Notes under the pieces: generated by a model
What the model was told of the DNA's origin: nothing
The model's database searches: none
Seen by the model: only the letters and a program-made list of their open reading frames with translations
Part shown: piece after piece, positions 1 to 64,000 of the stretch
Layout: every line of letters begins with the position of its first letter
How positions within the stretch are numbered: position 1 is the stretch's first letter
Position numbers and translations under genes: made by a program
Assembly: GCA_029838195.1 (NCBI GenBank)
Contig: JALGVJ010000004.1
Coordinates: forward strand, 96,001-160,000
DNA from: Promethearchaeota archaeon
GTDB lineage: Archaea; Asgardarchaeota; Lokiarchaeia; Sigyniarchaeales; SOKP01
Reading direction: 5' to 3'
Length of the DNA: 64,000 bases

Positions 1-1
1 G

Positions 2-184
2 AAAAATTTAATTATCGTTACACAAGAAGATAAAATCTCAATACATCCAAAAGTTATTAGAACCTGTCCCAAGTGTGGCCATGAAGAGGCAGAAACTTGG
101 CAAGAACAAACGAGGAGTGCAGATGAGCCGAGTACTCATTTTTTTAGATGTTTAAAATGTAGATATACTTGGCGGGAATATTAA
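2..184 (+). CDS. tfs: Transcription factor S (TFS/RpoM family), C-terminal part, truncated by window start
   Basis: Manual translation ...RTCPKCGHEEAETWQEQTRSADEPSTHFFRCLKCRYTWREY*: TFIIS-type zinc ribbon with QTRSADEP acidic hairpin; not in ORF track. Confidence 0.93.
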   Translation, partial: KNLIIVTQEDKISIHPKVIRTCPKCGHEEAETWQEQTRSADEPSTHFFRCLKCRYTWREY

Positions 185-242
185 TTATTTGTTTAAATCT
201 TTGAAATGTGACCTAACCAAGTTAATAATAATTAAATATTGC

Positions 243-446
243 TTACGTTAGTACTTCTAAAATTTTCGTTAATATTCGAGCTTTACCACCCGTGGATTGT
301 AAGAGGGTCTTTCCGCATACTAAACATTCCACATCTGTGGCGGCGCAACCAAAAACAATTTGTTGATTTCCACAATTAAGGCATTTGACCCTTAAAAACC
401 TGCTTTTAGGTTGCGGTATTAATTCTTTTTTTTTCTTGTTGCGCAT
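243..446 (-). CDS. rps27e: 30S ribosomal protein S27e
   Basis: [20 protein letters not shown]...[16 protein letters not shown]; follows L44e as in archaea. Confidence 0.97.
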
Positions 447-465
447 GAGCTTACACCTTCTTTAA

Positions 466-747
466 TCAAACTTCCTGTAATTCTATTTTTTTCACACGAT
501 ACGATTTAGCATAATGTTTTTTATTACATTCCGTGCATTCCAAAACTGGAACAGTTTTTTTGTTAATTTTAGCATTTTTATGAAAAATTTCTTTGGGAAA
601 AGATCCATAACCTTTTTTCTTTCGTTCTAATCTTCTCCTTCCGTGATTTAACATCCGTTCTTTTCCTTTTTTATATATAGTTACATTATGCACCGTATGT
701 GCGCGACAATAAGGACAATAACGACGGATCGTTTTAGGGTACTTCAT
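466..747 (-). CDS. rpl44e: 50S ribosomal protein L44e (eL42)
   Basis: MKYPKTIRRYCPYCRAHTVH...GRRR...GYGS...LECTECNKKH. Confidence 0.96.
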   Translation of the reverse strand: MKYPKTIRRYCPYCRAHTVHNVTIYKKGKERMLNHGRRRLERKKKGYGSFPKEIFHKNAKINKKTVPVLECTECNKKHYAKSYRVKKIELQEV

Positions 748-1002
748 TCATCATCCCACATAAATCGAAAATAACTTAGGATTTATAATTTTATATTGAA
801 ATTAAATTTTATTAATAAATTAGAAGTAAACTTATCTCTTTAATTAAAATCTTTATCGAAAAACTTCACGGATATGATGATGGGCACATTTGTATTATAA
901 AATAGTTTTAACGGCGCGTGATCTCTCATTTAAAAAACGAATTTGAGGAAACAAAAAATAATTTAAATAGCACTTGATTTATTGTTATAAAAAAGGAAAG
1001 TA

Positions 1003-1929
1003 GTGTTCATGTTTAAAGAGAAATTTCGAAAGGGCATTATTAGTGCTAAACAATTTAATAGGGAAGATCTCGAATATATTTTAAAAAAAGCAAAGGAAAT
1101 GATGAGTATTCAAAATTCCAATATTTTACAAGGAAAGATATTGGCAACCTTATTTTTTGAACCTTCTACAAGGACACGTCTCAGTTTTGAATCGGCGATG
1201 TATCGATTGGGGGGAAAGGTGATAGGATTTCAATCAAGAGAGGTTTCCTCTATCAAGAAAGGAGAATCCCTGGCAGATACCATTAGAACAGTGCAAAATT
1301 ATTGTGATTGCATTGTCATACGGCATTCATTAGAAGGAGCTGCGAAATTGGCTTCAAGATTTGCTAAAGTTCCTATCATTAATGCAGGATCGGGTAGTGG
1401 AGAGCATCCAACGCAAGCTTTACTGGATTTATTTACAATAAAAGAAGAATGTGGTACGATCGATGGATTAAATATCGGGATCATGGGTGATTTAAAATAT
1501 GGAAGAACTGTTCATTCCCTTTCCGTATTATTAATAAATTTTGATGTGAACATATATTTTATTAGTCCAAAAGAATTGGTCATGAGAGATAGCGATAAGG
1601 ATTTTTTACTCTCCCGTCAAGTAAAGGTTAAAGAAATTTTCGATTACAGAAAGGTCTTAGATATTTTAGATGTACTTTACATGACAAGAATTCAAAAAGA
1701 ACGATTTATAGATCCTGAAGAATATGAAAAAATGAAAAATATCTATAAATTCACGGAGAAGGATCTGGAGCTAACTAAAGATAATTTTATTTTACTACAT
1801 CCTCTTCCCCGGGTTACAGAGATTTCTTATAACATAGACAAATATGAAAACAAAGCAAAATATTTTAAGCAAGTATATTATGGATTGCAATTACGAAAGG
1901 CTCTTTTAGCCGAATTATTAGCAGATTAA
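1003..1929 (+). CDS. pyrB: Aspartate carbamoyltransferase catalytic subunit
   Basis: FFEPSTRTRLSFE, HPTQALLD, GDLKYGRTVHSL, TRIQKERF, HPLPR motifs. Confidence 0.97.
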   Translation: MFMFKEKFRKGIISAKQFNREDLEYILKKAKEMMSIQNSNILQGKILATLFFEPSTRTRLSFESAMYRLGGKVIGFQSREVSSIKKGESLADTIRTVQNYCDCIVIRHSLEGAAKLASRFAKVPIINAGSGSGEHPTQALLDLFTIKEECGTIDGLNIGIMGDLKYGRTVHSLSVLLINFDVNIYFISPKELVMRDSDKDFLLSRQVKVKEIFDYRKVLDILDVLYMTRIQKERFIDPEEYEKMKNIYKFTEKDLELTKDNFILLHPLPRVTEISYNIDKYENKAKYFKQVYYGLQLRKALLAELLAD

Positions 1930-1949
1930 ATCTCTGTAAAATTTTAAAT

Positions 1950-3956
1950 TTATGAATTTTTAATGCTAAAAAATGGGATATTCGACTTGAATAAAAGTCG
2001 CTCTATTTCTCGAACTTCTTGATTGTCAATTGAGGGCATGAACACGTTAAATAATGACCCTCCATTCATGAATTGAGATAGTTTTTCATGTAGTTTAATT
2101 CTTTCTTGTAAGGATAACGATGTTTTTTTCTTTATTAACGTTGTATTGAATTTTATTTGAGAATTTTTCATTTCTCCTCCATATTCCCGATGTTTCTTTA
2201 ATCCTCGATTAAGGACATGAGGTTGAGTTAATGTATAATTGATATTTTCATCTTCTTTCCGCTCTTGAATCAAGGAATTCATTTCTTTTAAGATTTTTAG
2301 TCCAAAATGCATGCTACTTTGAGATTTTTCAAAATCTAGACCACAGTGGGTAATAATGGCTTCCCTAAAGTTAAAAAAACTAATAGATCGTACAGCTGAT
2401 TCCATACATTCTTTTGCGGAATCCTCAAAACATTTAGAAATAAAATAATTCCACCATTTGTTCTTTCCTATTTTTTGAGTAATAAAAGATTCTTTAAAAG
2501 AAAACAATTCAAAAACAGAATTTAACCGATCATCAACTTTTTCAAGAAAAAAATCGTCATTACCTTTAGATAATGATGCTATGGATAGAAGATTTATCAA
2601 AATTTTATCCATAATTAGTTGGTTTGCTATATGATTATTTCTTGTCTCTTTTGATATTTTAATAAGAGCGGAATTTAACAAATTAGAGTATTCATTTACA
2701 TGAAAAATAATGTTATTTTTTCCACCATTGATTAGCCGAATTTTTTGAAGAAAAGAAACTTTATCATTCTTTAAAAATCTAGGTAATTGAATTAAAATTA
2801 ATGGCTTGACAGGAAAACCACCGTAAAAACCCTCATTTTCATTTAAAATTTGAGTGATTTTCTTAAAAAATGTTAAATTCTCCTCATTTTTATCTTGTTC
2901 TTGAAGGCTCTGAGAAAAGTCTAATCCTAAATTCGGAACGAAGGAATCTCTTGTTTTATTTAAAAAATAGGTTATTCGGGATTGTAATACTGATGATATA
3001 ACAGGATTATATGAATGATTTTTGAATTTATCCAAAAAAAATTGATCAAAATCCCCTAAAATAATATCTTCTGAAAAGAATTGAGAGATATTTTCTAAAA
3101 AATCGAAACTTTTTAAGATACATTCGGTAATAGAATGTTGGTCATTATTATTAAGAGGAGGCAGATGTTCTTTTTCTTGAATAAAATTCATTAAATTGTT
3201 TGTATTCAAAAGACAAGAAAAAGGGCGTAAATTCCAAGTATTTAAATGTAATAATAAAATATCATTAGAAAGATATGAATCCGCTAAATTATTTGGTAAT
3301 AAATTTAATAATAAAAATTGTTCAGAAACATCGGAACCTAATTTTTTCAAATAATGTGCGGGCAGAATATTATTATCATTAAATAACTTAAATACCTCAT
3401 GAGGAGGACTTCCCAGACGCGTGAGTTTATGCCTAACTTTCTCAAGGCCATTTTCTATTAAAATTGCGTTAATTAATTCTCTCATCAAGGGGGCAGTAAG
3501 ATATTCTATATTTGTTTTTTGGAGCCTCTCAATAGTCTCATTTGCTATTTTTTTAGCCAAATTTTGCTCCAAATTTCCTTCTTTTATTAAATATTCCTCG
3601 ATTTTTTCGATTTTAAAAGGCTCCTTAGAATACTTTGAAGTTCGTATCATCACTGTTTCATTCTCTTCATTTAAAATATTTTCAATGGTTTCAAGACTTT
3701 TTACCATTTTTTGTCCTAAAGGCGTGAGTAAATAGCCATTTTTAGAGCTCTTAATGAGATTATTATTTTTTAATGTATTCAGGTGGAACGATAAATTAAC
3801 ATTATTCGAATAGTGCATCGAAATTTTCTTCTTTAAATAAGAAAAAGACAGGGGATGAGATGAGCGCTGCAACGATTTCAATAAATTGATTCTAACTTCA
3901 TGGCTAATAATTTTTAATTGCTCTTCTAATAATCGTGCGATTTCGTCGGCGAGCAT
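1950..3956 (-). CDS. ArsR-like winged HTH + ATP-cone + degenerate class III (NrdD-like) ribonucleotide reductase body lacking the glycyl-radical domain
   Basis: N-terminal wHTH (SHEVRINLL...LSFHLNTLK...GYLLTPLG); ATP cone (IRTSKYSKEPF...LTAPLMRELIN...TRLG); NrdD-like LPNNLADSYLSNDILL and GGSLFNV; no C-terminal CxxC..CxxC or RxxGY. Confidence 0.75.
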   Translation of the reverse strand: MLADEIARLLEEQLKIISHEVRINLLKSLQRSSHPLSFSYLKKKISMHYSNNVNLSFHLNTLKNNNLIKSSKNGYLLTPLGQKMVKSLETIENILNEENETVMIRTSKYSKEPFKIEKIEEYLIKEGNLEQNLAKKIANETIERLQKTNIEYLTAPLMRELINAILIENGLEKVRHKLTRLGSPPHEVFKLFNDNNILPAHYLKKLGSDVSEQFLLLNLLPNNLADSYLSNDILLLHLNTWNLRPFSCLLNTNNLMNFIQEKEHLPPLNNNDQHSITECILKSFDFLENISQFFSEDIILGDFDQFFLDKFKNHSYNPVISSVLQSRITYFLNKTRDSFVPNLGLDFSQSLQEQDKNEENLTFFKKITQILNENEGFYGGFPVKPLILIQLPRFLKNDKVSFLQKIRLINGGKNNIIFHVNEYSNLLNSALIKISKETRNNHIANQLIMDKILINLLSIASLSKGNDDFFLEKVDDRLNSVFELFSFKESFITQKIGKNKWWNYFISKCFEDSAKECMESAVRSISFFNFREAIITHCGLDFEKSQSSMHFGLKILKEMNSLIQERKEDENINYTLTQPHVLNRGLKKHREYGGEMKNSQIKFNTTLIKKKTSLSLQERIKLHEKLSQFMNGGSLFNVFMPSIDNQEVREIERLLFKSNIPFFSIKNS

Positions 3957-4111
3957 CAGTTATTCTGTAATGTCCCAATTTTTTTAGAAAATATCTAAAA
4001 AATAATAGGACTCTTACTTATAAAAAAATTTGGGACAGATCTCATGGAAAATTAAATTCTAATAATATCCCGGTGATATTTTATGAAAAATAGAAAATTT
4101 TTTTGTTTGTC

Positions 4112-4732
4112 TTACCGGGCAGAGACCGCAATCCTTTCAATTTCGTCTTTTCTTTTAATTGCCTTTGATTCTTGGCTATTTTGAGCCGCACTAATAAGTT
4201 CTCGGGTAATGCTTTCTTCAAATCGTCTGATAGTATTGTGGGAATCTGTCGCAATTGCTTGGACTAAAAGTTTCAATGCAAGATCTACTCTTCTTTGAGG
4301 CGAAATGTCCACGGCGGAAGCATAGGAAATGCCCCCCATGGCAATCCTAGTGGTTTCTTCTCGTGGAGCTACGTTAACGATAGCATCTACTAACACTTGG
4401 ATGGGATTTTGTCCGGTATTTAAATGAATCAAGGTAAATGCTTCCTCGACACTTCGGATAATTTTTTTCTTTTTTCCAGAATTATAGGAGGACTTATGCC
4501 CTTTTATCTTATTATCAATGAATCCCGGTGAGAGTAATCGATTAATGAATCGTTCGACAATTGAAACCTTTTGTGATTTCCAAAATTTTTTATGAGAATG
4601 ATTTCCTCCGGTACTTGGTACGATTATTTTTTTCAAATTAATGTATTTTTCCAAGCTAAAATCCTTTATTTCGATACCGTCGAAAGACCATTTGTTAAAA
4701 AGTTTAATATCTTCTTTTTTCGTTTTACTCAT
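4112..4732 (-). CDS. rps7: 30S ribosomal protein S7
   Basis: KLFNKWS, IVERFIN, NPIQVLVDAIVNVAPREETTR, AVDISPQRRVD, KRKDEIERIAVSAR. Confidence 0.97.
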   Translation of the reverse strand: MSKTKKEDIKLFNKWSFDGIEIKDFSLEKYINLKKIIVPSTGGNHSHKKFWKSQKVSIVERFINRLLSPGFIDNKIKGHKSSYNSGKKKKIIRSVEEAFTLIHLNTGQNPIQVLVDAIVNVAPREETTRIAMGGISYASAVDISPQRRVDLALKLLVQAIATDSHNTIRRFEESITRELISAAQNSQESKAIKRKDEIERIAVSAR

Positions 4733-4868
4733 TGATCCACAGCATAATTAATATTAAATTACTTATTATTGTAAATAATTGCTCATTTTAATTTTTTATG
4801 ATAAGTAATCTTGAAATACAAAATTTTAAGAGATATCACGTATTAAATTTAATCATATATTATAAAAG

Positions 4869-5312
4869 GTGAATACGATCGGAAAAACGAAAGGCCTATA
4901 TGCTGCAAGAAAATTAAAAAATAATCGCAAGAAATTTCGATGGTCAAAATCTAAATATAAAAGAAAAAAATTGAAATTAAAGCAAAAAGTAGACCCTTTA
5001 GAAGGTTCACCTCAAGCTACGGGTATCGTTCTCCAGAAAGTGGGGAGAGAAAGCAAGCAACCCAACTCTGCGATTCGAAAATGTGTCCGTGTTCAATTGA
5101 AGAAAAATGGAAAAGGAATTACTGCTTTTTTACCTGGTGATGGTGCATTAAACTTTATAGATGAACATGATACCGTACTTGTAGAAGGAATTGGAGGATC
5201 AAAAGGAAGAAGTATTGGAGATCTTCCCGGAGTTCGATGGAAAGTAGTTAAGGTAAATGGTGTCAGCTTGGAGGCTCTAATTAAAGGAAAGAAAGAGAAG
5301 CCCATCCGTTAA
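4869..5312 (+). CDS. rps12: 30S ribosomal protein S12 (uS12, archaeal/eukaryotic S23 type); true start possibly ATC at 4878
   Basis: [59 protein letters not shown]. Confidence 0.97.
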
Positions 5313-5424
5313 TCGAAGCTTCATTATTATTAAAAAAGTTCCACTACTCTCTTCTTGAATCTTTTTAATTATCTAAGGAATTAACGAATTAAAAGAAAGA
5401 TAATATTACGTGTTTAAAAACAAG

Positions 5425-5898
5425 CTAATTTTTCGTATTTATAATAACGTTATCCACATCAAAATGTCGTAGTACGAGATGTTTTATTTTTCTAATCATT
5501 GATCCATTTTTACCGATTGCTTTTCCTCGATCTTGGGGCCTTACGGAAATGATGACCGTTTTCTTTTCATTTCGGGACTCTCTAATCTCTATATTTTGAA
5601 TTTTAATGGAATTTCTCGAAGTATTGAGAATATATTGGATGAATTTATTGAGTTGTTCAGAAAAGGGGATCACGTCGATTTTCTTTTGAAGTCGTGCCAT
5701 TAAATCTTTCACGTGCTCTCCATCCCGACCAATAGCTTTCCCTATATCCTCTTTTTTTACCAGAAAGATTATTACTTCGGAATCATCATTTGGTAATTGA
5801 AAGGTCAAACAATCTTTAATAATAGCTCCGCTAATATTATTAAATAAAGACATTAACTCCATGGACTCCCGATCAATTTTAATATTTTTTTTCAACAT
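5425..5898 (-). CDS. nusA: Archaeal NusA (two KH domains)
   Basis: IGKAIGRDG and RGKAIGKNG KH loops; follows L30e in rpo cluster. Confidence 0.93.
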   Translation of the reverse strand: MLKKNIKIDRESMELMSLFNNISGAIIKDCLTFQLPNDDSEVIIFLVKKEDIGKAIGRDGEHVKDLMARLQKKIDVIPFSEQLNKFIQYILNTSRNSIKIQNIEIRESRNEKKTVIISVRPQDRGKAIGKNGSMIRKIKHLVLRHFDVDNVIINTKN

Positions 5899-5937
5899 TT
5901 TAAGAACCCAACCTGCTTTAAGAATTCACGATGCTTT

Positions 5938-6294
5938 CTATTTTTTAGGTATGACGGAGAGAATATCTGAATCTCCTGGATCCACAATTCCTAACACGGA
6001 TACCCAGTAAGGTAAAGCTAAGGCTAAACCTAGTTCGAGACTCGACCCTTTATATTTATAAATATAAGGTTTGTCCTTCAAGAGAGAAACATAATAATTA
6101 AATTGAGTTTCTAATTCTTGAGGAATATTATTCGCAATAACGAGCATTTTAAAGGGATTATTTCTCAAGGCTTTAAGAACTTGATTTTTCCCATATATTA
6201 TTTTTCCCGTCTTAAAAGCAACTTTAAGATTGGTCTCGAAATCAATTCCTTTCTTTGCTTTTTTACTTCGTGAAAAATCGATTTTACTCGACAT
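5938..6294 (-). CDS. rpl30e: 50S ribosomal protein L30e
   Basis: KTGKIIYG, GSSLELG, VSVLGIVDPGDSDIL; between rpoA'' and nusA. Confidence 0.94.
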   Translation of the reverse strand: MSSKIDFSRSKKAKKGIDFETNLKVAFKTGKIIYGKNQVLKALRNNPFKMLVIANNIPQELETQFNYYVSLLKDKPYIYKYKGSSLELGLALALPYWVSVLGIVDPGDSDILSVIPKK

Positions 6295-6419
6295 ATATTC
6301 GTGTAGTATTTGTAGTTATAATTAATATATTTATTTTTAAAAAAAAAACCTTTATGTTAATTACATGTTATATTTCATGGTATTTATTAAATTGTTAGTA
6401 AATTCCTTCTTCATAAAAA

Positions 6420-9200
6420 TTATTTCTTTCTAGATTTAATAAGCTCCAGGTTTTTATCGAGATCAAACATGATATGGACCGATCCGGTGCCTATTGGCGA
6501 CACTTGTCCTACAATAACGTTTTCGGGTATTCCTAATAATCTTTCTTCCTCTCCATAAAGACCGGCATCTAAAAGTTGGTTAACGGTTACTTCGAAGGCA
6601 GCCCTGGCAAAAACGCTTGATTTTGAACCTGAAATCCCGTGTCGGCCAATGGATTGGATGGTTCCTGTACTACACATTAAATCGGCCAGAATTAATAAGT
6701 GACGCAAATCCACGTCTAACCCTTGTTGTTCTAAAACTTTTTGAGATTCTATTATGATTAAGTTACGAGCGGCTTCAATTCCGAATAATTTTTCCACTTC
6801 ATGTAAGTGATTGGAAATGGTTCTTGTAGGATCTACGCCTTCAATTTGAATGGCTCCTTGTAAATTCGTACCTTCGGTTTTAATTACCCATTCATTTCCA
6901 TCTTCGGTAGGGGTGAGAAGACCCCTTTTAATTCCTCTTATTCCTTTTATTACTTTTTTTAATATTTTTTCACGCAATTTTTGTAAACTCTGTAGATCTT
7001 CTATACCGGGGTCAATGATGATAGAATTCTTTTCTCTCTTGATAGTTCCTTTTTTCTTATACCTCTTTAAAATTTCGGGAATTTCATCAACATTAATCCC
7101 TTTTTTTTCACAAAGTTCGGGTATGAGATTTACCACGATATTCCAATTCACGAAATCAATATCCGCATCCGAGGTGATTTGCTCAATTCGTATTTGCTCA
7201 ATTCGATTATGTACCTTTATCGCTTCTTCTTCGCTCTTGTTATAAGGCTCTTCTAAATATATCGTCATCTGAGGAGTACTAGGAAATCTACGAGCATCTA
7301 CGATTTCGATTAAACGTGGAAGACCTTGCGTTACTGAAAACTCTTCTACGCCAGCGTAGTGAAATGTCCGTAATGTATTATGGGTAATTAAACCCTCCGC
7401 TGTAGTGAAATTTTCATGATTTTCAATTGAAAAATCGTATAAATATGGTGTAGGTGATTTTATTAATCTAATAGAAATAATTTCATCCCATATAATATCA
7501 CTTTGCAATGCTTTATGTAGAATATTCAATTCCTCGCTGATATCGATGCCCTCTTCTTTTGCCCTTCGTTCAAATATTTTTATATACCGATGAAGGGTTT
7601 GGCGTCTGATTTTTTGCTTGCGAGTATATTTTTTAATACTTGCTGCTAAAGCAGAATGCGCATCTATTTTTAATTTCATGTAGAGATTATTTAAAACTTT
7701 TCCAAATCCCGGAATTATATCTAAGCTATCACGTGATGAATCTTTTGATAGCTCTCTCTCCACTATTTTATTTAAAATAATATTCTTTTCAGATATGATT
7801 GAGCCAATTTTTTTCTTATATGTTGGAGCATATTTTCCTGAAATCCTTAAACAATAACAATTTTTTTCCTTGAATTTTGAAGCAATTATTCCAAATCTAG
7901 ATAATAATAAGCATATCCCATCTCTTAATTCCTTGGAACTTGTACTTGCCCTAATTTGCATTCTTTCGGCAGAAAAATTACCATCTCCATCAAAATAGGC
8001 TTGAAGTAACCCGGCTATAAAATCATCAGGCGCATTTAATGCCCACGAGGGTATAAATTTATTTCTTGCTCCTTTTCCGCAAAGTCTTTTAAAAATTGTT
8101 CCCAATAATGATGAAGAAAGAATAATTGATGAATTTGGTCCAAATTCTCCTTTTTCTTCATTTAAACTCCAAGAAATAGAATAGCTATTCGCAAAATCTA
8201 ATACTCGCTTCTTAAAATTTTCATCAATATTGGTTAATGCTATGAAATTTCCGGCATTAGTTCCTTCAGATAAATATGCTCCCATGATCCAACCAAAAGA
8301 AAAATTAAGAGGTAATTTATCCGGAATTACTATATTCGGATTCGAACAGGTTTTAGGATATATCTGACTATCTTGAAGCAAATCATTTTTCCCGGTTTTT
8401 AACGCTTTTAGTAATCCATTTACTCCAACTGGGATAGTATATTCTATATTGAATTCTTCCTTCCGGTTTCTTCCCATCCAATCTTTTGATTCTTTAACTG
8501 CATTTAACTCGGAACCAAACCAAGCCTCTTTTTTTGATACGTATTGTTTGATGTCCATGAAATCGATGGGATCTTCTGTCGGCAGATTTTTTATTAAGGG
8601 AATCCGATCTCCTATTTTTAATGTTCGCCCCTCGACAGGAATAATTTTATTATTTTTTCTCATCAAAAATGAATGTGAAAGGGTTGCCTCTATACTTCTA
8701 CCCGAACGTGTCTTTATCCTCAAAATTTCTCGTTTAGCAGGATGTCTACTTACTTGTTGAATGCGCCCCCAGTGAATCTTTTCATCTTGACCTAAACAAG
8801 GAACTTTTATTTCCTTAGAATCTAAATTTAATACTTCACAGTCGCCAACATGTTCTAAAATTTCTGCGTTTGACATTAATTCATCAATAAAATCTCCAAT
8901 ATTCAAGATTTTAGTATAGTTTCCCTCTTTTATGATTACTTTTTCTGTTCCCGGAATGCTCATCTGTGTTCCCGGTTCGCCAATAGATTGTGCGGCTACC
9001 GTGCCGACAGGTTCAGAAGCTTCCACGATTGCATTGGTATAATTAATGAAAATTTTATTCAAGAAATATTCTAATTGCTCTTCCTCTAAGTCTTCATCCT
9101 TAATTTTATCTCTAATCTTATCGATTAAATCTTCAGGAATACCATCTTCTTTCAATTCTTGTAATTTTTCTTCCAAAAACTTTTTTGTTACTTTTACCAT
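6420..9200 (-). CDS. rpoA2: RNA polymerase subunit A'' (Rpo1C) precursor with intein; about 398 aa after splicing
   Basis: VGTVAAQSIGEPGTQM|intein|TLRTFHYAG...VTQGLPRLIEIVDAR; VDLRHLLILADLM; ARAAFE; ENVIVGQ. Confidence 0.97.
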   Translation of the reverse strand: MVKVTKKFLEEKLQELKEDGIPEDLIDKIRDKIKDEDLEEEQLEYFLNKIFINYTNAIVEASEPVGTVAAQSIGEPGTQMSIPGTEKVIIKEGNYTKILNIGDFIDELMSNAEILEHVGDCEVLNLDSKEIKVPCLGQDEKIHWGRIQQVSRHPAKREILRIKTRSGRSIEATLSHSFLMRKNNKIIPVEGRTLKIGDRIPLIKNLPTEDPIDFMDIKQYVSKKEAWFGSELNAVKESKDWMGRNRKEEFNIEYTIPVGVNGLLKALKTGKNDLLQDSQIYPKTCSNPNIVIPDKLPLNFSFGWIMGAYLSEGTNAGNFIALTNIDENFKKRVLDFANSYSISWSLNEEKGEFGPNSSIILSSSLLGTIFKRLCGKGARNKFIPSWALNAPDDFIAGLLQAYFDGDGNFSAERMQIRASTSSKELRDGICLLLSRFGIIASKFKEKNCYCLRISGKYAPTYKKKIGSIISEKNIILNKIVERELSKDSSRDSLDIIPGFGKVLNNLYMKLKIDAHSALAASIKKYTRKQKIRRQTLHRYIKIFERRAKEEGIDISEELNILHKALQSDIIWDEIISIRLIKSPTPYLYDFSIENHENFTTAEGLITHNTLRTFHYAGVEEFSVTQGLPRLIEIVDARRFPSTPQMTIYLEEPYNKSEEEAIKVHNRIEQIRIEQITSDADIDFVNWNIVVNLIPELCEKKGINVDEIPEILKRYKKKGTIKREKNSIIIDPGIEDLQSLQKLREKILKKVIKGIRGIKRGLLTPTEDGNEWVIKTEGTNLQGAIQIEGVDPTRTISNHLHEVEKLFGIEAARNLIIIESQKVLEQQGLDVDLRHLLILADLMCSTGTIQSIGRHGISGSKSSVFARAAFEVTVNQLLDAGLYGEEERLLGIPENVIVGQVSPIGTGSVHIMFDLDKNLELIKSRKK
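7377..8960 (-). mobile_element. Intein with LAGLIDADG homing endonuclease in RpoA'' (528 aa)
   Basis: Starts Ser (SIPGTEKV) after GTQM, ends His-Asn (YDFSIENHENFTTAEGLITHN) before Thr+1; block B IEATLSHSF; endonuclease motifs IMGAYLSEG and LLQAYFDGDG. Confidence 0.95.
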
Positions 9201-9213
9201 ATTTATTCCCTCC

Positions 9214-12195
9214 TTATTTTAATGAAGCTTTCCATTCTTTATATCCTTTAGTCATTTTCCCTCTCCAAATTGCATTTTTTCCAGTTTCCCTTTCGTATTG
9301 TGCCCGTAATTCCTCTTCGCTCATTTCTTCAATTAGTTTATGCTTGTCAATCTCCGATTCTGCAGATTCAACTTCTGCTTCTTTTTCAATTTTTGTTTCC
9401 GTCTTAGTTTTTGTTTTTTTTGATTCTTCAGCTTTAGAGATCATCTCTCTTGCTTGTTTTTCATATTTTTGAAGTTCCTCTCTTATTTTACTTACATCAA
9501 GACTCTTGGCTTTCAGAAGCAAGACATCTAAATTCACTGCATCTCCATGATCGGTCATTTGGGGATTTATTCCATCATCTCCATATTCAAATTGAATGAT
9601 ATTTTTATCTGCATTCCTTACGGTCCCATCGTTTTCAATGACCATATCTTGTAGTGCATTCACTAAACGACGTTGCATGTAGCCGCTCGTGGATGTCCGA
9701 ACTGCCGTGTCCACGAGTCCTTCCCTACCACCCATGGCATGGAAAAAGAATTCTGAAGGCTGTAGTCCATTTCGATAAGAAGAAGCAACAAAACCTCGTG
9801 CTTTTGGCGTTAAATCATTTACCTTGAAATGGGGCAATGTTCTCCACGTATATCCCCTATTAATTCGCTCTCCTCGAATAGCTTGTTGACCTACTACGGC
9901 GGACATTTGCCCTAAATTCAAAATATTTCCCCTCGCACCCGATTTCGTCATTATTACGGAATGAGCCTCATCTCCGATGTAATTAGCGGCTATTTCCATC
10001 GCTTTATTTCGAGCTTCTGCTAAGACTTGTCTTATTCGAAGTTCTAAAGTTTCTCTCATTGAACGTCCCGGAGCTCTTTTTAAAATCGTTGTATCATTAG
10101 TATAATACGCTTCAATTAATTTATCACATTCTTTGTCAGCAATCTCTAATTCTTCTTGAATTTTTTTATAGGCTTCTCCTTTCACATATACCTCATCAAG
10201 TCCCATTGTCATTCCATTTTTCCGAATGATGTATAACAACATTTTTGTTGCGCTGTCTAAAAATTCTCTACCTCGAGCATTCCCATGATCTTTAATGATT
10301 CGCTGTAATATACTGTTAGATTGCATCGGTCCAAAGGAATTTTCATCAATCGTTCCCGTGATTAATTTTCCATTCTTTATCATCACGTATGCATCATACG
10401 GACAATCTAATTCCTTACATTCCTCCCCTTCTATTGTATAACATTTCTTACAGAATTTAGAACGCACGTGAATATTTAGATCTTCCGGAAATAATGCACT
10501 AAAAATTTGTTTTCCCGAATATAAAGGTTCAGGCTCCTTAACCACGGGTTCAAAATCATTTATGGAAAAATTAGGATGCGTTTTGAAAATATCTGCCATG
10601 TAAAGTAATTTTAAAGCTTCCTTTTTTGTATAAAGAGAATCCTTACTGGTGAATTGAAATACACTGGAAATAAAATCTTGAATGCCCCCCAAAATAGGGC
10701 CCCCAAAACGAGGAGATAAAATGTGTTCTTGAACCTTTAATAAAAATTCTGCCTCTGTTCGAGCCTCTTCACTCTGGGGAACGTGTAAATTCATTTCATC
10801 TCCATCAAAATCCGCGTTGTAAGGGGGACAAACAGTAAGGTTAAGTCTAAAGGTTTTTCCATCCATGATTTTTACTTCATGGGCCATGATGGACATTCGA
10901 TGGAGGGAGGGCTGGCGATTAAAGAGGACTAAATCACCATCATTTAAGTGACGCTCCACGATAAACCCTGGTGCTAACATGTCTGCTATGATCTTCCGAT
11001 TCTTTACATATCGTAAATCAATCCGCCTGCGATCATTTCGAATGATATAATTCGCTCCAGGATGCTTGTTCGGACCATTTAATACTATTTGTTTCATTTC
11101 TTCAATGTTCCAATCATTTACATTGGTTGGAATCGTTAAAATTTTAGCGATATCGATGGGCACCCCCACTTCATTAATGCTAATGTGAGGATTAGGCGTG
11201 ATCACGCTCCGTGCTGAAAAATCTACCCGCTTGCCGCTTAAATTGCTCCGAAATCGCCCTTCCTTTCCCTTTAATCTTTGAGTAAGAGTTCTTAAAGCTC
11301 GTCCGGATCGGTGCCGTGCTGGAGGAATCCCTGAAACTTGATTGTCAAAATAAGTGGTTACGTGATATTGTAATAATTCCCATAAATCTTCTACAATCAA
11401 GTGAGGAGCACCGGCATCAATATTTTCCCTTAATCTCTGGTTAATACGGATGACATCCACTAATTTATGGGTTAAATCATCTTCTGAACGAATTCCACTA
11501 TCCAAGGTGATAGAAGGTCTCGCACAAACAGGGGGAATGGGTAATACCGTAAAAATAACCCACTCTAATCGAGCATTTTCCGGTTGAATGCCTAAAATTC
11601 GCATGTCACCATCCGGAATCTTTTTTAACCTCTCTAAAATTTCAATAGGAGTTAACCTTCGGGATCCCTTCCCCTCTTCCTCCTCATAAAAAGTTGTGGG
11701 TTTTTCTATTATGATCTTTTTTCTTTTCGTCCCACAATAAGGACAAATCCTGTTTTTCCGGGCTAATTTGAAAACATTTCGCGTGGTGTCTACATCGCCT
11801 TCAAAATACATTTGACGATGCTTTGATTGTTCTTTTCTAAACCGTTCTTTATCCTCTTCAGAAAGTAATAATCGGGAACATTCCGGACAAATCGAACGTA
11901 AGACTTTTAATACCTTTTTAGCATAACCAACATGAATGACTGGACGAGCTAATTCAATATGACCAAAATGCCCTAGACAATTCGAAACCAAATTACCGCA
12001 AGTTTGGCAACGCTGGCCAGGTTCAATCGTTCCTAAGCGCTGATCCATCAAACCAGATGGAATGGGAAGTCCATCTTCGTCGTATGTGTCTGCCGTAATT
12101 ATCCGTGCAGCAGACATTTTTCGAATCTCATCCGGACTCAATAATCCGAACTTGATTTTCTCGATTAATTTTGTTTTAGAAATGAAGTGGCTCAT
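9214..12195 (-). CDS. rpoA1: RNA polymerase subunit A' (Rpo1N) with about 100-aa C-terminal extension
   Basis: CLGHFGHIELARP, GKEGRFRSNLSGKRVDFSARSVI, NRQPSLH, YNADFDGDEMNLH, GGREGLVDTAVRT. Confidence 0.98.
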   Translation of the reverse strand: MSHFISKTKLIEKIKFGLLSPDEIRKMSAARIITADTYDEDGLPIPSGLMDQRLGTIEPGQRCQTCGNLVSNCLGHFGHIELARPVIHVGYAKKVLKVLRSICPECSRLLLSEEDKERFRKEQSKHRQMYFEGDVDTTRNVFKLARKNRICPYCGTKRKKIIIEKPTTFYEEEEGKGSRRLTPIEILERLKKIPDGDMRILGIQPENARLEWVIFTVLPIPPVCARPSITLDSGIRSEDDLTHKLVDVIRINQRLRENIDAGAPHLIVEDLWELLQYHVTTYFDNQVSGIPPARHRSGRALRTLTQRLKGKEGRFRSNLSGKRVDFSARSVITPNPHISINEVGVPIDIAKILTIPTNVNDWNIEEMKQIVLNGPNKHPGANYIIRNDRRRIDLRYVKNRKIIADMLAPGFIVERHLNDGDLVLFNRQPSLHRMSIMAHEVKIMDGKTFRLNLTVCPPYNADFDGDEMNLHVPQSEEARTEAEFLLKVQEHILSPRFGGPILGGIQDFISSVFQFTSKDSLYTKKEALKLLYMADIFKTHPNFSINDFEPVVKEPEPLYSGKQIFSALFPEDLNIHVRSKFCKKCYTIEGEECKELDCPYDAYVMIKNGKLITGTIDENSFGPMQSNSILQRIIKDHGNARGREFLDSATKMLLYIIRKNGMTMGLDEVYVKGEAYKKIQEELEIADKECDKLIEAYYTNDTTILKRAPGRSMRETLELRIRQVLAEARNKAMEIAANYIGDEAHSVIMTKSGARGNILNLGQMSAVVGQQAIRGERINRGYTWRTLPHFKVNDLTPKARGFVASSYRNGLQPSEFFFHAMGGREGLVDTAVRTSTSGYMQRRLVNALQDMVIENDGTVRNADKNIIQFEYGDDGINPQMTDHGDAVNLDVLLLKAKSLDVSKIREELQKYEKQAREMISKAEESKKTKTKTETKIEKEAEVESAESEIDKHKLIEEMSEEELRAQYERETGKNAIWRGKMTKGYKEWKASLK

Positions 12196-12640
12196 AGAAG
12201 TTTAACCTCATGAAGTTATAGAATTTTGATTATTTTTTTCATAAATGAGAGCAAACCTGCTATTAGAAAATTTTGTATTCATAGAAGAATGCACTCTTCT
12301 TCAATTTTAGATTTGATATAAGTGATAAAATGAGTTGATAAAGTACAGCACACTGTATTAGATTTAAATGTATTAAATTAAAAAAATTTTACGCTTTTTT
12401 CCATATAAAACATGATGATTCTTACATTATTATGAGTACGCAGTTGCACGTGAATGATAAACCGAAGTTGGATTTTATCTCTTTTACTTTACTCACTCAT
12501 TTCTATTCGTGGCAAAATTAACAAGTTTAGGAACAAGTTTTATAATTATTTTTTCTATTACGCTACAAACTTTTAAAAAAGAACCTTAATTTCTAAATAT
12601 TTCTATTTTTATATAAAATGTTTTATTTAATTAAATAGAA

Positions 12641-13240
12641 ATGAACAAGCTAAGAGTAATTCTGGAGAAGAAAATAGTTATTTTCATCATGCAATTCAGT
12701 TTTTTATCCTTGCTCCTTCAAGTTGGAGATTATCACGTTAATTTACTTTTTGATGAAGGCATTATAGAAGTGAGGAGAACAATCATCTCCTTTCTTGGAA
12801 GATTGATTATATATCAAACGCACCATGACTTTTTATTTCTTAATGCTTGCTGGATGTTTATTTCCTTGATCCCCTCGCTTTTATATTTAGATTATAAAAA
12901 AGCCACTTCCATGAATTTGACCACGTTTTTCATTCCTAATTTCTTTTTTTATATATTTTTTTCCCGTTATTCTCCCGATTATTTTTCTATGTATTTTACC
13001 AAATTTTTCCTTCAAACAATCATCATGGGCTTAATAATAATTTCTTTTTCAATTGCTAGTGCTTTAGTGCTATTGAAAATTAAAAATTTTTTCGCAACCA
13101 CGTGGAGGAAAGAAGCAAATAAAGTTGAATTGAATATTCAATCCAAATGTCCGTATTGTGGAACCGAATTTCAATCCATGCCAAAAATTTGCTATAATTG
13201 TTCGAAAGAATTAAAAGAAGAGGTACGGGAACATGAGTGA
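12641..13240 (+). CDS. Membrane protein with C-terminal zinc ribbon
   Basis: About 4 hydrophobic segments then CPYCG...CYNC; overlaps next start by 8 nt. Confidence 0.75.
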   Translation: MNKLRVILEKKIVIFIMQFSFLSLLLQVGDYHVNLLFDEGIIEVRRTIISFLGRLIIYQTHHDFLFLNACWMFISLIPSLLYLDYKKATSMNLTTFFIPNFFFYIFFSRYSPDYFSMYFTKFFLQTIIMGLIIISFSIASALVLLKIKNFFATTWRKEANKVELNIQSKCPYCGTEFQSMPKICYNCSKELKEEVREHE

Positions 13241-14675
13241 AAGGGATTTTCATGCTTTATTTTATCCTAAAACAGTCGTGATCCAAGAAGCAAAGGAAAA
13301 AATTGCCTTTTTCATCAAGGGATTTAAAAGACAAGGCTTTCCTTTAGAAAACTTGTATTTAATTAATTCAAGAGAGCAGAATTTACTTGGTTTAAAATGT
13401 TATCCATCCATTGACGAAATCCCCATTGAAACGATTGATTACTTGATTTTTGCAATAAGAAGAGAAAAAACAATCGACTCTCTCAATGAAATATTATCAA
13501 AGAAAAAGGTTAAATTCATTCATATTTTTACTGCTGGAATGGGAGAAGCTGATGAAATTGGAAGCCAAATTGAGAAAGAAATAAAAAATTTACTCGATAA
13601 ATATCCCAAAACTCGTGCTATAGGCCCCAATTGCATGGGCGTGTATTGTCCACGAGGAAAAAACGCATATTATTCATCTTTTCCCGTAGAAAGTGGTACT
13701 ATTGGATTAATATTTCAATCAGGCGATCTTCATTCTCGTATGATAAAATTTGGCTCTAGATTATATGGTTTGAGGTTTGCCAAGGGAATTTCCATTGGAA
13801 ATACCGTTGATCTCCAAGTCTCTGAGTTTTTGGAATATTTTAATGAAGATCCCGAAATTGAGATCATCTGTGTCTATTTTGAAGGTTTTTCTCCCCTTCA
13901 TGAAAAAGAGCCGAAACGATTTTTAGAAACCGTGAAAAAGGTTAAAAAACCCGTGCTTTTCATGCGCGGAGGACGGACTAAACGAGCCCAGACGGCTATA
14001 ATATCTCATACGGGAACGTTAGCATCCTCTCAAAAGATATGGTCAGCAATCTATAAGCAAACACCCTTGTTGGAAATACCGCCTTCCTTGGAAGATCTAT
14101 TAGATACCACCTACATGTTTAAAAATTATATATCCAGATTTAAAAACGGGAAAAATATACTATTTCCCCAAAATAAGCGGGTTTTAATCGTTTTATGGTC
14201 CGGGGGATTTGGGATTTTAGCGACAGATACCCTAACAGAATTAGGTTTTAAAATTCCTCAATTTAAAAAAAAAGCATTAGATGAATTAAAAAAGATCTAC
14301 CCCTTGAAAATTGGCTCCCTTTCGAATCCTCTTGACATGCCTTGGATCACTTCAAAAAAAGCATTTGTCGATATTACAATTAAAGCCTTAGAACAAGGCA
14401 TTGATTTCTTGATAATTGAAACGGATGCGTGGCGAAACATGGAAGGAGAAGAATTTAAAAATTATTACAATAATTTGAAAAAAATAAAGGAGCACGTGGA
14501 GAGTTCGAATAAAGTTTTTTCCATTGTGCTACATCAATATCCGAGTAGTTCAAGAGAAAAATTTTATTCCATGCTAATTAAGGATAATTTTCTCGTATAT
14601 TCCACCATAGAGAGAGCCGCAAGAGCATTTTTAAAACTTCTTGAATATGGTAAAAAAGTGGAGAAATTTACTTGA
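13233..14675 (+). CDS. Acyl-CoA synthetase (NDP-forming) alpha-type subunit / CoA-binding protein
   Basis: IGPNCMGVY, FQSG, SIGN, YFEG, SHTG phospho-His motif, SGG, NPLD. Confidence 0.88.
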   Translation: MSERDFHALFYPKTVVIQEAKEKIAFFIKGFKRQGFPLENLYLINSREQNLLGLKCYPSIDEIPIETIDYLIFAIRREKTIDSLNEILSKKKVKFIHIFTAGMGEADEIGSQIEKEIKNLLDKYPKTRAIGPNCMGVYCPRGKNAYYSSFPVESGTIGLIFQSGDLHSRMIKFGSRLYGLRFAKGISIGNTVDLQVSEFLEYFNEDPEIEIICVYFEGFSPLHEKEPKRFLETVKKVKKPVLFMRGGRTKRAQTAIISHTGTLASSQKIWSAIYKQTPLLEIPPSLEDLLDTTYMFKNYISRFKNGKNILFPQNKRVLIVLWSGGFGILATDTLTELGFKIPQFKKKALDELKKIYPLKIGSLSNPLDMPWITSKKAFVDITIKALEQGIDFLIIETDAWRNMEGEEFKNYYNNLKKIKEHVESSNKVFSIVLHQYPSSSREKFYSMLIKDNFLVYSTIERAARAFLKLLEYGKKVEKFT

Positions 14676-14817
14676 TTGATAACGAGACTTAAATATAACC
14701 ATTTTGCTTCCATGAGAATCTTAAACTCTAAATCTAATCCTTAATTTTATTAAATAATTTTTAATAAAACGTCGTTTAACTTAAAACACTAAAAAATCTT
14801 TAATTGAGATTTTTATC

Positions 14818-16275
14818 ATGCCGAATTTAGACCTTCTATTTGCTCCAAAAACCGTTGCCATTTACGAGGCAAAAGAGAAATTTCAATATTTTATAGAAGG
14901 ATTTAAATCTCAAGGATTTAATCTTGAAAATCTATTTTTAATTACGCCCTCTTACGACCATTTATTTGGTATTAAATGTTATCCCTCTTTTGAAGAAATT
15001 CCCGTATCCTCCATAGATCTATTAATTTTAGCTATCGGGAGAAATAGAGTCGCTAATGAATTAGAACAAATATTAAAAATAAAGAAAGTAAAATTTATAC
15101 ATTTATTCACTGCGGGTTTGGGAGAATTTGATGAAAAGGGCATGCAAATCGAAAGAAAATTAAAGGAACTCATAGATTCCAATGAAGACGTAAGAGCTTT
15201 TGGTCCAAATTGCATGGGGGTATACTCTCCAGCAGGAAAAAACGCTTATCTTCCCGACTTTCCTGTTGTAAGCGGAAAAATTGGATTGATTTATCAATCT
15301 GGTGATCTTTTGACTCAAACCATTCGATTTGGCTACACTCGCCATGGACTCACCTTTTCTAAAGGAATTTCTGTTGGAAATTGCATGGATTTACAAGTTT
15401 CTGATTTTTTAGAATATTTTAATGATGACCCGGAAATTGAAATTATTGGAATTTATTTTGAAGGTTTCCCTAAATACCGACCAAGTGAAGGAAAAAGATT
15501 TTTTCACCGGTTGAAAAAAATAAAAAAGCCCATTCTATTTTTGAGAGGGGGAATTACAACTCGAGCTCAAACAGCGATCATGAGTCATACGGGAACCTTG
15601 AGTACGGATGATAAAATTTGGAACGGCATCTCCAGGCAATCCACCTTGATCAATGTAGAAAGTTCTTTAGATGATATGATTGACGCTCTTGCCATTTTCG
15701 ATCATATTTTTAGAAAATATCCGGCAATGTCTTTAAGAGAAAAAATTCAATTTCTTCCAAAAGGGAAGAATGCTTTGGTTCTTCTCTGGTCGGGAGGCTT
15801 GGGTGTTTTAGATACGGATACGCTAACCAAAATAGGACTCAATCTTCCTCTATTCAAGGAAGAAACAAAAGATAAATTATTGAAAATCTATCCGTTAAAA
15901 GTAGGGTCTCTTTCAAATCCCTTAGACTTACCTTGGATCACTCGTTCTGAAGTATTTTTTAAGCTATGCAAGGCGGCGATCACGGAAGAAATTGACGTTA
16001 TTATCATGCATACCAATATTTTTGTTTTACGAGATAATGAACGATTCAGGTTATATCTTGAAAATTTAAATAAATTAAAAGAGCATGTTGATTCCAACCA
16101 TAAAATTCTCATGCTAATCTTATTTGATTCCCCTGAAAAAGAATGGATTTACTATTATAACATCCTCAAGGAAAATGGTTTTCTCGTATATCCCAATTTA
16201 AAACGGGCGGCGAACGCCTTTTTAAAATTGCATGAATATCGTACAAGAATGCGATTTGATTCCTTGAAAAGATAA
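14818..16275 (+). CDS. Acyl-CoA synthetase (NDP-forming) alpha-type subunit, tandem paralog
   Basis: Same motifs (FGPNCMGVY, SHTG, WSGG, GSLSNPLD); clearly similar to 13233..14675. Confidence 0.88.
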   Translation: MPNLDLLFAPKTVAIYEAKEKFQYFIEGFKSQGFNLENLFLITPSYDHLFGIKCYPSFEEIPVSSIDLLILAIGRNRVANELEQILKIKKVKFIHLFTAGLGEFDEKGMQIERKLKELIDSNEDVRAFGPNCMGVYSPAGKNAYLPDFPVVSGKIGLIYQSGDLLTQTIRFGYTRHGLTFSKGISVGNCMDLQVSDFLEYFNDDPEIEIIGIYFEGFPKYRPSEGKRFFHRLKKIKKPILFLRGGITTRAQTAIMSHTGTLSTDDKIWNGISRQSTLINVESSLDDMIDALAIFDHIFRKYPAMSLREKIQFLPKGKNALVLLWSGGLGVLDTDTLTKIGLNLPLFKEETKDKLLKIYPLKVGSLSNPLDLPWITRSEVFFKLCKAAITEEIDVIIMHTNIFVLRDNERFRLYLENLNKLKEHVDSNHKILMLILFDSPEKEWIYYYNILKENGFLVYPNLKRAANAFLKLHEYRTRMRFDSLKR

Positions 16276-16745
16276 GTTAAAAGCCCGTTAATTAAGAATT
16301 AAATATTTTCCTCTTTTTTTTAATGAGCATCATTTAGGATATCCCTCCAAATTCACTTTTAACTTTATTTTAATATAGTAATAAAAAAGGTCAAAATTTT
16401 TAAAAATTTAATAATAATAAACCTGAAAAATTTGAATATTAAGGAATAATTAGCTGATAAAATAAAGATGTTAAAGAGATGTTTATTTTTGTTTCTACTT
16501 TTGCAATAGGAGTTAATATCATATCGCTCTTTATTTTTTACTGGCCGAACTTTTGATTTCCATGAAAACGTAAGGGATATACCTTAGTTTCATTAAAAAG
16601 TGTGTCTATTACACTTGTTATTAATCTTAAATTTAAAAATGAATCATCTTAATAAAGGATAAAAAATTTAGAAAAACATTGATATATCATTTTGGACTCA
16701 TCTAATTTAATCAGAACCCAATTTTAAATTAGGAATAAAAAAAAT

Positions 16746-18215
16746 ATGGTAGACAATCCTAATTTTATTATAATCATGCCCGATCAGCATAGAGCTGATG
16801 TATTAGGCATGGTAAATCCTCAAGTTAAAACACCAAACCTCGATCGACTTGCTTCTGAAGGCGTGAGATTTGCTAATGCGATCACTCAAAGTCCACTTTG
16901 TGTTCCTGCGAGAGCGGCATTCTTAGTAGGGAAGTATGTCCATGAAACAGGGGCATACACGAATAAGATGTTCATTCATAAAACCAATCCAATGTTGATA
17001 AAGGATTCTTTTTTAAATCTCTTAAAAAAGCGAGGTTATCGTAATATTGATATAGGAAAGATGCATCTTGTGCGTCATCATGGGTATGATGCTTTGAAAA
17101 AAGCGGGAGATAAAAACTTAAAAATAATTGATAATGTGAGTTTTCATTATGATAAAATGGAAGAATTAGGATTTACTGAATGCCAGGAAGTATGTGGAAA
17201 AATGGAAAGCGCTTACGTAGGCTCAAAATATATAGATTCTTTACAAGAACATGGATTTTTAAAGATATATCATGAGTGGGCAATGAAATATCCTATTCTT
17301 TTAGCAGAGCCCATGCCCATCCCGAAAGAGTTTTATATTGATTATTTCGTTGGCGATATGGCTATAAAATGGTTAGAAAATCATCTGAAAAGCCCAAAAT
17401 CTGACAAGCCATTCTGTTTATTTATTGGTTTTCCAGGTCCCCATGATCCATTTGATGTTGTAAAAGAATATGCTGATTTATATGATCCCGATGAGATTCA
17501 ATTAATTGATGAAGAGTTAGAAGAACCTAAACGACCATTTCCGAAATACATCATGCGATCAAGAATTATAAGTCGTAGCAAGCATGTAACTGAAGATTAT
17601 ATAAGAAAAGCTCGAGCAATGTATTATGGTAATGTAACATTAATAGATGAAAAGGTGGGAGAAATCAGAAAAATACTTGAAGAAAATGGGGTATTAGACA
17701 ATACTTGGATAATTTACACGAGCGATCATGGCGAACAATTAGGCTCTCATAAACTTTTCATGAAATTCGTGTTTTATCGGGAATCGGTAAATGTACCCTT
17801 GATCATTCGTCCTCCTCAAGGCATGAAAGGTAAGGTTATCGAAAATGATGTTGAGTTAATAGATGTTCCAACTACCCTTCTTGATATTCTCAATATAGAT
17901 CTTCCTCCAAACCATCGAGGAAAATCTTTATTGCCGCTGATCATGAATGAAAAGGAAGGAACTGATTACCAACATAAAGAATTATGCATTAGTCAAGTAG
18001 GGAATTATGCGATGGGGCTTACAAAAAAATGGAAATTCGTTGTCGATAGTTCAACCGGAAAATTATTAGAATTATATGAAAGAGAACATGATTATTATGA
18101 AAATAATAATTTAGCATTGATCTCAGAGGAAAAACATACAGGAGAACAACTTTATCGAAAATATTTGGAGAAAATTATTCCAAAAATAGAAATTCCAGGA
18201 GGGTTTCAATTATAG
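16746..18215 (+). CDS. Cys-type sulfatase (choline-sulfatase/arylsulfatase-like)
   Basis: PNFIIIMPDQHR, CVPAR, GKMH, PHDP, YTSDHGE, VPLII. Confidence 0.92.
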   Translation: MVDNPNFIIIMPDQHRADVLGMVNPQVKTPNLDRLASEGVRFANAITQSPLCVPARAAFLVGKYVHETGAYTNKMFIHKTNPMLIKDSFLNLLKKRGYRNIDIGKMHLVRHHGYDALKKAGDKNLKIIDNVSFHYDKMEELGFTECQEVCGKMESAYVGSKYIDSLQEHGFLKIYHEWAMKYPILLAEPMPIPKEFYIDYFVGDMAIKWLENHLKSPKSDKPFCLFIGFPGPHDPFDVVKEYADLYDPDEIQLIDEELEEPKRPFPKYIMRSRIISRSKHVTEDYIRKARAMYYGNVTLIDEKVGEIRKILEENGVLDNTWIIYTSDHGEQLGSHKLFMKFVFYRESVNVPLIIRPPQGMKGKVIENDVELIDVPTTLLDILNIDLPPNHRGKSLLPLIMNEKEGTDYQHKELCISQVGNYAMGLTKKWKFVVDSSTGKLLELYEREHDYYENNNLALISEEKHTGEQLYRKYLEKIIPKIEIPGGFQL

Positions 18216-18459
18216 CTCCTAATAGTAAATTGCATGATATAAATCAAATCTATATTTAAATCCGGAATTTTATTTAGTTCAGTAGAAAAAAAGAGATCTC
18301 GTTGAATATTTTTATTTATCATAATATTGAAAATTAAAATCATAATTATAGAAAAGCAAACTCTAATGGACACGCAATCGTCGTTCTTTTATAAGAACAT
18401 GAGAAACGATGATTGTTTGAATTTTAAAATTTCCAAATAATCAAGAATTAACTTTTAAA

Positions 18460-19857
18460 ATGATTGAAGATAAACCAAACATTTTAATTTTTTTTCCGGA
18501 CCAGCATAGAGGAGATTGGATGCCTTATACTAGAGATGTATTTAAGCGTCTTGGAATGCAAGAATTACCTTTAAGGATGCCTAATATAAAGAAGATGATG
18601 AAAAACGGAGTATCATTTACAAATGCGATAACCTCCTCTCCTTTATGTGCTCCAGCAAGAGCATGTCTTGCCGCGGGATTGCGATATAAAAACTGTAAAG
18701 TAAAGGGAAACCATGAAAATTTTCCTATTGATCAGAAGGTTTATTATTCCATATTAAAGGAACATGAATATAGTGTCGGATCTGTTGGTAAATTAGATTT
18801 ACATAAACCATCACTTTATTGGGGTTTAAATGGGTGGATTCCAGATCTGGAAATGCTCGGTTTTACCCATGTGATCGATTGTGAAGGAAAATGGGATGCA
18901 ATATTATCTGTAATCATGGAAAATGATGATAAAGAGAAGAAAAAAAGGGTAAAACCAAAGGATTTTAAACCTAAAGGTCCCTATCTAAAATATCTTCAAG
19001 AAAATGACTTGTTAATTACCCATGTTAAAGATTTCTTAAAACGATTTGGTAAAAGAAATTTTAATACAGAACCAACACCCTTACCTGAAGATGCATATTG
19101 CGATAACTGGATTGGAAGAAAAGCGATAGAAATGCTGAGAAGATTTCCTGAAGATAAACCATGGCATCTAGTTGTCAATTTCACGGGACCTCATGATCCT
19201 TGGGACGTGACTAAAAGAATGAAGAAAGCATGGGAACATGTTTCTTTTCCAGCACCTCATGCCGGAAATGAAGAGACGGTTGATGATGAAATTAAAGTAA
19301 GGCAAAATTATGCTGCAATGTTAGAAAATATTGACCGCAATATTGGTTTGATTCTTGAGGAAGTAAAAAAAGCAGGTCAATTATCAAACACGATTGTTAT
19401 CTATACGAGTGATCACGGGGAAATGTTAGGTGATTTCAAACGATATGGCAAAACTAGACCTGAAAGAGGGTCAGTAAAAATTCCCTTGGTTATAACGGGG
19501 CCAAATATAGAAAAAGGGAAATATTCAGATGCACTTGTTGAGCTTCAAGATTTAACAAAAACGATCCTCGATTATGCGGGAGCAGAAATGAGAGAAGCAA
19601 GGGATTCACTCTCCTTTAGGAAAATCCTCGAAGGAACCGAAAAAGACCATAGGGAATGTCAAATTTCGGCTCTTGATCTTTCGGATATTGGTTCAATAAA
19701 ATGGAAGATGATATCAAATGGAAAATATAAGTTAATTATAGAAAATAGTGAAAACATTCGATTACATGATATGGAAGTGGATCCTTGGGAAGATCACAAT
19801 ATCGCAGAAAAACGTCCATCCGTTGTAGCTGAATTATTAAAAAAATTAAATTGCTAA
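18460..19857 (+). CDS. Cys-type sulfatase, second copy
   Basis: PNILIFFPDQHR, CAPAR, PHDPWD, YTSDHGEMLG, DPWEDHNIA. Confidence 0.92.
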   Translation: MIEDKPNILIFFPDQHRGDWMPYTRDVFKRLGMQELPLRMPNIKKMMKNGVSFTNAITSSPLCAPARACLAAGLRYKNCKVKGNHENFPIDQKVYYSILKEHEYSVGSVGKLDLHKPSLYWGLNGWIPDLEMLGFTHVIDCEGKWDAILSVIMENDDKEKKKRVKPKDFKPKGPYLKYLQENDLLITHVKDFLKRFGKRNFNTEPTPLPEDAYCDNWIGRKAIEMLRRFPEDKPWHLVVNFTGPHDPWDVTKRMKKAWEHVSFPAPHAGNEETVDDEIKVRQNYAAMLENIDRNIGLILEEVKKAGQLSNTIVIYTSDHGEMLGDFKRYGKTRPERGSVKIPLVITGPNIEKGKYSDALVELQDLTKTILDYAGAEMREARDSLSFRKILEGTEKDHRECQISALDLSDIGSIKWKMISNGKYKLIIENSENIRLHDMEVDPWEDHNIAEKRPSVVAELLKKLNC

Positions 19858-19877
19858 AATCATCAATATTTCCGAAT

Positions 19878-20220
19878 TCATTTTAACACGTTTTTAATGA
19901 GCTGTTTTAGCATTCGAGCTGTATCAATAATGATGTTGTTTAAACCTGCCCCACTTTCGCTTTGGGAGCCGATAAACCATAAATTCTTAATAGGTGTTTC
20001 ATGAGGAATTTTTGGCATGTCCTTTATCGGAGCCATCCCGCCAAATGCGTGGTGTTTTACTCGGATTATTTTCTTAAAAATCTTCTGTGGTTAAGAGGAT
20101 TTTTATTTTTACGTGCTTCCGCAAGTCGGGAATGAATTTTTCTGCTTGAATTAATAATTTTTCAGTAAATCCTTCCTTTTTTTCTTCCCAGCTCCTGCAT
20201 TCTAATTTATTCTCTATGAA
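19878..20220 (-). pseudogene. C-terminal remnant of phytoene-desaturase-like FAD oxidoreductase, frameshifted
   Basis: Manual translation: SWEEKKEGFTEKLLIQAEKFIPDLRKHVKIKILLTTEDF / frameshift in A-run 20076-20080 / KKIIRVKHHAFGGMAPIKDMPKIPHETPIKNLWFIGSQSESGAG...*; no N-terminal FAD-binding part found upstream. Confidence 0.75.
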
Positions 20221-20648
20221 AATAGAGAAGAGGATAAATTTTCAGCATTTATAGCAGTCTTTTAGCATTATTTTGTAAAAAAATCTCAACTATGCGTTAA
20301 TTTTAAAATTTTCATTTTAGGATATTTTATTATACCCTTTCTATTCATACTAATTCATTATGATCGTGAAACTTCTGTTTCTCGAAAAAACAAGTTTATC
20401 GGTATATTATAATCATTTATATTTAAGTAATTCTTTTACCATTATTTTTCATGATATCCTTCATGATAATTTTAAAATATTATTTCTCTTTTCTTCTACT
20501 AGAATTTTTGCCATTAATTTTTCTCAGAGAAATTGTTTATAGACTTGATGTTCTTTTCTTAAATCAATGCTTTCATTATCTAGCATTTTAGATTCTTGCG
20601 TGAAATGGATCAAGTTCCTATCCCCCAAATAAAAACCTTGCTATTTGG

Positions 20649-20670
20649 CATGATTAATTGATTAATCATG
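20649..20670. repeat. Perfect inverted repeat, 10-bp arms (CATGATTAAT-tg-ATTAATCATG)
   Basis: Read directly; about 240 bp upstream of the histone gene. Confidence 0.7.
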
Positions 20671-20811
20671 GGACATGGGATTCACTATTAAAAAAAAATA
20701 TATTTTCTAATAAATAGGTTTTTTGTCGAATAGAATTGAGTAAAATTTTTCATCCGGTACCCGCTATCAACCATCACATTTAAATAGGAAAAAAACCAAT
20801 ATTTAACTAAG

Positions 20812-20848
20812 TACCTTAAATTTATAGGACATTTCAAAATTTAAGGTA
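20812..20848. promoter_or_regulatory. Inverted repeat, 12-bp arms (TACCTTAAATTT-13 nt-AAATTTAAGGTA), overlapping TATA-like TTTATA; candidate operator
   Basis: Repeat read directly 60 bp upstream of the histone start; function inferred. Confidence 0.5.
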
Positions 20849-20908
20849 TCGCATAAATAAGCAATTAGAATAAAAATATTAAATAAAAAAGTGGAGGAAT
20901 AAAAAATC

Positions 20909-21115
20909 ATGCCAGCTTTTGCATGGTCGCCCCTACGTGCTTTAATGAAAAAAGCAGGGGCAGAAATCGTAAGTCGTGCTGCTGTAGACAAATTAATGGA
21001 TTACTTAGAAGAATATGCTAAAGAATTAACCGCATGTGCTCTTGACATTGCCAAGCATTCCGGAAGAAAGAAAATTACAGCGGATGACATGAAATTAGCC
21101 ATTAAAATGGTCTAA
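20909..21115 (+). CDS. Archaeal histone (HMf-like, tailless)
   Basis: PLRALMKKAGAEIVS...LEEYAKEL...AKHSGRKKITADDMKLA histone fold; GGAGG SD upstream. Confidence 0.95.
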   Translation: MPAFAWSPLRALMKKAGAEIVSRAAVDKLMDYLEEYAKELTACALDIAKHSGRKKITADDMKLAIKMV

Positions 21116-21154
21116 ATTTAAAAACAATTAATTAGCACGACCAAATACTTAAAA

Positions 21155-21182
21155 TTTTATTTTATTTTTTTTTTTTTTTCTT
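21155..21182 (+). terminator. Oligo-T tract, probable archaeal terminator of the histone gene
   Basis: Long T-rich run 40 nt after the stop codon. Confidence 0.6.
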
Positions 21183-21229
21183 GATATAATCCATCTTATA
21201 ATTAAAGGAAAAAATTTTAGTGATTAGAA

Positions 21230-21245
21230 GCGAACTATAGTTCGC
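21230..21245. repeat. Perfect 16-bp palindrome GCGAACTATAGTTCGC
   Basis: Self-reverse-complementary and relatively GC-rich in an AT-rich intergenic region. Confidence 0.75.
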
Positions 21246-21447
21246 AAGGAATTTTTTTTATTTTAATATTTTTCAAATTTATCTATTTTCTTGTTGTCAA
21301 TCTGATTAAATACCATTAGATTTTAGAGGGGGTTATAAATCTTACCTTGTATTCATGAAAGATTGTTATTTACATTTTAGTATGAAAAAGTGTAAAAAGT
21401 AAGGGAGAAATCAAAAACGATAAAATGAAAGAAGAATTTTAAAAAAT

Positions 21448-23433
21448 ATGGATGGAGACCCTCAGAGAAGGCCTTTTACCAAATTATATTCGATCCCTTT
21501 CCATGAAGTAGAGATCACGGATGAGTTTTGGTCGAAGAAGCAAGAGATTAATGCAACAATTTCCCTGTATAAAATGTATGGAGAACTTGAGAAACACCAT
21601 CACGTGGATAATTTTAGAGTGGCGGCGGGTGTAAAGAAAGGGATTCAAATGGGAGATTTTTATTACGATTCGGATCTTTATAAGTGGTTAGAAGGGGCTT
21701 GTTATTTTTTAAAATTAAAAAAAAATTATGATTTAGAGCGAATAATTAGAGAAATTGTCGAGCTAATTAAGAAAGCACAATTAAAAGATGGATATATAAA
21801 TACGTTTTTTTCAACTAAATTTATTGAGAAGAGATTTACTAATTTTATGGTTTTTCATGAATTATACTGTGCGGGTCATCTTTTTGAAGCTGCCGTGGCA
21901 CATCATGAGACTTTTAAAAATTCAGAATTATTAGAAGTAGCTAAGCGATTTGCAAATCTATTGGTAAATTTGTTTTTAGAAGGTCAGATAGTGGATACCG
22001 CCGGACATCCTGAAATAGAATTAGCATTAATGAGATTAAATGAGATTACCGGAATAAAAGAATATGTGGAACTAACACGGAATTTAATTGAATTAAGGGG
22101 AAATTTACCGAGGTATAAGACGTATGTTTTAAGAAATTTAATCCACTTGATAAGAACATTAAATGCAGCGGAAAAAATCAAGAAAGAATACATGAAAGAA
22201 GCAGGCATTTTAGAATTACCGAAAGAGGAAGTTTCGGAATTTATTGCCGGTTTAAATATGTCTGATGGAGTACAATTTTTATTAGAAAATTTAAATGGTA
22301 AGTATTATCAATTAGATAAACCAATAAGAGAGGTTTGGGAGCCAGTAGGACATTGCGTTCGAGCTTTATATCTTTATTGCGGTGTGTTAGATTTATATTG
22401 CCTGATAGGAGATGAATCATTATTAACAGCCATGGAAAGAACGTGGTTAAAGATGGTGAAGGCTCGAATGTACGTAACCGGGGGTGTAGGGAATACGAGA
22501 GGTACAGAAGGATTCTTAAATGATTTTAATTTAAAAAATGAGGATTCATATTCAGAAACTTGTGCTACCATTGCTAATTTCTTCTGGAATTGGCGTTTAT
22601 TAAATGTAACGGGAAAAAGCAAGCACGCAGATTTAATGGAGAAGCTCATGTATAATGCTATATTAGTAGGGCAATCCTTAGATGGAAAAAAATATTTTTA
22701 TTCTAATCCGATGCTTTCAAAGGGAAAGGATGAGCGCAAGGAATGGTTCAAGTGTGCTTGTTGTCCAACAAATTTCATACGATTCATTCCAACTATTGGT
22801 CAATATATTTATGGTTTTAATGAAAGGGGTATATGGGTCCATCAATATATTAGCAGTAAAACTACCTTGAAACTTCCATCGGGGCAAGAAATTTCTCTAA
22901 CTCAAAAAAGTGGGTTTCCATGGAAAGGAAATGTGGAGCTCCAATTAGAATCGGATAAAGATGGAAGATATTCTCTTTTTCTACGTATTCCAGAATGGGC
23001 TCAATCCACGAAACTTAGTTTAAATGATGAGCCTTATCAAGGAAATGTTCAATCAGGCAGGTATCTTCAAATTATAAAAAGTTGGAACAAGGAAGAGAAG
23101 ATTAACTTGAATTTTAAGATGGCCCCTTATCTTATTAAAAGTGATCCTCGAATAAAATCAAATAGAAATAAAATAGTAATAGCATGTGGACCATTAATTT
23201 ATTGCATGGAACAAGTTGATAATAAAGATTTTGACATCTTTCAATGTAAGATTTCAAAGCAACCGAATTTAGTTGTAAAAAAGAAACCCGACCTTTTAGA
23301 AGGGATACATGTAATTCAAGGTGAAACATCGAAGGGTAAAATTTTTACGGCAATTCCTTATTATGCCTGGTGCAATCGTGGTCCGACGGCCATGCAAGTG
23401 TGGTTACCAATCGAGACAATTGAACGAGAGTGA
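21448..23433 (+). CDS. Glycoside hydrolase family 127 (beta-L-arabinofuranosidase-like)
   Basis: DSDLYKWLEG, HELYCAGHLFEAAVAH, GHPEIELAL, GHCVRALY, YSETCA, WFKCACCPTN, IPYYAWCNRG. Confidence 0.93.
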   Translation: MDGDPQRRPFTKLYSIPFHEVEITDEFWSKKQEINATISLYKMYGELEKHHHVDNFRVAAGVKKGIQMGDFYYDSDLYKWLEGACYFLKLKKNYDLERIIREIVELIKKAQLKDGYINTFFSTKFIEKRFTNFMVFHELYCAGHLFEAAVAHHETFKNSELLEVAKRFANLLVNLFLEGQIVDTAGHPEIELALMRLNEITGIKEYVELTRNLIELRGNLPRYKTYVLRNLIHLIRTLNAAEKIKKEYMKEAGILELPKEEVSEFIAGLNMSDGVQFLLENLNGKYYQLDKPIREVWEPVGHCVRALYLYCGVLDLYCLIGDESLLTAMERTWLKMVKARMYVTGGVGNTRGTEGFLNDFNLKNEDSYSETCATIANFFWNWRLLNVTGKSKHADLMEKLMYNAILVGQSLDGKKYFYSNPMLSKGKDERKEWFKCACCPTNFIRFIPTIGQYIYGFNERGIWVHQYISSKTTLKLPSGQEISLTQKSGFPWKGNVELQLESDKDGRYSLFLRIPEWAQSTKLSLNDEPYQGNVQSGRYLQIIKSWNKEEKINLNFKMAPYLIKSDPRIKSNRNKIVIACGPLIYCMEQVDNKDFDIFQCKISKQPNLVVKKKPDLLEGIHVIQGETSKGKIFTAIPYYAWCNRGPTAMQVWLPIETIERE

Positions 23434-23505
23434 GAATATTTAATATTCAATAATAAGAAAAAAGGTTTTTTTAGCATTTTTCGATTATTTCTTTTAAAAT
23501 TTATA

Positions 23506-24786
23506 TTACTGAGAAGAAGTTCTCTTTTTAATGAATTCTTTGAATCTACACATCCTATCTAAGGCCTTGGCTGTTAAATCAATGGATTCAAAAATGGGAA
23601 TTCCATGCTTGAAGAGTTCTTGCTTGAATTTTAATTTCTCTTTGTAATCATCCACGTTATCTATCACTTTATTCGTTAATCCACTCCCTCCTAAATCTAA
23701 AGGATTGCGAATGATCGTGTTGACCGAAGGTAAGAACTTGTTAAATTCACGCGCCGTTTCCGTTGTCAATTTTGGTACTTTTAAATTGTAAAATTCCATT
23801 TGCTCGGTTAATTCAATGGAAGAGCCTCCTCCTACTGCCACAATTCCCAAATTGCGATCAACTAATTCTATATCCAAATAATTAAAAGCCATTGCTAAGG
23901 TGACTAATTCAAAAGAATCTTGTACTAAATTTGCCCCCGTTTGACTCGCTATCGCCTTCCAAATCCTTGTAGAACCCGCCATCCCTCCTGTATGTGAAAA
24001 AATAGCTTCTCTCGCAGATTCTCCGCTTCCAACCTTCCAAAGAATTACGGGTTTTTTATTCAAAGATAATTCTTTTACAACATGTAGAAATTCTCTCCCG
24101 GTTTTTTGACTCTTAATGTTTTCCAAGTAAATTCCAATGACTTTAGTTTCTTGATCCTTCAAGAAATATTTTAAAAAATCCACGACATTTAAATCAATTT
24201 GATTTCCGATAGAAATTAGCTTGCTCACGTTCGTTCCGTAGGTATATGTCGCCATGTTAGAAATGTTTATAGAGAGTCCACCCGATTGACTGATTACTCC
24301 AAAATTACCGGACTCCGTGGTATGCCATCGACTCACGGCTAACTTTGATTTTGGATTATAAATTCCAAGACAATTGGGGCCAATTATCCTCATATTGTAT
24401 TTTCGAGCAATTTCCAGTAATTTTTTTTCCAAATCCTTGTTCCCTATTTCAGAAAAGCCCGAGGAAAAAATAGTTACAAAAGGAACACCTTTTTTACCCA
24501 CTTCTTCTAATAATTGCGGACATATGGGAGCAGGTACCGCCATGATCACGTAATCGATGGGTTCATTTTCAGGAATTTCTAAAATGGAGCCGTGGACCTG
24601 CAACCCTTCTAAAATTTGTCCTTTCAAGCGCGGATTAAATAAATAGAGGGGTCTATCAAAGCCAATGGACTTTAAACATCGTAAAAAATATCCTCCTCCA
24701 TATGGTTTATTATTTGCTCCAATTATCGCAACAGCTCTTGGATTAAATAATCGTTCAAAATCAATTTGTTCAAAATCAGCTGGCAT
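23506..24786 (-). CDS. Acyl-CoA synthetase (NDP-forming) alpha-type subunit, third paralog, apparent in-frame internal deletion
   Basis: IGPNCLGIY, SQSGG, SIGNQID, SHTG, NPLD; segment after NPLD about 50 aa shorter than in the paralogs. Confidence 0.85.
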   Translation of the reverse strand: MPADFEQIDFERLFNPRAVAIIGANNKPYGGGYFLRCLKSIGFDRPLYLFNPRLKGQILEGLQVHGSILEIPENEPIDYVIMAVPAPICPQLLEEVGKKGVPFVTIFSSGFSEIGNKDLEKKLLEIARKYNMRIIGPNCLGIYNPKSKLAVSRWHTTESGNFGVISQSGGLSINISNMATYTYGTNVSKLISIGNQIDLNVVDFLKYFLKDQETKVIGIYLENIKSQKTGREFLHVVKELSLNKKPVILWKVGSGESAREAIFSHTGGMAGSTRIWKAIASQTGANLVQDSFELVTLAMAFNYLDIELVDRNLGIVAVGGGSSIELTEQMEFYNLKVPKLTTETAREFNKFLPSVNTIIRNPLDLGGSGLTNKVIDNVDDYKEKLKFKQELFKHGIPIFESIDLTAKALDRMCRFKEFIKKRTSSQ

Positions 24787-24885
24787 GATGAGAAAAATGA
24801 AGTTATAAGTAATTATGGAAGATAATTATTAATGTAATAATAATTTAATTCTAAGGAACTGCGAAAATACGCGCAGATATTATTG

Positions 24886-25416
24886 CTATTTTAAGACATA
24901 TTTCGCAAATAAGCATTGAGTCATTATATTAAAAGCTTTCTCAACATTCTCTCCAGTTTTTGAGCTTAATTCAATGTAATGCTTCAAATTATATTTTAAT
25001 GCCGTTAATTCCCCTTCTTTTTGTGAGACTGCTCGAAATTCATCTAAATCAAGCTTTGATCCAATTAAAATAATGGGAATATCTCCAGCGACTTCTCGGA
25101 CTATACTTGTCCAATCCGGGAGATGGGAAATTGTGAGGGCATTAGTAATATCAAAGAGGAAAAAAGCACCATTTGCGCCCTTGCAATATTGAGATAATAA
25201 ATATCTGAATCGAATTTCTCCACCAAAATCCCAGATTTGGAGTTTTACTTTTTTACCATTAAATTCCGTTATTTTGGAATAAAAATCCACGCCAATAGTG
25301 AGTCTAAGATCTTCAAGGAAATATCCTGAAACATATCTTACAGTGAGCGAGGTTTTTCCTACAGAGGCATCGCCCAACATTAATATTTTAAAAGTATAAT
25401 CGTACTCTGGAGTCAT
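24886..25416 (-). CDS. Rab-like small GTPase (Ras superfamily)
   Basis: YDYTFKILMLGDASVGKT, TIGVDF, KLQIWDFGGE, GSKLD, ELSSKTGENVEKAF; start taken at ATG 25416. Confidence 0.93.
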   Translation of the reverse strand: MTPEYDYTFKILMLGDASVGKTSLTVRYVSGYFLEDLRLTIGVDFYSKITEFNGKKVKLQIWDFGGEIRFRYLLSQYCKGANGAFFLFDITNALTISHLPDWTSIVREVAGDIPIILIGSKLDLDEFRAVSQKEGELTALKYNLKHYIELSSKTGENVEKAFNIMTQCLFAKYVLK

Positions 25417-25709
25417 GAATGGATTTAAATTGGAATTTGGTTTTAGAATTTGTATTTTATTAACGTTCAAATAGATATCCTAGTAAAGAAAAACAAGTCA
25501 TGTTAATTTAAAATTAATTGAAGATATATTTAATATTAATTATATTTTTAGAAATTCTCTAAGAATATTATTTTGTTTATTATAATAACCTAAAAAACTT
25601 ATTAATATTTTTACCCTTAGAAGGATAGAGTTTTCTTTTAAGGAATAAAAAATCAAAAAATCAAGGATCTCTTGGTTTTTAATTTTTAAGATTTTTATTA
25701 GGAATCAAG

Positions 25710-26969
25710 ATGACCCTTGACAGCAAAAAAATTGAGGCAATTGAAAATTTAGAAACTGAACAAATTCCTTTTGGCTTAACCAAAGAACAGATATTTTCTA
25801 ATAATTTAAAATTAATTGCTAATAAATTAATTAATCTTGAGCATCATAAAATACAATTTTCTGAATTATTATTAAAAAATTTAGATAAATTAGATTTTTC
25901 AGATTTCGTGGATGATCCTTATTTTCTTATCAAGGAAAAAAGAATCAAAACGCGCGTGGAAGCTTCCAACATTTATGGATTGAATTATGCCTGCGTGGAT
26001 GGAAGTTCAGTTCTGAAAAATTTTATGAATATCGATTTCTCTTTTTTGAAAGCTATCGTTGTCAAATATTATTTCAAGGATAATTTTAATGCCGACATCA
26101 GCTATTTTCCAGATTTAAATGGATTTAATAACTATGCCATCGAGGGCAATTATTTAAACACTGAAGAGCAAGTGATGGATGCTAAAGTCTCCTTGGATTT
26201 GAGATTCATGGAATTAAATCTACTCAATGAATTGCTTACCAGAGAATCAGATATAGATTTAATCATTATTGATGGTTCGATCTTAATTACTCCCATCAAT
26301 CTAATATTTTCTAAAAATTACGAAATTTCCCAGACATACGATAAATTATTACAAGAATACCAAAAATTATATTATAATTGTAAGGAAAATCGAGTTCTTT
26401 TAGTTGGGGTCATCAAGGATACTAAAACGAGTGCATTAACCAATGAACTTAGAGAAGCAATAAATTTATTGAAACCAAACACCATAAATCTCCAACATTT
26501 TCTTACTTCTAATTATCGCATACTCATGGATTATTTCACGGATCTTGATTTGTTTAATCGAGTATTAGAAAAAGGAGAGAGGAGTTGCGTTTTTAAAATA
26601 AAACGTGAAATCGATAAAATTAGGGATGATGGCATTAAAAAAGAGATTCCCTATTATTTTCCCTTAGATTTTCATGCTTTTTATCTCAAATCTGTTCGCC
26701 ATGATTTTCCCATTCGAATTGAATTTTTCTTGGAAAAAGGGAGCTCTCGAAATGATGTCATTTCTAAAGCAAATTTAATTGCTTCCTTGCTCCTTCCAAT
26801 ATCGAGCTGTAATGAAAATTATGCGCTTCCCATACCTCAGATTGAAGCTCATAAAAGAGCTACTTTTAAACCATCAGAAATTGATTTTCTTTTTAATAAC
26901 CTTGTTAGATCCTTACATAAACATGGTCTACAATTGGTGGAAAAAAGAAGAAACAGAAGACCTTTTTAA
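25710..26969 (+). CDS. nurA: NurA-family DNA double-strand break repair nuclease
   Basis: ACVDGS, IIIDGSI, LVGVIKDT, YALPIPQIEAH, C-terminal RRPF. Confidence 0.85.
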   Translation: MTLDSKKIEAIENLETEQIPFGLTKEQIFSNNLKLIANKLINLEHHKIQFSELLLKNLDKLDFSDFVDDPYFLIKEKRIKTRVEASNIYGLNYACVDGSSVLKNFMNIDFSFLKAIVVKYYFKDNFNADISYFPDLNGFNNYAIEGNYLNTEEQVMDAKVSLDLRFMELNLLNELLTRESDIDLIIIDGSILITPINLIFSKNYEISQTYDKLLQEYQKLYYNCKENRVLLVGVIKDTKTSALTNELREAINLLKPNTINLQHFLTSNYRILMDYFTDLDLFNRVLEKGERSCVFKIKREIDKIRDDGIKKEIPYYFPLDFHAFYLKSVRHDFPIRIEFFLEKGSSRNDVISKANLIASLLLPISSCNENYALPIPQIEAHKRATFKPSEIDFLFNNLVRSLHKHGLQLVEKRRNRRPF

Positions 26970-27035
26970 CTGGATTAAAGAGAATTAATTTGAATAAAAA
27001 GCGAAGGTTCCATATTAACTACTACCTCTAACGTT

Positions 27036-27719
27036 TCATTTAATACTACATCGATTTAAAACGATATCCTCGAAAAATACATGTTTTTTAGTAACAATCT
27101 CGTTCTTGTATCCTTTTTCCTTCAAGATGGAATTTAATTTTGTCATGTCTGTGGCACCAGAACTAACGAAATAAATATAACATTCATGAGAAAGGTTTAA
27201 AAAAGAAGTTACTTCCTCAAAGAACCTTTTAAGAATTTCAATTCCCCCAATCCCCCCATTCCAACTTGCATCGATTTTAGCGTGGTTCTCATCCTTTTCA
27301 ATAATTAATTCTAAGGGAGGGAGATAAGGTGGATTAAAAATAATTACATCAAATAACCCTTGAAATTGAGTGGGAAAAGATTTAAAAAGATCCGATTGAA
27401 TGAATTGAATCTTATCTTTGATATGATTTATTTGCTTATTCTTTCTTAGGCTTTCTTCACTCTCTTCTAAAATATCCGACGCAACGATTCTTACTGAGGC
27501 GAAATTAGGATTAATTCTCTTAACCAAGCATAAAAATATAGCTATAATTCCGGTTCCTGTTCCAAGATCCAAAATATTTTTTACTTGATTAATGTTTAAT
27601 TCATCAAATTGATTAAGAGTAATGTTCTCTTTCAAGTAATCAATTAATAGATAAGTATCATCCGAGGGGGTATAAAGCACTTCGCTCGAGAATTCTATTT
27701 TTGGATCGGGATATTTCAT
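27036..27719 (-). CDS. HemK2/MTQ2-family methyltransferase (release-factor glutamine MTase)
   Basis: YTPSDDTYLL, LDLGTGTG, FNPPYLP, WNGG; conserved position next to ksgA. Confidence 0.9.
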   Translation of the reverse strand: MKYPDPKIEFSSEVLYTPSDDTYLLIDYLKENITLNQFDELNINQVKNILDLGTGTGIIAIFLCLVKRINPNFASVRIVASDILEESEESLRKNKQINHIKDKIQFIQSDLFKSFPTQFQGLFDVIIFNPPYLPPLELIIEKDENHAKIDASWNGGIGGIEILKRFFEEVTSFLNLSHECYIYFVSSGATDMTKLNSILKEKGYKNEIVTKKHVFFEDIVLNRCSIK

Positions 27720-27737
27720 TAGGAATAGGCTCCAAGT

Positions 27738-28586
27738 TTATTCATTCATTAAAGAATAAAAGATTTCGCTTAATTGGATGAGCTGATCTAGAGAGAGATT
27801 AAATACTTTACAATTTTTAAAGCCATATTGAGTTAATAGAATTAAAATGGTATCTTTTTCGAGAGTAAATTTAAAATGATGTTTTAAACCTAAATGAATG
27901 GCATTTATCAAACTTTTGTTTTTGTAAGGGAATAGAGCAGCGATAAAATCTAAATAAAATTTTCGCGTGTTCTTTTTTAATAAAAAAGACGGAATGCCGC
28001 GTTTAGGAACAGTTTTAATGATAGATAACTGAATAGAAGGAATAGGGAAAAACGCATGCCGAGGGATATCAATTTTTTTTTCTACTCGCATGAATGTACC
28101 ATGAATAATTCCAAGTCGAGAAATTTTTTTATATTCACCATGCAAAATTAATTTATCTGCAAGAGTGCGTTCAATAGTAATAACTCCAATGGGAGAGTCT
28201 TCATAATAAAATAATTTTTCTAAGAGTGGACCTGTTATGGAGTAAGGAATATTAGAAACAACTTTATCGTGTGGAGGTAATTTTGTGGTAAGAATATCGC
28301 CATTAATGAGTGTAAGATTGTCAAAATTAGAAAATTTGTTAGAAAGGTAATTATATAAAACCGGATCAATTTCAATTGCAATTACTTTTTTAGCAAGGGT
28401 TAATAATGGTTTTGTTAATGCCCCTAATCCAGCTCCAACTTCAAGGACGATATCCTGAGGAGAAATATCTGCTAACGTCACGATTTCATGACAAACTTTT
28501 TCGTTTATTAAAAAATTTTGCCCGTATTTTTTCTTAGGGGTAAATTGAAGATTATTCAGTAAGGATAAGACTTGATTTTTATTCAT
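27738..28586 (-). CDS. rsmA: 16S rRNA m6,2A dimethyltransferase KsgA/Dim1
   Basis: KKYGQNFL, VLEVGAGLGALT, AIEID, VSNIPYSIT, FFPIP. Confidence 0.95.
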   Translation of the reverse strand: MNKNQVLSLLNNLQFTPKKKYGQNFLINEKVCHEIVTLADISPQDIVLEVGAGLGALTKPLLTLAKKVIAIEIDPVLYNYLSNKFSNFDNLTLINGDILTTKLPPHDKVVSNIPYSITGPLLEKLFYYEDSPIGVITIERTLADKLILHGEYKKISRLGIIHGTFMRVEKKIDIPRHAFFPIPSIQLSIIKTVPKRGIPSFLLKKNTRKFYLDFIAALFPYKNKSLINAIHLGLKHHFKFTLEKDTILILLTQYGFKNCKVFNLSLDQLIQLSEIFYSLMNE

Positions 28587-28608
28587 GATGTATTATTAAC
28601 ATGAAAAA

Positions 28609-29274
28609 TTATTCATATCGTTGGGTTTTACTAAAAATGTAATATTTTGCATCTCTTTGAAGTTCCTTAATAATTCGTTGAGCGATCAATTTCGCAGGGT
28701 TCGAAATACTTGTTCGATCAATGATATCTTGAAAAGTAGTAAATTTTTGACGATCACGAGCCTCTAAAATCTCCCACATGTGTTTTTGTCCAATGCCAGG
28801 TAGCAATTTTAGAGCATGCATGCGCGGGGTAATTGAACTTGAATTGTTAAAAAAATTAATGAACATCTCTTCATAATTAACTACTTCTCGTTCTAAAATA
28901 GGTTCTAAAAGAGCTTTCGAAGTAGTGGTTAAATCATCGTAGTCAATTTTTCTTAAAACATCTTTTAGTTGGCCTCTTGCGATGAAATTTTCATAGATGT
29001 CTTTATCCTGAATGTTTAGATTTGTCTCTCTCTCGCTTAATCTTACCTCATACAGAACAAAGTCAGGAAAAGTAAGAACTTGTGCGAGGGGTTGCTTGGT
29101 CCAACTCGGTCGCTCATCATCTGGATGCCCATAAGGTAATATGTCTAAGATAATCAACTCTCGAGACTTTTTTATGAACTGTTTTTTTTTTCCTTTGAGA
29201 TCTCTGTCTCGAGATTGCCGCCTGTAGGGAGGCCTCCTTTGAGTTCTCCGATAATTCCTTTCCATACCTACCAA
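28609..29274 (-). CDS. DUF655 putative RNA-binding protein
   Basis: ILDILPYGH, IDYDDLT, FINFFN, TPRMHALKLLPGIG; conserved rpoF-DUF655-ksgA order. Confidence 0.9.
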   Translation of the reverse strand: MVGMERNYRRTQRRPPYRRQSRDRDLKGKKKQFIKKSRELIILDILPYGHPDDERPSWTKQPLAQVLTFPDFVLYEVRLSERETNLNIQDKDIYENFIARGQLKDVLRKIDYDDLTTTSKALLEPILEREVVNYEEMFINFFNNSSSITPRMHALKLLPGIGQKHMWEILEARDRQKFTTFQDIIDRTSISNPAKLIAQRIIKELQRDAKYYIFSKTQRYE

Positions 29275-29467
29275 TTTTTTTATTTAATGATTTTATAATA
29301 TTCATAATATTTGTTATTCAGCGTTCAAGAACATTATAAAAAAGTGACTTCAATTGTTGGACCGTCTATAAAGATTAAAATGATTCAAGTATATAAACTC
29401 TTTTATTTTTATAAGAAAGCCCATGTTTATTTTTAATAAGAGAAAAGTAGCGTTCTTTAGAAATTTT

Positions 29468-29830
29468 TCAAGATTTTAATTCTTCAATTTCGTATAAAAT
29501 TTGTCGCAATTGTTCCTCATCAAATGTTTTTCCATGAAAGGATTTTTCAAGAATGACGCGTAATTCCAGAGTAGTTTTTGGGTCTATATTCACGATATTT
29601 ATCGCAAATTCTTCCTCTATGTCATAAGTTTCCATGAGATGTTTAATAATTTTTTTCGCCGTTTTATCATCCATTTTCGCAAACTTCTGAACGTAGTTAT
29701 AAGTAATTTCTTGAAAATGAGAAAGTCCCTCTTCACTATCAATTTCCATAATTTTTTCATTCAAATCTTCCATAATCTTTTTAACTTCAGGGATAGAAAC
29801 CGTCCTCTCATCAATTTTTCTGCCAAACAT
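29468..29830 (-). CDS. rpoF: RNA polymerase subunit F (Rpo4)
   Basis: VSIPEVKKI, TYNYVQKFAK, AINIVNIDPKTTLELRVIL; after L21e. Confidence 0.9.
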   Translation of the reverse strand: MFGRKIDERTVSIPEVKKIMEDLNEKIMEIDSEEGLSHFQEITYNYVQKFAKMDDKTAKKIIKHLMETYDIEEEFAINIVNIDPKTTLELRVILEKSFHGKTFDEEQLRQILYEIEELKS

Positions 29831-29866
29831 TTTTATCTTTCAAGTTTTCTTTTAATTTCATGATTT

Positions 29867-30175
29867 TTATTCTTTTATAGATGCATGATTTAATCGCAGG
29901 TGTTCTCGCCCAATAATCAATAATTTCTTTTTATTTTGAAGTTTTACTTCTACCTCAAAACATCGTCCCCGTTTTCCTACAATGATTCCCGTTTTTCCAT
30001 GATATCTTCGATGTGGCAAGCCTCTTTTGTGTTGGGAAGGATCTGCTATGATATCCACGCGATCATTTATATTATAATCTACTAAATATTTTTCAACGCT
30101 TCCTAATCCTCTTTTTCTGGGTTTCTTTCGATATACTTTACGGGTTTTATTCCTATAGCCTTTATGAATGGTCAT
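29867..30175 (-). CDS. rpl21e: 50S ribosomal protein L21e
   Basis: KGYRNKTR, DPSQHKRGLPHRRYHGKTG, EHLR; start taken at ATG 30175. Confidence 0.96.
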   Translation of the reverse strand: MTIHKGYRNKTRKVYRKKPRKRGLGSVEKYLVDYNINDRVDIIADPSQHKRGLPHRRYHGKTGIIVGKRGRCFEVEVKLQNKKKLLIIGREHLRLNHASIKE

Positions 30176-30388
30176 GGTTATTTTCTCACGTATTTTACTT
30201 CTATTCAATGAATCGATTTAATTAAAAAGAAATTATATTTCTTTTAAGATAATAATGACTATTGAGTATTCTTATGAAGGATAGTTTATTTATTTTTTGA
30301 TTCTATGAACTTCATTAATAAAGATTTTGAGAACATTCTGCCATATTAAACATGATTGTTTTACAAGAAAAAAGTTTAAAATCATTTG

Positions 30389-31750
30389 TTAAGACTTTAT
30401 CTCAATAACATCTAATTCTTTGCATTTCAAGGATACTTTAAAAATCTCGTGAAAAGAGGGATGAGTCCTTCCTCCATCTCCATTTATTAGTTCTTTAATA
30501 TACGTTCCTCCTTGAGTTTCTATGATAAATTCGAAGGTCGTTGGATTCAAATATTTTCCCTTTATATTATGGATGCGTTTTATACGAACTTTATCCGCAC
30601 GGCGATGAGAAACTCGAAGAGGTGTTCTTTGTTTAATTTCCTTTCCTTCCAATGTTTCTTTAATCTTTTTCCTCAATTCTTCAAATTCTTCTTTTGATAT
30701 TTCTTTATCAATCTCTACAAGCGCTTTATAAACTTTAGCAGTATCTTTTTGTTTTTCCTTTATCTTTATGACCTCAGATTTGTCACTATACCTTAAATCT
30801 TTAATGATAATCTTACCTATATTCAATTCATTTGTCCTTTCTTGGATTTTTTTTAAGTCTAAATTTCGAATTCTTGGGTTTTTTAGTTCTAAAATAAAGG
30901 GTCTTCCTTCTCCTAACATTTTCACATCAATATCTTCTCTTCCGGCACCATGAAAAGAGGAATTAGTAGCCTTGGATTCCTTGATGAATAGAGGGCTAAT
31001 TAATTCTTCAACGCTCGTGGGATATCTTTTACCCAAATAATTGCACTCTTCACATCCCTGTCCTTCACAATTCAAGCAAATCCATTTGGTTTGGGGAATG
31101 CCTCGAATTAATTTTTGATATCTGCCATAAATGAACAATGACCTAATTTTTACCTCCACGTGAAAGGTTTCGGCATATAAATGATAAATGATTAAAATAT
31201 CTGCTCCATCAAATTTAGTTGGTACTTCTAATAATTTTGATAATTGTTTTCCTATTTCTCGATTGAAATGACTTTTAAATGCTTCTGCCTCCAAAATATT
31301 AAATTCTGATTTAAATTCATCTTCTCTATTTTCAATTTCAGAGTCCAAACTTGTTCCAACAAGAAAATTATTAAACTCTATCCCTTTTACAGCTTCTACT
31401 GCTTTTTCTATATATTTTTGTAGGTTAGAAAAAATATTATTACATAAATAACAATTCTCTTCTTGATCTTTTTTAAAATATGAAATTCCTTCCCGTTCTA
31501 ATACTTTTTGAGCAGGTAAAAAATGGGCATTTTCAGCCAGAATTTTTAAATTCTCAATAGCTTGAGACTTTTCTTGGTCGTTTCCTAATAAATATTTTCT
31601 ATGATTTTCCATGGTCAAGACCAATAAAATCGCACGACCTCGTTCATGATTTGTGGTATCCGATGCTAATAACGAAAACATCCGACCTAAACAATGACAA
31701 CAAATATATCTCGTCTTAAAAATTTTTAAAATGCGTTCAAACATGTTCAT
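30389..31750 (-). CDS. pus10: tRNA pseudouridine(54/55) synthase Pus10
   Basis: CCHCLGR, GIPQTKW, FHGAGREDIDVKMLGEGRPF, QRTPLRVSHRRAD, GGTYIKELI. Confidence 0.96.
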   Translation of the reverse strand: MNMFERILKIFKTRYICCHCLGRMFSLLASDTTNHERGRAILLVLTMENHRKYLLGNDQEKSQAIENLKILAENAHFLPAQKVLEREGISYFKKDQEENCYLCNNIFSNLQKYIEKAVEAVKGIEFNNFLVGTSLDSEIENREDEFKSEFNILEAEAFKSHFNREIGKQLSKLLEVPTKFDGADILIIYHLYAETFHVEVKIRSLFIYGRYQKLIRGIPQTKWICLNCEGQGCEECNYLGKRYPTSVEELISPLFIKESKATNSSFHGAGREDIDVKMLGEGRPFILELKNPRIRNLDLKKIQERTNELNIGKIIIKDLRYSDKSEVIKIKEKQKDTAKVYKALVEIDKEISKEEFEELRKKIKETLEGKEIKQRTPLRVSHRRADKVRIKRIHNIKGKYLNPTTFEFIIETQGGTYIKELINGDGGRTHPSFHEIFKVSLKCKELDVIEIKS

Positions 31751-31956
31751 GTATATGATTAATAATTAGATATTCCATATCTTATTATCTATTTTACTAA
31801 TTAAGTATCAAATCACGAAGAATTGAAAAACCTTTAAAAGAAAAATAGATTTTTTTATTTAATTTTAATAAATATACGCAATTACAATCGCAATTGAGTA
31901 TATAAGTTCATTCATATTTAATTTCCTTGATTAAAGTGTATAAAGGAACAAGTAAT

Positions 31957-32217
31957 ATGACGAAATTAAAAGGACACGTAAAATGGTTTGATCTCAAGAG
32001 AGGATTTGGATTTATATCCCCTCTTAATGAAGACGGAAGCGTATCTCTTGATAAGGATAATTCTAAAGATATATTCGTGCATTTTTCTAACATTCAAATG
32101 GATGGCTTTAAAAAATTAGATCAAGGAGATATTGTAGAGTTTGAAATCAGAGAATCTAAAGATAAAGGCCCCGAAGCAATTAACGTAAAATGTATTGCTA
32201 AAGATCGCAGATTTTAA
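31957..32217 (+). CDS. Cold-shock domain protein
   Basis: KGHVKWF, RGFGFI (RNP1), DIFVHFSNI (RNP2), [13 protein letters not shown]; ATG at 31957. Confidence 0.93.
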
Positions 32218-32593
32218 TCATTTACACTACGTTTTTGTTAAAATTTTAGAATTTAAGTTCTTTTTTTCCTACTTTTTTCTTTCATTTCTCACTCACACTT
32301 TTTTAGAAACATTAATAAAGATATTTTTACCTAAGAATAAGAGCCCTCCTAAATGAAATGGATGCTCTTTCAAAATTTAATCCATTAAATCATCATATTT
32401 CGGGGTTAAATTATATTTAATGGAATTATTAAATTCATTCCATTTACAAAAAATTTCGCTTAGAAATTCAATAGAAATACAAATCCATATTTTAATAGGA
32501 AGAAGGTTTCACGATCATTCTTATTAAGAATAAAATTTCATTAATCAATTAATAATAATTAAATTACTATAAAAATACATTTAATATATATAT

Positions 32594-33001
32594 ATGCACA
32601 AGAATGAAGTAGATTTATTGATAAATAGATCAAAAGCATTTCTGGATGCTGTTAAAGAAAGATTAAAAAAAAAGAATTTTGATCTTGCGTGTTTCATGGC
32701 CGAACAAGGTGCTCAACTTTTTTTAAAAGCAATTTTATTAGAGAGTTCCGGAGAATTTCCCAGAACGCATTCGATTAGGGAATTAATTACGATGATAGAA
32801 TTTTTAAAAAATCAAGAAATATCTATGGATAGAAATGCCCTTACCTTTTTAGAAAGTGCATATATTAATTCGCGTTATTAAAGCTTTTTATATTCAGAAA
32901 AAGATGCTAAAAATGCGATAAAAACAGCAGAAGAGGTGATAAAAATTGTGGAAGATATTAGAGCTCAAGAAAAAAAAGCTAGAAATGCTCAAGAATTTTA
33001 G
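32594..33001 (+). pseudogene. HEPN-domain protein interrupted by in-frame TAA (32879-32881)
   Basis: ACFMAEQGAQLFLKA...PRTHSIREL...AYINSRY*SFLYSEKDAKNAIKTAEEVIKIVEDI...: HEPN-like C-terminal helix continues in frame after the stop. Confidence 0.82.
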
Positions 33002-33287
33002 AATTTTCTTAAAAGTTATTAAGGAGAATGCCAAATCACTCCTTAAAGATTGTCGAGTTTATTTATTTGGAAGTGTTTTAGATGAGGAAAATGTAGGAGG
33101 AAGCGATATTGATGTTTTGATAGTGGCGAATGTCCCTAAAAAACATATGTTAAGAGCAGAATTAGTGGCAACAATTGAAGAAAAATCCGGTTTGCCCTTA
33201 TATCATCCTTTTGATTTACATCTCATCGATTTTGAAGAACTCGAAAAGTGGAAGGATATTCATAAATTAAAGTTAGAACCAATATAA
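32946..33287 (+). CDS. Minimal nucleotidyltransferase (MNT), partner of HEPN
   Basis: VYLFGS...SDIDVLIV...FDLHL; overlaps the HEPN 3' end; GAGGTGA SD upstream. Confidence 0.9.
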   Translation: MWKILELKKKKLEMLKNFRIFLKVIKENAKSLLKDCRVYLFGSVLDEENVGGSDIDVLIVANVPKKHMLRAELVATIEEKSGLPLYHPFDLHLIDFEELEKWKDIHKLKLEPI

Positions 33288-33414
33288 TCAAATAGTAAGA
33301 ATGCAATATCATTATTAATTAAAAAAGAAATACATGCATTTAAACTAAAAATAAATCTTATTTTTCAAGAGATGGGTTGTGGATAAATAATAATGGATAT
33401 CATCCATGGTCATT

Positions 33415-33730
33415 ATGAATGTAATTTTTAGTATTTTGTTTGTTCTCATTATTCTAACATCATTGCATTAAAAATTGCCTTTACATTTAAAAAGGCTAAT
33501 GATATAATTTTATTTTAGTAAGTTTAGCTTGGATTGGCCTTTCTAAACCTTGGTGGTTTTCTAGTATTAGCTTTATTTTTAAATTCTTAATCATATATTT
33601 TACCTTCACGGACCTTTCAGTATTAGCTACAAGAAGAAATCAAGTTGATTATGATCTTGGCTTGATATTAATCTCATATTTAATCGTAAATTTATTAATT
33701 TTCATTATCTTAGCTTTTTTCTCATAAAAT
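33415..33730 (+). pseudogene. Decayed remnant of a multi-pass membrane protein gene
   Basis: Hydrophobic fragments in shifting frames: MNVIFSILFVLII, IIALKIAF, ILVSLAWIGLSKPWWFSSISFI; multiple stops. Confidence 0.4.
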
Positions 33731-33919
33731 GAGAAAAAAGAAATCTCAAATAAATTAATTGCTTCTAAAAAATGTTATTACGGGCATTAAAAAATTAAAT
33801 ACTAAAAACAATTCTTCACATTAGCTTTTTTTCATCCAATCTATTCAAGATTTTAAGAGATAAATGAAGGAATATAATAGATAAAAGGAAAAAAATTTAT
33901 TTAATTAAATTTGGTTTTT

Positions 33920-35269
33920 TTACCTTTCCCACGCAAAATCGAGCGTGACATATTTTTTCGTGTAAAAATAAGAAATCAATAAGATCACCGAACAAATCGG
34001 CCCCCACACGACTAAGCCCAAGGAAAACGTGTTAGTTCCTACTGTAATTGCAGGTAAAGAGGTGATTAACCCTAATAAAAATACGCCTATTGCTTGGAAA
34101 ATGTTTAAAATGATGCTTGGATATCCCACGTAGATTCCTGCCTTTAGAGCACCGGTAGTTTTACTATCATCATCCGCTAAATCCGCATACATTATATAAG
34201 GGAACAAATACCAGCCTCCTAAAATCGCCGCTATGCCTAATATGAAAAAAATTCCTAATATCAAGGGAGAAATGCTCGACACGAGTCCTAATAGGGTAAT
34301 CGGAAGAAATATCACCGCAACAATGAATATGGTTAATAAGGTAGGCTTCTTTCCTCGTTTTTCAATGGATTTTCTCCAGATATACAAGAAAATAAAAATT
34401 CCTAAAAGCAAGCACACTGCTACAATTAAATATTCCATCGTACTCAACCCAAGCACCACTTCTGTGTACGTGAGCATGACAGTGGAGATTATGCTCCATC
34501 CAAAACCTGAGATTCCCTGCATTAGGACCACCAGATTGTAGTTCTTGTTTTTTAGGATGATTTTCAAGTTTCCTATTAGATCCGTGTCAATTGGAAAATG
34601 TGGTTCTGTCGGCAACACGAAGCAAATTAAAGAGAATAAAAGTATCGCAATTCCACCGAACAAAATCACGATGATTAAAAATTCTGAAGGGATCGTATTG
34701 ATGTCCGTTTGTAATTTATCAAACACGTTAGTAAATACGATTAAAGTGGTCAATGCCATGATTCCGTTCCCTATAAAGTTAAAAGTATTTTGAGCTTGGG
34801 AAACAACAGGTCTTTCATTAATTGGGAAGAGTTCGGCAAGCCAAGCTTGATAAGGCGTGGTAATGGCATAACTAGCTCTAAAAATGATGTCCCAAATTAA
34901 TAACCATTGGAATAATAACGATTTATTATTGAGATCAGGCAATACTAAGCCCGGTAATAGTAAGAATATGAAAGTTATGCCAAGCAAGGGTGCGAAAACG
35001 ATCAAGAACGGTTTTCTACGCCCCCATTTAGTATATTTTGCATCACTAACCCATCCCAGTAAGAATTGAGCCGCTGCAATACTTAAATATCCCATGGCTT
35101 GAGCAAAACCAACTAAAATAGGATTCAAGCCATAAGCAACGTAATAGAGAGTAAAGAGAGCAAATCCTTCGACGCCTAGGACGAGAGAACTTCCGAGCCG
35201 AGGGGAAGCGAAAAGGATTTTTTTCGAGAGTGGCGTTTCTTTCCTTTCCGGCAATTCATTTTCTGACAT
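33920..35269 (-). CDS. MFS transporter, GPH (MelB-like) family
   Basis: GWVSD..TKWGRRKPFL, PYQAWLAEL, ADLADDD..TG..KAGIY.G; about 12 TM segments. Confidence 0.9.
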   Translation of the reverse strand: MSENELPERKETPLSKKILFASPRLGSSLVLGVEGFALFTLYYVAYGLNPILVGFAQAMGYLSIAAAQFLLGWVSDAKYTKWGRRKPFLIVFAPLLGITFIFLLLPGLVLPDLNNKSLLFQWLLIWDIIFRASYAITTPYQAWLAELFPINERPVVSQAQNTFNFIGNGIMALTTLIVFTNVFDKLQTDINTIPSEFLIIVILFGGIAILLFSLICFVLPTEPHFPIDTDLIGNLKIILKNKNYNLVVLMQGISGFGWSIISTVMLTYTEVVLGLSTMEYLIVAVCLLLGIFIFLYIWRKSIEKRGKKPTLLTIFIVAVIFLPITLLGLVSSISPLILGIFFILGIAAILGGWYLFPYIMYADLADDDSKTTGALKAGIYVGYPSIILNIFQAIGVFLLGLITSLPAITVGTNTFSLGLVVWGPICSVILLISYFYTKKYVTLDFAWER

Positions 35270-35429
35270 TATTTTCCACCGTTGAATTATTTAAAAATAT
35301 TAAGTCAAAATAATTTATTATCAGATAATTTTAGCACGTGATATTATATAAAGTTGTGAGTTCTATCAATGATGGAATGATAAAATTAATACTTTATGAA
35401 ATTTGGTAGGGAAGAGGAAGGGAAAGAAT

Positions 35430-36371
35430 TTACTTTTCTTCTTCTTTTTCTTCTTCCCATCCAAGTTCTTTGAGGATGGAGTCTAAAGCTTCCGATTCTT
35501 CCTCTAAAATAAAATCGCTATCATATTCTTTGGCAATGAATTCTTCATCAAATTCAGGGGCTTTTAATTCCTCAAAGGATGGTAATTCTTGAGAAGAAGG
35601 GGGTTCAGGAGAGAGTCGTGATGGTTCAGGCTGCGATGGGGGAGGAGCAGAAGGCTCTTCTTCAATTTCAATAGGAGTATAATCATCTAAAGGAAGGGGA
35701 GGAATTTCATCCTCATATACCTTGAAAGAAACTTGTTCAGATGGTAGAGATGTTTTGGACCGGGGAAGCGATACAACATTATTGACAATTCCTACTTCTA
35801 ATTGTTCGAGTTCTACGCCTTCTTGTTCCCATTCATCCAAGAATCCTAATAATTCGTCGAGAGCTTGTTTATCTTGATCAACGGATGGAATGAACGTTTT
35901 TGGTTCTTTTTCTGGTTCTGGTTCAGGTTTTTTCGTTAATTTTTGACGTTCTTTTTCTTCTAAGGATAAAGCCATTTCAGTAAATTCTCCACCCGAGAGA
36001 AGAATATTAAGCTTTCTGGCGAGTTCTCTTAAATATCCCAAATAATATCCGACTCTATAAATTGCTTTTAATCCTCCGAATACCAAGTAATCATCATTAA
36101 CCGCAATTAATATAGAATAACCGGCACTATTATGGAGGATGATTTCTTTTAAATCTCCATGATTGGAGACAGTGGTTAATCTGAGTCCTAAATCGATTAG
36201 AGCTGAACTAGAAGCTGAAACTGCATCTGCATCGAGTTCTGCGGAATGCGCACTGGCTACTTTCATCCCCACCCGTGAAAGGACGATTAAATTTTCCAAA
36301 TCTGTTTTTTCTTCCTCTTCTTTTAGAAGATTCATCATTTTATAACGTATATCTTCCGCAATTTCTGACAT
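35430..36371 (-). CDS. Roadblock/LC7-domain protein with long acidic, proline-rich tail
   Basis: N-terminal LIVLSRVGMKVAS...DAVSASSSAL...GDLKEIILHNSAGYSILIAV pattern; about 180-aa E/P-rich tail. Confidence 0.8.
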   Translation of the reverse strand: MSEIAEDIRYKMMNLLKEEEEKTDLENLIVLSRVGMKVASAHSAELDADAVSASSSALIDLGLRLTTVSNHGDLKEIILHNSAGYSILIAVNDDYLVFGGLKAIYRVGYYLGYLRELARKLNILLSGGEFTEMALSLEEKERQKLTKKPEPEPEKEPKTFIPSVDQDKQALDELLGFLDEWEQEGVELEQLEVGIVNNVVSLPRSKTSLPSEQVSFKVYEDEIPPLPLDDYTPIEIEEEPSAPPPSQPEPSRLSPEPPSSQELPSFEELKAPEFDEEFIAKEYDSDFILEEESEALDSILKELGWEEEKEEEK

Positions 36372-36442
36372 TTTCTTCGTGAAAAATTTTTCTTTTACAC
36401 TATAGGTTTGTTAAAAGTTATCTTCCCTACTATTAACATGAT

Positions 36443-37237
36443 TCATAAGTTATTATATTTTTTCATGGGGGATAAAAATTTTATAAGATTCATTTGAGTT
36501 TTAGAAGGGAGAATTAATTCCTTAAAATTATATCCCGTTATTTCCGTTATGATTTTCTTGATTTCTTCAAGAACTTCTTTAGGAATAAGATGGTCGGTAT
36601 TAATTTCGTATATTTTTTTATCTCCTTGAGGTGAACGGAATTCTTGGCGATAAAGAGCCATGATGGTGAGCAAATAATTTTTTTCTTGCTCATTCCATGA
36701 TTTTCGAATGGTTTCTAATGATTCTCGATGGGTGATGCGGTTTAGAATGGTTTCCGGACTGGCTGTAAGATAGAGGATATAATCTTCCTTCCATTTTACC
36801 GAGTTATACATGTCAGAAATTAATTGATAATCCTTTTCTTTCAATTTCAAGCCCTTGGAATAAATTAAAACACAAGAAGGGCTTCTATCTAAAATGAGAA
36901 TTCGTCCTCTATAACGACTGGTAAAATTCATAATGCTTTGATTCCGTCGAATGAATTGCTGCAAGAAATGAATTTCACTTCGGAAGGCTATTTGCTTATT
37001 CTTCGAACCGAATGGAAATGGAGGATTTTGAACGTACCGTTCTCTATAAAACTTGAATTTCTTGTTGTTTTCGCCCACGTCTTTCCGAAGTAAGTTAAAT
37101 ATAGTGGTTTTTCCTACACCATGAGGTCCCGCTATGGAAATTACAATATTGCGTTTTGTACCCTTGTTTCTATATTCTTTTTTACCCACTCTAATTTTCC
37201 TCGTGTAGGTTGAAATATATCGTGTGAATAAGAACAA
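36443..37237 (-). CDS. Deoxynucleoside/thymidylate kinase-like P-loop kinase (start uncertain)
   Basis: ISIAGPHGVGKTT, ILDRS, ILYLTASPETILNRITHR lid; C-terminal QMNLIKFL. Confidence 0.8.
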   Translation of the reverse strand: MFLFTRYISTYTRKIRVGKKEYRNKGTKRNIVISIAGPHGVGKTTIFNLLRKDVGENNKKFKFYRERYVQNPPFPFGSKNKQIAFRSEIHFLQQFIRRNQSIMNFTSRYRGRILILDRSPSCVLIYSKGLKLKEKDYQLISDMYNSVKWKEDYILYLTASPETILNRITHRESLETIRKSWNEQEKNYLLTIMALYRQEFRSPQGDKKIYEINTDHLIPKEVLEEIKKIITEITGYNFKELILPSKTQMNLIKFLSPMKKYNNL

Positions 37238-37320
37238 TCGGAAATAATATAATTACTAGAGATAATTGGTTTTTCCTTTTATTAAAAATTTCATATTTGC
37301 GGGATAATCATCTCATGTAT

Positions 37321-38418
37321 TTATAACATTATCATTATAACGATAAGCAAGTTATAAAATACACTCGCTATAATGGTATTATACAAGTTATGATTAATCT
37401 CATAAAGGATTCCCAGGATGACGAAAACGAGAAAGTCTAGTAAGACAAAAAAAATCCCATAAGGCAAGGAAAGGATCATTTCAATCACGGAATAAATGAG
37501 AGCCACTAATAAAATCACAATTGTTTTCCCATAAAGATCATCTTCAAATTTAGCTTTAAACGAGTTATGTAGCACTCCTCGAAATAATAGTTCAGAAGAT
37601 ATCGACCCTAAAATGATTAAAAGTACTAATATAAGTTTCCACCCTATTTCCAAATTGCGAAGGATTAAATTTTGCTCTTCAAGTAAGATGGAAATATTCA
37701 TGGTGTCCCATCCTAACGTGCTCATAAAATCAATGATATAGCCTGAGAACAGGTTGATGAATAAAAGTAGAACACCCCCAACCAAACCAATTATTATTGC
37801 AAGCAAGAAATTTTTACGCCCTTTAAGAAGTCCTAATTTTATAAAATCGTGGTCACGTGAACGAATATATACTAATGGATAAATCCCATATAATAGCTCG
37901 GGTAATAACCCTATATAAATTAAATAAATTGCAGGAATAGTTGAGGCCAAATCAAATATGGTTATTTGAAAGGCAATCAAGAGATACATCAATACCCGCA
38001 AGGAAACACATATTTCAACAATTCTAGCGCCTTCTTTTAAATTCCAAACATCTTTTTTAATATAAAAGTTAATTTCTGGTTCTAATTTCTTTTCAGTAAA
38101 TATGAAACCAGGTTTTGGCTCAGGTGGAGCTTTCACGTGCTCTGGTAGTTTCGGTAATATTGCATCGCATATAGGACATTGCTCTAAAATTTTTGAATTT
38201 ATAATTGATCCACATCCAGGACATTTTCTTGAGATTTCACCTGCTTGGTTTGAAATAACATGAGAGTCCAAGGTAGACGTCCTTTCACTGGGTTTTACTT
38301 TTATCACTAATTTCCCGCAGTGCTTACAATAAGTTGCTGATGGATCCACTTGCTGTCCACAGTGAGGACAAAAATCTAAAGCGATTGTTTCTTCTTTTCC
38401 TTTCCCTTCCTTCGACAT
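37321..38418 (-). CDS. Double zinc-ribbon + CPBP (Abi/Rce1-like) intramembrane protease homolog with degenerate catalytic motifs
   Basis: CPHC..CKHC and CPGC..CPIC; SELLFRGVL at motif 1; LYEINHNLYNTIIASVFYN at motifs 3/4. Confidence 0.78.
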   Translation of the reverse strand: MSKEGKGKEETIALDFCPHCGQQVDPSATYCKHCGKLVIKVKPSERTSTLDSHVISNQAGEISRKCPGCGSIINSKILEQCPICDAILPKLPEHVKAPPEPKPGFIFTEKKLEPEINFYIKKDVWNLKEGARIVEICVSLRVLMYLLIAFQITIFDLASTIPAIYLIYIGLLPELLYGIYPLVYIRSRDHDFIKLGLLKGRKNFLLAIIIGLVGGVLLLFINLFSGYIIDFMSTLGWDTMNISILLEEQNLILRNLEIGWKLILVLLIILGSISSELLFRGVLHNSFKAKFEDDLYGKTIVILLVALIYSVIEMILSLPYGIFFVLLDFLVFVILGILYEINHNLYNTIIASVFYNLLIVIMIML

Positions 38419-38650
38419 TTTATAAAGAACGATAGGAATTTTAATTAGATTTTAAATAAAAGAATAATTTCTTATGTTTTCTATATAACCCAATATTATA
38501 ATAATTTATGTTTATCCATTTGAAGAGAAAATTTTCTCTTTGCTTGAAAGTACCTCTTATCATATTAATCTTTATTAGTTAAAATGAATTTAACTTATCT
38601 CGAGCTTGAGATCGTTAAATTTATTAGAATAAATTAATAAGTACAATCTC

Positions 38651-39764
38651 ATGGACAGAAAAGAACGAGTGAAACGAGCTTTTCATTTTAATCGACCAGA
38701 TAAGGTACCATTTATTGGATTAACGGTCGATTCTGATTTCTATCCCATTCAATTTTGTGAACCCATTACATGGCAACCCACGAATTATCCGCCTCATGTA
38801 AATGGAGGAGCTCAAAATTTTGCTAATCCTTCATTTCGAAGAGATGTGTATGACTGGAAACCCGAAATTAGAGAGTCTTTAGGATATCCTCCTAATTGGT
38901 GGGAATATCCCCATGAAAGTATTGATGAATTCGGTGTAATTTGGCGAACTTCCGGCACCAAAAGTGAAGATAAAACCATGGGACATCCCATTAAGGGTTC
39001 TTTACAAGGAGCTTCTCCCGAGGAAGGTTGGGAAAATCTTGATAATTTAAACCTACCGGATCCTCATAATTCTCTCCGATATAAGCTGATTATCGCGGGT
39101 CGGTGGAGAAAGATCGCAGAAGATCGTTATTTGATAGGGGATTTAGGTTCGGGGGGAATTTTTAATCGCTGCTCCACGATTAGAGGTTTTAACAATTTTT
39201 TAGTCGATTTAAGTCGTAATAATCACCCGAATCAAGTCAATCAACTGATTCGAATGATCACGGAATACAATTTAGGACTAATTGAAAACATGAAAAAATA
39301 TTGTCCCCCGTTAGACTCCATCATGATAAGTGATGATTTGGGGTCACAAAAATCGGCGTTTTTAAGTCCCATGATTTTTAGGAAATTTTTTAAAAAATAT
39401 TATGGTCAATTAGTATCCCTCACTCATGATTTAAACATGGATTTTATAATGCACTCGTGCGGAAATGTGTTAGCGCTTCTTCCAGAACTTCAAGATATTG
39501 GTGTTGACGTAATGGAGTTTGATAGTCCTCATATGACGGGGGTTGAAAATTTTAAGATTTTTGCAGAGAAAAGAAAAATGGCATTCTGGTTGAGCTCTAA
39601 TATTCAAACAACCTTTGTTCATGGTACTCCTCAAGATGTAGAAAATGAAATATACTAATTTTACCGCAATTAATGCCCCTCGGAAAAATGTTCGCGCTCA
39701 AAGAAAAGCGGTTCAAAAATGGGGAAAATATAATGAACATGGCGTTATTGAATGGTTAGCTTGA
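38651..39764 (+). pseudogene. Uroporphyrinogen decarboxylase (MtaA/CmuA-like) family protein, frameshifted near the C-terminus
   Basis: ERVKRAFHFNRPDKVP, DEFGVIW, SDDLGSQ, MHSCGNV, GTPQDVENEI then TAA at 39658; another frame continues TNFTAINAPRKNVRAQRKAVQKWGKY...* to 39764. Confidence 0.72.
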
Positions 39765-39848
39765 TCATGGAACACGTCTCTTGAAAATGATAATAAATGA
39801 AGTTGTTCTTGTTGAGAAGATTAATGATTTGTTAATATCGATTTCTTT

Positions 39849-41096
39849 TTATTTTTTCACGATTCTCCTAACGACAGCATATAATTCCATCAAGATTAAC
39901 CCTTGGTAATACGTTATGGAGTCAAAATATCCTTCTCCTGATTGAATGCCCCCATATTCTAATGCTAATTGAGCATTTAACGCCGCCTTCATCATTAAAT
40001 CTAGTCCTTTGTAGATCAAATTCGGGCTAAATAGTCCGTGTAAAGGATTAGCCCACCACATGGGACATGAATGAAGGCTTCGATCATGAAAGTATCGCGC
40101 CGTAATATAATAATTTTTCATCTCATTCTCAGAGGGATTAGAGCATGATTTATCCGCCAAGAACATCAAGTTATTTAGACTACGCATAGCTTTCCAATAA
40201 AAATAATGAATTTTATTATCAGGATGGTTCCAAAGAGGAAACGGTATTTTTTTTTTAAGATCTTCCTGGGTCGTACTCCAACTTGATTCTCTAGGAACTA
40301 TATTTTCTTGCGGATTTTTCTTGAAAAGTTGAATCAATTCGCTAATTGTGACAAGTTGGATGCTCTTATTTTCGGAAATCAATTCGAGGAGGGTTTTCAA
40401 AAACAATTTTTCATAATTTTTAATGTGATGTCCAAAAGTCTCCATATCTACAGCGATAATGGAATAATTATCATGGAGATTTGAATTCACGAGTTCTTCA
40501 TAAAAATCTTTTGCAGATACGTGATTAAAAGCGATTCGATTACTCAAGATATCATCCCGAAAAAGAACGTGGAAATCGTTATCATATAAGCAAATGTAAT
40601 CTTTAGGCCACTTCAATTTTGATTTGTTTTCATCCATCGGAAAGGCAATCCCGCTACAAATGATCCATTTATAATTTAATTTCTGAATAATTTTCAAGAG
40701 AGAGGGAGAAATTGCCATTTCAGGGGGAAAAAAACCTCTTTTTTTCCAATACTTTCCAAATACTTTTTCATTTAATTGCTCATTTAAATGAATCTGTCGG
40801 AGAACTTCTCGTTCGGGAATTAAGGGTAAAATGGGATGATATTTTGCTGTTCCCAAAAGTTCTATTTTATTAGAAATAAGAAGCTTTTTTAAAAGTTCAA
40901 TTGGTTCTAATAGGCCGTGTTCTTCTAATAAGTCTATTAATACGCCATTCACATTCAAGTTGAATCGAGAAAAATCAAATTCTTCCATTAATTTCAAGAT
41001 AGGAATGTAGCTTTCTTGATTAATTTTCTTGAGAATTTCTACATCTTGAGTAGGGGGTTGATACGCATGTAAAAGAAAGGCAATAAAGGTTGTCAT
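39849..41096 (-). CDS. Glycoside hydrolase family 57
   Basis: HAYQP, ESYIP, YHPILPL, FFPPEMA, VDMETFGHH, SSWS. Confidence 0.9.
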   Translation of the reverse strand: MTTFIAFLLHAYQPPTQDVEILKKINQESYIPILKLMEEFDFSRFNLNVNGVLIDLLEEHGLLEPIELLKKLLISNKIELLGTAKYHPILPLIPEREVLRQIHLNEQLNEKVFGKYWKKRGFFPPEMAISPSLLKIIQKLNYKWIICSGIAFPMDENKSKLKWPKDYICLYDNDFHVLFRDDILSNRIAFNHVSAKDFYEELVNSNLHDNYSIIAVDMETFGHHIKNYEKLFLKTLLELISENKSIQLVTISELIQLFKKNPQENIVPRESSWSTTQEDLKKKIPFPLWNHPDNKIHYFYWKAMRSLNNLMFLADKSCSNPSENEMKNYYITARYFHDRSLHSCPMWWANPLHGLFSPNLIYKGLDLMMKAALNAQLALEYGGIQSGEGYFDSITYYQGLILMELYAVVRRIVKK

Positions 41097-41232
41097 GAGT
41101 TATTTTTCAAGATTAATTCCTATTAAAAAAAAATACCGAGTTAATAAAAAAAAGATCTCATCTCAAAAAATATTAATGATAATAAAGAGTTCATGAAAAT
41201 GGGACTCCTAAAAGAAAAAGAATCTAATAATT

Positions 41233-42345
41233 TTATCTTTCAATTATTGTTTCTTTAATGGCTGTTCCAAAATGAGTAGCTCCTGGTCCCACGTGAGCTA
41301 AAACTTCATCTCCGATCTTTATATCCACCACGGATTTGGCTTTGCCTCCAGGAATTACAAATCGAATGGTCTCTGCATTCTGACAAGTGCAACTAATCGG
41401 GACTTTTTGCTCTCCCTTAGTTGCTTCAAATTCAAATCTCAACATGGGCCGAGTTTCAATTTTAATTCTTCCAACTGAAACGATACGAACGTGCCCTTCA
41501 TGATTCACGGCTAAGACTTGTTTTCCTCCCTTCAATTCGCTTAAATAACTGGTGCGATAGGGTTTATCAGGCTCGTCACTGGGAACTAGAATGTAGGCAG
41601 AAACATCCCCCGCATTAACTCGAAATGGTCTTGAGGCCACGAATTTAGTATCAAAAGTTTCTGAATGGATTAAGCAAAATCCTGCTGCAGTGGATCCAAC
41701 TAGGAAACCTTCTCCAAAATGAAGTAAAGAAGTGGTATCTACACAGACGCGATCTGCTTCTGGAATGTTTTCAATTTTCATAACTCGTGCCTTTGTTAGT
41801 TCAATAGTGAATTCTCCTTGCGTTAATTTTTTTAATTCAATTAAATCATTAGGATGGCGGGGTTCCATGAGCACGCCATCCACCCCTCGTTCTAACGTTT
41901 TCAACATTAATTCTGCCTCTTTCACGTTCTCAACCTCTGCTATAAGTTCTGTTTCATCTAATTGCATTTCAGCAATGAGATTCTCAAATGGGATCACTTT
42001 CCAATCTTTAGCGCTAACAATAATGAAATCAATGCTTGAGTTTCTTGAGATTTCTACGATTTCTCTCTCATCTTCTTTAGATTTTAACACCATATAAAAA
42101 CCAATTTTTTTGTTACTCTCTACGGATTTCCTTATTTCTTCAATTTCTTGTTTATCAGTCAGAATCACGTGAGTTGAAGACACGTCTTTATCTTTCGAAT
42201 AGGTAGTAAGGCGCTCGATGGCTTCAAATTCGGGCCATGTATCTCGAGAAATTAAGAAATTCAACAAATCCTTATTAAACGCTTGTTGTACTAATTCTTT
42301 AAAATTCGCCTTTTTTTTCTCAAAATTCAAGATAATTTTTTTCAT
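41233..42345 (-). CDS. 3-dehydroquinate synthase II
   Basis: DWKVIPFENLIA, LERGVDGV, DRVCVDT, RPFRVNAG, YLSEL, VGRIKIETRP, QNAETIR, HFG.AIKETIIE. Confidence 0.95.
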   Translation of the reverse strand: MKKIILNFEKKKANFKELVQQAFNKDLLNFLISRDTWPEFEAIERLTTYSKDKDVSSTHVILTDKQEIEEIRKSVESNKKIGFYMVLKSKEDEREIVEISRNSSIDFIIVSAKDWKVIPFENLIAEMQLDETELIAEVENVKEAELMLKTLERGVDGVLMEPRHPNDLIELKKLTQGEFTIELTKARVMKIENIPEADRVCVDTTSLLHFGEGFLVGSTAAGFCLIHSETFDTKFVASRPFRVNAGDVSAYILVPSDEPDKPYRTSYLSELKGGKQVLAVNHEGHVRIVSVGRIKIETRPMLRFEFEATKGEQKVPISCTCQNAETIRFVIPGGKAKSVVDIKIGDEVLAHVGPGATHFGTAIKETIIER

Positions 42346-42506
42346 AATAGTGAAAATTGGACTAGTTAAAGTTTATTATATTTTATTTTCATTTCTTTAT
42401 TATTAGAGAATAGCATATAATCAACAATAAATATATAAGATTGAAATACATTTATTGAAATAAATTTTAATAATTATTTTTTAATTACAATTCGAACCAA
42501 ATCATC

Positions 42507-43157
42507 ATGGGAATTAAAAAAAAGCTTTTTCCCCGTAAAGCAAAAGAAAAGGATTCACTTGTCGCAAAGGCAAAATCCCATATTCATAGAATGGAATTAG
42601 CATCTCGAAATTTCCAAAAACGAGCCGAGATCAGCCGCCAAAATGCAAAAATTGCATTAAAGCGGGGTGAAAAAGAACGGGCGAAAGCATATTTAATCCA
42701 ATACAAGAACTATCAGAAAAAAATTGACCGCATGAATAATATTCGCACTAAAATAGAGAATTCCCTGCATGCAATCGAAGAAGGGCAAATGATTTCACAA
42801 ACCGGCGATCTTTTTGGTGGAATACGCGATACGTTAAAAGAAATCACAATAAAAGCTTCTCCTGAAAGAGTAGCCGAAATCGCCGAAGATTCTGAACAAT
42901 ATATAGCAGAAATAGAAGAATCAGCGGAAATTTTGGGAGGAGATTTAGAAGTTGACCTGGGAATTAGCGTGGATGATGAGCTAAATGAATTAGAGACTGA
43001 AATCCTTCTTGATCAAAGTGGCGAAATGCCTTCGGCCCCCTCGGAAGAGTTGAAATATATTCCGGAATATGGAACGGAACTAGAAGATACGGAAATGGAT
43101 ACAAAAGAAAAGCTTCAGAGTGAAATAGAAAAGCTTAGGAAGGAACTTGAAGGATAA
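42507..43157 (+). CDS. ESCRT-III protein, Snf7 family (Vps20/32/60-like)
   Basis: Basic helical N-half (AKIALKRGEKERAKAYLIQYKNYQKKID), acidic C-half (VDDELNELE), Pro motif MPSAP, terminal helix LQSEIEKLRKEL. Confidence 0.87.
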   Translation: MGIKKKLFPRKAKEKDSLVAKAKSHIHRMELASRNFQKRAEISRQNAKIALKRGEKERAKAYLIQYKNYQKKIDRMNNIRTKIENSLHAIEEGQMISQTGDLFGGIRDTLKEITIKASPERVAEIAEDSEQYIAEIEESAEILGGDLEVDLGISVDDELNELETEILLDQSGEMPSAPSEELKYIPEYGTELEDTEMDTKEKLQSEIEKLRKELEG

Positions 43158-43223
43158 TTGAGAAAAATAATTCATTTTCATATCGTTTTTTATAAACAAA
43201 AGAGAGAATTTTTCCCGCGCGAA

Positions 43224-44249
43224 CTACTTTACTTCTTTTAAGGCTTGAACCATGGAATTTAATTTTGCTATCGTTATTTTATAAGCAATCTCTTCATTAT
43301 CAAAGGCTTTTCGTAAAGCTCCAAATCCACAATCTGGTTTAATGATGAGATTTTCTTTTCCATAAAGATCAAATCCTTTTTTTATAAAAGATTTCAAAAA
43401 ATCCATGTCTTCAATGTAATCATCGATTTTTCCTCCTGGAATGGGGCTAATACTGGTTTGGATGGTGCCCATGGCTAAATATTTTCCATGCGCTTCGAGA
43501 TCTTTTTTTTGAAACACGTTAAAATTTTTAGGATTTGTTCTAAATTCGTGATCCATGATCTTAACATCCGTTTGAAGGAGCAAATTATATAATTTAGGAC
43601 TTATTCTTCCACAAACGTGAATTGAGGGAAGGTCTTTAATGCCTGATAAAGCCCGATTTAACATTTCAATAACAAACTCTTCAGAATGAAACCAAATTTT
43701 ATTTCCAACCAAGAGGCTTAATATGGGTTCATCCATAGAGATGATGTTAATTCCAAAATCACTATATGCTTTAGCTACATCTTTCATGTAATCTGCAAAT
43801 TTTTGAACGACCCAATCCACCATAATTCCTCTTGGTTCTTTAAAGATTATGGGTTTAAATCCCTTAGAAAGGGGCTCTCTTAACAGAATTTCACTAGCCA
43901 ATGTAAAAGGGCCTGTTAAGCAGGCTTTAGTTCCTTGAATTGCTTGTTCTTCGTCCGGATGGTTTTTCAGAAATTCAACAATGAAATTTCCATATTTTAA
44001 AGCCACCAACTGATCAGGTATTTTAAATTCACCAGAAAGGTAAAAGGTATCATTAATTTCTTCCAATTCAGGGATTAACCGGGAAAGCGGAGTTAAAAAT
44101 TGAGGGTTCATAGCAACCAGTTGAGGATAACAGGGATAGTCAATTCCAATATTAATTTGGTCGTGAAATGCCCTTTCCATGTTTTCCTTTGTATTAGAGA
44201 GTGGAAACGAGCCTACGACCGTTGTAAATGGTACTATTGGTTTATTCAT
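43224..44249 (-). CDS. Cobalamin-independent methionine synthase catalytic-domain protein (MetE C-terminal type)
   Basis: TTVVGSFP, KACLTGPFTLA, ISMDEP, Zn ligands HVCG, HEF, KPDCGFG. Confidence 0.85.
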   Translation of the reverse strand: MNKPIVPFTTVVGSFPLSNTKENMERAFHDQINIGIDYPCYPQLVAMNPQFLTPLSRLIPELEEINDTFYLSGEFKIPDQLVALKYGNFIVEFLKNHPDEEQAIQGTKACLTGPFTLASEILLREPLSKGFKPIIFKEPRGIMVDWVVQKFADYMKDVAKAYSDFGINIISMDEPILSLLVGNKIWFHSEEFVIEMLNRALSGIKDLPSIHVCGRISPKLYNLLLQTDVKIMDHEFRTNPKNFNVFQKKDLEAHGKYLAMGTIQTSISPIPGGKIDDYIEDMDFLKSFIKKGFDLYGKENLIIKPDCGFGALRKAFDNEEIAYKITIAKLNSMVQALKEVK

Positions 44250-44361
44250 GTATAACTATAATGTTTATTATAATTTAAATTAAAGTGTGGATTCATGCGT
44301 AAATGAAATAAAAAAAAAGAAATGAAGAGGAAAAAAGCAATTTAAAGAAGGACCGCTATAA

Positions 44362-46377
44362 TTAAAATTGCATCCCTTCTGAGTAGTTTGTTCTAAAATT
44401 TATTCTTCTATTTCGTTCAATAGCTTCTTTTACGGTAATGATTTCATCTTCTAAAGAAAAAATTTCTTCTTGTAAGCTCCTGTACGTCTTAAAATAATCT
44501 TGCTTGCTAAGGCTTCCTTGATCAAATTTATTTGATAATTCTTTAAGAGTTTCTCTTAATGCATATTCCTTTTTTCTCAATTCATGTAATTTTTTCACGT
44601 GTTCCATGGAACTTCTATTAAATTTTCTGACGAATGTTGATGAAGCTTCTTTTGGAGAATATTCTGGGGTAAAATATTCAGATAAATGATTTTTGCGCAA
44701 GTCTTGATAAAACGGCCCGCATTTTTCACGTTCCTGGAAAATATTTTCGGGGTTATTTTTAACATTATAATCTCTAAATTCTTGAGCATTAATATCCGGG
44801 TTGATGAAATCTTCTCTGTAAAATTCATTTGAACGAGAATAAGGAGACATGTTTTCTTGATTTCTTTTTAATTTATTTATTAGATCCTTTTTCCTCGCGA
44901 ATTCCTTATTTCTTGTCCATTTCCATGCGGGAGGGACGTAAAAATCACTATCCCACATCCATGGATCTTGTTTTTGGTTTTCGCTAGCAAATTCGGATTT
45001 CAGAGCCTCTTCTCCGGGAATTGATTCAAAATTATTTTGATAATCATTGCATGTAAAATATCTATCCCGATGAGAAATCCTCTCATTTCCAAATCCTGCC
45101 TTTTTATTAAAGAAACTATTCTTTTTAATCAGATCCTTATTATATCCATGAGCAGAATTGTTTATTTTTTCATTAAATTTGCACTTCCTGTTATAAAAAG
45201 TATTAATTGCATTTTCAATGAAATGGGAAAGGTTATTCAAGGATATGGTTATAGAATCTAATTTTTTTACCGATTCAAGATTTCTTAAAACAGTTTCATC
45301 GAACGCCCTTGCTAAAAGAATATATTCTATCACTCGTGAGACGGATTTGGGAGGAAGTGCAAATTCATAAGTTCCATAACTAAATTCTAAATAAAGTTTT
45401 TTAAAAAAAAGCCCTTTTTCTCGAATTCGATTTATATCATTTACGGGTACTTTTATGATTAATTCTTGTTTCTTTTTTATAATGCCATATTCATGAATAA
45501 ACGATAAATCATAATTAGTAATAAATAGCATGCCTCTTTTTTTATTAAAAATATCCTGCCCATTATTATTACCATTTACTAATTTTGCGGGGATTGCATA
45601 CACGGCCTTTTCATTTTCCGCTAAACTTAAAAATCGTTTATAAGCTGAAAAATATTTCTTGATTTTTTCAATAAATTGTAGCTTTTTTTCATGGGAATTA
45701 ATTCCTTCAATTATCGGAGGTATGGTTGTTTCCATGTATTCTTGAATAGAATGAAAACTTCGAGATAGATTCTCTAATATTCCTTCTATAATTTTTATAT
45801 TAGAGTTTGGCTGAGCATAGATATTGAAAAAGAATTCTTCATTTACCGATAAATGATGAAAATGAATTCTTAATTTTTCAACTACATCGTTTTTTAATCT
45901 ACTAAATGCTTGATAAAGAGAAATCAGTTCTGTTTCCATGTTCGGAAAATGATAACACTTAATAGGAGGAGCTCGTGCTTCTTTAATTTTTTGTTTTACT
46001 AAAGTCCATTTTTCTAAAACTTCTCTAAGCGGAGGAAGAAGTTCCCTGCTACGAGTGATTAATTCCAAGAATTTCTGTTCTAAACTGTCTTTTTTTTCAA
46101 AAAGATTAATAATATTCATGGAATGACATTTCGGACAAGATTTTTCTACCCGGCTGATTTTAAGTAGTTTCTCACTATGACATTCCTTACAAACCTTCTT
46201 ACCATCAATATTTTCGGGTTCCATGGTAATAGCATTACATTCTTGACAAGTAAAAAAATCCTTACGCTCTTCCTGTAAACACTCCGAGCAGAAACTTGAT
46301 CCGCATTCTTCGCAATAGTGCGTTTCTTTTACTTGTTTCTGACAGAATCTACACGTGGAGGAGATTTTTTCAGCCAT
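44362..46377 (-). CDS. Multidomain protein: six CxxC zinc fingers (FYVE/B-box-like), coiled coil, PH-like domain, low-complexity linker, C-terminal steadiness-box-like hairpin
   Basis: CRFC..HYCEECGSSFCSEC..CQEC..CKEC..CPKC; RGMLFITNYDLSF..VPVNDI..KGLFFKKLYL; ALRETLKELSNKFDQGSLSKQDYFKTYRSLQEEIF. ORF is solid; domain names are inferred. Confidence 0.65.
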   Translation of the reverse strand: MAEKISSTCRFCQKQVKETHYCEECGSSFCSECLQEERKDFFTCQECNAITMEPENIDGKKVCKECHSEKLLKISRVEKSCPKCHSMNIINLFEKKDSLEQKFLELITRSRELLPPLREVLEKWTLVKQKIKEARAPPIKCYHFPNMETELISLYQAFSRLKNDVVEKLRIHFHHLSVNEEFFFNIYAQPNSNIKIIEGILENLSRSFHSIQEYMETTIPPIIEGINSHEKKLQFIEKIKKYFSAYKRFLSLAENEKAVYAIPAKLVNGNNNGQDIFNKKRGMLFITNYDLSFIHEYGIIKKKQELIIKVPVNDINRIREKGLFFKKLYLEFSYGTYEFALPPKSVSRVIEYILLARAFDETVLRNLESVKKLDSITISLNNLSHFIENAINTFYNRKCKFNEKINNSAHGYNKDLIKKNSFFNKKAGFGNERISHRDRYFTCNDYQNNFESIPGEEALKSEFASENQKQDPWMWDSDFYVPPAWKWTRNKEFARKKDLINKLKRNQENMSPYSRSNEFYREDFINPDINAQEFRDYNVKNNPENIFQEREKCGPFYQDLRKNHLSEYFTPEYSPKEASSTFVRKFNRSSMEHVKKLHELRKKEYALRETLKELSNKFDQGSLSKQDYFKTYRSLQEEIFSLEDEIITVKEAIERNRRINFRTNYSEGMQF

Positions 46378-46691
46378 ATTTTTACACTTTTTTGAACACT
46401 CAAAAATTCATAAAAAATTAAAGACAGCTATATCAAAAAATTAGAATCAACTCTCTTTAATATTAATAATACATGTATATCATCAGAGAGATATTCCCCT
46501 TCGAAAATAACCAGGATGAATTTAAGAAGTTTATACTCCAACTTCTAATTTTTAATAACTCATAGCAGATATCTAAACCTCTGGGAATTCTAAACATTCA
46601 TTTTTCATGCTACATTTTGTCAAATAGGAGTTATTAATTATTCTTTAAAAAAATACATCAATAAAACAGCTTCTAATTGCTCATTAAGATA

Positions 46692-47264
46692 ATGACAATT
46701 ATTGACATGCACGTTCATTTGAGCTCACGCTCTCCTTGTTCAAATCTATCCAGCACGCAATTATTTAATTCGTTATCTCATAAAATTGATGGAATTTGCA
46801 TTACTGATCATGGCATTTTAAGTCCTATAAGAAATTTTCACGGCGAGGGTTTATTAATTTTTTATGGTGTAGAAATCACATGTTTTGAGGGAGATTTATT
46901 GGCATATGGAATTAAATTTCTGCCTCAATCTAAAAAAGCGGACCATGTCATTAACCACATACATGAAAATGGAGGCATAGCAATCTGTGCTCATCCGTAT
47001 TCAGCCCGTCATAACGCATTTGAGGATGATGTGTTTAATCATGATTTTGATGCCATTGAACTTAATGGAGGAATTAAAAAGCATGAAAATGAATTAGCAC
47101 GAAAGGCGGCTAAAATCATGGATCTTCCTTTAATTGGGGGAAGTGATGCTCATTTTCCCCATCAATTAAACACGTATGCAACGTTCTTTGATAAAAAGAT
47201 TTTAGGCCTTGGAGATTTGGTACGGGAAATAAAAGCAAAAAGATGCAGGCCCGTGAGAATTTGA
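46692..47264 (+). CDS. PHP-domain phosphoesterase
   Basis: DMHVH, ITDH, GVEIT, AHPY, GGSDAH; ATG at 46692. Confidence 0.92.
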   Translation: MTIIDMHVHLSSRSPCSNLSSTQLFNSLSHKIDGICITDHGILSPIRNFHGEGLLIFYGVEITCFEGDLLAYGIKFLPQSKKADHVINHIHENGGIAICAHPYSARHNAFEDDVFNHDFDAIELNGGIKKHENELARKAAKIMDLPLIGGSDAHFPHQLNTYATFFDKKILGLGDLVREIKAKRCRPVRI

Positions 47265-47297
47265 GATTTTTAGAAAATACGAGCCCCTAAGAAAAAG

Positions 47298-47591
47298 TCA
47301 TTTAATGATCTTAATTTTTTGTCCAATCGCTTGCCCGGGCAATCCTGCCTTTTTAAAAAGTGCTCTCACGGCACCATTATTGCCATGAGCCCGAGTAATA
47401 ACGCCTTTCAATTCTTTTCCCGTCGGACTCTTCCACATGACAGTTCTTCCAATTAACTTTTTAGCTTCTTTTCTCGTCGTGATCTTGGGAAAAACTAAAA
47501 TATTCTGCTTGAGCTTTACGGTATGCCTGCCACGTCGATAATTTGATATGTATCCTTCCATTCCCAGCAATTCTAATTTGTTCAAAGGCAT
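47298..47591 (-). CDS. rpl35ae: 50S ribosomal protein L35Ae (eL33)
   Basis: YRRGRHT, LIGRTVMWK, GVITRAHGNNGAVRALF..LPGQAIG. Confidence 0.94.
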   Translation of the reverse strand: MPLNKLELLGMEGYISNYRRGRHTVKLKQNILVFPKITTRKEAKKLIGRTVMWKSPTGKELKGVITRAHGNNGAVRALFKKAGLPGQAIGQKIKIIK

Positions 47592-47797
47592 GAGAGTAAA
47601 TTTTTCGAGCTTGTTAATTATTAAAATTATATTCTCAGAATGAGGAATAGAATTTTTTAAAAGATAAAAAATTTTAGGTTTCCGTGTTTCTTAGCTTATA
47701 TGAAAATATTTATTTTCTAAGATACAATTTTTAATTATCTATTCATGATTCAAGTTTCTGCTGAAGTTAATAACAAGGAAAAATAGGATGCATTCAA

Positions 47798-49195
47798 ATG
47801 GAACAAAAAAGAATTGACCAACAATCATTAATGTTTCCGATCAATAGTAAAGAAATAAAGGAAGCTGCGCAATTTCTCTCTGATTTGATCAAAATCAATA
47901 CTACCAATCCCCCTGGAAATGAAACCGAAGCAGCAGAATTTTGCGCACGTGTTTTAAAAGAAGAAGGATTTGAAGATGTAGAATTAATTGAATCCGCACC
48001 GGGACGCGGAAATTTAATTGTTATTTGGCATGGTACGGATCCTACTGCTAAAAGCCTCTTATTGCTTGCTCATTTGGATGTCGTGCCTGCAGATCCCTCG
48101 AATTGGGAAAAGGATCCCTTTGGAGGCGAGATCGAGGGCGAATATATATGGGGAAGAGGGAGCATGGATATAAAAAACATGGTTGTTGCTGAAGCCATGG
48201 CTTGTATCCTACTGAAGCGTCAAGGATTTCAGCCAAAAGGAACGATTAAATTAGCTTTTACGGCAGATGAAGAAAGAGGTGGGGTCATGGGGGTGGGTTA
48301 TTTAACAGAACATTATTGGGAAAAAATTAATGCCGATTACATCATAAACGAAGGCGGAGGTTTTCTCATCCCTCTTGGAAAGAATCCTAAAGATTACGTG
48401 GTTCAAACTGGGGAAAAAGGCGTCTTTCGAACTACACTTCGGGTTAGAGGAGTGGGAGGGCATGGTTCTTTTCCTATTAAAAAATCTGAAAGCGCCATGT
48501 ATAAAATGGCAAAAATATGCCAAAAAATAATTGAGTATAAATATCCCATAGAAATTACTCCGGCTATAAAGGAACTTGCAGATAAAATCTCATTACCCGG
48601 ATTTTTTAAGAAAATTCTCACTTCTAAACGGTTTCTTCGAATAGGCTTGAAAATAGCCGATAAAAAAATGCCTGTCATGAGTAAAGTCGTGCTCCCCTTC
48701 GTAATGGACGTCCTTAATCCCACCGTATTTAAAGCGAGTGAAAAAGTAAACGTGATCCCCCAGCAAGTAGAGCTCTCATTTGACGCTCGTCTCTTACCCG
48801 GTCATGACAGAGGCACCATTGAAAAGTATTTAAGAAAAGCATTAGGAAAAAAATTATTTAACGAACTTGAAATCATTCCTATTGAACCAAGTCAACCAGC
48901 AACCATGAATTCCACGGAAAATCCTTTTTGGAACACAGTGGAAGAAGTATTGAATGAAATGCATGAAGGTGCTAAAATGGTACCCATGCTAAGTTCGGGT
49001 TCGACGGATTCCAAGTACTTTCGAAGCAAGGGAGGCTATGCTCTCGGTATTTGCCCCATGAAAATAGACCCCAATATATCCTTTGGAGAGATGTTAGAAA
49101 TGGCTCATGGCAAGAATGAAAGGATTTGGATTCCGAACTTGTCATATGGACTTGAATTTTTTTATAGATTAATCAAAAAAATGAATACCTTATAA
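47798..49195 (+). CDS. M20/M25/M40 metallopeptidase / aminoacylase
   Basis: TTNPPGNE, AHLDVVPA, WGRGSMDIK, ADEERGG, NEGGG, HGKNERI. Confidence 0.93.
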   Translation: MEQKRIDQQSLMFPINSKEIKEAAQFLSDLIKINTTNPPGNETEAAEFCARVLKEEGFEDVELIESAPGRGNLIVIWHGTDPTAKSLLLLAHLDVVPADPSNWEKDPFGGEIEGEYIWGRGSMDIKNMVVAEAMACILLKRQGFQPKGTIKLAFTADEERGGVMGVGYLTEHYWEKINADYIINEGGGFLIPLGKNPKDYVVQTGEKGVFRTTLRVRGVGGHGSFPIKKSESAMYKMAKICQKIIEYKYPIEITPAIKELADKISLPGFFKKILTSKRFLRIGLKIADKKMPVMSKVVLPFVMDVLNPTVFKASEKVNVIPQQVELSFDARLLPGHDRGTIEKYLRKALGKKLFNELEIIPIEPSQPATMNSTENPFWNTVEEVLNEMHEGAKMVPMLSSGSTDSKYFRSKGGYALGICPMKIDPNISFGEMLEMAHGKNERIWIPNLSYGLEFFYRLIKKMNTL

Positions 49196-49267
49196 CATTT
49201 ATTTTTCATTGATTAAAAACCTAAATATATTTATACGTGTAGGATTTATTCTTGATGGTGGATTCTC

Positions 49268-50677
49268 TTGAGAGTAGCAATTGATAAGATAAAAATTACA
49301 CCAAAAAAATTAATCGGCACACCCCTGGCGGGTTATACTCGAAAAGAGCCTTGCCGGGGTAAATGGGATGATATTCACGCATATGGGGTATTAATAGAAA
49401 GTAATGGTTCTTCTTCTTCCGATCAATACCTCCTTTTACTTTCTCTCGACTTATTAAAAATCCCATTATCTTTAGCAAACTACATGAAACGACAATTGAT
49501 CAACCATTATTCTGAACTAAAAGAGGAAAACATTCTCATTCATGCTACTCACACGCACGCCGCTCCCGATCTTACTGGTGAATTTTACTGGCCGGGTGGA
49601 ACTTTAAACGTGATGAAAGGCATAATGTTTGGAGTTAATAGAAATGATAAATATTTAGTGTGGTTAACTAAAAAAATCAATCAATTGGTACAACGGTTAT
49701 TGAATAATCTAATTCCTTGTAAAATAGCATGGAAAAAAGAACAATTTAATCCAAAATTAGTAATAAATCGCCGGCATCCCACGCGTCCCGTCAAGCCCGA
49801 TTTAGGCGTCATCGTTTTCAAGCATATAGATGACGGCGATAAAATCATTGGCTTGATAGTTAACTTCGCTTGCCACCCCACCACGTTACCTCATTCGAAT
49901 AATAAATTGTCCGCTGATTATCCGGGTCGCATCGTGCAAAAGATTGAAGAATCATCCAACCAAGAAATTAAAGCCGTCTATTTCAATGGTCCCTCAGGTG
50001 ATCTTAACCCGATTACCACTTGTGGCACGGATTTTAAAGCGTTAGAAAAAGATAAATCAAAAATCTATAATCAACACGGCACCTATCAAGATACGATTCG
50101 AATTGGTTCTACGATTGCTGAACGAGCCCTCACTTTGGCTAAAAGCATCCCAGAAGAATTGTATTTCGAAGAGATTACATTTACCTCCCATTTAAAATCA
50201 ATCGAAGTACCGTTACGCGACGTGAACTATTTTTCACCCGCTTGGTATTCTAACAAACTCTATCATGTTCTGAAAAAAATATTACTCATTCCTTTAGCTC
50301 GATCACATGATGCTAATTTTCCCGCTTTCACAATTCATCATGAATTCCGGAACATTCATGCCCAAACCATTTTACAATACATCGAACTCACTGCCTCATC
50401 AAAAAAAAATTCTATACTGAAAAAATTTTCCATTTTTACGGTTCCGGGTGAATTATTCGAAGAAATTGGCTTAAACCTCCTCAAACATTCACCCTTGGGA
50501 AAGGACAATTCCTTTCTCTTCCAAAACTCTAATGATTGGATAGCATACCTATTTCCCATTCATGAATACGTGAATGTAGGAGGTTATGAACCCATTGCGA
50601 GTTTCAGCCCAATTAGCGGTGATGTCATCCATCAAGAAATGCTTTTCCTATTTAAAACTATTACTAAAACCCAATGA
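49268..50677 (+). CDS. Neutral/alkaline ceramidase-like metallo-amidohydrolase
   Basis: KITP..LAGY, ATHTHAAP, NRR, NFACHPT, SADYPG, GPSGDLNP, PGELF, GGYE. Confidence 0.85.
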   Translation: MRVAIDKIKITPKKLIGTPLAGYTRKEPCRGKWDDIHAYGVLIESNGSSSSDQYLLLLSLDLLKIPLSLANYMKRQLINHYSELKEENILIHATHTHAAPDLTGEFYWPGGTLNVMKGIMFGVNRNDKYLVWLTKKINQLVQRLLNNLIPCKIAWKKEQFNPKLVINRRHPTRPVKPDLGVIVFKHIDDGDKIIGLIVNFACHPTTLPHSNNKLSADYPGRIVQKIEESSNQEIKAVYFNGPSGDLNPITTCGTDFKALEKDKSKIYNQHGTYQDTIRIGSTIAERALTLAKSIPEELYFEEITFTSHLKSIEVPLRDVNYFSPAWYSNKLYHVLKKILLIPLARSHDANFPAFTIHHEFRNIHAQTILQYIELTASSKKNSILKKFSIFTVPGELFEEIGLNLLKHSPLGKDNSFLFQNSNDWIAYLFPIHEYVNVGGYEPIASFSPISGDVIHQEMLFLFKTITKTQ

Positions 50678-50834
50678 ACCAAATCATTTACTTGATTTTA
50701 AAATAATTAAAAAAAATGCTCATGTTGACATTTTTAACGAAAAAAGAAGCTAATTCGTACTTAAAATCATGGAAATTTAAAGAAAAATAAAGAAAATAAC
50801 ATTAAGAATAAAAAAATAAAAATAGTTGGAACTT

Positions 50835-52226
50835 TTATAAGGCTTTTTGCTTTAATAATTCCTTATTCTCCACAACTTTCTTCATATCTAGCGTGTATAC
50901 CAGCGTCATCATTAAGAAACCAATGAAATAGAAAATCATGGGAATAATCACCATGAGGAATCGAATGCCAAATAAGGCTAATGCCGGTTGACTCGTTTTT
51001 CCTGGTGGCGCTCCTGCTATGTAACCCGTACTCTCATGGACCACTGCAAATAATACTCCTTGAATTATCACCGGAATTCTTCCAAAAAACGTCCGAATAC
51101 CCGTATAAATTCCTTCTTCTCTCTTTCCTGTTCTTATGACAATATCATCAATAACATCGCTAAAGCAGGGATACATCAAGACCCAAATGCACCCTATTCC
51201 AATTCCAATTATCGCTATAAATAATGCCGAGGTGAGAATATCTGTCGCAAAGTATAAGGGAATGAACAAGAAAGTCGTTACTATTGTACCGTATTGAAAT
51301 GCACGTTTGTTTCCAACCTTCTTACCGACGTAGCTCCATAGGGGAATACCTCCAACTAATACGAAAATCAAGAAAAAAGCGGATAATATGGTTTCTACTT
51401 CTGGATCAGATGAACCGATAATATATTTTGTCCAATATGGAAGTGAGCTTAACATAAAAACAGTCATTACTTGATGGCCCATGTATGTGATGACATAAGC
51501 TATAAAATTTCTATCCTTTAGGGATGTCGTTAGAGCTTCTATAAAGGAAACAGATTCACCCTTTTCTGATGCTAGCTTGAATTCCTTCTCTCTTAATTCT
51601 TCATCCTCTTTCATTCCCGGTAAGGAAAAAAATGCCATGATAAAAGCGATAATTGTCACGATAAAAATGGCCAAGATCACGGTTTCTGGCTTTCCATATT
51701 CAATAAAAAGGGGTGGGAGCAACACGCCTAAAGCGATACCAAGAACACCCCAAATGGTATTCCACATTCCCGCACTCGTTCTTTCTTCTTGGGATCGAAA
51801 CTTATCCGGAAAAAGAGCTAAATAATTTGCTTGCCAGAGGGTAAATAAACCCTCGAAAGATAAGATAGTAATGAGGAGCCATAGAAACATGCCAATTTGA
51901 GTTCGAACGGGTACTACGAATACTAAAAGATACACCCAAGTATATGATAAAGCGCCAATCACGTACCATGGATATCTTCGACCCCATTTCTTAATGAATC
52001 GCGTGCTTTTATCCGAAAGGTATCCAATGAGCGGATCATTTATCATGTTCCAAAATCCGTAAATAGAAAGCGCAATCCCGACTAATGTAATGGCGAGCAA
52101 GAGTTCATTCTCATAAAAATCAACGATTCTCACTGTAAAGGCTGCAAGCACGAAATTATCCAAGAAACCTCCAATACCATAGCTTACTCTTATTTTTGTA
52201 CTGGTTTTCATTTCAATTTTACTCAT
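50835..52226 (-). CDS. MFS transporter, GPH family
   Basis: WNMINDPLIGYLSD..WGRRYPW, ALFPDKFRSQEER, SDVIDD..TGKREEGIYTG. Confidence 0.92.
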   Translation of the reverse strand: MSKIEMKTSTKIRVSYGIGGFLDNFVLAAFTVRIVDFYENELLLAITLVGIALSIYGFWNMINDPLIGYLSDKSTRFIKKWGRRYPWYVIGALSYTWVYLLVFVVPVRTQIGMFLWLLITILSFEGLFTLWQANYLALFPDKFRSQEERTSAGMWNTIWGVLGIALGVLLPPLFIEYGKPETVILAIFIVTIIAFIMAFFSLPGMKEDEELREKEFKLASEKGESVSFIEALTTSLKDRNFIAYVITYMGHQVMTVFMLSSLPYWTKYIIGSSDPEVETILSAFFLIFVLVGGIPLWSYVGKKVGNKRAFQYGTIVTTFLFIPLYFATDILTSALFIAIIGIGIGCIWVLMYPCFSDVIDDIVIRTGKREEGIYTGIRTFFGRIPVIIQGVLFAVVHESTGYIAGAPPGKTSQPALALFGIRFLMVIIPMIFYFIGFLMMTLVYTLDMKKVVENKELLKQKAL

Positions 52227-52513
52227 TTCACGAATCCTCTAAATGTTTATTTATTTTTTTGATGGATGATACATTTTTTTCATTTAACTAAACATGGTTT
52301 AAAAAAAATCAAATTTGGTATTTAATAAAAAGAAAGGGTTACTATATAAAGATAATCATTCCAAGGATAAGTTCAAAAAAACCAACTAAACTTGTCTAGA
52401 ATGTGGGTTTAGATTTACACGCAGCACTTTCATGAAATAATTTAAATAGAATTGCTCATTTTAAACATTGTTTAATTACATGTCAAAAAAAAAATTAAAA
52501 CATGAATTGAAAC

Positions 52514-54220
52514 ATGCCTCGTGTAATAGATTTAGTTGCTGATATATTGATAGATGCCGGAATAGATCATGCTTTCGGTCTACCAGGCGGAGTAACGCAA
52601 TTTATGATGGAAGGATGTTATAAAAAGGGAGAGAAGATAAAGACCATTACAGCACGCCATGAAGCCTCGGCAGCGGCAATGGCCGATATGTACGGACGGA
52701 TAACCGGAAAACCAGGACTTTTATTGGGTCAAGGTGTTTGGATTGGCTCCAATGGTGCGTTTGGAATAATGGAAGCTTTTTTTGCGGGTTCTCCGATGCT
52801 GATAATAACGGATGTATCCGATTGGGATAACATGAGCTTAAAAGGAACGTATCAATGCGGAACGGGGGATTATGGATGCGTGAATCTTCCGGAGATTTTT
52901 CGTTCGATGACAAAATATACAACATATGCGACTTCTCCTATTGATGTCGTGTATGGCGTTCAGACGGCGATCAAACATGCGGTTTCCGGACGACCCGGCC
53001 CCGCCTGCGTGCTTACGAAACTCAGTTCATTAGGTGGAGTCATTGAGGATCCTTCCAGTTTAGACGTACCCATTTATCCTATGGAAGGATTTTTGAACGT
53101 GTCTCCGCCAAGTATTTCAGCTAGGGATGCGGAACGAATTGCAGAATTATTAATTAGTGCCAATAGACCGGTGATGATATGTGGGCGAGGTGTTCATGCT
53201 TCTCGGGCTTATGCGGAGGTTAGAGAAATAGCAGAATTGATAGGAATACCGGTTGCCACGAGCTACATGGGAAAAAGTAGCATTCCGGAAGTGCATGACC
53301 TTGCATTAGGCGTCATGGGCGGTCGCGGACAAAAACTTGCGACAGAAATGATACAGAAAGCAGATGTTATTCTTGCGGTGGGCACGGCCTTAGCTCCTGA
53401 AAATACACTTAATTGTAGCAAAGAATTCATAAACGTGGAAGAGCAAAAACTAATCCATATAGATATTGATCCTCGAAATGCGGCTTGGACATATCCCGCT
53501 ACGATCGGAGTCACGTCTGATGCAAAGATTGCCTTACGCACCATAATTGGCTTTATTAAAAAGAAAAATCCGCAAATTGATGTTCAAAAAAGGATTGAAG
53601 ATTTACAAGTAATTAAAAAAGCTCCCGAAACGGAATTTTTCATGAATAAATTTTCTAATTCGGACAAATTACCTCTTGAACCCGAAAGAGTGGTTAAGGA
53701 GATAAATGAACTAATAGGAGAAGATGATTTGGTTGTTCTGGACGCAGGTAATAATAGGATTTGGTTCTGTTCTTTATTTAAGTCGAAAAAAGAACGGCAA
53801 GTCATTGCACCGGGAGGCGCTGCGGGCATGGCATGGTCTCCTAATGCGGCCATTGCAGCCCAATTGCTTCATGATAGGGGAAAAGTAGTAAGTATTGTTG
53901 GAGATGGCGGCATGCTGATGGCTTTATACACGATTGAAACCACAAAGGCTCTAAACGTGCCATTACTTTTTATCGTATTTAATAATGCTAGCTTGGGTAA
54001 TGTGAGAGACTTTTTTTCTAGAAAAAGTAGGGCCATTGCAGAATATCCCAATACGAATTTCGCTAATGTCGCAACCGCTATTGGAATTGATGGAATCCGG
54101 GTAGAGACCCTCGAAGAACTCAGACCTGCTTTAGAGAAAGGTTTAAAAGCGGAGAAACCCACGTTGATCGACATCGTAGTAAATAGAGCCTCGCACTTAC
54201 GGGTTAGAACCTCCCTATAA
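52514..54220 (+). CDS. Thiamine-diphosphate enzyme, acetolactate-synthase-large-subunit-like family
   Basis: FGLPGG, RHEASAAAMA, SGRPGP, GDGG..FNN TPP-binding motif; substrate not assignable. Confidence 0.88.
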   Translation: MPRVIDLVADILIDAGIDHAFGLPGGVTQFMMEGCYKKGEKIKTITARHEASAAAMADMYGRITGKPGLLLGQGVWIGSNGAFGIMEAFFAGSPMLIITDVSDWDNMSLKGTYQCGTGDYGCVNLPEIFRSMTKYTTYATSPIDVVYGVQTAIKHAVSGRPGPACVLTKLSSLGGVIEDPSSLDVPIYPMEGFLNVSPPSISARDAERIAELLISANRPVMICGRGVHASRAYAEVREIAELIGIPVATSYMGKSSIPEVHDLALGVMGGRGQKLATEMIQKADVILAVGTALAPENTLNCSKEFINVEEQKLIHIDIDPRNAAWTYPATIGVTSDAKIALRTIIGFIKKKNPQIDVQKRIEDLQVIKKAPETEFFMNKFSNSDKLPLEPERVVKEINELIGEDDLVVLDAGNNRIWFCSLFKSKKERQVIAPGGAAGMAWSPNAAIAAQLLHDRGKVVSIVGDGGMLMALYTIETTKALNVPLLFIVFNNASLGNVRDFFSRKSRAIAEYPNTNFANVATAIGIDGIRVETLEELRPALEKGLKAEKPTLIDIVVNRASHLRVRTSL

Positions 54221-54700
54221 ACCAAGAATTTATTCATTCATTACTTTATTTTTCTTTCAATTCCTTTTTTTAATGTATTTTTTTTAATCGTTTTTACTTA
54301 TTTCTTTTCTTCCCTCTTTTTTCTTTTCCTTGATTTAATTATCGTCCCTTAATCATCATGACGGCTACTTTTATTAGAAATATAATTTTCCACTTGAATT
54401 TAATGAATTAACCCCATTTTAAGCTCGTGAAAAATATTTCATGTTATTTTTTTTATTGAACAACGTTTAATATTTTTAATGAGTTTGGAAAAAATCTTTA
54501 AAGAATCTTCTTGAAAGGAGCGATTTGTTTCAAGGGAAAACCAAATCCTTTAAAAAAAATTAGAATTCATTTCTCTTACCACGTGCGTTGAATAAAACTT
54601 AAAATGAACCCTTACATTACATAATATTGTAATTATTTATTATTAAAAACATGATATTGTTCATGTAAATTTAAAATTAAAATAAAAATGGTAAAACAAA

Positions 54701-56119
54701 ATGGAATATGAAGAAATTAAAAAAAGAATTGCAATCATCAGAGATCAAGAGGTTAAGGGAATTCCCGATGAAATGATGATCAAGATTCGAAAGAAAATTG
54801 AGGAGAAAACTCCTAATTCGAAACCTTTAGCAGAAGTAATGAAATCTTTAGTTCCGGGAGGGACACAACATCAGATGTGCCTTAAAGACCCTTACGCCGT
54901 GACCATAAAACGTACTTTAGGCACAAGAATGTGGGACGTGGATGATAATGAATATATTGATTACTTGATGAGTGCAGGAGCGTGTATTTTGGGTCATAAT
55001 TATCCTCCCTTTCGAGAGAAATTAATAGAAGTCTTGCAAGATCTCTCTCCCGATTTATATTGGAATTGTGAATGGGAAATAAAAGCTATAAAGTTAGTAC
55101 AAAAGCACATGCCTTCAGTAGAACGGATGGTGTATTTTCAATCGGGTACAGAAGCAAACATGGCAGCTATTCGGATTGCGCGGGTATTCACAGGTAAGGA
55201 AAAGATCATCAAATTTGGTGGATCGTATCATGGTTGGTCGGATCAACTTAATTATGACATCCACATTCCGTTTTCTGGGGCAATGGAGGCTGATGGCATT
55301 CCAAAAGGCTGTTATAAAGACACCATTTCCCTTCCCCCCAATGATCTAAATGCATTGGAAGAAAACCTTAAAAAATGGTCAGAAAAGAGAAAAGGAGTTG
55401 CGGCCGTGATCGTGGAACCATTGGGGGCTGAATCCGGGGCCATTCCCGTACCTCCTGACTTTAATAAAAAAGTTAGAGAATTATGTGATCAATACGGGGC
55501 TTTACTCATTTTTGATGAAGTAGTCACGGGTTTTCGATTGGACCTTGGCGGTGCTCAAAAATATTTTGGCGTGAAACCCGATCTCACGATATTTGGCAAA
55601 TTACTCACTCAAGGATATCCTTCGTCCGGAGCCGTGGGAGGGAGAGCAGATATAATGAACGCTACGACAAGCGATATCGATGTTAGTAGCAAGCACGCTT
55701 CCGCTAGCGGAACGATCAGGGGAAATCCCTTGACCGTCGCCGCCACGTATTGGGGCATAAAAATCATGGAGGAAACAGGCACCATTGAAAAAGCGGCCAC
55801 AGCAGCAGATGATCTAGTGAAAAAATTAAATGACCTATTTGAACAACACGAAAGGCCCTATTTCGCTTACAACTACAAGTCTATTGTTCATTATGAAACC
55901 TTCTCTCCCCTTGCCATTGATATCCGGGACATGAATAACATTCCTAAAGCTGTATACCGTAAGAAATGCGTGGATGACTTAGCCACGGTCATGTTTTCTG
56001 AGGGCGTGATAACTAAATATGGAAACCGAGCGTTTACATGCATGCAACACGCTCCAGAAGATAATGATAAGTTCATTGAAGCCATGGACGTGGCCCTCAA
56101 GATGATTCCCAAATACTAA
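54701..56119 (+). CDS. Class III PLP aminotransferase (GSA-aminomutase-like)
   Basis: WDVDDNEYID, SGTEA, SYHG, LIFDEVVTGFR, PDLTIFGK, SGT..GNP. Confidence 0.9.
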   Translation: MEYEEIKKRIAIIRDQEVKGIPDEMMIKIRKKIEEKTPNSKPLAEVMKSLVPGGTQHQMCLKDPYAVTIKRTLGTRMWDVDDNEYIDYLMSAGACILGHNYPPFREKLIEVLQDLSPDLYWNCEWEIKAIKLVQKHMPSVERMVYFQSGTEANMAAIRIARVFTGKEKIIKFGGSYHGWSDQLNYDIHIPFSGAMEADGIPKGCYKDTISLPPNDLNALEENLKKWSEKRKGVAAVIVEPLGAESGAIPVPPDFNKKVRELCDQYGALLIFDEVVTGFRLDLGGAQKYFGVKPDLTIFGKLLTQGYPSSGAVGGRADIMNATTSDIDVSSKHASASGTIRGNPLTVAATYWGIKIMEETGTIEKAATAADDLVKKLNDLFEQHERPYFAYNYKSIVHYETFSPLAIDIRDMNNIPKAVYRKKCVDDLATVMFSEGVITKYGNRAFTCMQHAPEDNDKFIEAMDVALKMIPKY

Positions 56120-56333
56120 ATCTTAAGAATAAGGTTACATTTTTTTTTACTGGTTTTTTAACCACTTGCTTCTTTTTTTCTCTTCATTCATCTCATGGGT
56201 CTTGGCGTTGTTTTTCCCTTTTTAAAATTCTTTTCAAATTGATGAATACATAAAAGATAAAAGATAGGACCACCAAAAGGACTGCTAAAAACAATTAAAC
56301 CAAGAGAAAAGTAAAAGGGAAAAAAATATTAAT

Positions 56334-58178
56334 TTAATATAAATCCTTGATAACAAATCCTAACTCCAATTCTTCTAAAGTTTCTTTAAGGGGATAACCA
56401 TTCTCCGGATTCCACCCCATTTTTTCACAATATCCCTTGTAATCCTCTACATAATCCACTCCAATGATTCGTTCCGGCAGTTTTTGTTCCATGATTTTAA
56501 TGCCCTCTCTTAAGGTGAACGCTTGCCGTAATGTTTGAATTCTTCGGCCAATCGTTAACGCTTCATCGGGTGTCATGTCCCATCCCGTGACTGCATTTAT
56601 TAATTCAAAAAGGGGATATTTCTGAAGGAAATAGGCAAATTCACAGAGCCCAACACTACACGTGAATTGCCAGATTGCCGCAACAATTTTTTCTGCCTCG
56701 GAACGGTCATCTCCCGGTCTCTTGAAACGTTTCGGAAGACCGATACCTTCAAATAGACCATTTGGCTTTATTAAAGGGCCTTGTACCAACATGTCGAGAG
56801 ATGCGGAAGTATGTCGACCAGGGGTGGGGTCAAACGCAAAAGAGGCCCCCAGGCTCTTGTAATATTTCGGGGAATGCATTCCGGGCTCTTGGCCTCCACA
56901 ATGCATGGCATATTCCTCCCCTTTACCCAATTTTTCAACCGCAACCTTTACGCCATCGGCCAACACGTCTCCAAATCCTTCTCGGTTGATGATTTTCTTG
57001 GTTAATTCAACGATGGCTTCTGAATTCCCCCATTTCAACTCAAGACCATCGGTTTCGTCTTTAGTAAGCAATCCATTTTCATAACATTCAATCGCAAACG
57101 CAATCGCCGTTCCCGTGGAAATAGTGTCAATTCCCGCCCGGTTGCACAAATCATTAACAATAAATATTGAATTCAAATCATCGTTCAAGAGTAAATGTCC
57201 AAAACTGGCACAGGTTTCATATTCCGGCCGATGCTCCTCTTCTATTCCTAAATCCGGAATTTTCAATATTGCTCCACACTGCACGGGGCAAGAAAAGCAC
57301 CCATAGGATTTTTCTTTATATGGTTCTATGGCTTCTCCAGCAATCTTATTTACTCTTTCTTGAGGAAAGTCTTCTTTCACGCCACCCCAATTTTTGACGG
57401 GCGTGTCCCCGATAGCCCAAGAAACCACGTTCCCGAACGTCGTTCCCAGCGTCTTATAGCTCTGAATCGCACCGATGGTGGCAGAATTAATGCCATCATT
57501 ATATTCCTTAGTTGCTTGAATTAGAGCATCGTTATTTGCCACATTTACTTTTTTATCACCTTTAAGCACGATTGCCTTTAGTTTTTTGGAGCCCATGAGT
57601 GCTCCGAAGCCCGAGCGTCCCGCAATCCGTCCTTTATCATTCACGATACCTGAGATCAGGCTTAACTTTTCGCCAGCTTGACCAATGCAAGCTACTTGGA
57701 CGTTCCCGTGTTTTTCTTTTATTTTAGCCTCGGTTTCAATAGCATCCACGCCCCATAAATCAGAAGCATCAATAATTTTTTTCTCTCCCTCTATTATAGA
57801 GATGTATTTTGGATTGTTTGCCTTTCCCTTGATGAGAATCGCATCATACCCGCATTTTTTAATTTCCGGACCAAAATAGCCCCCACAGTTGGAATCGCCC
57901 CATGTACCGGTCAAGGGAGATTTTCCCGCCACCATGAAACGACCCGTCATGGGCGCCGGCGTACCCGTAAGCAAGCCGGGAAAAAATCCAAACACTGCCT
58001 CATTACCTAAAGGATCAGTTTTTGGGGGGAGATTTTCATAAAGCAATTTAGTAGCAAGCCCATATCCACCAATATATTTTCTATACACCTCATCGGGCAA
58101 TTCTTCTTCCTTAAAACTCTCGGTTGAGAGGTCTACCCACAAAATCTTTCCCATGTATCCATTTGACATGTGTTCCAT
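56334..58178 (-). CDS. Tungsten aldehyde:ferredoxin oxidoreductase family protein
   Basis: GYMGKILWVDLS, KSPLTG, AGRSGFGALMGSKKLKAI, CFSCPVQC, PEYET, GIDTIS, GLC. Confidence 0.94.
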   Translation of the reverse strand: MEHMSNGYMGKILWVDLSTESFKEEELPDEVYRKYIGGYGLATKLLYENLPPKTDPLGNEAVFGFFPGLLTGTPAPMTGRFMVAGKSPLTGTWGDSNCGGYFGPEIKKCGYDAILIKGKANNPKYISIIEGEKKIIDASDLWGVDAIETEAKIKEKHGNVQVACIGQAGEKLSLISGIVNDKGRIAGRSGFGALMGSKKLKAIVLKGDKKVNVANNDALIQATKEYNDGINSATIGAIQSYKTLGTTFGNVVSWAIGDTPVKNWGGVKEDFPQERVNKIAGEAIEPYKEKSYGCFSCPVQCGAILKIPDLGIEEEHRPEYETCASFGHLLLNDDLNSIFIVNDLCNRAGIDTISTGTAIAFAIECYENGLLTKDETDGLELKWGNSEAIVELTKKIINREGFGDVLADGVKVAVEKLGKGEEYAMHCGGQEPGMHSPKYYKSLGASFAFDPTPGRHTSASLDMLVQGPLIKPNGLFEGIGLPKRFKRPGDDRSEAEKIVAAIWQFTCSVGLCEFAYFLQKYPLFELINAVTGWDMTPDEALTIGRRIQTLRQAFTLREGIKIMEQKLPERIIGVDYVEDYKGYCEKMGWNPENGYPLKETLEELELGFVIKDLY

Positions 58179-58623
58179 TACCTTTTTTTTAATTTTTAAA
58201 TCGTGTTTAATTAAATAAATTGTCTCGAAAATATAAAAAAATTTTCCTTAATGTAATAATCATTGCTTCATTAAAAAAACCACTTTTTTAACTTCCACGT
58301 ACATATCTCTAACATTTAACCGAAGCTCCTCTCATGCATTACTCCATCCAAAAATTTCCAACTCCCCATGAAATTCTCGATTAAACTTCGACCCATCGCT
58401 GCTCATCCTTGAATTTAAAGTCAAGTTCCGCTAAGATTATTAGTACTTTAATAGACTCAAAGTACTACCACAAGGAATAAAAAGGCAAAGTTTATATACT
58501 AGCATGATGAAAATATTTATCAACACAGTTTTTCATGCGTTCTGAATTTATTAATGAACCTTTTATCTCAAACTCAATTTAAACTGAAAAATATAATAAA
58601 TGAAAAAAAAAATGAATTAAACC

Positions 58624-59838
58624 ATGGCTGAAGAAAAATCTAGTAGATATATTATCGGTCTCACGATATTCATGGGATTAGTCGGATTGCTTGACCAATT
58701 CCTCTCACAAGTCGAAGGACCTATCATGGTATACATTCTTGCGGATTATGGCGTTTCCGCATCAGAATTCGCATTTTGGCAAGGTATTTTTGCCGTGATC
58801 TCATTTGCGGTTTTCCTGATCTCCTATGCTTTCGATAGACTCGGTAGAAAAAAAGGAATCTTAATTCTCATCCTCGCTCTGGGCATTCCCGCACTCATCA
58901 TAACAATCCCCATGAATTTATACCTTTTCTTGCTAGTTTATTCGATTTTGATCATGGCAACACTCTCTAACGGTTGGGAAATTCCCATAGTAGAAGAGGC
59001 GCCCGCAGAAAAGCGTGGGTTATACGGCTCCATCGCTTTTTTAATTGGATTAATTCCTCTCTTCGCAATTGTAGCCGTTCCTATAGCAGAAAGCTTAGGA
59101 TGGCGCTGGGCCTATGGAGTTATGTTCTTCTTCGCATTGATCCTTTTAATTCCTTGGTATTTCATGAGAGAAACTCCCAGATGGCTCGCAGAGAGGGATA
59201 AATTAGAGAAAAAGCTCGGAATTGGCACTGCGCTAAAAACTCTGAAAAGAAAAGATTGGATTTACGTCTTATTCGCTATAATCGTTTACATTATCTGGAC
59301 GATTTGCTATATCATGATGCGCAGCTGGGGTGGCTATTATTATGTGACCTACCAAGGCTATACAACGTCTCAATATTCCACCATTTTACTCATTGGGGCT
59401 TTAATGACAATGGTAGGAGCAATCCTTGGAGGAATATTAATGGATAAATTTGGTAGAAATGTTACTTTATTAGTAGCGTGCATCGGTTCATTCATCGGCT
59501 TATTATTTATTCCTACGGGAATCGTTATCTTTTATTGGCTCGGGTATCTCTGCATGCCGATCATTTTAGGCTATATAATGGTATATTATAATGAGATATT
59601 TCCCACGAGCATTCGGGGCACTGCTGTAGGCGTAGTAAATACCATTTCAAGGATAGGTTATGTACTAGGTCCCTTAATATCGTCGCTTCTTTTGTTATTT
59701 TTCGATAATCCGCAGAATAAGATGGTAGGCTTTTTCGTAGTGGGGGCGATTTTAATTTTAATGCCGCTCTTTATATTGTTCACGAAACCGTATGAAACGA
59801 AAGGACAGGAGTTAGAAGCAATCCAAGAGGACAGATAA
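58624..59838 (+). CDS. MFS transporter (MFS_1)
   Basis: DRLGRKK, EEAPAEKRG, GWRW, RETPRW, DKFGR, EIFPTSIRG. Confidence 0.92.
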   Translation: MAEEKSSRYIIGLTIFMGLVGLLDQFLSQVEGPIMVYILADYGVSASEFAFWQGIFAVISFAVFLISYAFDRLGRKKGILILILALGIPALIITIPMNLYLFLLVYSILIMATLSNGWEIPIVEEAPAEKRGLYGSIAFLIGLIPLFAIVAVPIAESLGWRWAYGVMFFFALILLIPWYFMRETPRWLAERDKLEKKLGIGTALKTLKRKDWIYVLFAIIVYIIWTICYIMMRSWGGYYYVTYQGYTTSQYSTILLIGALMTMVGAILGGILMDKFGRNVTLLVACIGSFIGLLFIPTGIVIFYWLGYLCMPIILGYIMVYYNEIFPTSIRGTAVGVVNTISRIGYVLGPLISSLLLLFFDNPQNKMVGFFVVGAILILMPLFILFTKPYETKGQELEAIQEDR

Positions 59839-60176
59839 AGCGTTTTAATTAAAAACAAATTAAATTAATTTTTTTTTATTTCTCGAATTTTTATTTCTAA
59901 TTGTTAATCGGCTTCATGTTATTATTTTAATAATTGTTAATCTCGTCTCAATTTTCATTTTAGAATTCTTCTTAAAATCGATTAGAATTTGCGATTTTTA
60001 ATAGGAACTAATCGTGATATGCTATAAAGGCGGGTTATAATATAAGAAAAAACTCTTCTTTGGGAATCGAATTTTAGAAAAATCAAGCACGCGAAGATTT
60101 ATTAATTAATTTTTTTAAACTCAATGATTAATAATAGATATAAGTTGAAGTATTAGTTAGAAAAGATTGAGGAAAA

Positions 60177-60461
60177 ATGAAAGGAAAATTTATAATTATG
60201 GATGAAAAAGACAATTGTGCGACTTCGTTGGCAGAATTGGAGGAGCATGAAGAGGTGGAGCTCGAGGGAAAGAAAATAGTTTTGAATCAAAAGATTCCGT
60301 TTGGGCACAAGTTTGCGATTAAGCCCATTAAGAAAGGAGATTTGCTTTACAAGTATGGTGAAATTATCGGTATCGCAACTCAAGACATCCAAGAAGGAGA
60401 TTGGATTCATACGCATAATATAAAAAGTCATTATTTAGAAAAGGTGGCGAAAGAAGGGTGA
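60177..60461 (+). CDS. UxaA-family hydro-lyase small (SAF) subunit
   Basis: KDNCAT, IPFGHKFA, KYGEIIG, GDWIHTHN; overlaps next start (GTGA). Confidence 0.92.
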   Translation: MKGKFIIMDEKDNCATSLAELEEHEEVELEGKKIVLNQKIPFGHKFAIKPIKKGDLLYKYGEIIGIATQDIQEGDWIHTHNIKSHYLEKVAKEG

Positions 60462-61663
60462 GCCGAAGCGAAAACGAGCAATTCATGGGCTATGTCCGTC
60501 CGAAAGGAAAGGTGGGTATCCGGAACAAGATTGCGATATTATCTTCAGTGGTGTGCGTGAACAACGTGGCTCGACAAGTTGCTAATAAAATCGAAAATGG
60601 CGTAGCCATTACCCATCCATTAGGCTGTGGACAATTTGGGGCCGATTTTTCCTACACCTTGCGGACTCTGGTCGGATTAGGCTCCAATCCCAATATTTAT
60701 GGCGTGGTCATCATTGGTTTGGGCTGTGAAAATATCACCAGTAAATTATTGGCACGGCAGATTAAAAAAACAAAAAAGCCTATAGAATTTTTTGATGTTC
60801 AAGATATTCAAGGTGGGACCATGGCTGCGATAGAAAAAGGCATCAAGTTAGCAAAACAAATGGAAACTGAAGCACGGGAGTTAAAGCGGGAGCCCTTTGA
60901 TTTTTCTCATTTAATTTTAGGTTTAGAATGCGGGGGTTCCGATTCGATTTCGGGAATAACGGCAAATCCCGTCGTAGGAAAAATCACGGATAAAATCATT
61001 GAATTGGGCGGAACTGCGATTCTTCCGGAATTTACGGAATGGATCGGTACGGAGCATTTATTAAAGAAGAGAGCCGTTAATGAACAGGTAGCGGAAAAAA
61101 TAGAGGAACCAATTCAGGCATTTTTAGAAAATACCATGAAAATTGGGATTGATTTTCGGGGAGTACAGCCTACACCAGGAAATATTGAGGGAGGCCTTAC
61201 AACAATCGAGGAAAAGTCTCTAGGCACTGTTGCGAAGGCTGGAACGGCTCCCATTCAAGGTATCATTAATTATTCCGAAGAGCCGAAGGGGAAGGGATTA
61301 TGGCTCATGATAGAGCCGGGACTTGACGTGGAATCCATGACGGGCTTGGCAGCAGGCGGAGCTCACGTCATCATCATGACAACGGGGCGAGGAAGCCCTT
61401 GTGGGAATCCAGTAGCACCCGTAATCAAGATTTGCGGAAATCCGCAGACATGCGATTGGATGGCTTCTAATATCGATGTAGATGCTTCCAAGATCATTAC
61501 AGAAAACAAATCCATCGAAGATATTGCGGATTTTTTATGGGAAAAGTTAAAGCGAGTAATAAATGGAGAAAAAACGCACGCGGAGGAATTAGGTTTCGAT
61601 GATTTGGCAATTTGGCGGGTGACGGGCACGTTTCCTTTTTCATTGAAAAAAGAAAGCAATTAA
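60458..61663 (+). CDS. UxaA-family hydro-lyase large subunit (altronate dehydratase / SuyB-like)
   Basis: GYVRPKGKVGIRN, HPLGC, GLGCE, ECGGSD..SGITANP, PGNIEGGLTTIEEKSLG, TTGRG. Confidence 0.92.
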   Translation: MSRSENEQFMGYVRPKGKVGIRNKIAILSSVVCVNNVARQVANKIENGVAITHPLGCGQFGADFSYTLRTLVGLGSNPNIYGVVIIGLGCENITSKLLARQIKKTKKPIEFFDVQDIQGGTMAAIEKGIKLAKQMETEARELKREPFDFSHLILGLECGGSDSISGITANPVVGKITDKIIELGGTAILPEFTEWIGTEHLLKKRAVNEQVAEKIEEPIQAFLENTMKIGIDFRGVQPTPGNIEGGLTTIEEKSLGTVAKAGTAPIQGIINYSEEPKGKGLWLMIEPGLDVESMTGLAAGGAHVIIMTTGRGSPCGNPVAPVIKICGNPQTCDWMASNIDVDASKIITENKSIEDIADFLWEKLKRVINGEKTHAEELGFDDLAIWRVTGTFPFSLKKESN

Positions 61664-61738
61664 AAACAACTAATTCTTATATGGAACTATAAGAGAATAA
61701 GAGCATGTAACATAAAATAAAAAAGGAGAGGATTCACC

Positions 61739-62947
61739 ACGTGTGACACGTTTGTTGCGTTAGGTAATGCAACGGAAGATGGGAGTGTTATTTTCGGAAA
61801 GAATAGCGATCGACCTCAATCGGAGGCGCAATTAATCACCTATTTTCCTCGAAAGCATCATTCAGAGGGAGAAATTTTACAATGTACGTATATTACCATT
61901 CCTCAAGTTAGAGAAACAGCAGCAATCTTGTTAAGTCAGCCCTTTTGGATGTGGGGGGCAGAAATGGGCGTAAACGAGTACGACGTGGCTATCGGAAATG
62001 AAGCCGTGTATACGAAGGAGCCATTAAGGGAAACGGGATTATTAGGAATGGATCTCTTGCGTCTTGGTTTGGAGCGGGGAAAAACGGCGAGAGAAGCATT
62101 GAATGTTATCACGAGCTTGTTGGAACTTCATGGACAAGGAGGAAATTGTGCATACGGTCAACAAGGCTGGACATATCATAATTCTTTTTTAATAGCAGAC
62201 CATAAAGAAGCCTACGTTTTAGATACGGCGGATAAATGGTGGGTGGCTGAAATCGTGAAGGATGTTCGCTCCATTTCCAATAACCTTTCTATTCGTGGAA
62301 AAGGAGATTTCCGAAGAGAAAGCATCATTGAGCATGCAATTGAGCAAGGATATTGCAAGGATGATGATGATTTTGATTTTGCCATGATTTTTTCCGATCC
62401 ACAAATTCCTGACACCTTTCCCCCTAATACTCGAGATGGATGTTCTTTACGCATGCTAAATGAAGGGAAAGGTACGATTACCGTGCGTAGCATGATGGAA
62501 TTTCTTAGGGAACATGAAGTTGGTATTTGCATGCACGGTGCCTTTCAATCCACGGGCTCGCAAGTTTCTTGGTTGAGAGGAGAAGATGAAAAATCCGTTC
62601 ATTGGTTCACGGGCGGCACCATTCCTTGTCTTAACATTTTTAAACCGTATGTTTTTCCGGTCGATGAGTTTAATGTTTTATCTCCCGGTCCTTATGAGGA
62701 AATCAATCCGGATTGGTTCTGGGCAAAACACGCCCGGTTCATTAAACCTTATAAAAGGCGTTCAGATAAGCCCGAAAAACGAGAATATCTCAATAAATTG
62801 AGGACAATTGAAGAACAACTAATTGTAGAGGTAGAACAATTAGTAAAAGAAGAGAAATCCATGTCTGAAAAGGATTTTGTCTCACGCATTAAAAAGATAA
62901 ATGAGGATGCTTGGATTCAGGCAAAAAACATGATTAACATGAAATGA
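61739..62947 (+). CDS. Peptidase C69 / secernin-like Ntn-hydrolase; apparent ACG start
   Basis: Extends the ORF-track call by 63 codons: (ACG)CDTFVALGNATEDGSVIFGKNSDRP..EAQ; WMWGAEMGVNE, GNEAV, LLGMDLLRLGLER, YHNSFLIAD. Confidence 0.88.
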   Translation, partial: TCDTFVALGNATEDGSVIFGKNSDRPQSEAQLITYFPRKHHSEGEILQCTYITIPQVRETAAILLSQPFWMWGAEMGVNEYDVAIGNEAVYTKEPLRETGLLGMDLLRLGLERGKTAREALNVITSLLELHGQGGNCAYGQQGWTYHNSFLIADHKEAYVLDTADKWWVAEIVKDVRSISNNLSIRGKGDFRRESIIEHAIEQGYCKDDDDFDFAMIFSDPQIPDTFPPNTRDGCSLRMLNEGKGTITVRSMMEFLREHEVGICMHGAFQSTGSQVSWLRGEDEKSVHWFTGGTIPCLNIFKPYVFPVDEFNVLSPGPYEEINPDWFWAKHARFIKPYKRRSDKPEKREYLNKLRTIEEQLIVEVEQLVKEEKSMSEKDFVSRIKKINEDAWIQAKNMINMK

Positions 62948-63076
62948 TGGAATGTTAACTCTTGCTAATTTTTCTATTTTTATTTTTAAAACTTTCCAAA
63001 TAAAAAACAAGAAAATTTTATATTCTGAAAGAACCTCATTTTTAATTAATAGTAAAAATTTTCATAGTGAAAAAAA

Positions 63077-63784
63077 ATGACTGAAGCTTCTTTTAGGAAA
63101 AAAATTAATGCTGTTAGAAAGCGATTTCATGAATTCATCACGGATTACAAAATCGTGAGAACATGTTCTATTTTTACGATTATTGCATATTCATTCTTGC
63201 TTATTATTGGAGTTATCATCGCTACCTTTTTAGGGACAACGAATTATAGGATTTGGACTCATTGGATAAGCGATCTTGGTACCCGAAATGATACGCCTGC
63301 ACCCTATCTTTATGATCTGGCAGCCATCTTGGCAGGGACTCTCACTATCCCTTTAACCTTTTATCTTGAAAAAATCTTAGCGCCAATGCCGCAGACTCCG
63401 AAGGAATTTAACAAGTATTCCCGCTTACGGTATCGAATTGCAAGTTATGGGTTTTTAATGAATATCATTGGAAATCTTGGATATATAGGGGTAGGCATTT
63501 GGAGAGGTGATAGAGATTATCCCATTCCCCTTTTGGGCATGGGTACTCATGGATTAATGTCAAGTCTTGCATTTGGGGGCTATACTTTTGGAGCATTTTT
63601 TTTTGGATGGCTCATTCTTCTTTATGAAACGAAAATTCCTAAGTTAATCGGGTTATATGGTGTGGTGGGGCCCCTTTTGACCTTAATCCTTTTCATGATT
63701 TTCGGAGGACCTCTATGGGAGTGGATACTCTTATTTTCCATTCTTGCTTGGGTGATTCCTTTGGCTATTTCATTATTTCATTAA
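63077..63784 (+). CDS. DUF998-like multi-pass membrane protein
   Basis: HWISDLG motif after TM1, GVGIW, conserved H, WEW near the C-terminus. Confidence 0.72.
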   Translation: MTEASFRKKINAVRKRFHEFITDYKIVRTCSIFTIIAYSFLLIIGVIIATFLGTTNYRIWTHWISDLGTRNDTPAPYLYDLAAILAGTLTIPLTFYLEKILAPMPQTPKEFNKYSRLRYRIASYGFLMNIIGNLGYIGVGIWRGDRDYPIPLLGMGTHGLMSSLAFGGYTFGAFFFGWLILLYETKIPKLIGLYGVVGPLLTLILFMIFGGPLWEWILLFSILAWVIPLAISLFH

Positions 63785-64000
63785 CAAATTACTCATCAAG
63801 GCGTTTTCAGATGATTAAATTAGAAAATGTTCCGCTTATTTCGGTTAAAAACAATGTGATTCATTTATCAATAAATAAATCATTAGAATTAAAGAACGAT
63901 TGCCTAACCTAAAAGTTCTCTATTTTTTTTAATATCCAATAATATCAATAAACAACGAAAAAAAGGAGCCTTATTCTTTCAATTTGGAGGTTTTTGATAA

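Follow-up and report, generated by a model that had tools for sequence, protein, structure and literature searches.

A winged-helix protein built on a non-catalytic class III ribonucleotide reductase, a candidate nucleotide-responsive regulator in Asgard archaea

A 64,000 nt stretch of contig JALGVJ010000004.1 from a Promethearchaeota archaeon (hereafter the window) contains, at positions 1950..3956 of the minus strand, a gene whose product joins a winged helix-turn-helix (wHTH) domain and an ATP-cone to the barrel of a class III ribonucleotide reductase (RNR), NrdD, from which the catalytic residues have been lost. The gene was delimited by its open reading frame, by Pfam matches and by its homologs; the frame is intact and consists of 668 codons plus a stop, giving a 668-aa product. 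The window gene (also called X) and its orthologs are referred to below as wHTH-pseudo-NrdD. In databases these proteins go by the name ‘anaerobic ribonucleoside-triphosphate reductase’. The analysis indicates that they are very probably not RNRs at all, and it leans, by analogy with known systems, towards a one-component, nucleotide-responsive DNA-binding regulator derived from a non-catalytic archaeal class III RNR. The original prediction had described an ArsR-like wHTH at the N-terminus, an ATP-cone of the archaeal NrdD type and a highly diverged, catalytically dead NrdD body that ends without the CxxC..CxxC and RxxGY motifs, in a gene lying tail-to-tail with pyrB; all of these features were borne out.

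The N-terminal domain (aa 1-98; positions 3663..3956, minus strand) is a wHTH of the ArsR/SmtB type, DUF7347. Pfam matched it at aa 12-87 with an E-value of 1.5e-10 and a score of 41.6 bits, above the cut-off of 27.6. When the first 102 residues were modelled alone (pLDDT 93.5), the domain showed the alpha1-alpha2-alpha3-alphaR-beta-beta-alpha5 topology of the repressor fold. The best 50 PDB matches of this model were all wHTH transcription regulators, except for one methyltransferase. The matches included BigR, HlyU, SqrR, NolR bound to DNA, CzrA, SmtB and CggR bound to DNA, at TM 0.65-0.75. The recognition helix spans aa 55-64, and N54, S56-F57-H58-L59 and L62 are invariant. The likeness to the ArsR/SmtB repressors BigR, HlyU, SqrR, CzrA and NolR, and to the DNA-binding domain of CggR, thus extends over the whole domain and includes a recognition helix of the S-x-H-L type. 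The NCBIfam profile for ArsR/SmtB metalloregulators (NF033788), however, gave 37 bits, under its cut-off of 55, and the family differs from these repressors in that its putative sensor is an enzyme-derived module of 570 aa and not a metal- or thiol-binding site in the wHTH itself.

The wHTH is followed by an ATP-cone of the archaeal NrdD type (aa 103-180; positions 3417..3650, minus strand). In the window copy, the Pfam ATP-cone profile (PF03477) matched aa 103-174 with an E-value of 8e-4 and 20.3 bits, below the cut-off of 25.8; among 30 orthologs, 15 were matched at E<=1e-3, the best at 2.6e-7. Alignment and structure were also consulted: the cone and post-cone region are 32% identical to the N-terminus of a true Asgard NrdD, and structural alignments of the full-length model with cone-bearing NrdDs cover residues 106-668, cone included. 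The cone is non-canonical. A motif MIRTS.YSKE.F is invariant in the orthologs, and the phosphate-binding motif KR(D/E)G has become R-T-S-K. The next segment, comprising the cone-to-barrel linker (R.HKLTRLG.PP.E) and the first barrel elements (aa 181-250; positions 3207..3416, minus strand), is the most conserved of the whole protein. The rest of the NrdD alpha/beta barrel, defined by alignments and structure, occupies aa 251-668 (positions 1953..3206, minus strand).

The Pfam NRDD profile matched aa 453-666 over its positions 283-505 of 562 (E 2e-18), and both NRDD and DUF7347 were matched in all 30 aligned orthologs. The NCBIfam equivalog for NrdD (TIGR02487) reached 66 bits, far under its cut-off of 326. 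A full-length AF2 model, built from 30 orthologs (pLDDT 75, pTM 0.66), contains the ten-stranded alpha/beta barrel fold of the RNR/GRE enzymes, and its top structural matches were class III RNRs only (Foldseek E 4e-19). VIA-align gave Z scores of 24.5 against Prevotella copri NrdD (8p27), 24.1 against T4 NrdD (1h78; rmsd 3.7 A over 422 residues) and about 24 against the NrdDs of T. maritima and S. thermophilus, while class I and class II RNRs ranked lower (Z 16-19). In the alignment with T4 NrdD, residues 197-668 of the model correspond to T4 residues 33-539. The barrel therefore reaches no further than the position of T4 residue 539 and stops just short of what we take to be the Zn-binding cysteines (543, 546, 561 and 564) and the radical-bearing Gly580. 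Neither a CxxC..CxxC Zn site nor an RxxGY glycyl-radical loop is present in the window protein, whose GGSLF segment aligns with GGHIF of the P. copri enzyme.

The catalytic residues were inspected in a MAFFT alignment of the family with E. coli NrdD, in which C175, C384 and G681 were read from the E. coli sequence. The column of the second active-site Cys (E. coli C175, T4 C79) holds Ser or Gly in the family. That of the finger-loop Cys that forms the thiyl radical (E. coli C384, T4 C290) holds Leu, Ile or Tyr (Leu in the window copy), and in all 30 orthologs the finger-loop region is free of Cys. At the position of the catalytic Asn (E. coli N405, T4 N311) there is Ile or Val, Ile448 in the window copy; in this region HMMER aligned ‘NNLGVVTLNLPRIA’ of T4 to ‘LIMDKILINLLSIA’ of the family. 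The columns of the Gly loop (E. coli G681) are missing from the family alignment. The HxHD motif, to which the triphosphate of the substrate binds in the P. copri enzyme (PMC11226230), is replaced by A-L-L-H (segment LLHLN). The sole invariant Cys among the aligned orthologs is C538. With the Cys pair, the Asn, the HxHD motif and the Gly loop all lost, wHTH-pseudo-NrdD, judged from these alignments, cannot perform ribonucleotide reduction by the known mechanism. A true Asgard NrdD, P0435 (711 aa; 439 bits with TIGR02487), keeps RPFC, QCCR, CxxC..CxxC and SRVTGYY. Compared with class III NrdDs, then, the family has the ATP-cone, the linker and the ten-stranded barrel in the same order, but it lacks both Cys, the Asn, the HxHD motif, the Zn site and the glycyl-radical domain, carries an additional N-terminal wHTH and scores far under the NCBIfam cut-off.

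This architecture is common to over 460 homologs, which measure 648-673 aa. Among 300 genomes sampled from the phylum, 91 belong to the GTDB family of the window, and 87 of these encode the short form (~660 aa). The loss of the catalytic parts and of the radical domain is kept family-wide, so the window gene is not merely a truncated copy. The overall dN/dS was 0.21 over 71 ortholog pairs, which are non-independent, so that this value and those by domain are descriptive. By domain, dN/dS was 0.14 for the wHTH, 0.08 for the cone, 0.074 for the post-cone linker with the first barrel elements, and 0.24-0.28 for the remaining barrel, the least constrained part. All domains are under purifying selection, most strongly the cone and the linker that joins it to the barrel. 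In real NrdDs, the cone and its adjoining segment sense ATP/dATP and transmit the signal.

A separate intact RNR is encoded elsewhere in the window genome (96.6% complete), namely a class II reductase of the RTPR type (746 aa; TIGR02505, 444 bits; NPCGE present). No true NrdD was found in this genome, and no match to the NrdG activase profiles TIGR02491 or TIGR02495 exceeded the cut-off. It does encode a second dead NrdD, 606 aa long and lacking an HTH, which belongs to a separate, Asgard-wide family of ~600-aa proteins. Among 61 genomes of the window's family, 51 encode a true NrdD that scores above the curated cut-off. In most relatives, a true NrdD is accompanied by two dead paralogs. Stand-alone ORFs of ~85 aa whose only match is the glycyl-radical domain of NrdD also occur in a few related genomes.

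The gene downstream of X, in convergent orientation and separated from it by 20 bp, is pyrB (positions 1003..1929, plus strand), which codes for a genuine aspartate carbamoyltransferase (ATCase) catalytic chain (TIGR00670, 366 bits). The gene order in the window's family is rpoA'-rpoA''-L30e-nusA-S12-S7-X, followed by the convergent pyrB and by L44e-S27e. An adjacent convergent pyrB was present at 74 of the 75 family loci whose flanks are long enough, and at 60 of 71 loci X is preceded by S7, often with extra genes in between. Co-transcription of X with rps12-rps7 was considered and is unlikely, since X has its own conserved BRE/TATA element and in many genomes S7 and X are separated by other genes. 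Outside the window's family, pyrB is still linked to X, in three orientations. The convergent arrangement recurs in two further GTDB families and in a Baldrarchaeia record, while in two lineages the order is pyrB followed by X with gaps of 9-20 nt, which implies an operon. X precedes pyrB in a Helarchaeota record and in one further family. At metagenome loci with enough flank, a convergent pyrB was found within 1.5 kb in 19 of 44. Further, X adjoins a true nrdD at three loci and nrdJ at two, one of the latter being a Bathyarchaeia record. These neighbourhoods support a link between the family and nucleotide metabolism, although the convergent pyrB arrangement may reflect inherited synteny instead of functional coupling.

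Alternatively, X might act at the protein level, binding nucleotides and modulating, by direct contact, the catalytic NrdD paralog (as an NrdD-type heterodimer) or the adjacent ATCase; the wHTH would then be a tether or interaction module and not a reader of gene-specific operators. Pseudoenzymes commonly regulate their active paralogs, and most relatives have a true NrdD beside the two dead ones. In addition, pyrB is linked to X and not to pyrI, which in the window genome is encoded elsewhere, and it is operonic with X in two lineages. This explanation is nevertheless considered unlikely. The wHTH shows the complete topology of the ArsR/SmtB repressors, its recognition helix is invariant, the window genome, at 96.6% completeness, shows no true NrdD as a partner, and a PyrI is present in it. 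A predicted complex between wHTH-pseudo-NrdD and PyrB received a score of 0.00, which is evidence neither way.

It is quite improbable that the protein is still an enzyme, either one with a new, non-radical activity in a remodelled pocket or an RNR that receives its glycyl-radical domain in trans. The dN/dS of about 0.25 in the barrel, the invariant polar residues D450-K451, H537-C538 and Q578-P579-H580, and the stand-alone glycyl-radical ORFs mentioned above would fit such a role. On the other hand, both Cys, the Asn and the HxHD motif are lost in every ortholog, the window genome has no NrdG above cut-off, and the barrel is where constraint is lowest. The trans-acting domain was rejected because the acceptor Cys is absent, so that a radical donor would find nothing to oxidise. 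Finally, the C-terminus that is missing relative to NrdD and the weak NRDD sequence match might suggest that the gene is a pseudogene in decay or an artefact of assembly or annotation, a reading left with next to no probability and refuted by the intact 668-codon frame, the hundreds of full-length orthologs with the same ends, the dN/dS of 0.21 and the conserved promoter.

This promoter was analysed by aligning the sequences upstream of X, which revealed three elements on the minus strand: motif A (ATATCACC-GGG-ATATTAT; positions 4062..4079), a BRE/TATA-like element (AAATTTTTTTATAAG; positions 4017..4033) and a motif B-like element (CCTATTATTTTTTAG; positions 3995..4009) in the expected transcription-start region. 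The family consensus over 81 loci was ATATCACCYACATATTAT for motif A, AAAATTCCTAAATTTTTATATA for the BRE/TATA element, located ~24 nt beyond motif A, and ATATTATTTAGTTAAGCAG for motif B, located ten nt after the BRE/TATA element. Most positions of these elements are at least 80-90% identical across the 81 loci, and the most divergent lineage also conserves the promoter element. Motifs A and B have the sequence ATATTATYTA in common and start 60 bp apart; the arrangement ATATCACC-N3-ATATTAT is kept in the most divergent lineages, and the window locus and L024 have it. A bipartite element placed around the TATA box is consistent with autoregulation. It does not prove it, since the same genomes are highly conserved in the adjacent pyrB-L44e spacer too, and the element could be bound by some other factor.

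The same motifs were searched for at other genes. In three of four genomes, the best match to the motif A 17-mer (0-1 mismatch) was at the X promoter, and in the fourth it was elsewhere; when two mismatches were allowed, the counts in the four genomes equalled those of a reversed-pattern control. Position-weight matrices for motifs A and B scored the same as on shuffled sequence both in 71 pyrB-L44e intergenic regions and in 29 regions upstream of nrdJ. In one genome, a match with two mismatches lies ~360 bp upstream of nrdJ; it was therefore attributed to chance. With no motif above the shuffled control at pyrB or nrdJ, these searches do not define a regulon. The motif of the window's family is not conserved upstream of the longer relatives (see below) found in other families, and an Rfam scan of window positions 1-12000 gave no match.

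If wHTH-pseudo-NrdD is a one-component regulator, it would dimerise as NrdD does, so that each dimer would carry a pair of wHTH domains. Binding of a nucleotide (ATP, dATP or another) to the cone, and perhaps to the former allosteric sites as well, would alter the conformation or the oligomeric state of the protein and hence its affinity for DNA, as in NrdR. The protein might then regulate its own gene via motifs A and B, and might control genes of nucleotide metabolism, that is, of pyrimidine and deoxynucleotide synthesis. That the protein is an NTP/dNTP sensor driving a DNA-binding domain had been put forward in the original prediction. The dead body, the conserved loss, the separate intact RNRs, the repressor-fold wHTH, the constraint on the cone and the gene neighbourhoods support this reading in part; the promoter element was not found upstream of pyrB or nrdJ.

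NrdR, a repressor of nrd operons in which a Zn ribbon is joined to an ATP-cone, is to our knowledge largely missing from archaea. Its DNA binding is controlled by nucleotide-dependent oligomerisation, and it often regulates its own gene (PMC9110341). wHTH-pseudo-NrdD resembles it in joining a DNA-binding module to an ATP-cone. However, it has a wHTH where NrdR has the Zn ribbon, adds a whole dead barrel, shows no NrdR-box-like sites at nrd genes and is archaeal, occurring in Asgard- and TACK-labelled records. Homology between the two is limited to the cone. Since the promoter element is absent upstream of pyrB and nrdJ, the term ‘archaeal NrdR analogue’, also used in the original prediction, appears reasonable as a functional analogy and does not denote membership. 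The likeness to PyrR and to the CggR/SorC regulators is one of concept only, in that the fold of a metabolic enzyme serves as a ligand sensor over genes of its own pathway. PyrR controls pyr genes and wHTH-pseudo-NrdD is linked to pyrimidine genes, but PyrR has a PRTase fold, binds RNA and is still active; the fold of wHTH-pseudo-NrdD is unrelated and its catalytic residues are gone.

A broader proposal, which we put forward tentatively, is that the family is an ancient group of archaeal transcription factors that arose when a wHTH was fused to an RNR and later lost catalysis, the allosteric machinery of the RNR now reading nucleotide pools. If so, the closest prokaryotic relatives of eukaryotes would have an archaeal counterpart to NrdR and PyrR of bacteria, one that would control pyrimidine and deoxynucleotide synthesis genes and would span Asgard records and records labelled Methanomethylicia and Bathyarchaeia. 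The near-universal wHTH-pseudo-NrdD of Lokiarchaeia is thus a concrete and testable candidate for the control of dNTP and pyrimidine synthesis in Asgard archaea and, if it is a regulator, a clear example of how an essential radical enzyme can be turned into a sensor. The active-reductase label is wrongly carried by hundreds of these proteins and of the ~600-aa dead paralogs, which inflates the class III RNR capacity, and with it the anaerobic dNTP synthesis, of Asgard metabolic reconstructions. Full-text literature searches, together with papers on RNR phylogeny and on P. copri NrdD, turned up no account of an NrdD that is catalytically dead or fused to an HTH; a preprint on Asgard Tn7 elements mentions nrdD solely as an attachment site.

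wHTH-pseudo-NrdD was detected in 113 species genomes, nearly all of them labelled Promethearchaeota, Hodarchaeota, Hermodarchaeota, Thorarchaeota, Odinarchaeota or ‘uncultured archaeon’. One of the 113 is labelled Nanopelagicaceae. A profile search over 1.8 billion representatives identified a second tier of relatives with the same three domains and a length of 700-890 aa, forms of ~710-780 aa among them. Going by the source labels of the metagenome-assembled genomes, taken at face value, these long forms come from Jord/Freyarchaeia, Baldrarchaeia, Helarchaeia, Odinarchaeia, Njordarchaeia, Methanomethylicia/Verstraetearchaeota and Bathyarchaeia. The reach of the family across Asgard- and TACK-labelled records, the Zn-ribbon long forms and the second dead NrdD without an HTH all go beyond what had been predicted. 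The full catalytic set was found in none of the long forms examined: the equivalent of C175 is missing in all 75 metagenome long forms, and the finger-loop ‘GCR’ is kept in eight of the 75, none of which has a genuine RxxGY as well. The four-Cys Zn ribbon, by contrast, is kept in 74 of the 75. From long to short forms, the picture suggested by these sequences is one of stepwise erosion, with the window's family the most reduced.

The genome that carries the wHTH-NrdD gene (a DUF7347 wHTH joined to an ATP-cone and a catalytically dead NrdD barrel) encodes another dead NrdD on contig C89 (L001:1177-2997, plus strand). This second, 606-aa protein contains ATP-cone and NRDD domains, and lacks an HTH, the C-terminal radical/Zn domain and any catalytic Cys. 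Its family, which is Asgard-wide and made up of ∼600-aa proteins, shows ∼45% identity to true NrdDs of ∼705–711 aa; some family members retain a Cys in the finger-loop region, the register of which is uncertain. The adjoining gene (L001:3175-4473, plus strand) codes for a protein that combines an N-terminus resembling folliculin/longin with a GTPase domain of the Gtr1/RagA type.

Free-standing ORFs of ∼85–130 aa matching only positions 506–581 of the NrdD profile, which correspond to the glycyl-radical domain, were found at G101:C24:7-240, G158:C28:22813-23043 and G034:C76:4551-4769. These ORFs may represent 'spare-part' radical domains.

A further enzyme-plus-wHTH fusion is encoded on contig C82 of the window's own genome (L132:675-3224, minus strand): here the same DUF7347 wHTH is attached to an HdrA-like flavoprotein of 849 aa, which carries Fe-S clusters and an MvhD/FlpD domain.

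The consensus in other genera of motif A, the conserved promoter element upstream of the wHTH-NrdD gene, is the 15-mer ATCACCTACATATTA. Exact copies in the window's own genome (C41:180, minus; C41:65759, plus; C59:61, minus) lie within a repeat located at three contig ends. The wHTH-NrdD gene also has a perfect 9-bp inverted repeat, TTTTTTAGA-N5-TCTAAAAAA (window 3980-4002, minus strand), downstream of its TATA box and ahead of its start codon; this inverted repeat is not conserved in other genera. The divergent spacer between pyrB and the L44e gene (window 748-1002; e.g. TAATTATTTATAAATTTTAAATTTTATTAGTTCTG) is near-invariant across the family, the same spacer being present at 71 loci.

As for gene order, rps12 (window 4869-5312, plus strand) is inverted compared with most relatives, in which the order is rpoA-L30e-nusA-S12-S7; loci L024 and L029 show this inversion too. 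At L124 and L159, in a record labelled Jordarchaeia and one labelled Verstraetearchaeota, the same trio of HMG-CoA synthase, thiolase and DUF35-like OB genes is followed by the long form (∼710–780 aa) of the wHTH-NrdD protein.

Follow-up and report, generated by a model that had tools for sequence, protein, structure and literature searches.

A Promethearchaeota orthologue of Lokiarch_16740, encoded near ESCRT-III, that probably works as an ESCRT-I-type adaptor lacking a UEV domain

No part of the Asgard ESCRT pathway is understood as poorly as ESCRT-I. In Thermoproteota, CdvB is recruited by CdvA. The closest described counterpart of the gene analysed here is Lokiarch_16740 (KKK44603.1; 650 aa) from Lokiarchaeum sp. 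GC14_75, which was tabulated in 2018 as an Asgard Vps23/TSG101 homologue (Caspi & Dekker 2018, PMC5840170) and is the type example of asCOG cog.011556, Znr_CC_PH_SB, in the supplement of Makarova et al. 2024, mBio (PMC10936438), where the family name is also written ‘Znr_PH_CC_SB’. The family is described there as a ‘likely ESCRT-I component’ with its ‘PH expected to be membrane associated’, and the supplement gives the locus order L35Ae, Lokiarch_16740, MetE and Vps20 ESCRT-III. No experiments on Znr_CC_PH_SB proteins were found in the literature searched. Lokiarch_16740 is not in the Y2H set or sequence list of Hatano et al. 2022, which includes Lokiarch_16100, 10170 and 37450; the supplementary domain legend of that study has RING, CC and PH labels that could not be linked to Lokiarch_16740.

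The window analysed here is a stretch of 64,000 nucleotides from a Promethearchaeota archaeon, in which a single ORF of 671 codons runs on the minus strand from an ATG at 46377 to a stop codon at 44362-44364, the start codon matching the start position in homologues (Table 1). More than 180 full-length homologues share 40-50% identity with the 671-aa protein. One of them, P0105 (42% identity, 95% coverage, E 5e-144), falls in the same 90% cluster as KKK44603.1 (cluster look-up, P0105/P0131). This homology, the listing of Lokiarch_16740 under cog.011556 and the same locus order identify the protein, by sequence comparison, as an orthologue of Lokiarch_16740 and a member of Znr_CC_PH_SB. The earlier note on this DNA had proposed an undescribed ESCRT adaptor, which is wrong, as PMC10936438 had already read the domains of cog.011556 in this way and inferred an ESCRT-I role, and Lokiarch_16740 had been listed as a Vps23/TSG101 homologue already in 2018 (PMC5840170). 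The gene is real, ordinary and already known, and because the literature already covers the family itself, its architecture, its likely role and its gene neighbourhood, the window adds one more orthologue only. Minor contributions of the present analysis are profile matches that are significant for the steadiness box, clear evidence against the FYVE label, the homologues of the helical-PH cassette in bacteria and the observation that the genus apparently lacks a canonical Vps28. An NCBIfam search matched no family to the 671-aa protein or to its ESCRT-III neighbour. At NCBI, relatives of the protein are named ‘B-box zinc finger protein’.

Table 1. Genes and protein segments in the window, with positions counted from its first nucleotide
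Feature	Residues (aa)	Position (nt)	Strand	Basis
ESCRT-III gene, Snf7 family		42507..43157	+	Pfam Snf7, E 4.4e-15
MetE-like gene (cobalamin-independent methionine synthase family)		43224..44249	-	Pfam Meth_synt_2, E 4e-9
Znr_CC_PH_SB family gene, 671 aa + stop		44362..46377	-	ORF, translation, homologues
N-terminal zinc module	1-91	46105..46377	-	Six CxxC pairs, 12 invariant Cys
Conserved helical domain	92-250	45628..46104	-	AlphaFold2 pLDDT >90, conservation 0.72
PH-fold domain, GRAM/GLUE/bPH type	251-365	45283..45627	-	Fold matches, conservation 0.81
Post-PH helices	366-425	45103..45282	-	AlphaFold2 helices 367-375, 381-424
Predicted disordered linker (~160 residues)	426-585	44623..45102	-	pLDDT <50, mean column identity 0.35
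Steadiness-box helical hairpin	586-667	44377..44622	-	Vps23_core, profile search, hhalign

In the AlphaFold2 model of the protein (mean pLDDT 76), helices 588-619 and 625-667 form a C-terminal hairpin. Pfam Vps23_core (PF09454) matches residues 594-640 with 21.9 bits (E 1.7e-4) in the whole protein and with 26.1 bits (E 8.8e-6) in a scan of the C-terminus by itself, both below the threshold of 26.8 bits, and it is matched by 29 of 41 family members. A phylum-wide profile of the hairpin, searched against 177,635 PDB sequences, placed the yeast Vps23 ESCRT-I core in the top three positions (E 5.2e-6, 8.1e-6 and 2.2e-5) and TSG101 at E 0.09; with the yeast Vps23 core, 55-58 residues align without gaps. 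With hhalign, the hairpin matched canonical Loki Vps28 at 93% probability (E 3.4e-7) over Vps28 positions 3-57. The coiled-coil families APG6_N and Snapin also score on the hairpin in Pfam, and weak matches to Pfam CdvA (PF18822) occur in one distant orthologue (E 0.0096) and in two Loki members. A fold search returned generic helical-hairpin matches only (ING3 and a designed protein, Z ~10.4); such matches are uninformative for helical folds, and sequence profiles were used instead. By these profiles the hairpin is homologous to the steadiness box, as the earlier note had proposed from a gap-free alignment to Vps23, and scores specifically as a Vps23/Vps28 steadiness box, not as a merely generic coiled coil. 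No Pfam match to UEV or UQ_con was found in the 671-aa protein, whose N-terminus is the zinc module, in keeping with the prediction of a UEV-less subunit.

The long helical region anticipated from the sequence is present in the model as helices 92-135, 147-178 and 191-245 (pLDDT >90). It carries the conserved motifs R-PP..YHFP.ME and EYFFDIY.QPN.NI.IIEGI and is thus not a featureless coiled coil. The PH superfold is a seven-stranded β-sandwich capped by a C-terminal helix, and in the model a β-sandwich with a closing helix spans residues 258-358 (nt ~45304-45606), where a PH/GRAM/GLUE-like segment had been placed at 45310-45610. Conservation within the protein peaks in this domain (motif KK.G.LFITN.DLSF.HE.G..KKK). 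VIA-align matched it to the PH-GRAM domain of MTMR2 (Z 13.6, rmsd 2.5 over 106 aa), Lam6 (Z 12.4), the GLUE domains of Vps36 (Z 11.4) and EAP45 (Z 11.1) and TFIIH p62 (Z 10.7), and Foldseek likewise returned Lam6, Vps36 and MTMR2; as modelled, the domain is closest to the GRAM/GLUE type. At the sequence level, Pfam, the Vps36 GLUE family (PF11605) included, gave no match to residues 250-425 at E up to 5, and a PH profile run against PDB sequences gave two non-significant matches only (Gsp1, E 0.79; Vps36, E 0.9). In one distant orthologue bPH_3 (PF14470) exceeds its cut-off (26.2 bits vs 23), as does GRAM (PF02893) in bacterial relatives of the helical-PH module (39.8 and 29.9 bits). The conserved Lys clusters K278/K279, K301-303, K309 and K326/K327 would be compatible with binding to an anionic surface. 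Foldseek and VIA-align also listed the DH-PH proteins ECT2, Asef, Dbs, Vav1 and Tiam1, but with rmsd values of 7-27 Å and TM scores of 0.15-0.34; a RhoGEF identity was rejected, and the resemblance in the model is read as one of helices-then-PH arrangement and not of a DH domain.

The helical and PH domains align as one unit (hhalign 98.4%, E 7e-15, 219 columns) with a family of bacterial proteins of ~355 aa that consist of a helical domain, a GRAM/bPH domain and a C-terminal zinc ribbon, exemplified by MDX9849832.1 (Anaerolineaceae). The bacterial genes follow CHAD and PhoU/PstB genes and are not near ESCRT-III-like genes, which argues that the module has no intrinsic ESCRT meaning.

The N-terminal module contains the six CxxC pairs read earlier from the sequence (C9/12, C22/25, C30/33, C44/47, C63/66 and C81/84), and the string CRFC-x7-HYCEECGSSFCSEC is literally present in the translation. 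None of the 12 Cys varies among 80 Loki-type homologues or among 23 sequences that span the phylum; metal binding is predicted, presumably at three Zn sites. In spacing, pairs one to four are B-box/ZZ/RING/FYVE-like; pairs five and six make a classical zinc ribbon that encloses a long hairpin. In FYVE domains the motifs WxxD, R(R/K)HHCR and RVC form the PI3P pocket. The spacing CxxC-x9-CxxCGxxFCxxC-x10-CxxC resembles that of FYVE fingers and raises the prospect that the N-terminal cluster is a genuine FYVE finger targeting phosphoinositide membranes and the protein an ESCRT-0/Vps27-like PI3P reader. Weak matches point the same way: Pfam FYVE (PF01363) reaches 10.7 bits in the whole protein and 16.0 bits (E 0.013) on residues 1-95, and VIA-align places the FYVE fingers of RUFY and EEA1 at Z 3.2 (ranks 37-38; 28-31% identity over ~48 residues). 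The Pfam cut-off, however, is 27.8 bits, none of the three signatures nor any basic cluster occurs in the sequence, and the equivalent stretch, KETHYCEECG, has an acidic ETHYCEEC. ZZ, B-box, RING/U-box and plain Zn ribbons score equally well or better: the domain model (pLDDT 82.5) has best fold matches of only Z 4.0-4.6 (ribosomal Zn ribbon, ZZ, B-box and U-box), Foldseek ranks an MCM Zn ribbon first (E 0.12; EEA1 at E 0.83) and Pfam gives DZR 24.6 bits, itself below cut-off. A Pfam scan of 10 distant orthologues gave zf-B_box and DZR matches and none to FYVE. FYVE membership is thus largely refuted and a PI3P reader of this kind is very improbable; of the FYVE-like finger without a basic patch proposed by the earlier note, the spacing and the absence of the basic motif stand and the family call falls.

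The linker between the post-PH helices and the hairpin, poorly conserved and predicted to be disordered over residues 428-585, varies in length over the family, whole proteins measuring 484-738 aa, and keeps two short motifs, F..QN...PNR.Q at ~aa 474-487 and NHLS..F at aa 563-569, the latter reading FRDHLE in Thor-like orthologues. Its description as N/F-rich is mildly correct (N 1.3x and F 1.14x the whole-protein frequency), but W, D and P are enriched more. The combination predicted in the earlier note is real, one polypeptide uniting multi-zinc module, helical domain, PH/GRAM-type domain and steadiness-box hairpin.

As had been noticed from the sequence, ESCRT-III is encoded one gene away, with the MetE-like gene between. 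The ESCRT-III and adaptor genes are convergent and thus neither co-transcribed nor part of one operon. In Lokiarchaeum GC14_75 the gene in the same position, Lokiarch_16760, is annotated as Vps20 class (PMC10936438, PMC5840170). Found in some genera (loci L037-L041 and L046) but not in others (L042-L045), the MetE-like gene represents a lineage-specific insertion between the two. Synteny with ESCRT-III is conserved over the phylum: in 16 of 20 loci, drawn from six taxonomic families, ESCRT-III lies within 1.3 kb of the adaptor gene, and some ESCRT gene lies within 9 kb in 19 of the 20. Of the outcomes that would have refuted the earlier note, neither a C-terminus scoring only as generic coiled coil nor an unconserved linkage to ESCRT-III was observed. 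In one taxonomic family (probably Thorarchaeia, judging by source labels) the adaptor gene abuts ESCRT-III-Vps4-Vps25-Vps22. Of 301 genomes sampled from the phylum, 204 yielded Znr_CC_PH_SB proteins, and the family is likely ancestral.

These neighbourhoods bear on whether the protein belongs to the ESCRT pathway at all. It could be a non-ESCRT zinc-finger/coiled-coil/PH scaffold, for example a B-box/RING-like ubiquitin-system factor or a membrane- or polyphosphate-associated protein resembling the bacterial relatives of its module, with a merely steadiness-box-like hairpin and an ESCRT-III adjacency that reflects inherited gene order. The convergent arrangement, the CHAD/PhoU/PstB neighbours of the bacterial helical-PH module, the B-box name used by NCBI, the Vps23_core score of the target itself below the curated cut-off and the scores of APG6_N and Snapin would all fit such a protein. 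The hairpin, on the other hand, matches the Vps23 core and the Vps28 N-terminus specifically, without gaps and significantly, the former ranking first in the PDB search, and the adjacency is kept in taxonomic families whose versions of this protein share just 21-26% identity, and changes from one ESCRT neighbourhood to another, which makes inertia alone hard to accept. We consider a non-ESCRT scaffold to be quite unlikely.

Pfam Vps23_core and the family hairpin profile, run over the genome, matched only the 671-aa protein. A canonical Vps28 of ~215 aa was not found in this genome (96.6% complete, 94 contigs) with Pfam, tblastn or an HMM built from 11 same-family Vps28 sequences, nor was one found in one sampled congener; canonical Vps28 is present in most other genera of the taxonomic family. 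Apart from a false VWA match, Pfam VPS28 found nothing but the C-terminal domain of a 786-aa PCI/DDRGK/UFL1-like protein, and the sole match of a Vps28 profile among all ORFs of the genome was the hairpin of the 671-aa protein (E 0.007). The expected headpiece partner was thus not found here. A Vps23 combining UEV and steadiness box was likewise not found in this genus, and the 671-aa protein may consequently be its only steadiness-box organiser. Complex prediction with the genome's Vps22 and the C-terminal hairpin, run without controls, gave a score of 0.00 that speaks neither for nor against binding.

The apparent lack of Vps28 or a second steadiness box in the genome would suit a direct, CdvA-like recruiter that bypasses ESCRT-I and ESCRT-II, in which the PH/helical unit anchors to the membrane and brings in the neighbouring Vps20/32/60-type ESCRT-III, the hairpin serving self-assembly and not a Vps28 headpiece. 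ESCRT-III is the one constant neighbour over the phylum, in a conserved convergent pair; steadiness-box and CdvA hairpins have been reported to be homologous (PMC10936438), and the weak Pfam CdvA matches described above agree with this. Against it, the 671-aa protein has no PRC barrel and no recognisable ESCRT-III-binding peptide, its hairpin profile fits Vps23 and Vps28 far better than CdvA, and Thor-like genomes place the gene beside a complete ESCRT-II/III/Vps4 cluster. In addition, Asgard ESCRT-III is not known to have the winged helix that is bound by CdvA (Samson et al. 2011). A CdvA-like recruiter is, on balance, unlikely.

The explanation that best accounts for the observations jointly, and which we hold to be probable, is that this orthologue of Lokiarch_16740 works as a UEV-less ESCRT-I-type adaptor, the most likely role that we infer for the protein. 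In such an adaptor the C-terminal hairpin would pack with other steadiness-box hairpins into a headpiece-like assembly, candidate partners being the N-terminus of Vps28 in genomes that have it, further copies of the protein itself, and the helical extensions at the N-termini of Vps22/Vps25. Binding to a membrane surface and/or protein cargo would fall to the rigid N-terminal unit, comprising the three-zinc module, the helical domain and the GRAM-type PH domain, with the long disordered linker and its two conserved short motifs as a tether. ESCRT-II/ESCRT-III, including the ESCRT-III encoded next to it, might in this way be recruited to a defined membrane site; membrane recognition, ESCRT-I assembly and the other binding steps are all putative. 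More speculatively, and unlikely as it seems to us, the protein could be the sole steadiness-box organiser of the genus and form a minimal, Vps28-free ESCRT-I: a self-assembling, PH-anchored recruiter of the adjacent Vps20-class ESCRT-III, or of ESCRT-II through the Vps22/Vps25 extensions, its membrane-binding helical-GRAM cassette deriving from a prokaryotic module and not from a eukaryote-type invention. Being widespread, likely ancestral and in tight linkage with ESCRT-III, the Znr_CC_PH_SB family is well worth biochemical study.

Compared with Vps23/TSG101 (PDB codes 2F66, 2P22, 2CAZ and 6VME), the 671-aa protein has a homologous C-terminal hairpin (ungapped 55-residue alignment, E 5e-6). 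In contrast to Vps23, it has neither a UEV domain nor a Pro-rich region, possesses zinc, helical and PH domains without counterpart in Vps23, and shows no long stalk helix ahead of the hairpin, as residues 510-584 are predicted to be disordered (pLDDT <50) and the hairpin begins at 588. With Vps36/EAP45 (GLUE domains, PDB codes 2CAY and 2DX5) it shares a PH fold of the GRAM-like class in an ESCRT-linked protein with zinc fingers (Z 11.1-11.4). It lacks the winged-helix ESCRT-II core, however, and its PH domain is not split by NZF fingers as in Vps36; the GRAM domains of MTMR2 and Lam6 match that domain equally well or better, and lipid or ubiquitin binding by it is putative. The FYVE fingers of Vps27/Hrs and EEA1 have four similarly spaced CxxC pairs, including CxxCGxxFCxxC, whereas the zinc module is below the Pfam cut-off, misses all three signature motifs and resembles FYVE in fold no better than it resembles other binuclear zinc fingers. 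CdvA of Thermoproteota (PF18822) is likewise encoded beside ESCRT-III and shares a presumed membrane-recruitment role, but where the 671-aa protein has zinc and PH domains CdvA has a PRC barrel, and a peptide at the CdvA C-terminus binds the winged helix of CdvB; few Znr_CC_PH_SB members give CdvA matches in Pfam, all marginal. The bacterial helical-GRAM proteins have the motifs R..(H/g)Y.(F/P)..LE and G.L(F/Y)(I/L)T(N/D).RL.F in common with the 671-aa protein, while lacking its N-terminal zinc cluster, linker and steadiness box.

With Lokiarch_16740 itself, nothing categorical differs. The published description of the family has three zinc ribbons (PMC10936438), and the model obtained here fits a cross-braced pair plus one ribbon equally well. 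In this copy a PHP-family gene lies between the adaptor gene and L35Ae, unlike the Lokiarch_16740 locus, and the linker is slightly longer (671 vs 650 aa for the whole protein). In both proteins the zinc module is followed by helical region, PH domain, linker and steadiness box, both genes are neighboured by L35Ae, a MetE-like gene and a Vps20-class ESCRT-III, and the role proposed for both is that of an ESCRT-I component.

The adaptor protein displays all five features described in the earlier note (zinc cluster, helical region, PH/GRAM/GLUE-like segment, linker and C-terminal hairpin), both in its sequence and in an AlphaFold2 model generated from an 80-sequence alignment (mean pLDDT 76). 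Six CxxC pairs (Cys-9/12, 22/25, 30/33, 44/47, 63/66 and 81/84), whose cysteines are invariant in 80 close homologues and in a phylum-wide sample of 23 sequences, map to the β-rich zinc knuckles of residues 1-91. These are followed in the model by three long helices (92-245), a β-sandwich with a closing helix (258-358), helices continuing to residue 424, a disordered stretch (428-585) and a terminal two-helix hairpin (588-667). The nucleotide ranges previously proposed for the PH-like segment and the hairpin translate to residues 257-357 and 593-647, respectively, in agreement with the model. Zinc cluster, helical domain, PH domain and hairpin are kept in all orthologues, while the linker ranges from about 160-250 residues down to about 30-60. 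It had been called N/F-rich; slight enrichment was indeed found (Asn 1.3-fold, Phe 1.14-fold), but the term fits poorly, and disorder and weak conservation characterize the linker better. Two short motifs are retained within it, F..QN...PNR.Q (residues 474-487, window ~44917-44958) and NHLS..F (residues 563-569, window ~44671-44691; FRDHLE in Thor-like orthologues), and most orthologues display an aromatic C-terminal tail (FYT, YFS, FRW, YRF); these elements are candidate docking motifs.

With the whole protein as query, Pfam Vps23_core matches residues 594-640 (E 1.7e-4), slightly below the curated cut-off; this is the sole match to the model in the 4.5-Mb genome, and 29 of 41 family members match it. 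Among PDB sequences, a profile of Loki-type hairpins ranked yeast Vps23 and Vps28 highest, with marginal E-values. The match became significant when orthologues from other taxonomic families were added to the profile, three yeast Vps23 core entries then coming first (E 5.2e-6, 8.1e-6 and 2.2e-5), aligned without gaps across 55 residues, followed by human TSG101 (0.09). Comparison by hhalign with canonical ~215-residue Vps28 sequences of the same taxonomic family gave 93% probability and an E-value of 3.4e-7 over Vps28 positions 3-57, which constitute Vps28's own steadiness-box hairpin. These specific matches to the Vps23 core and the Vps28 N-terminus argue against a merely generic coiled coil and bear out the proposed assignment: judged by sequence, the protein ends in a steadiness-box hairpin.

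The PH-like domain is the best-conserved part of the protein (0.81) and contains the motif G.LFITN.DLSF, typical of GRAM/GLUE/bPH domains. A VIA-align search over 48,161 PDB representatives revealed the MTMR2 PH-GRAM domain as the top match (Z 13.6, rmsd 2.5, 106 residues), followed by a Leishmania PH-like domain (12.9) and Lam6 (12.4), with Vps36 GLUE, EAP45 GLUE and TFIIH p62 scoring 11.4, 11.1 and 10.7, respectively. Foldseek concurs, and the PH/GRAM/GLUE-like segment is thus confirmed at the level of the modelled fold. Pfam PH-family models did not match the target itself; one distant orthologue passes bPH_3.

The zinc module was also considered as a FYVE finger, a candidate that was rejected: residues 1-95 alone score 16 bits against the Pfam FYVE cut-off of 27.8, and the DZR, Zn_ribbon_6 and B-box models come close to FYVE or exceed it. 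Distant orthologues match zf-B_box, ANCHR-like B-box and DZR in Pfam, with FYVE never among their matches. Modelled alone (pLDDT 82.5), the module gave no Foldseek match at E ≤ 0.001, MCM zinc ribbons leading at E 0.12, and its maximum VIA-align Z was 4.6 (ZZ, B-box, U-box and RING 4.0-4.3; FYVE 3.2). FYVE signature motifs, looked for in the target sequence, are absent. With a sub-threshold Pfam score, a fold match below those of ZZ, B-box and RING domains and no signature motifs, the FYVE-like designation does not hold; the likeness in CxxC spacing is real, yet common to binuclear zinc fingers as a class.

Searching 1.8 billion representatives with a profile of residues 92-400 retrieved 262 proteins at E ≤ 0.001 and 71 at E ≤ 1e-30. 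The tail of the matches holds ~355-residue proteins, one from an Anaerolineaceae bacterium, which align to the helical and PH domains as a single unit (hhalign 98.4%, E 7e-15, 219 columns). Some related tail proteins pass Pfam GRAM, the ~355-residue group being sub-threshold. The bacterial ~355-residue proteins end in a CxxC...CxxC zinc ribbon, and their genes immediately follow a CHAD-domain gene and PhoU/PstB, neighbours that suggest an ancestral helical-PH module in a phosphate or polyphosphate context. Since it has bacterial homologues, the helical-PH cassette would therefore be an older prokaryotic module, and it appears to be neither ESCRT-specific nor a eukaryote-type invention.

Coordinates of the adaptor gene, its neighbours and related loci (L, fetched loci; C, contigs of the source genome)
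Feature	Location	Strand	Remark
Adaptor gene	window 46377 to 44362	-	single 671-codon ORF
PHP-family gene	window 46677-47264	+	neighbour of adaptor gene
Ribosomal protein L35Ae gene	window 47298-47591	-	neighbour of adaptor gene
MetE-like gene	window 43224-44249	-	between adaptor and ESCRT-III genes
ESCRT-III/Snf7 gene	window 42507-43157	+	convergent with adaptor gene
3-dehydroquinate synthase II gene	window 41233-42345	-	neighbour of adaptor gene
Main ESCRT cluster	C87, L005:6929-10759		Vps22 (EAP30) +, Vps25 (ESCRT-II) -, Vps4 -, second ESCRT-III (Snf7) +
786-aa PCI/DDRGK/UFL1-like protein	C54, L006:6785-9145	-	sole above-cut-off Pfam VPS28 match in genome
E2-like gene (322 aa, borderline UQ_con), then RWD/UEV-like gene (145 aa)	C4, L060:426-1989		
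Bacterial ~355-aa relatives	L073:6001-7080; L077:6001-7071		metagenome/MAG contigs

The adaptor gene lies in DNA of low G+C (~0.30-0.35) and, as proposed, one gene from ESCRT-III, the MetE-like gene alone intervening. Of 301 genomes sampled from the phylum, 204 contain a match to the protein (64 of 68 within its own family). The ESCRT proteins of the source genome were mapped onto 20 loci from six taxonomic families: ESCRT-III lies within 1.3 kb of the adaptor gene in 16, convergent in every case, and 4-8 kb away in two; one locus has no ESCRT gene, and another carries Vps4-Vps25-Vps22, with ESCRT-III undetected by own-genome queries. The linkage is thus conserved. In one family, probably Thorarchaeia as judged by source labels, the adaptor gene abuts ESCRT-III-Vps4-Vps25-Vps22. 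Some genera of the family and Lokiarchaeum GC14_75 also carry the MetE-like gene, and other genera lack it; because adaptor and ESCRT-III genes are directly adjacent (~80-140 bp apart) in four loci from other genera of the same family (L042-L045), this gene looks like a lineage-specific insertion between two convergent genes whose pairing is older.

The main ESCRT cluster of the genome, on a contig other than the adaptor's, has the order Vps22, Vps25-Vps4, ESCRT-III. Its Vps4 comprises MIT, AAA and Vps4_C domains, and Vps25 and Vps22 carry helical N-terminal extensions (147 and ~105 residues, respectively). Relaxed Pfam, tblastn and a family-specific HMM recovered no canonical ~215-residue Vps28 from this genome; most other genera of the family have one. 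In the 786-residue protein, a C-terminal Vps28_C, the only domain matched by Pfam VPS28, is joined to DDRGK, E3_UFM1_ligase-like and PCI winged-helix repeats; in the one sampled congener Pfam likewise gave only a ~790-residue protein. The E2-like and RWD/UEV-like gene pair, a possible source of ubiquitin-system or UEV components, displays no steadiness-box fusion. The best-supported reading, as published, is that the protein is probably a UEV-less ESCRT-I-type adaptor. We infer a mechanism in which a rigid zinc/helical/PH head would bind membrane or cargo, while the disordered linker would tether it to the steadiness-box hairpin, which would join other ESCRT hairpins. The main rival, direct recruitment of ESCRT-III in the manner of CdvA, is rather unlikely.

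The homologue search recovered >180 full-length relatives (640-745 residues), those with a named source all from MAGs of Loki-type and other Asgard archaea. In NCBI they carry the names 'B-box zinc finger protein' or 'hypothetical', and in UniRef the database homologue P0105 is named 'SB domain-containing protein'; P0105 falls in one 90% cluster with KKK44603.1 (Lokiarch_16740, Lokiarchaeum sp. GC14_75). It is virtually certain that the target belongs to the Znr_CC_PH_SB family. The earlier finding holds up and had been read correctly except for 'FYVE' and 'undescribed': the family is published as cog.011556, and Lokiarch_16740 was tabulated already in 2018, as an Asgard Vps23/TSG101 homologue, with Lokiarch_16760 as ESCRT-III (Caspi & Dekker 2018, PMC5840170). 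Lu et al. 2023 treated cog.011556 as a steadiness/Vps23-box family, and Makarova et al. 2024 (PMC10936438) described it as 'a likely ESCRT-I component', with a PH domain that 'is expected to be membrane associated'. The literature searched yielded no further use of the family names beyond those papers and no experimental work on a Znr_CC_PH_SB protein. In the supplement of PMC10936438, the Lokiarchaeum gene (650 residues) is assigned to cog.011556 and is flanked by L35Ae and MetE, then Vps20-class ESCRT-III; the order L35Ae - gene - MetE - ESCRT-III in Lokiarchaeum GC14_75 matches that of the window.
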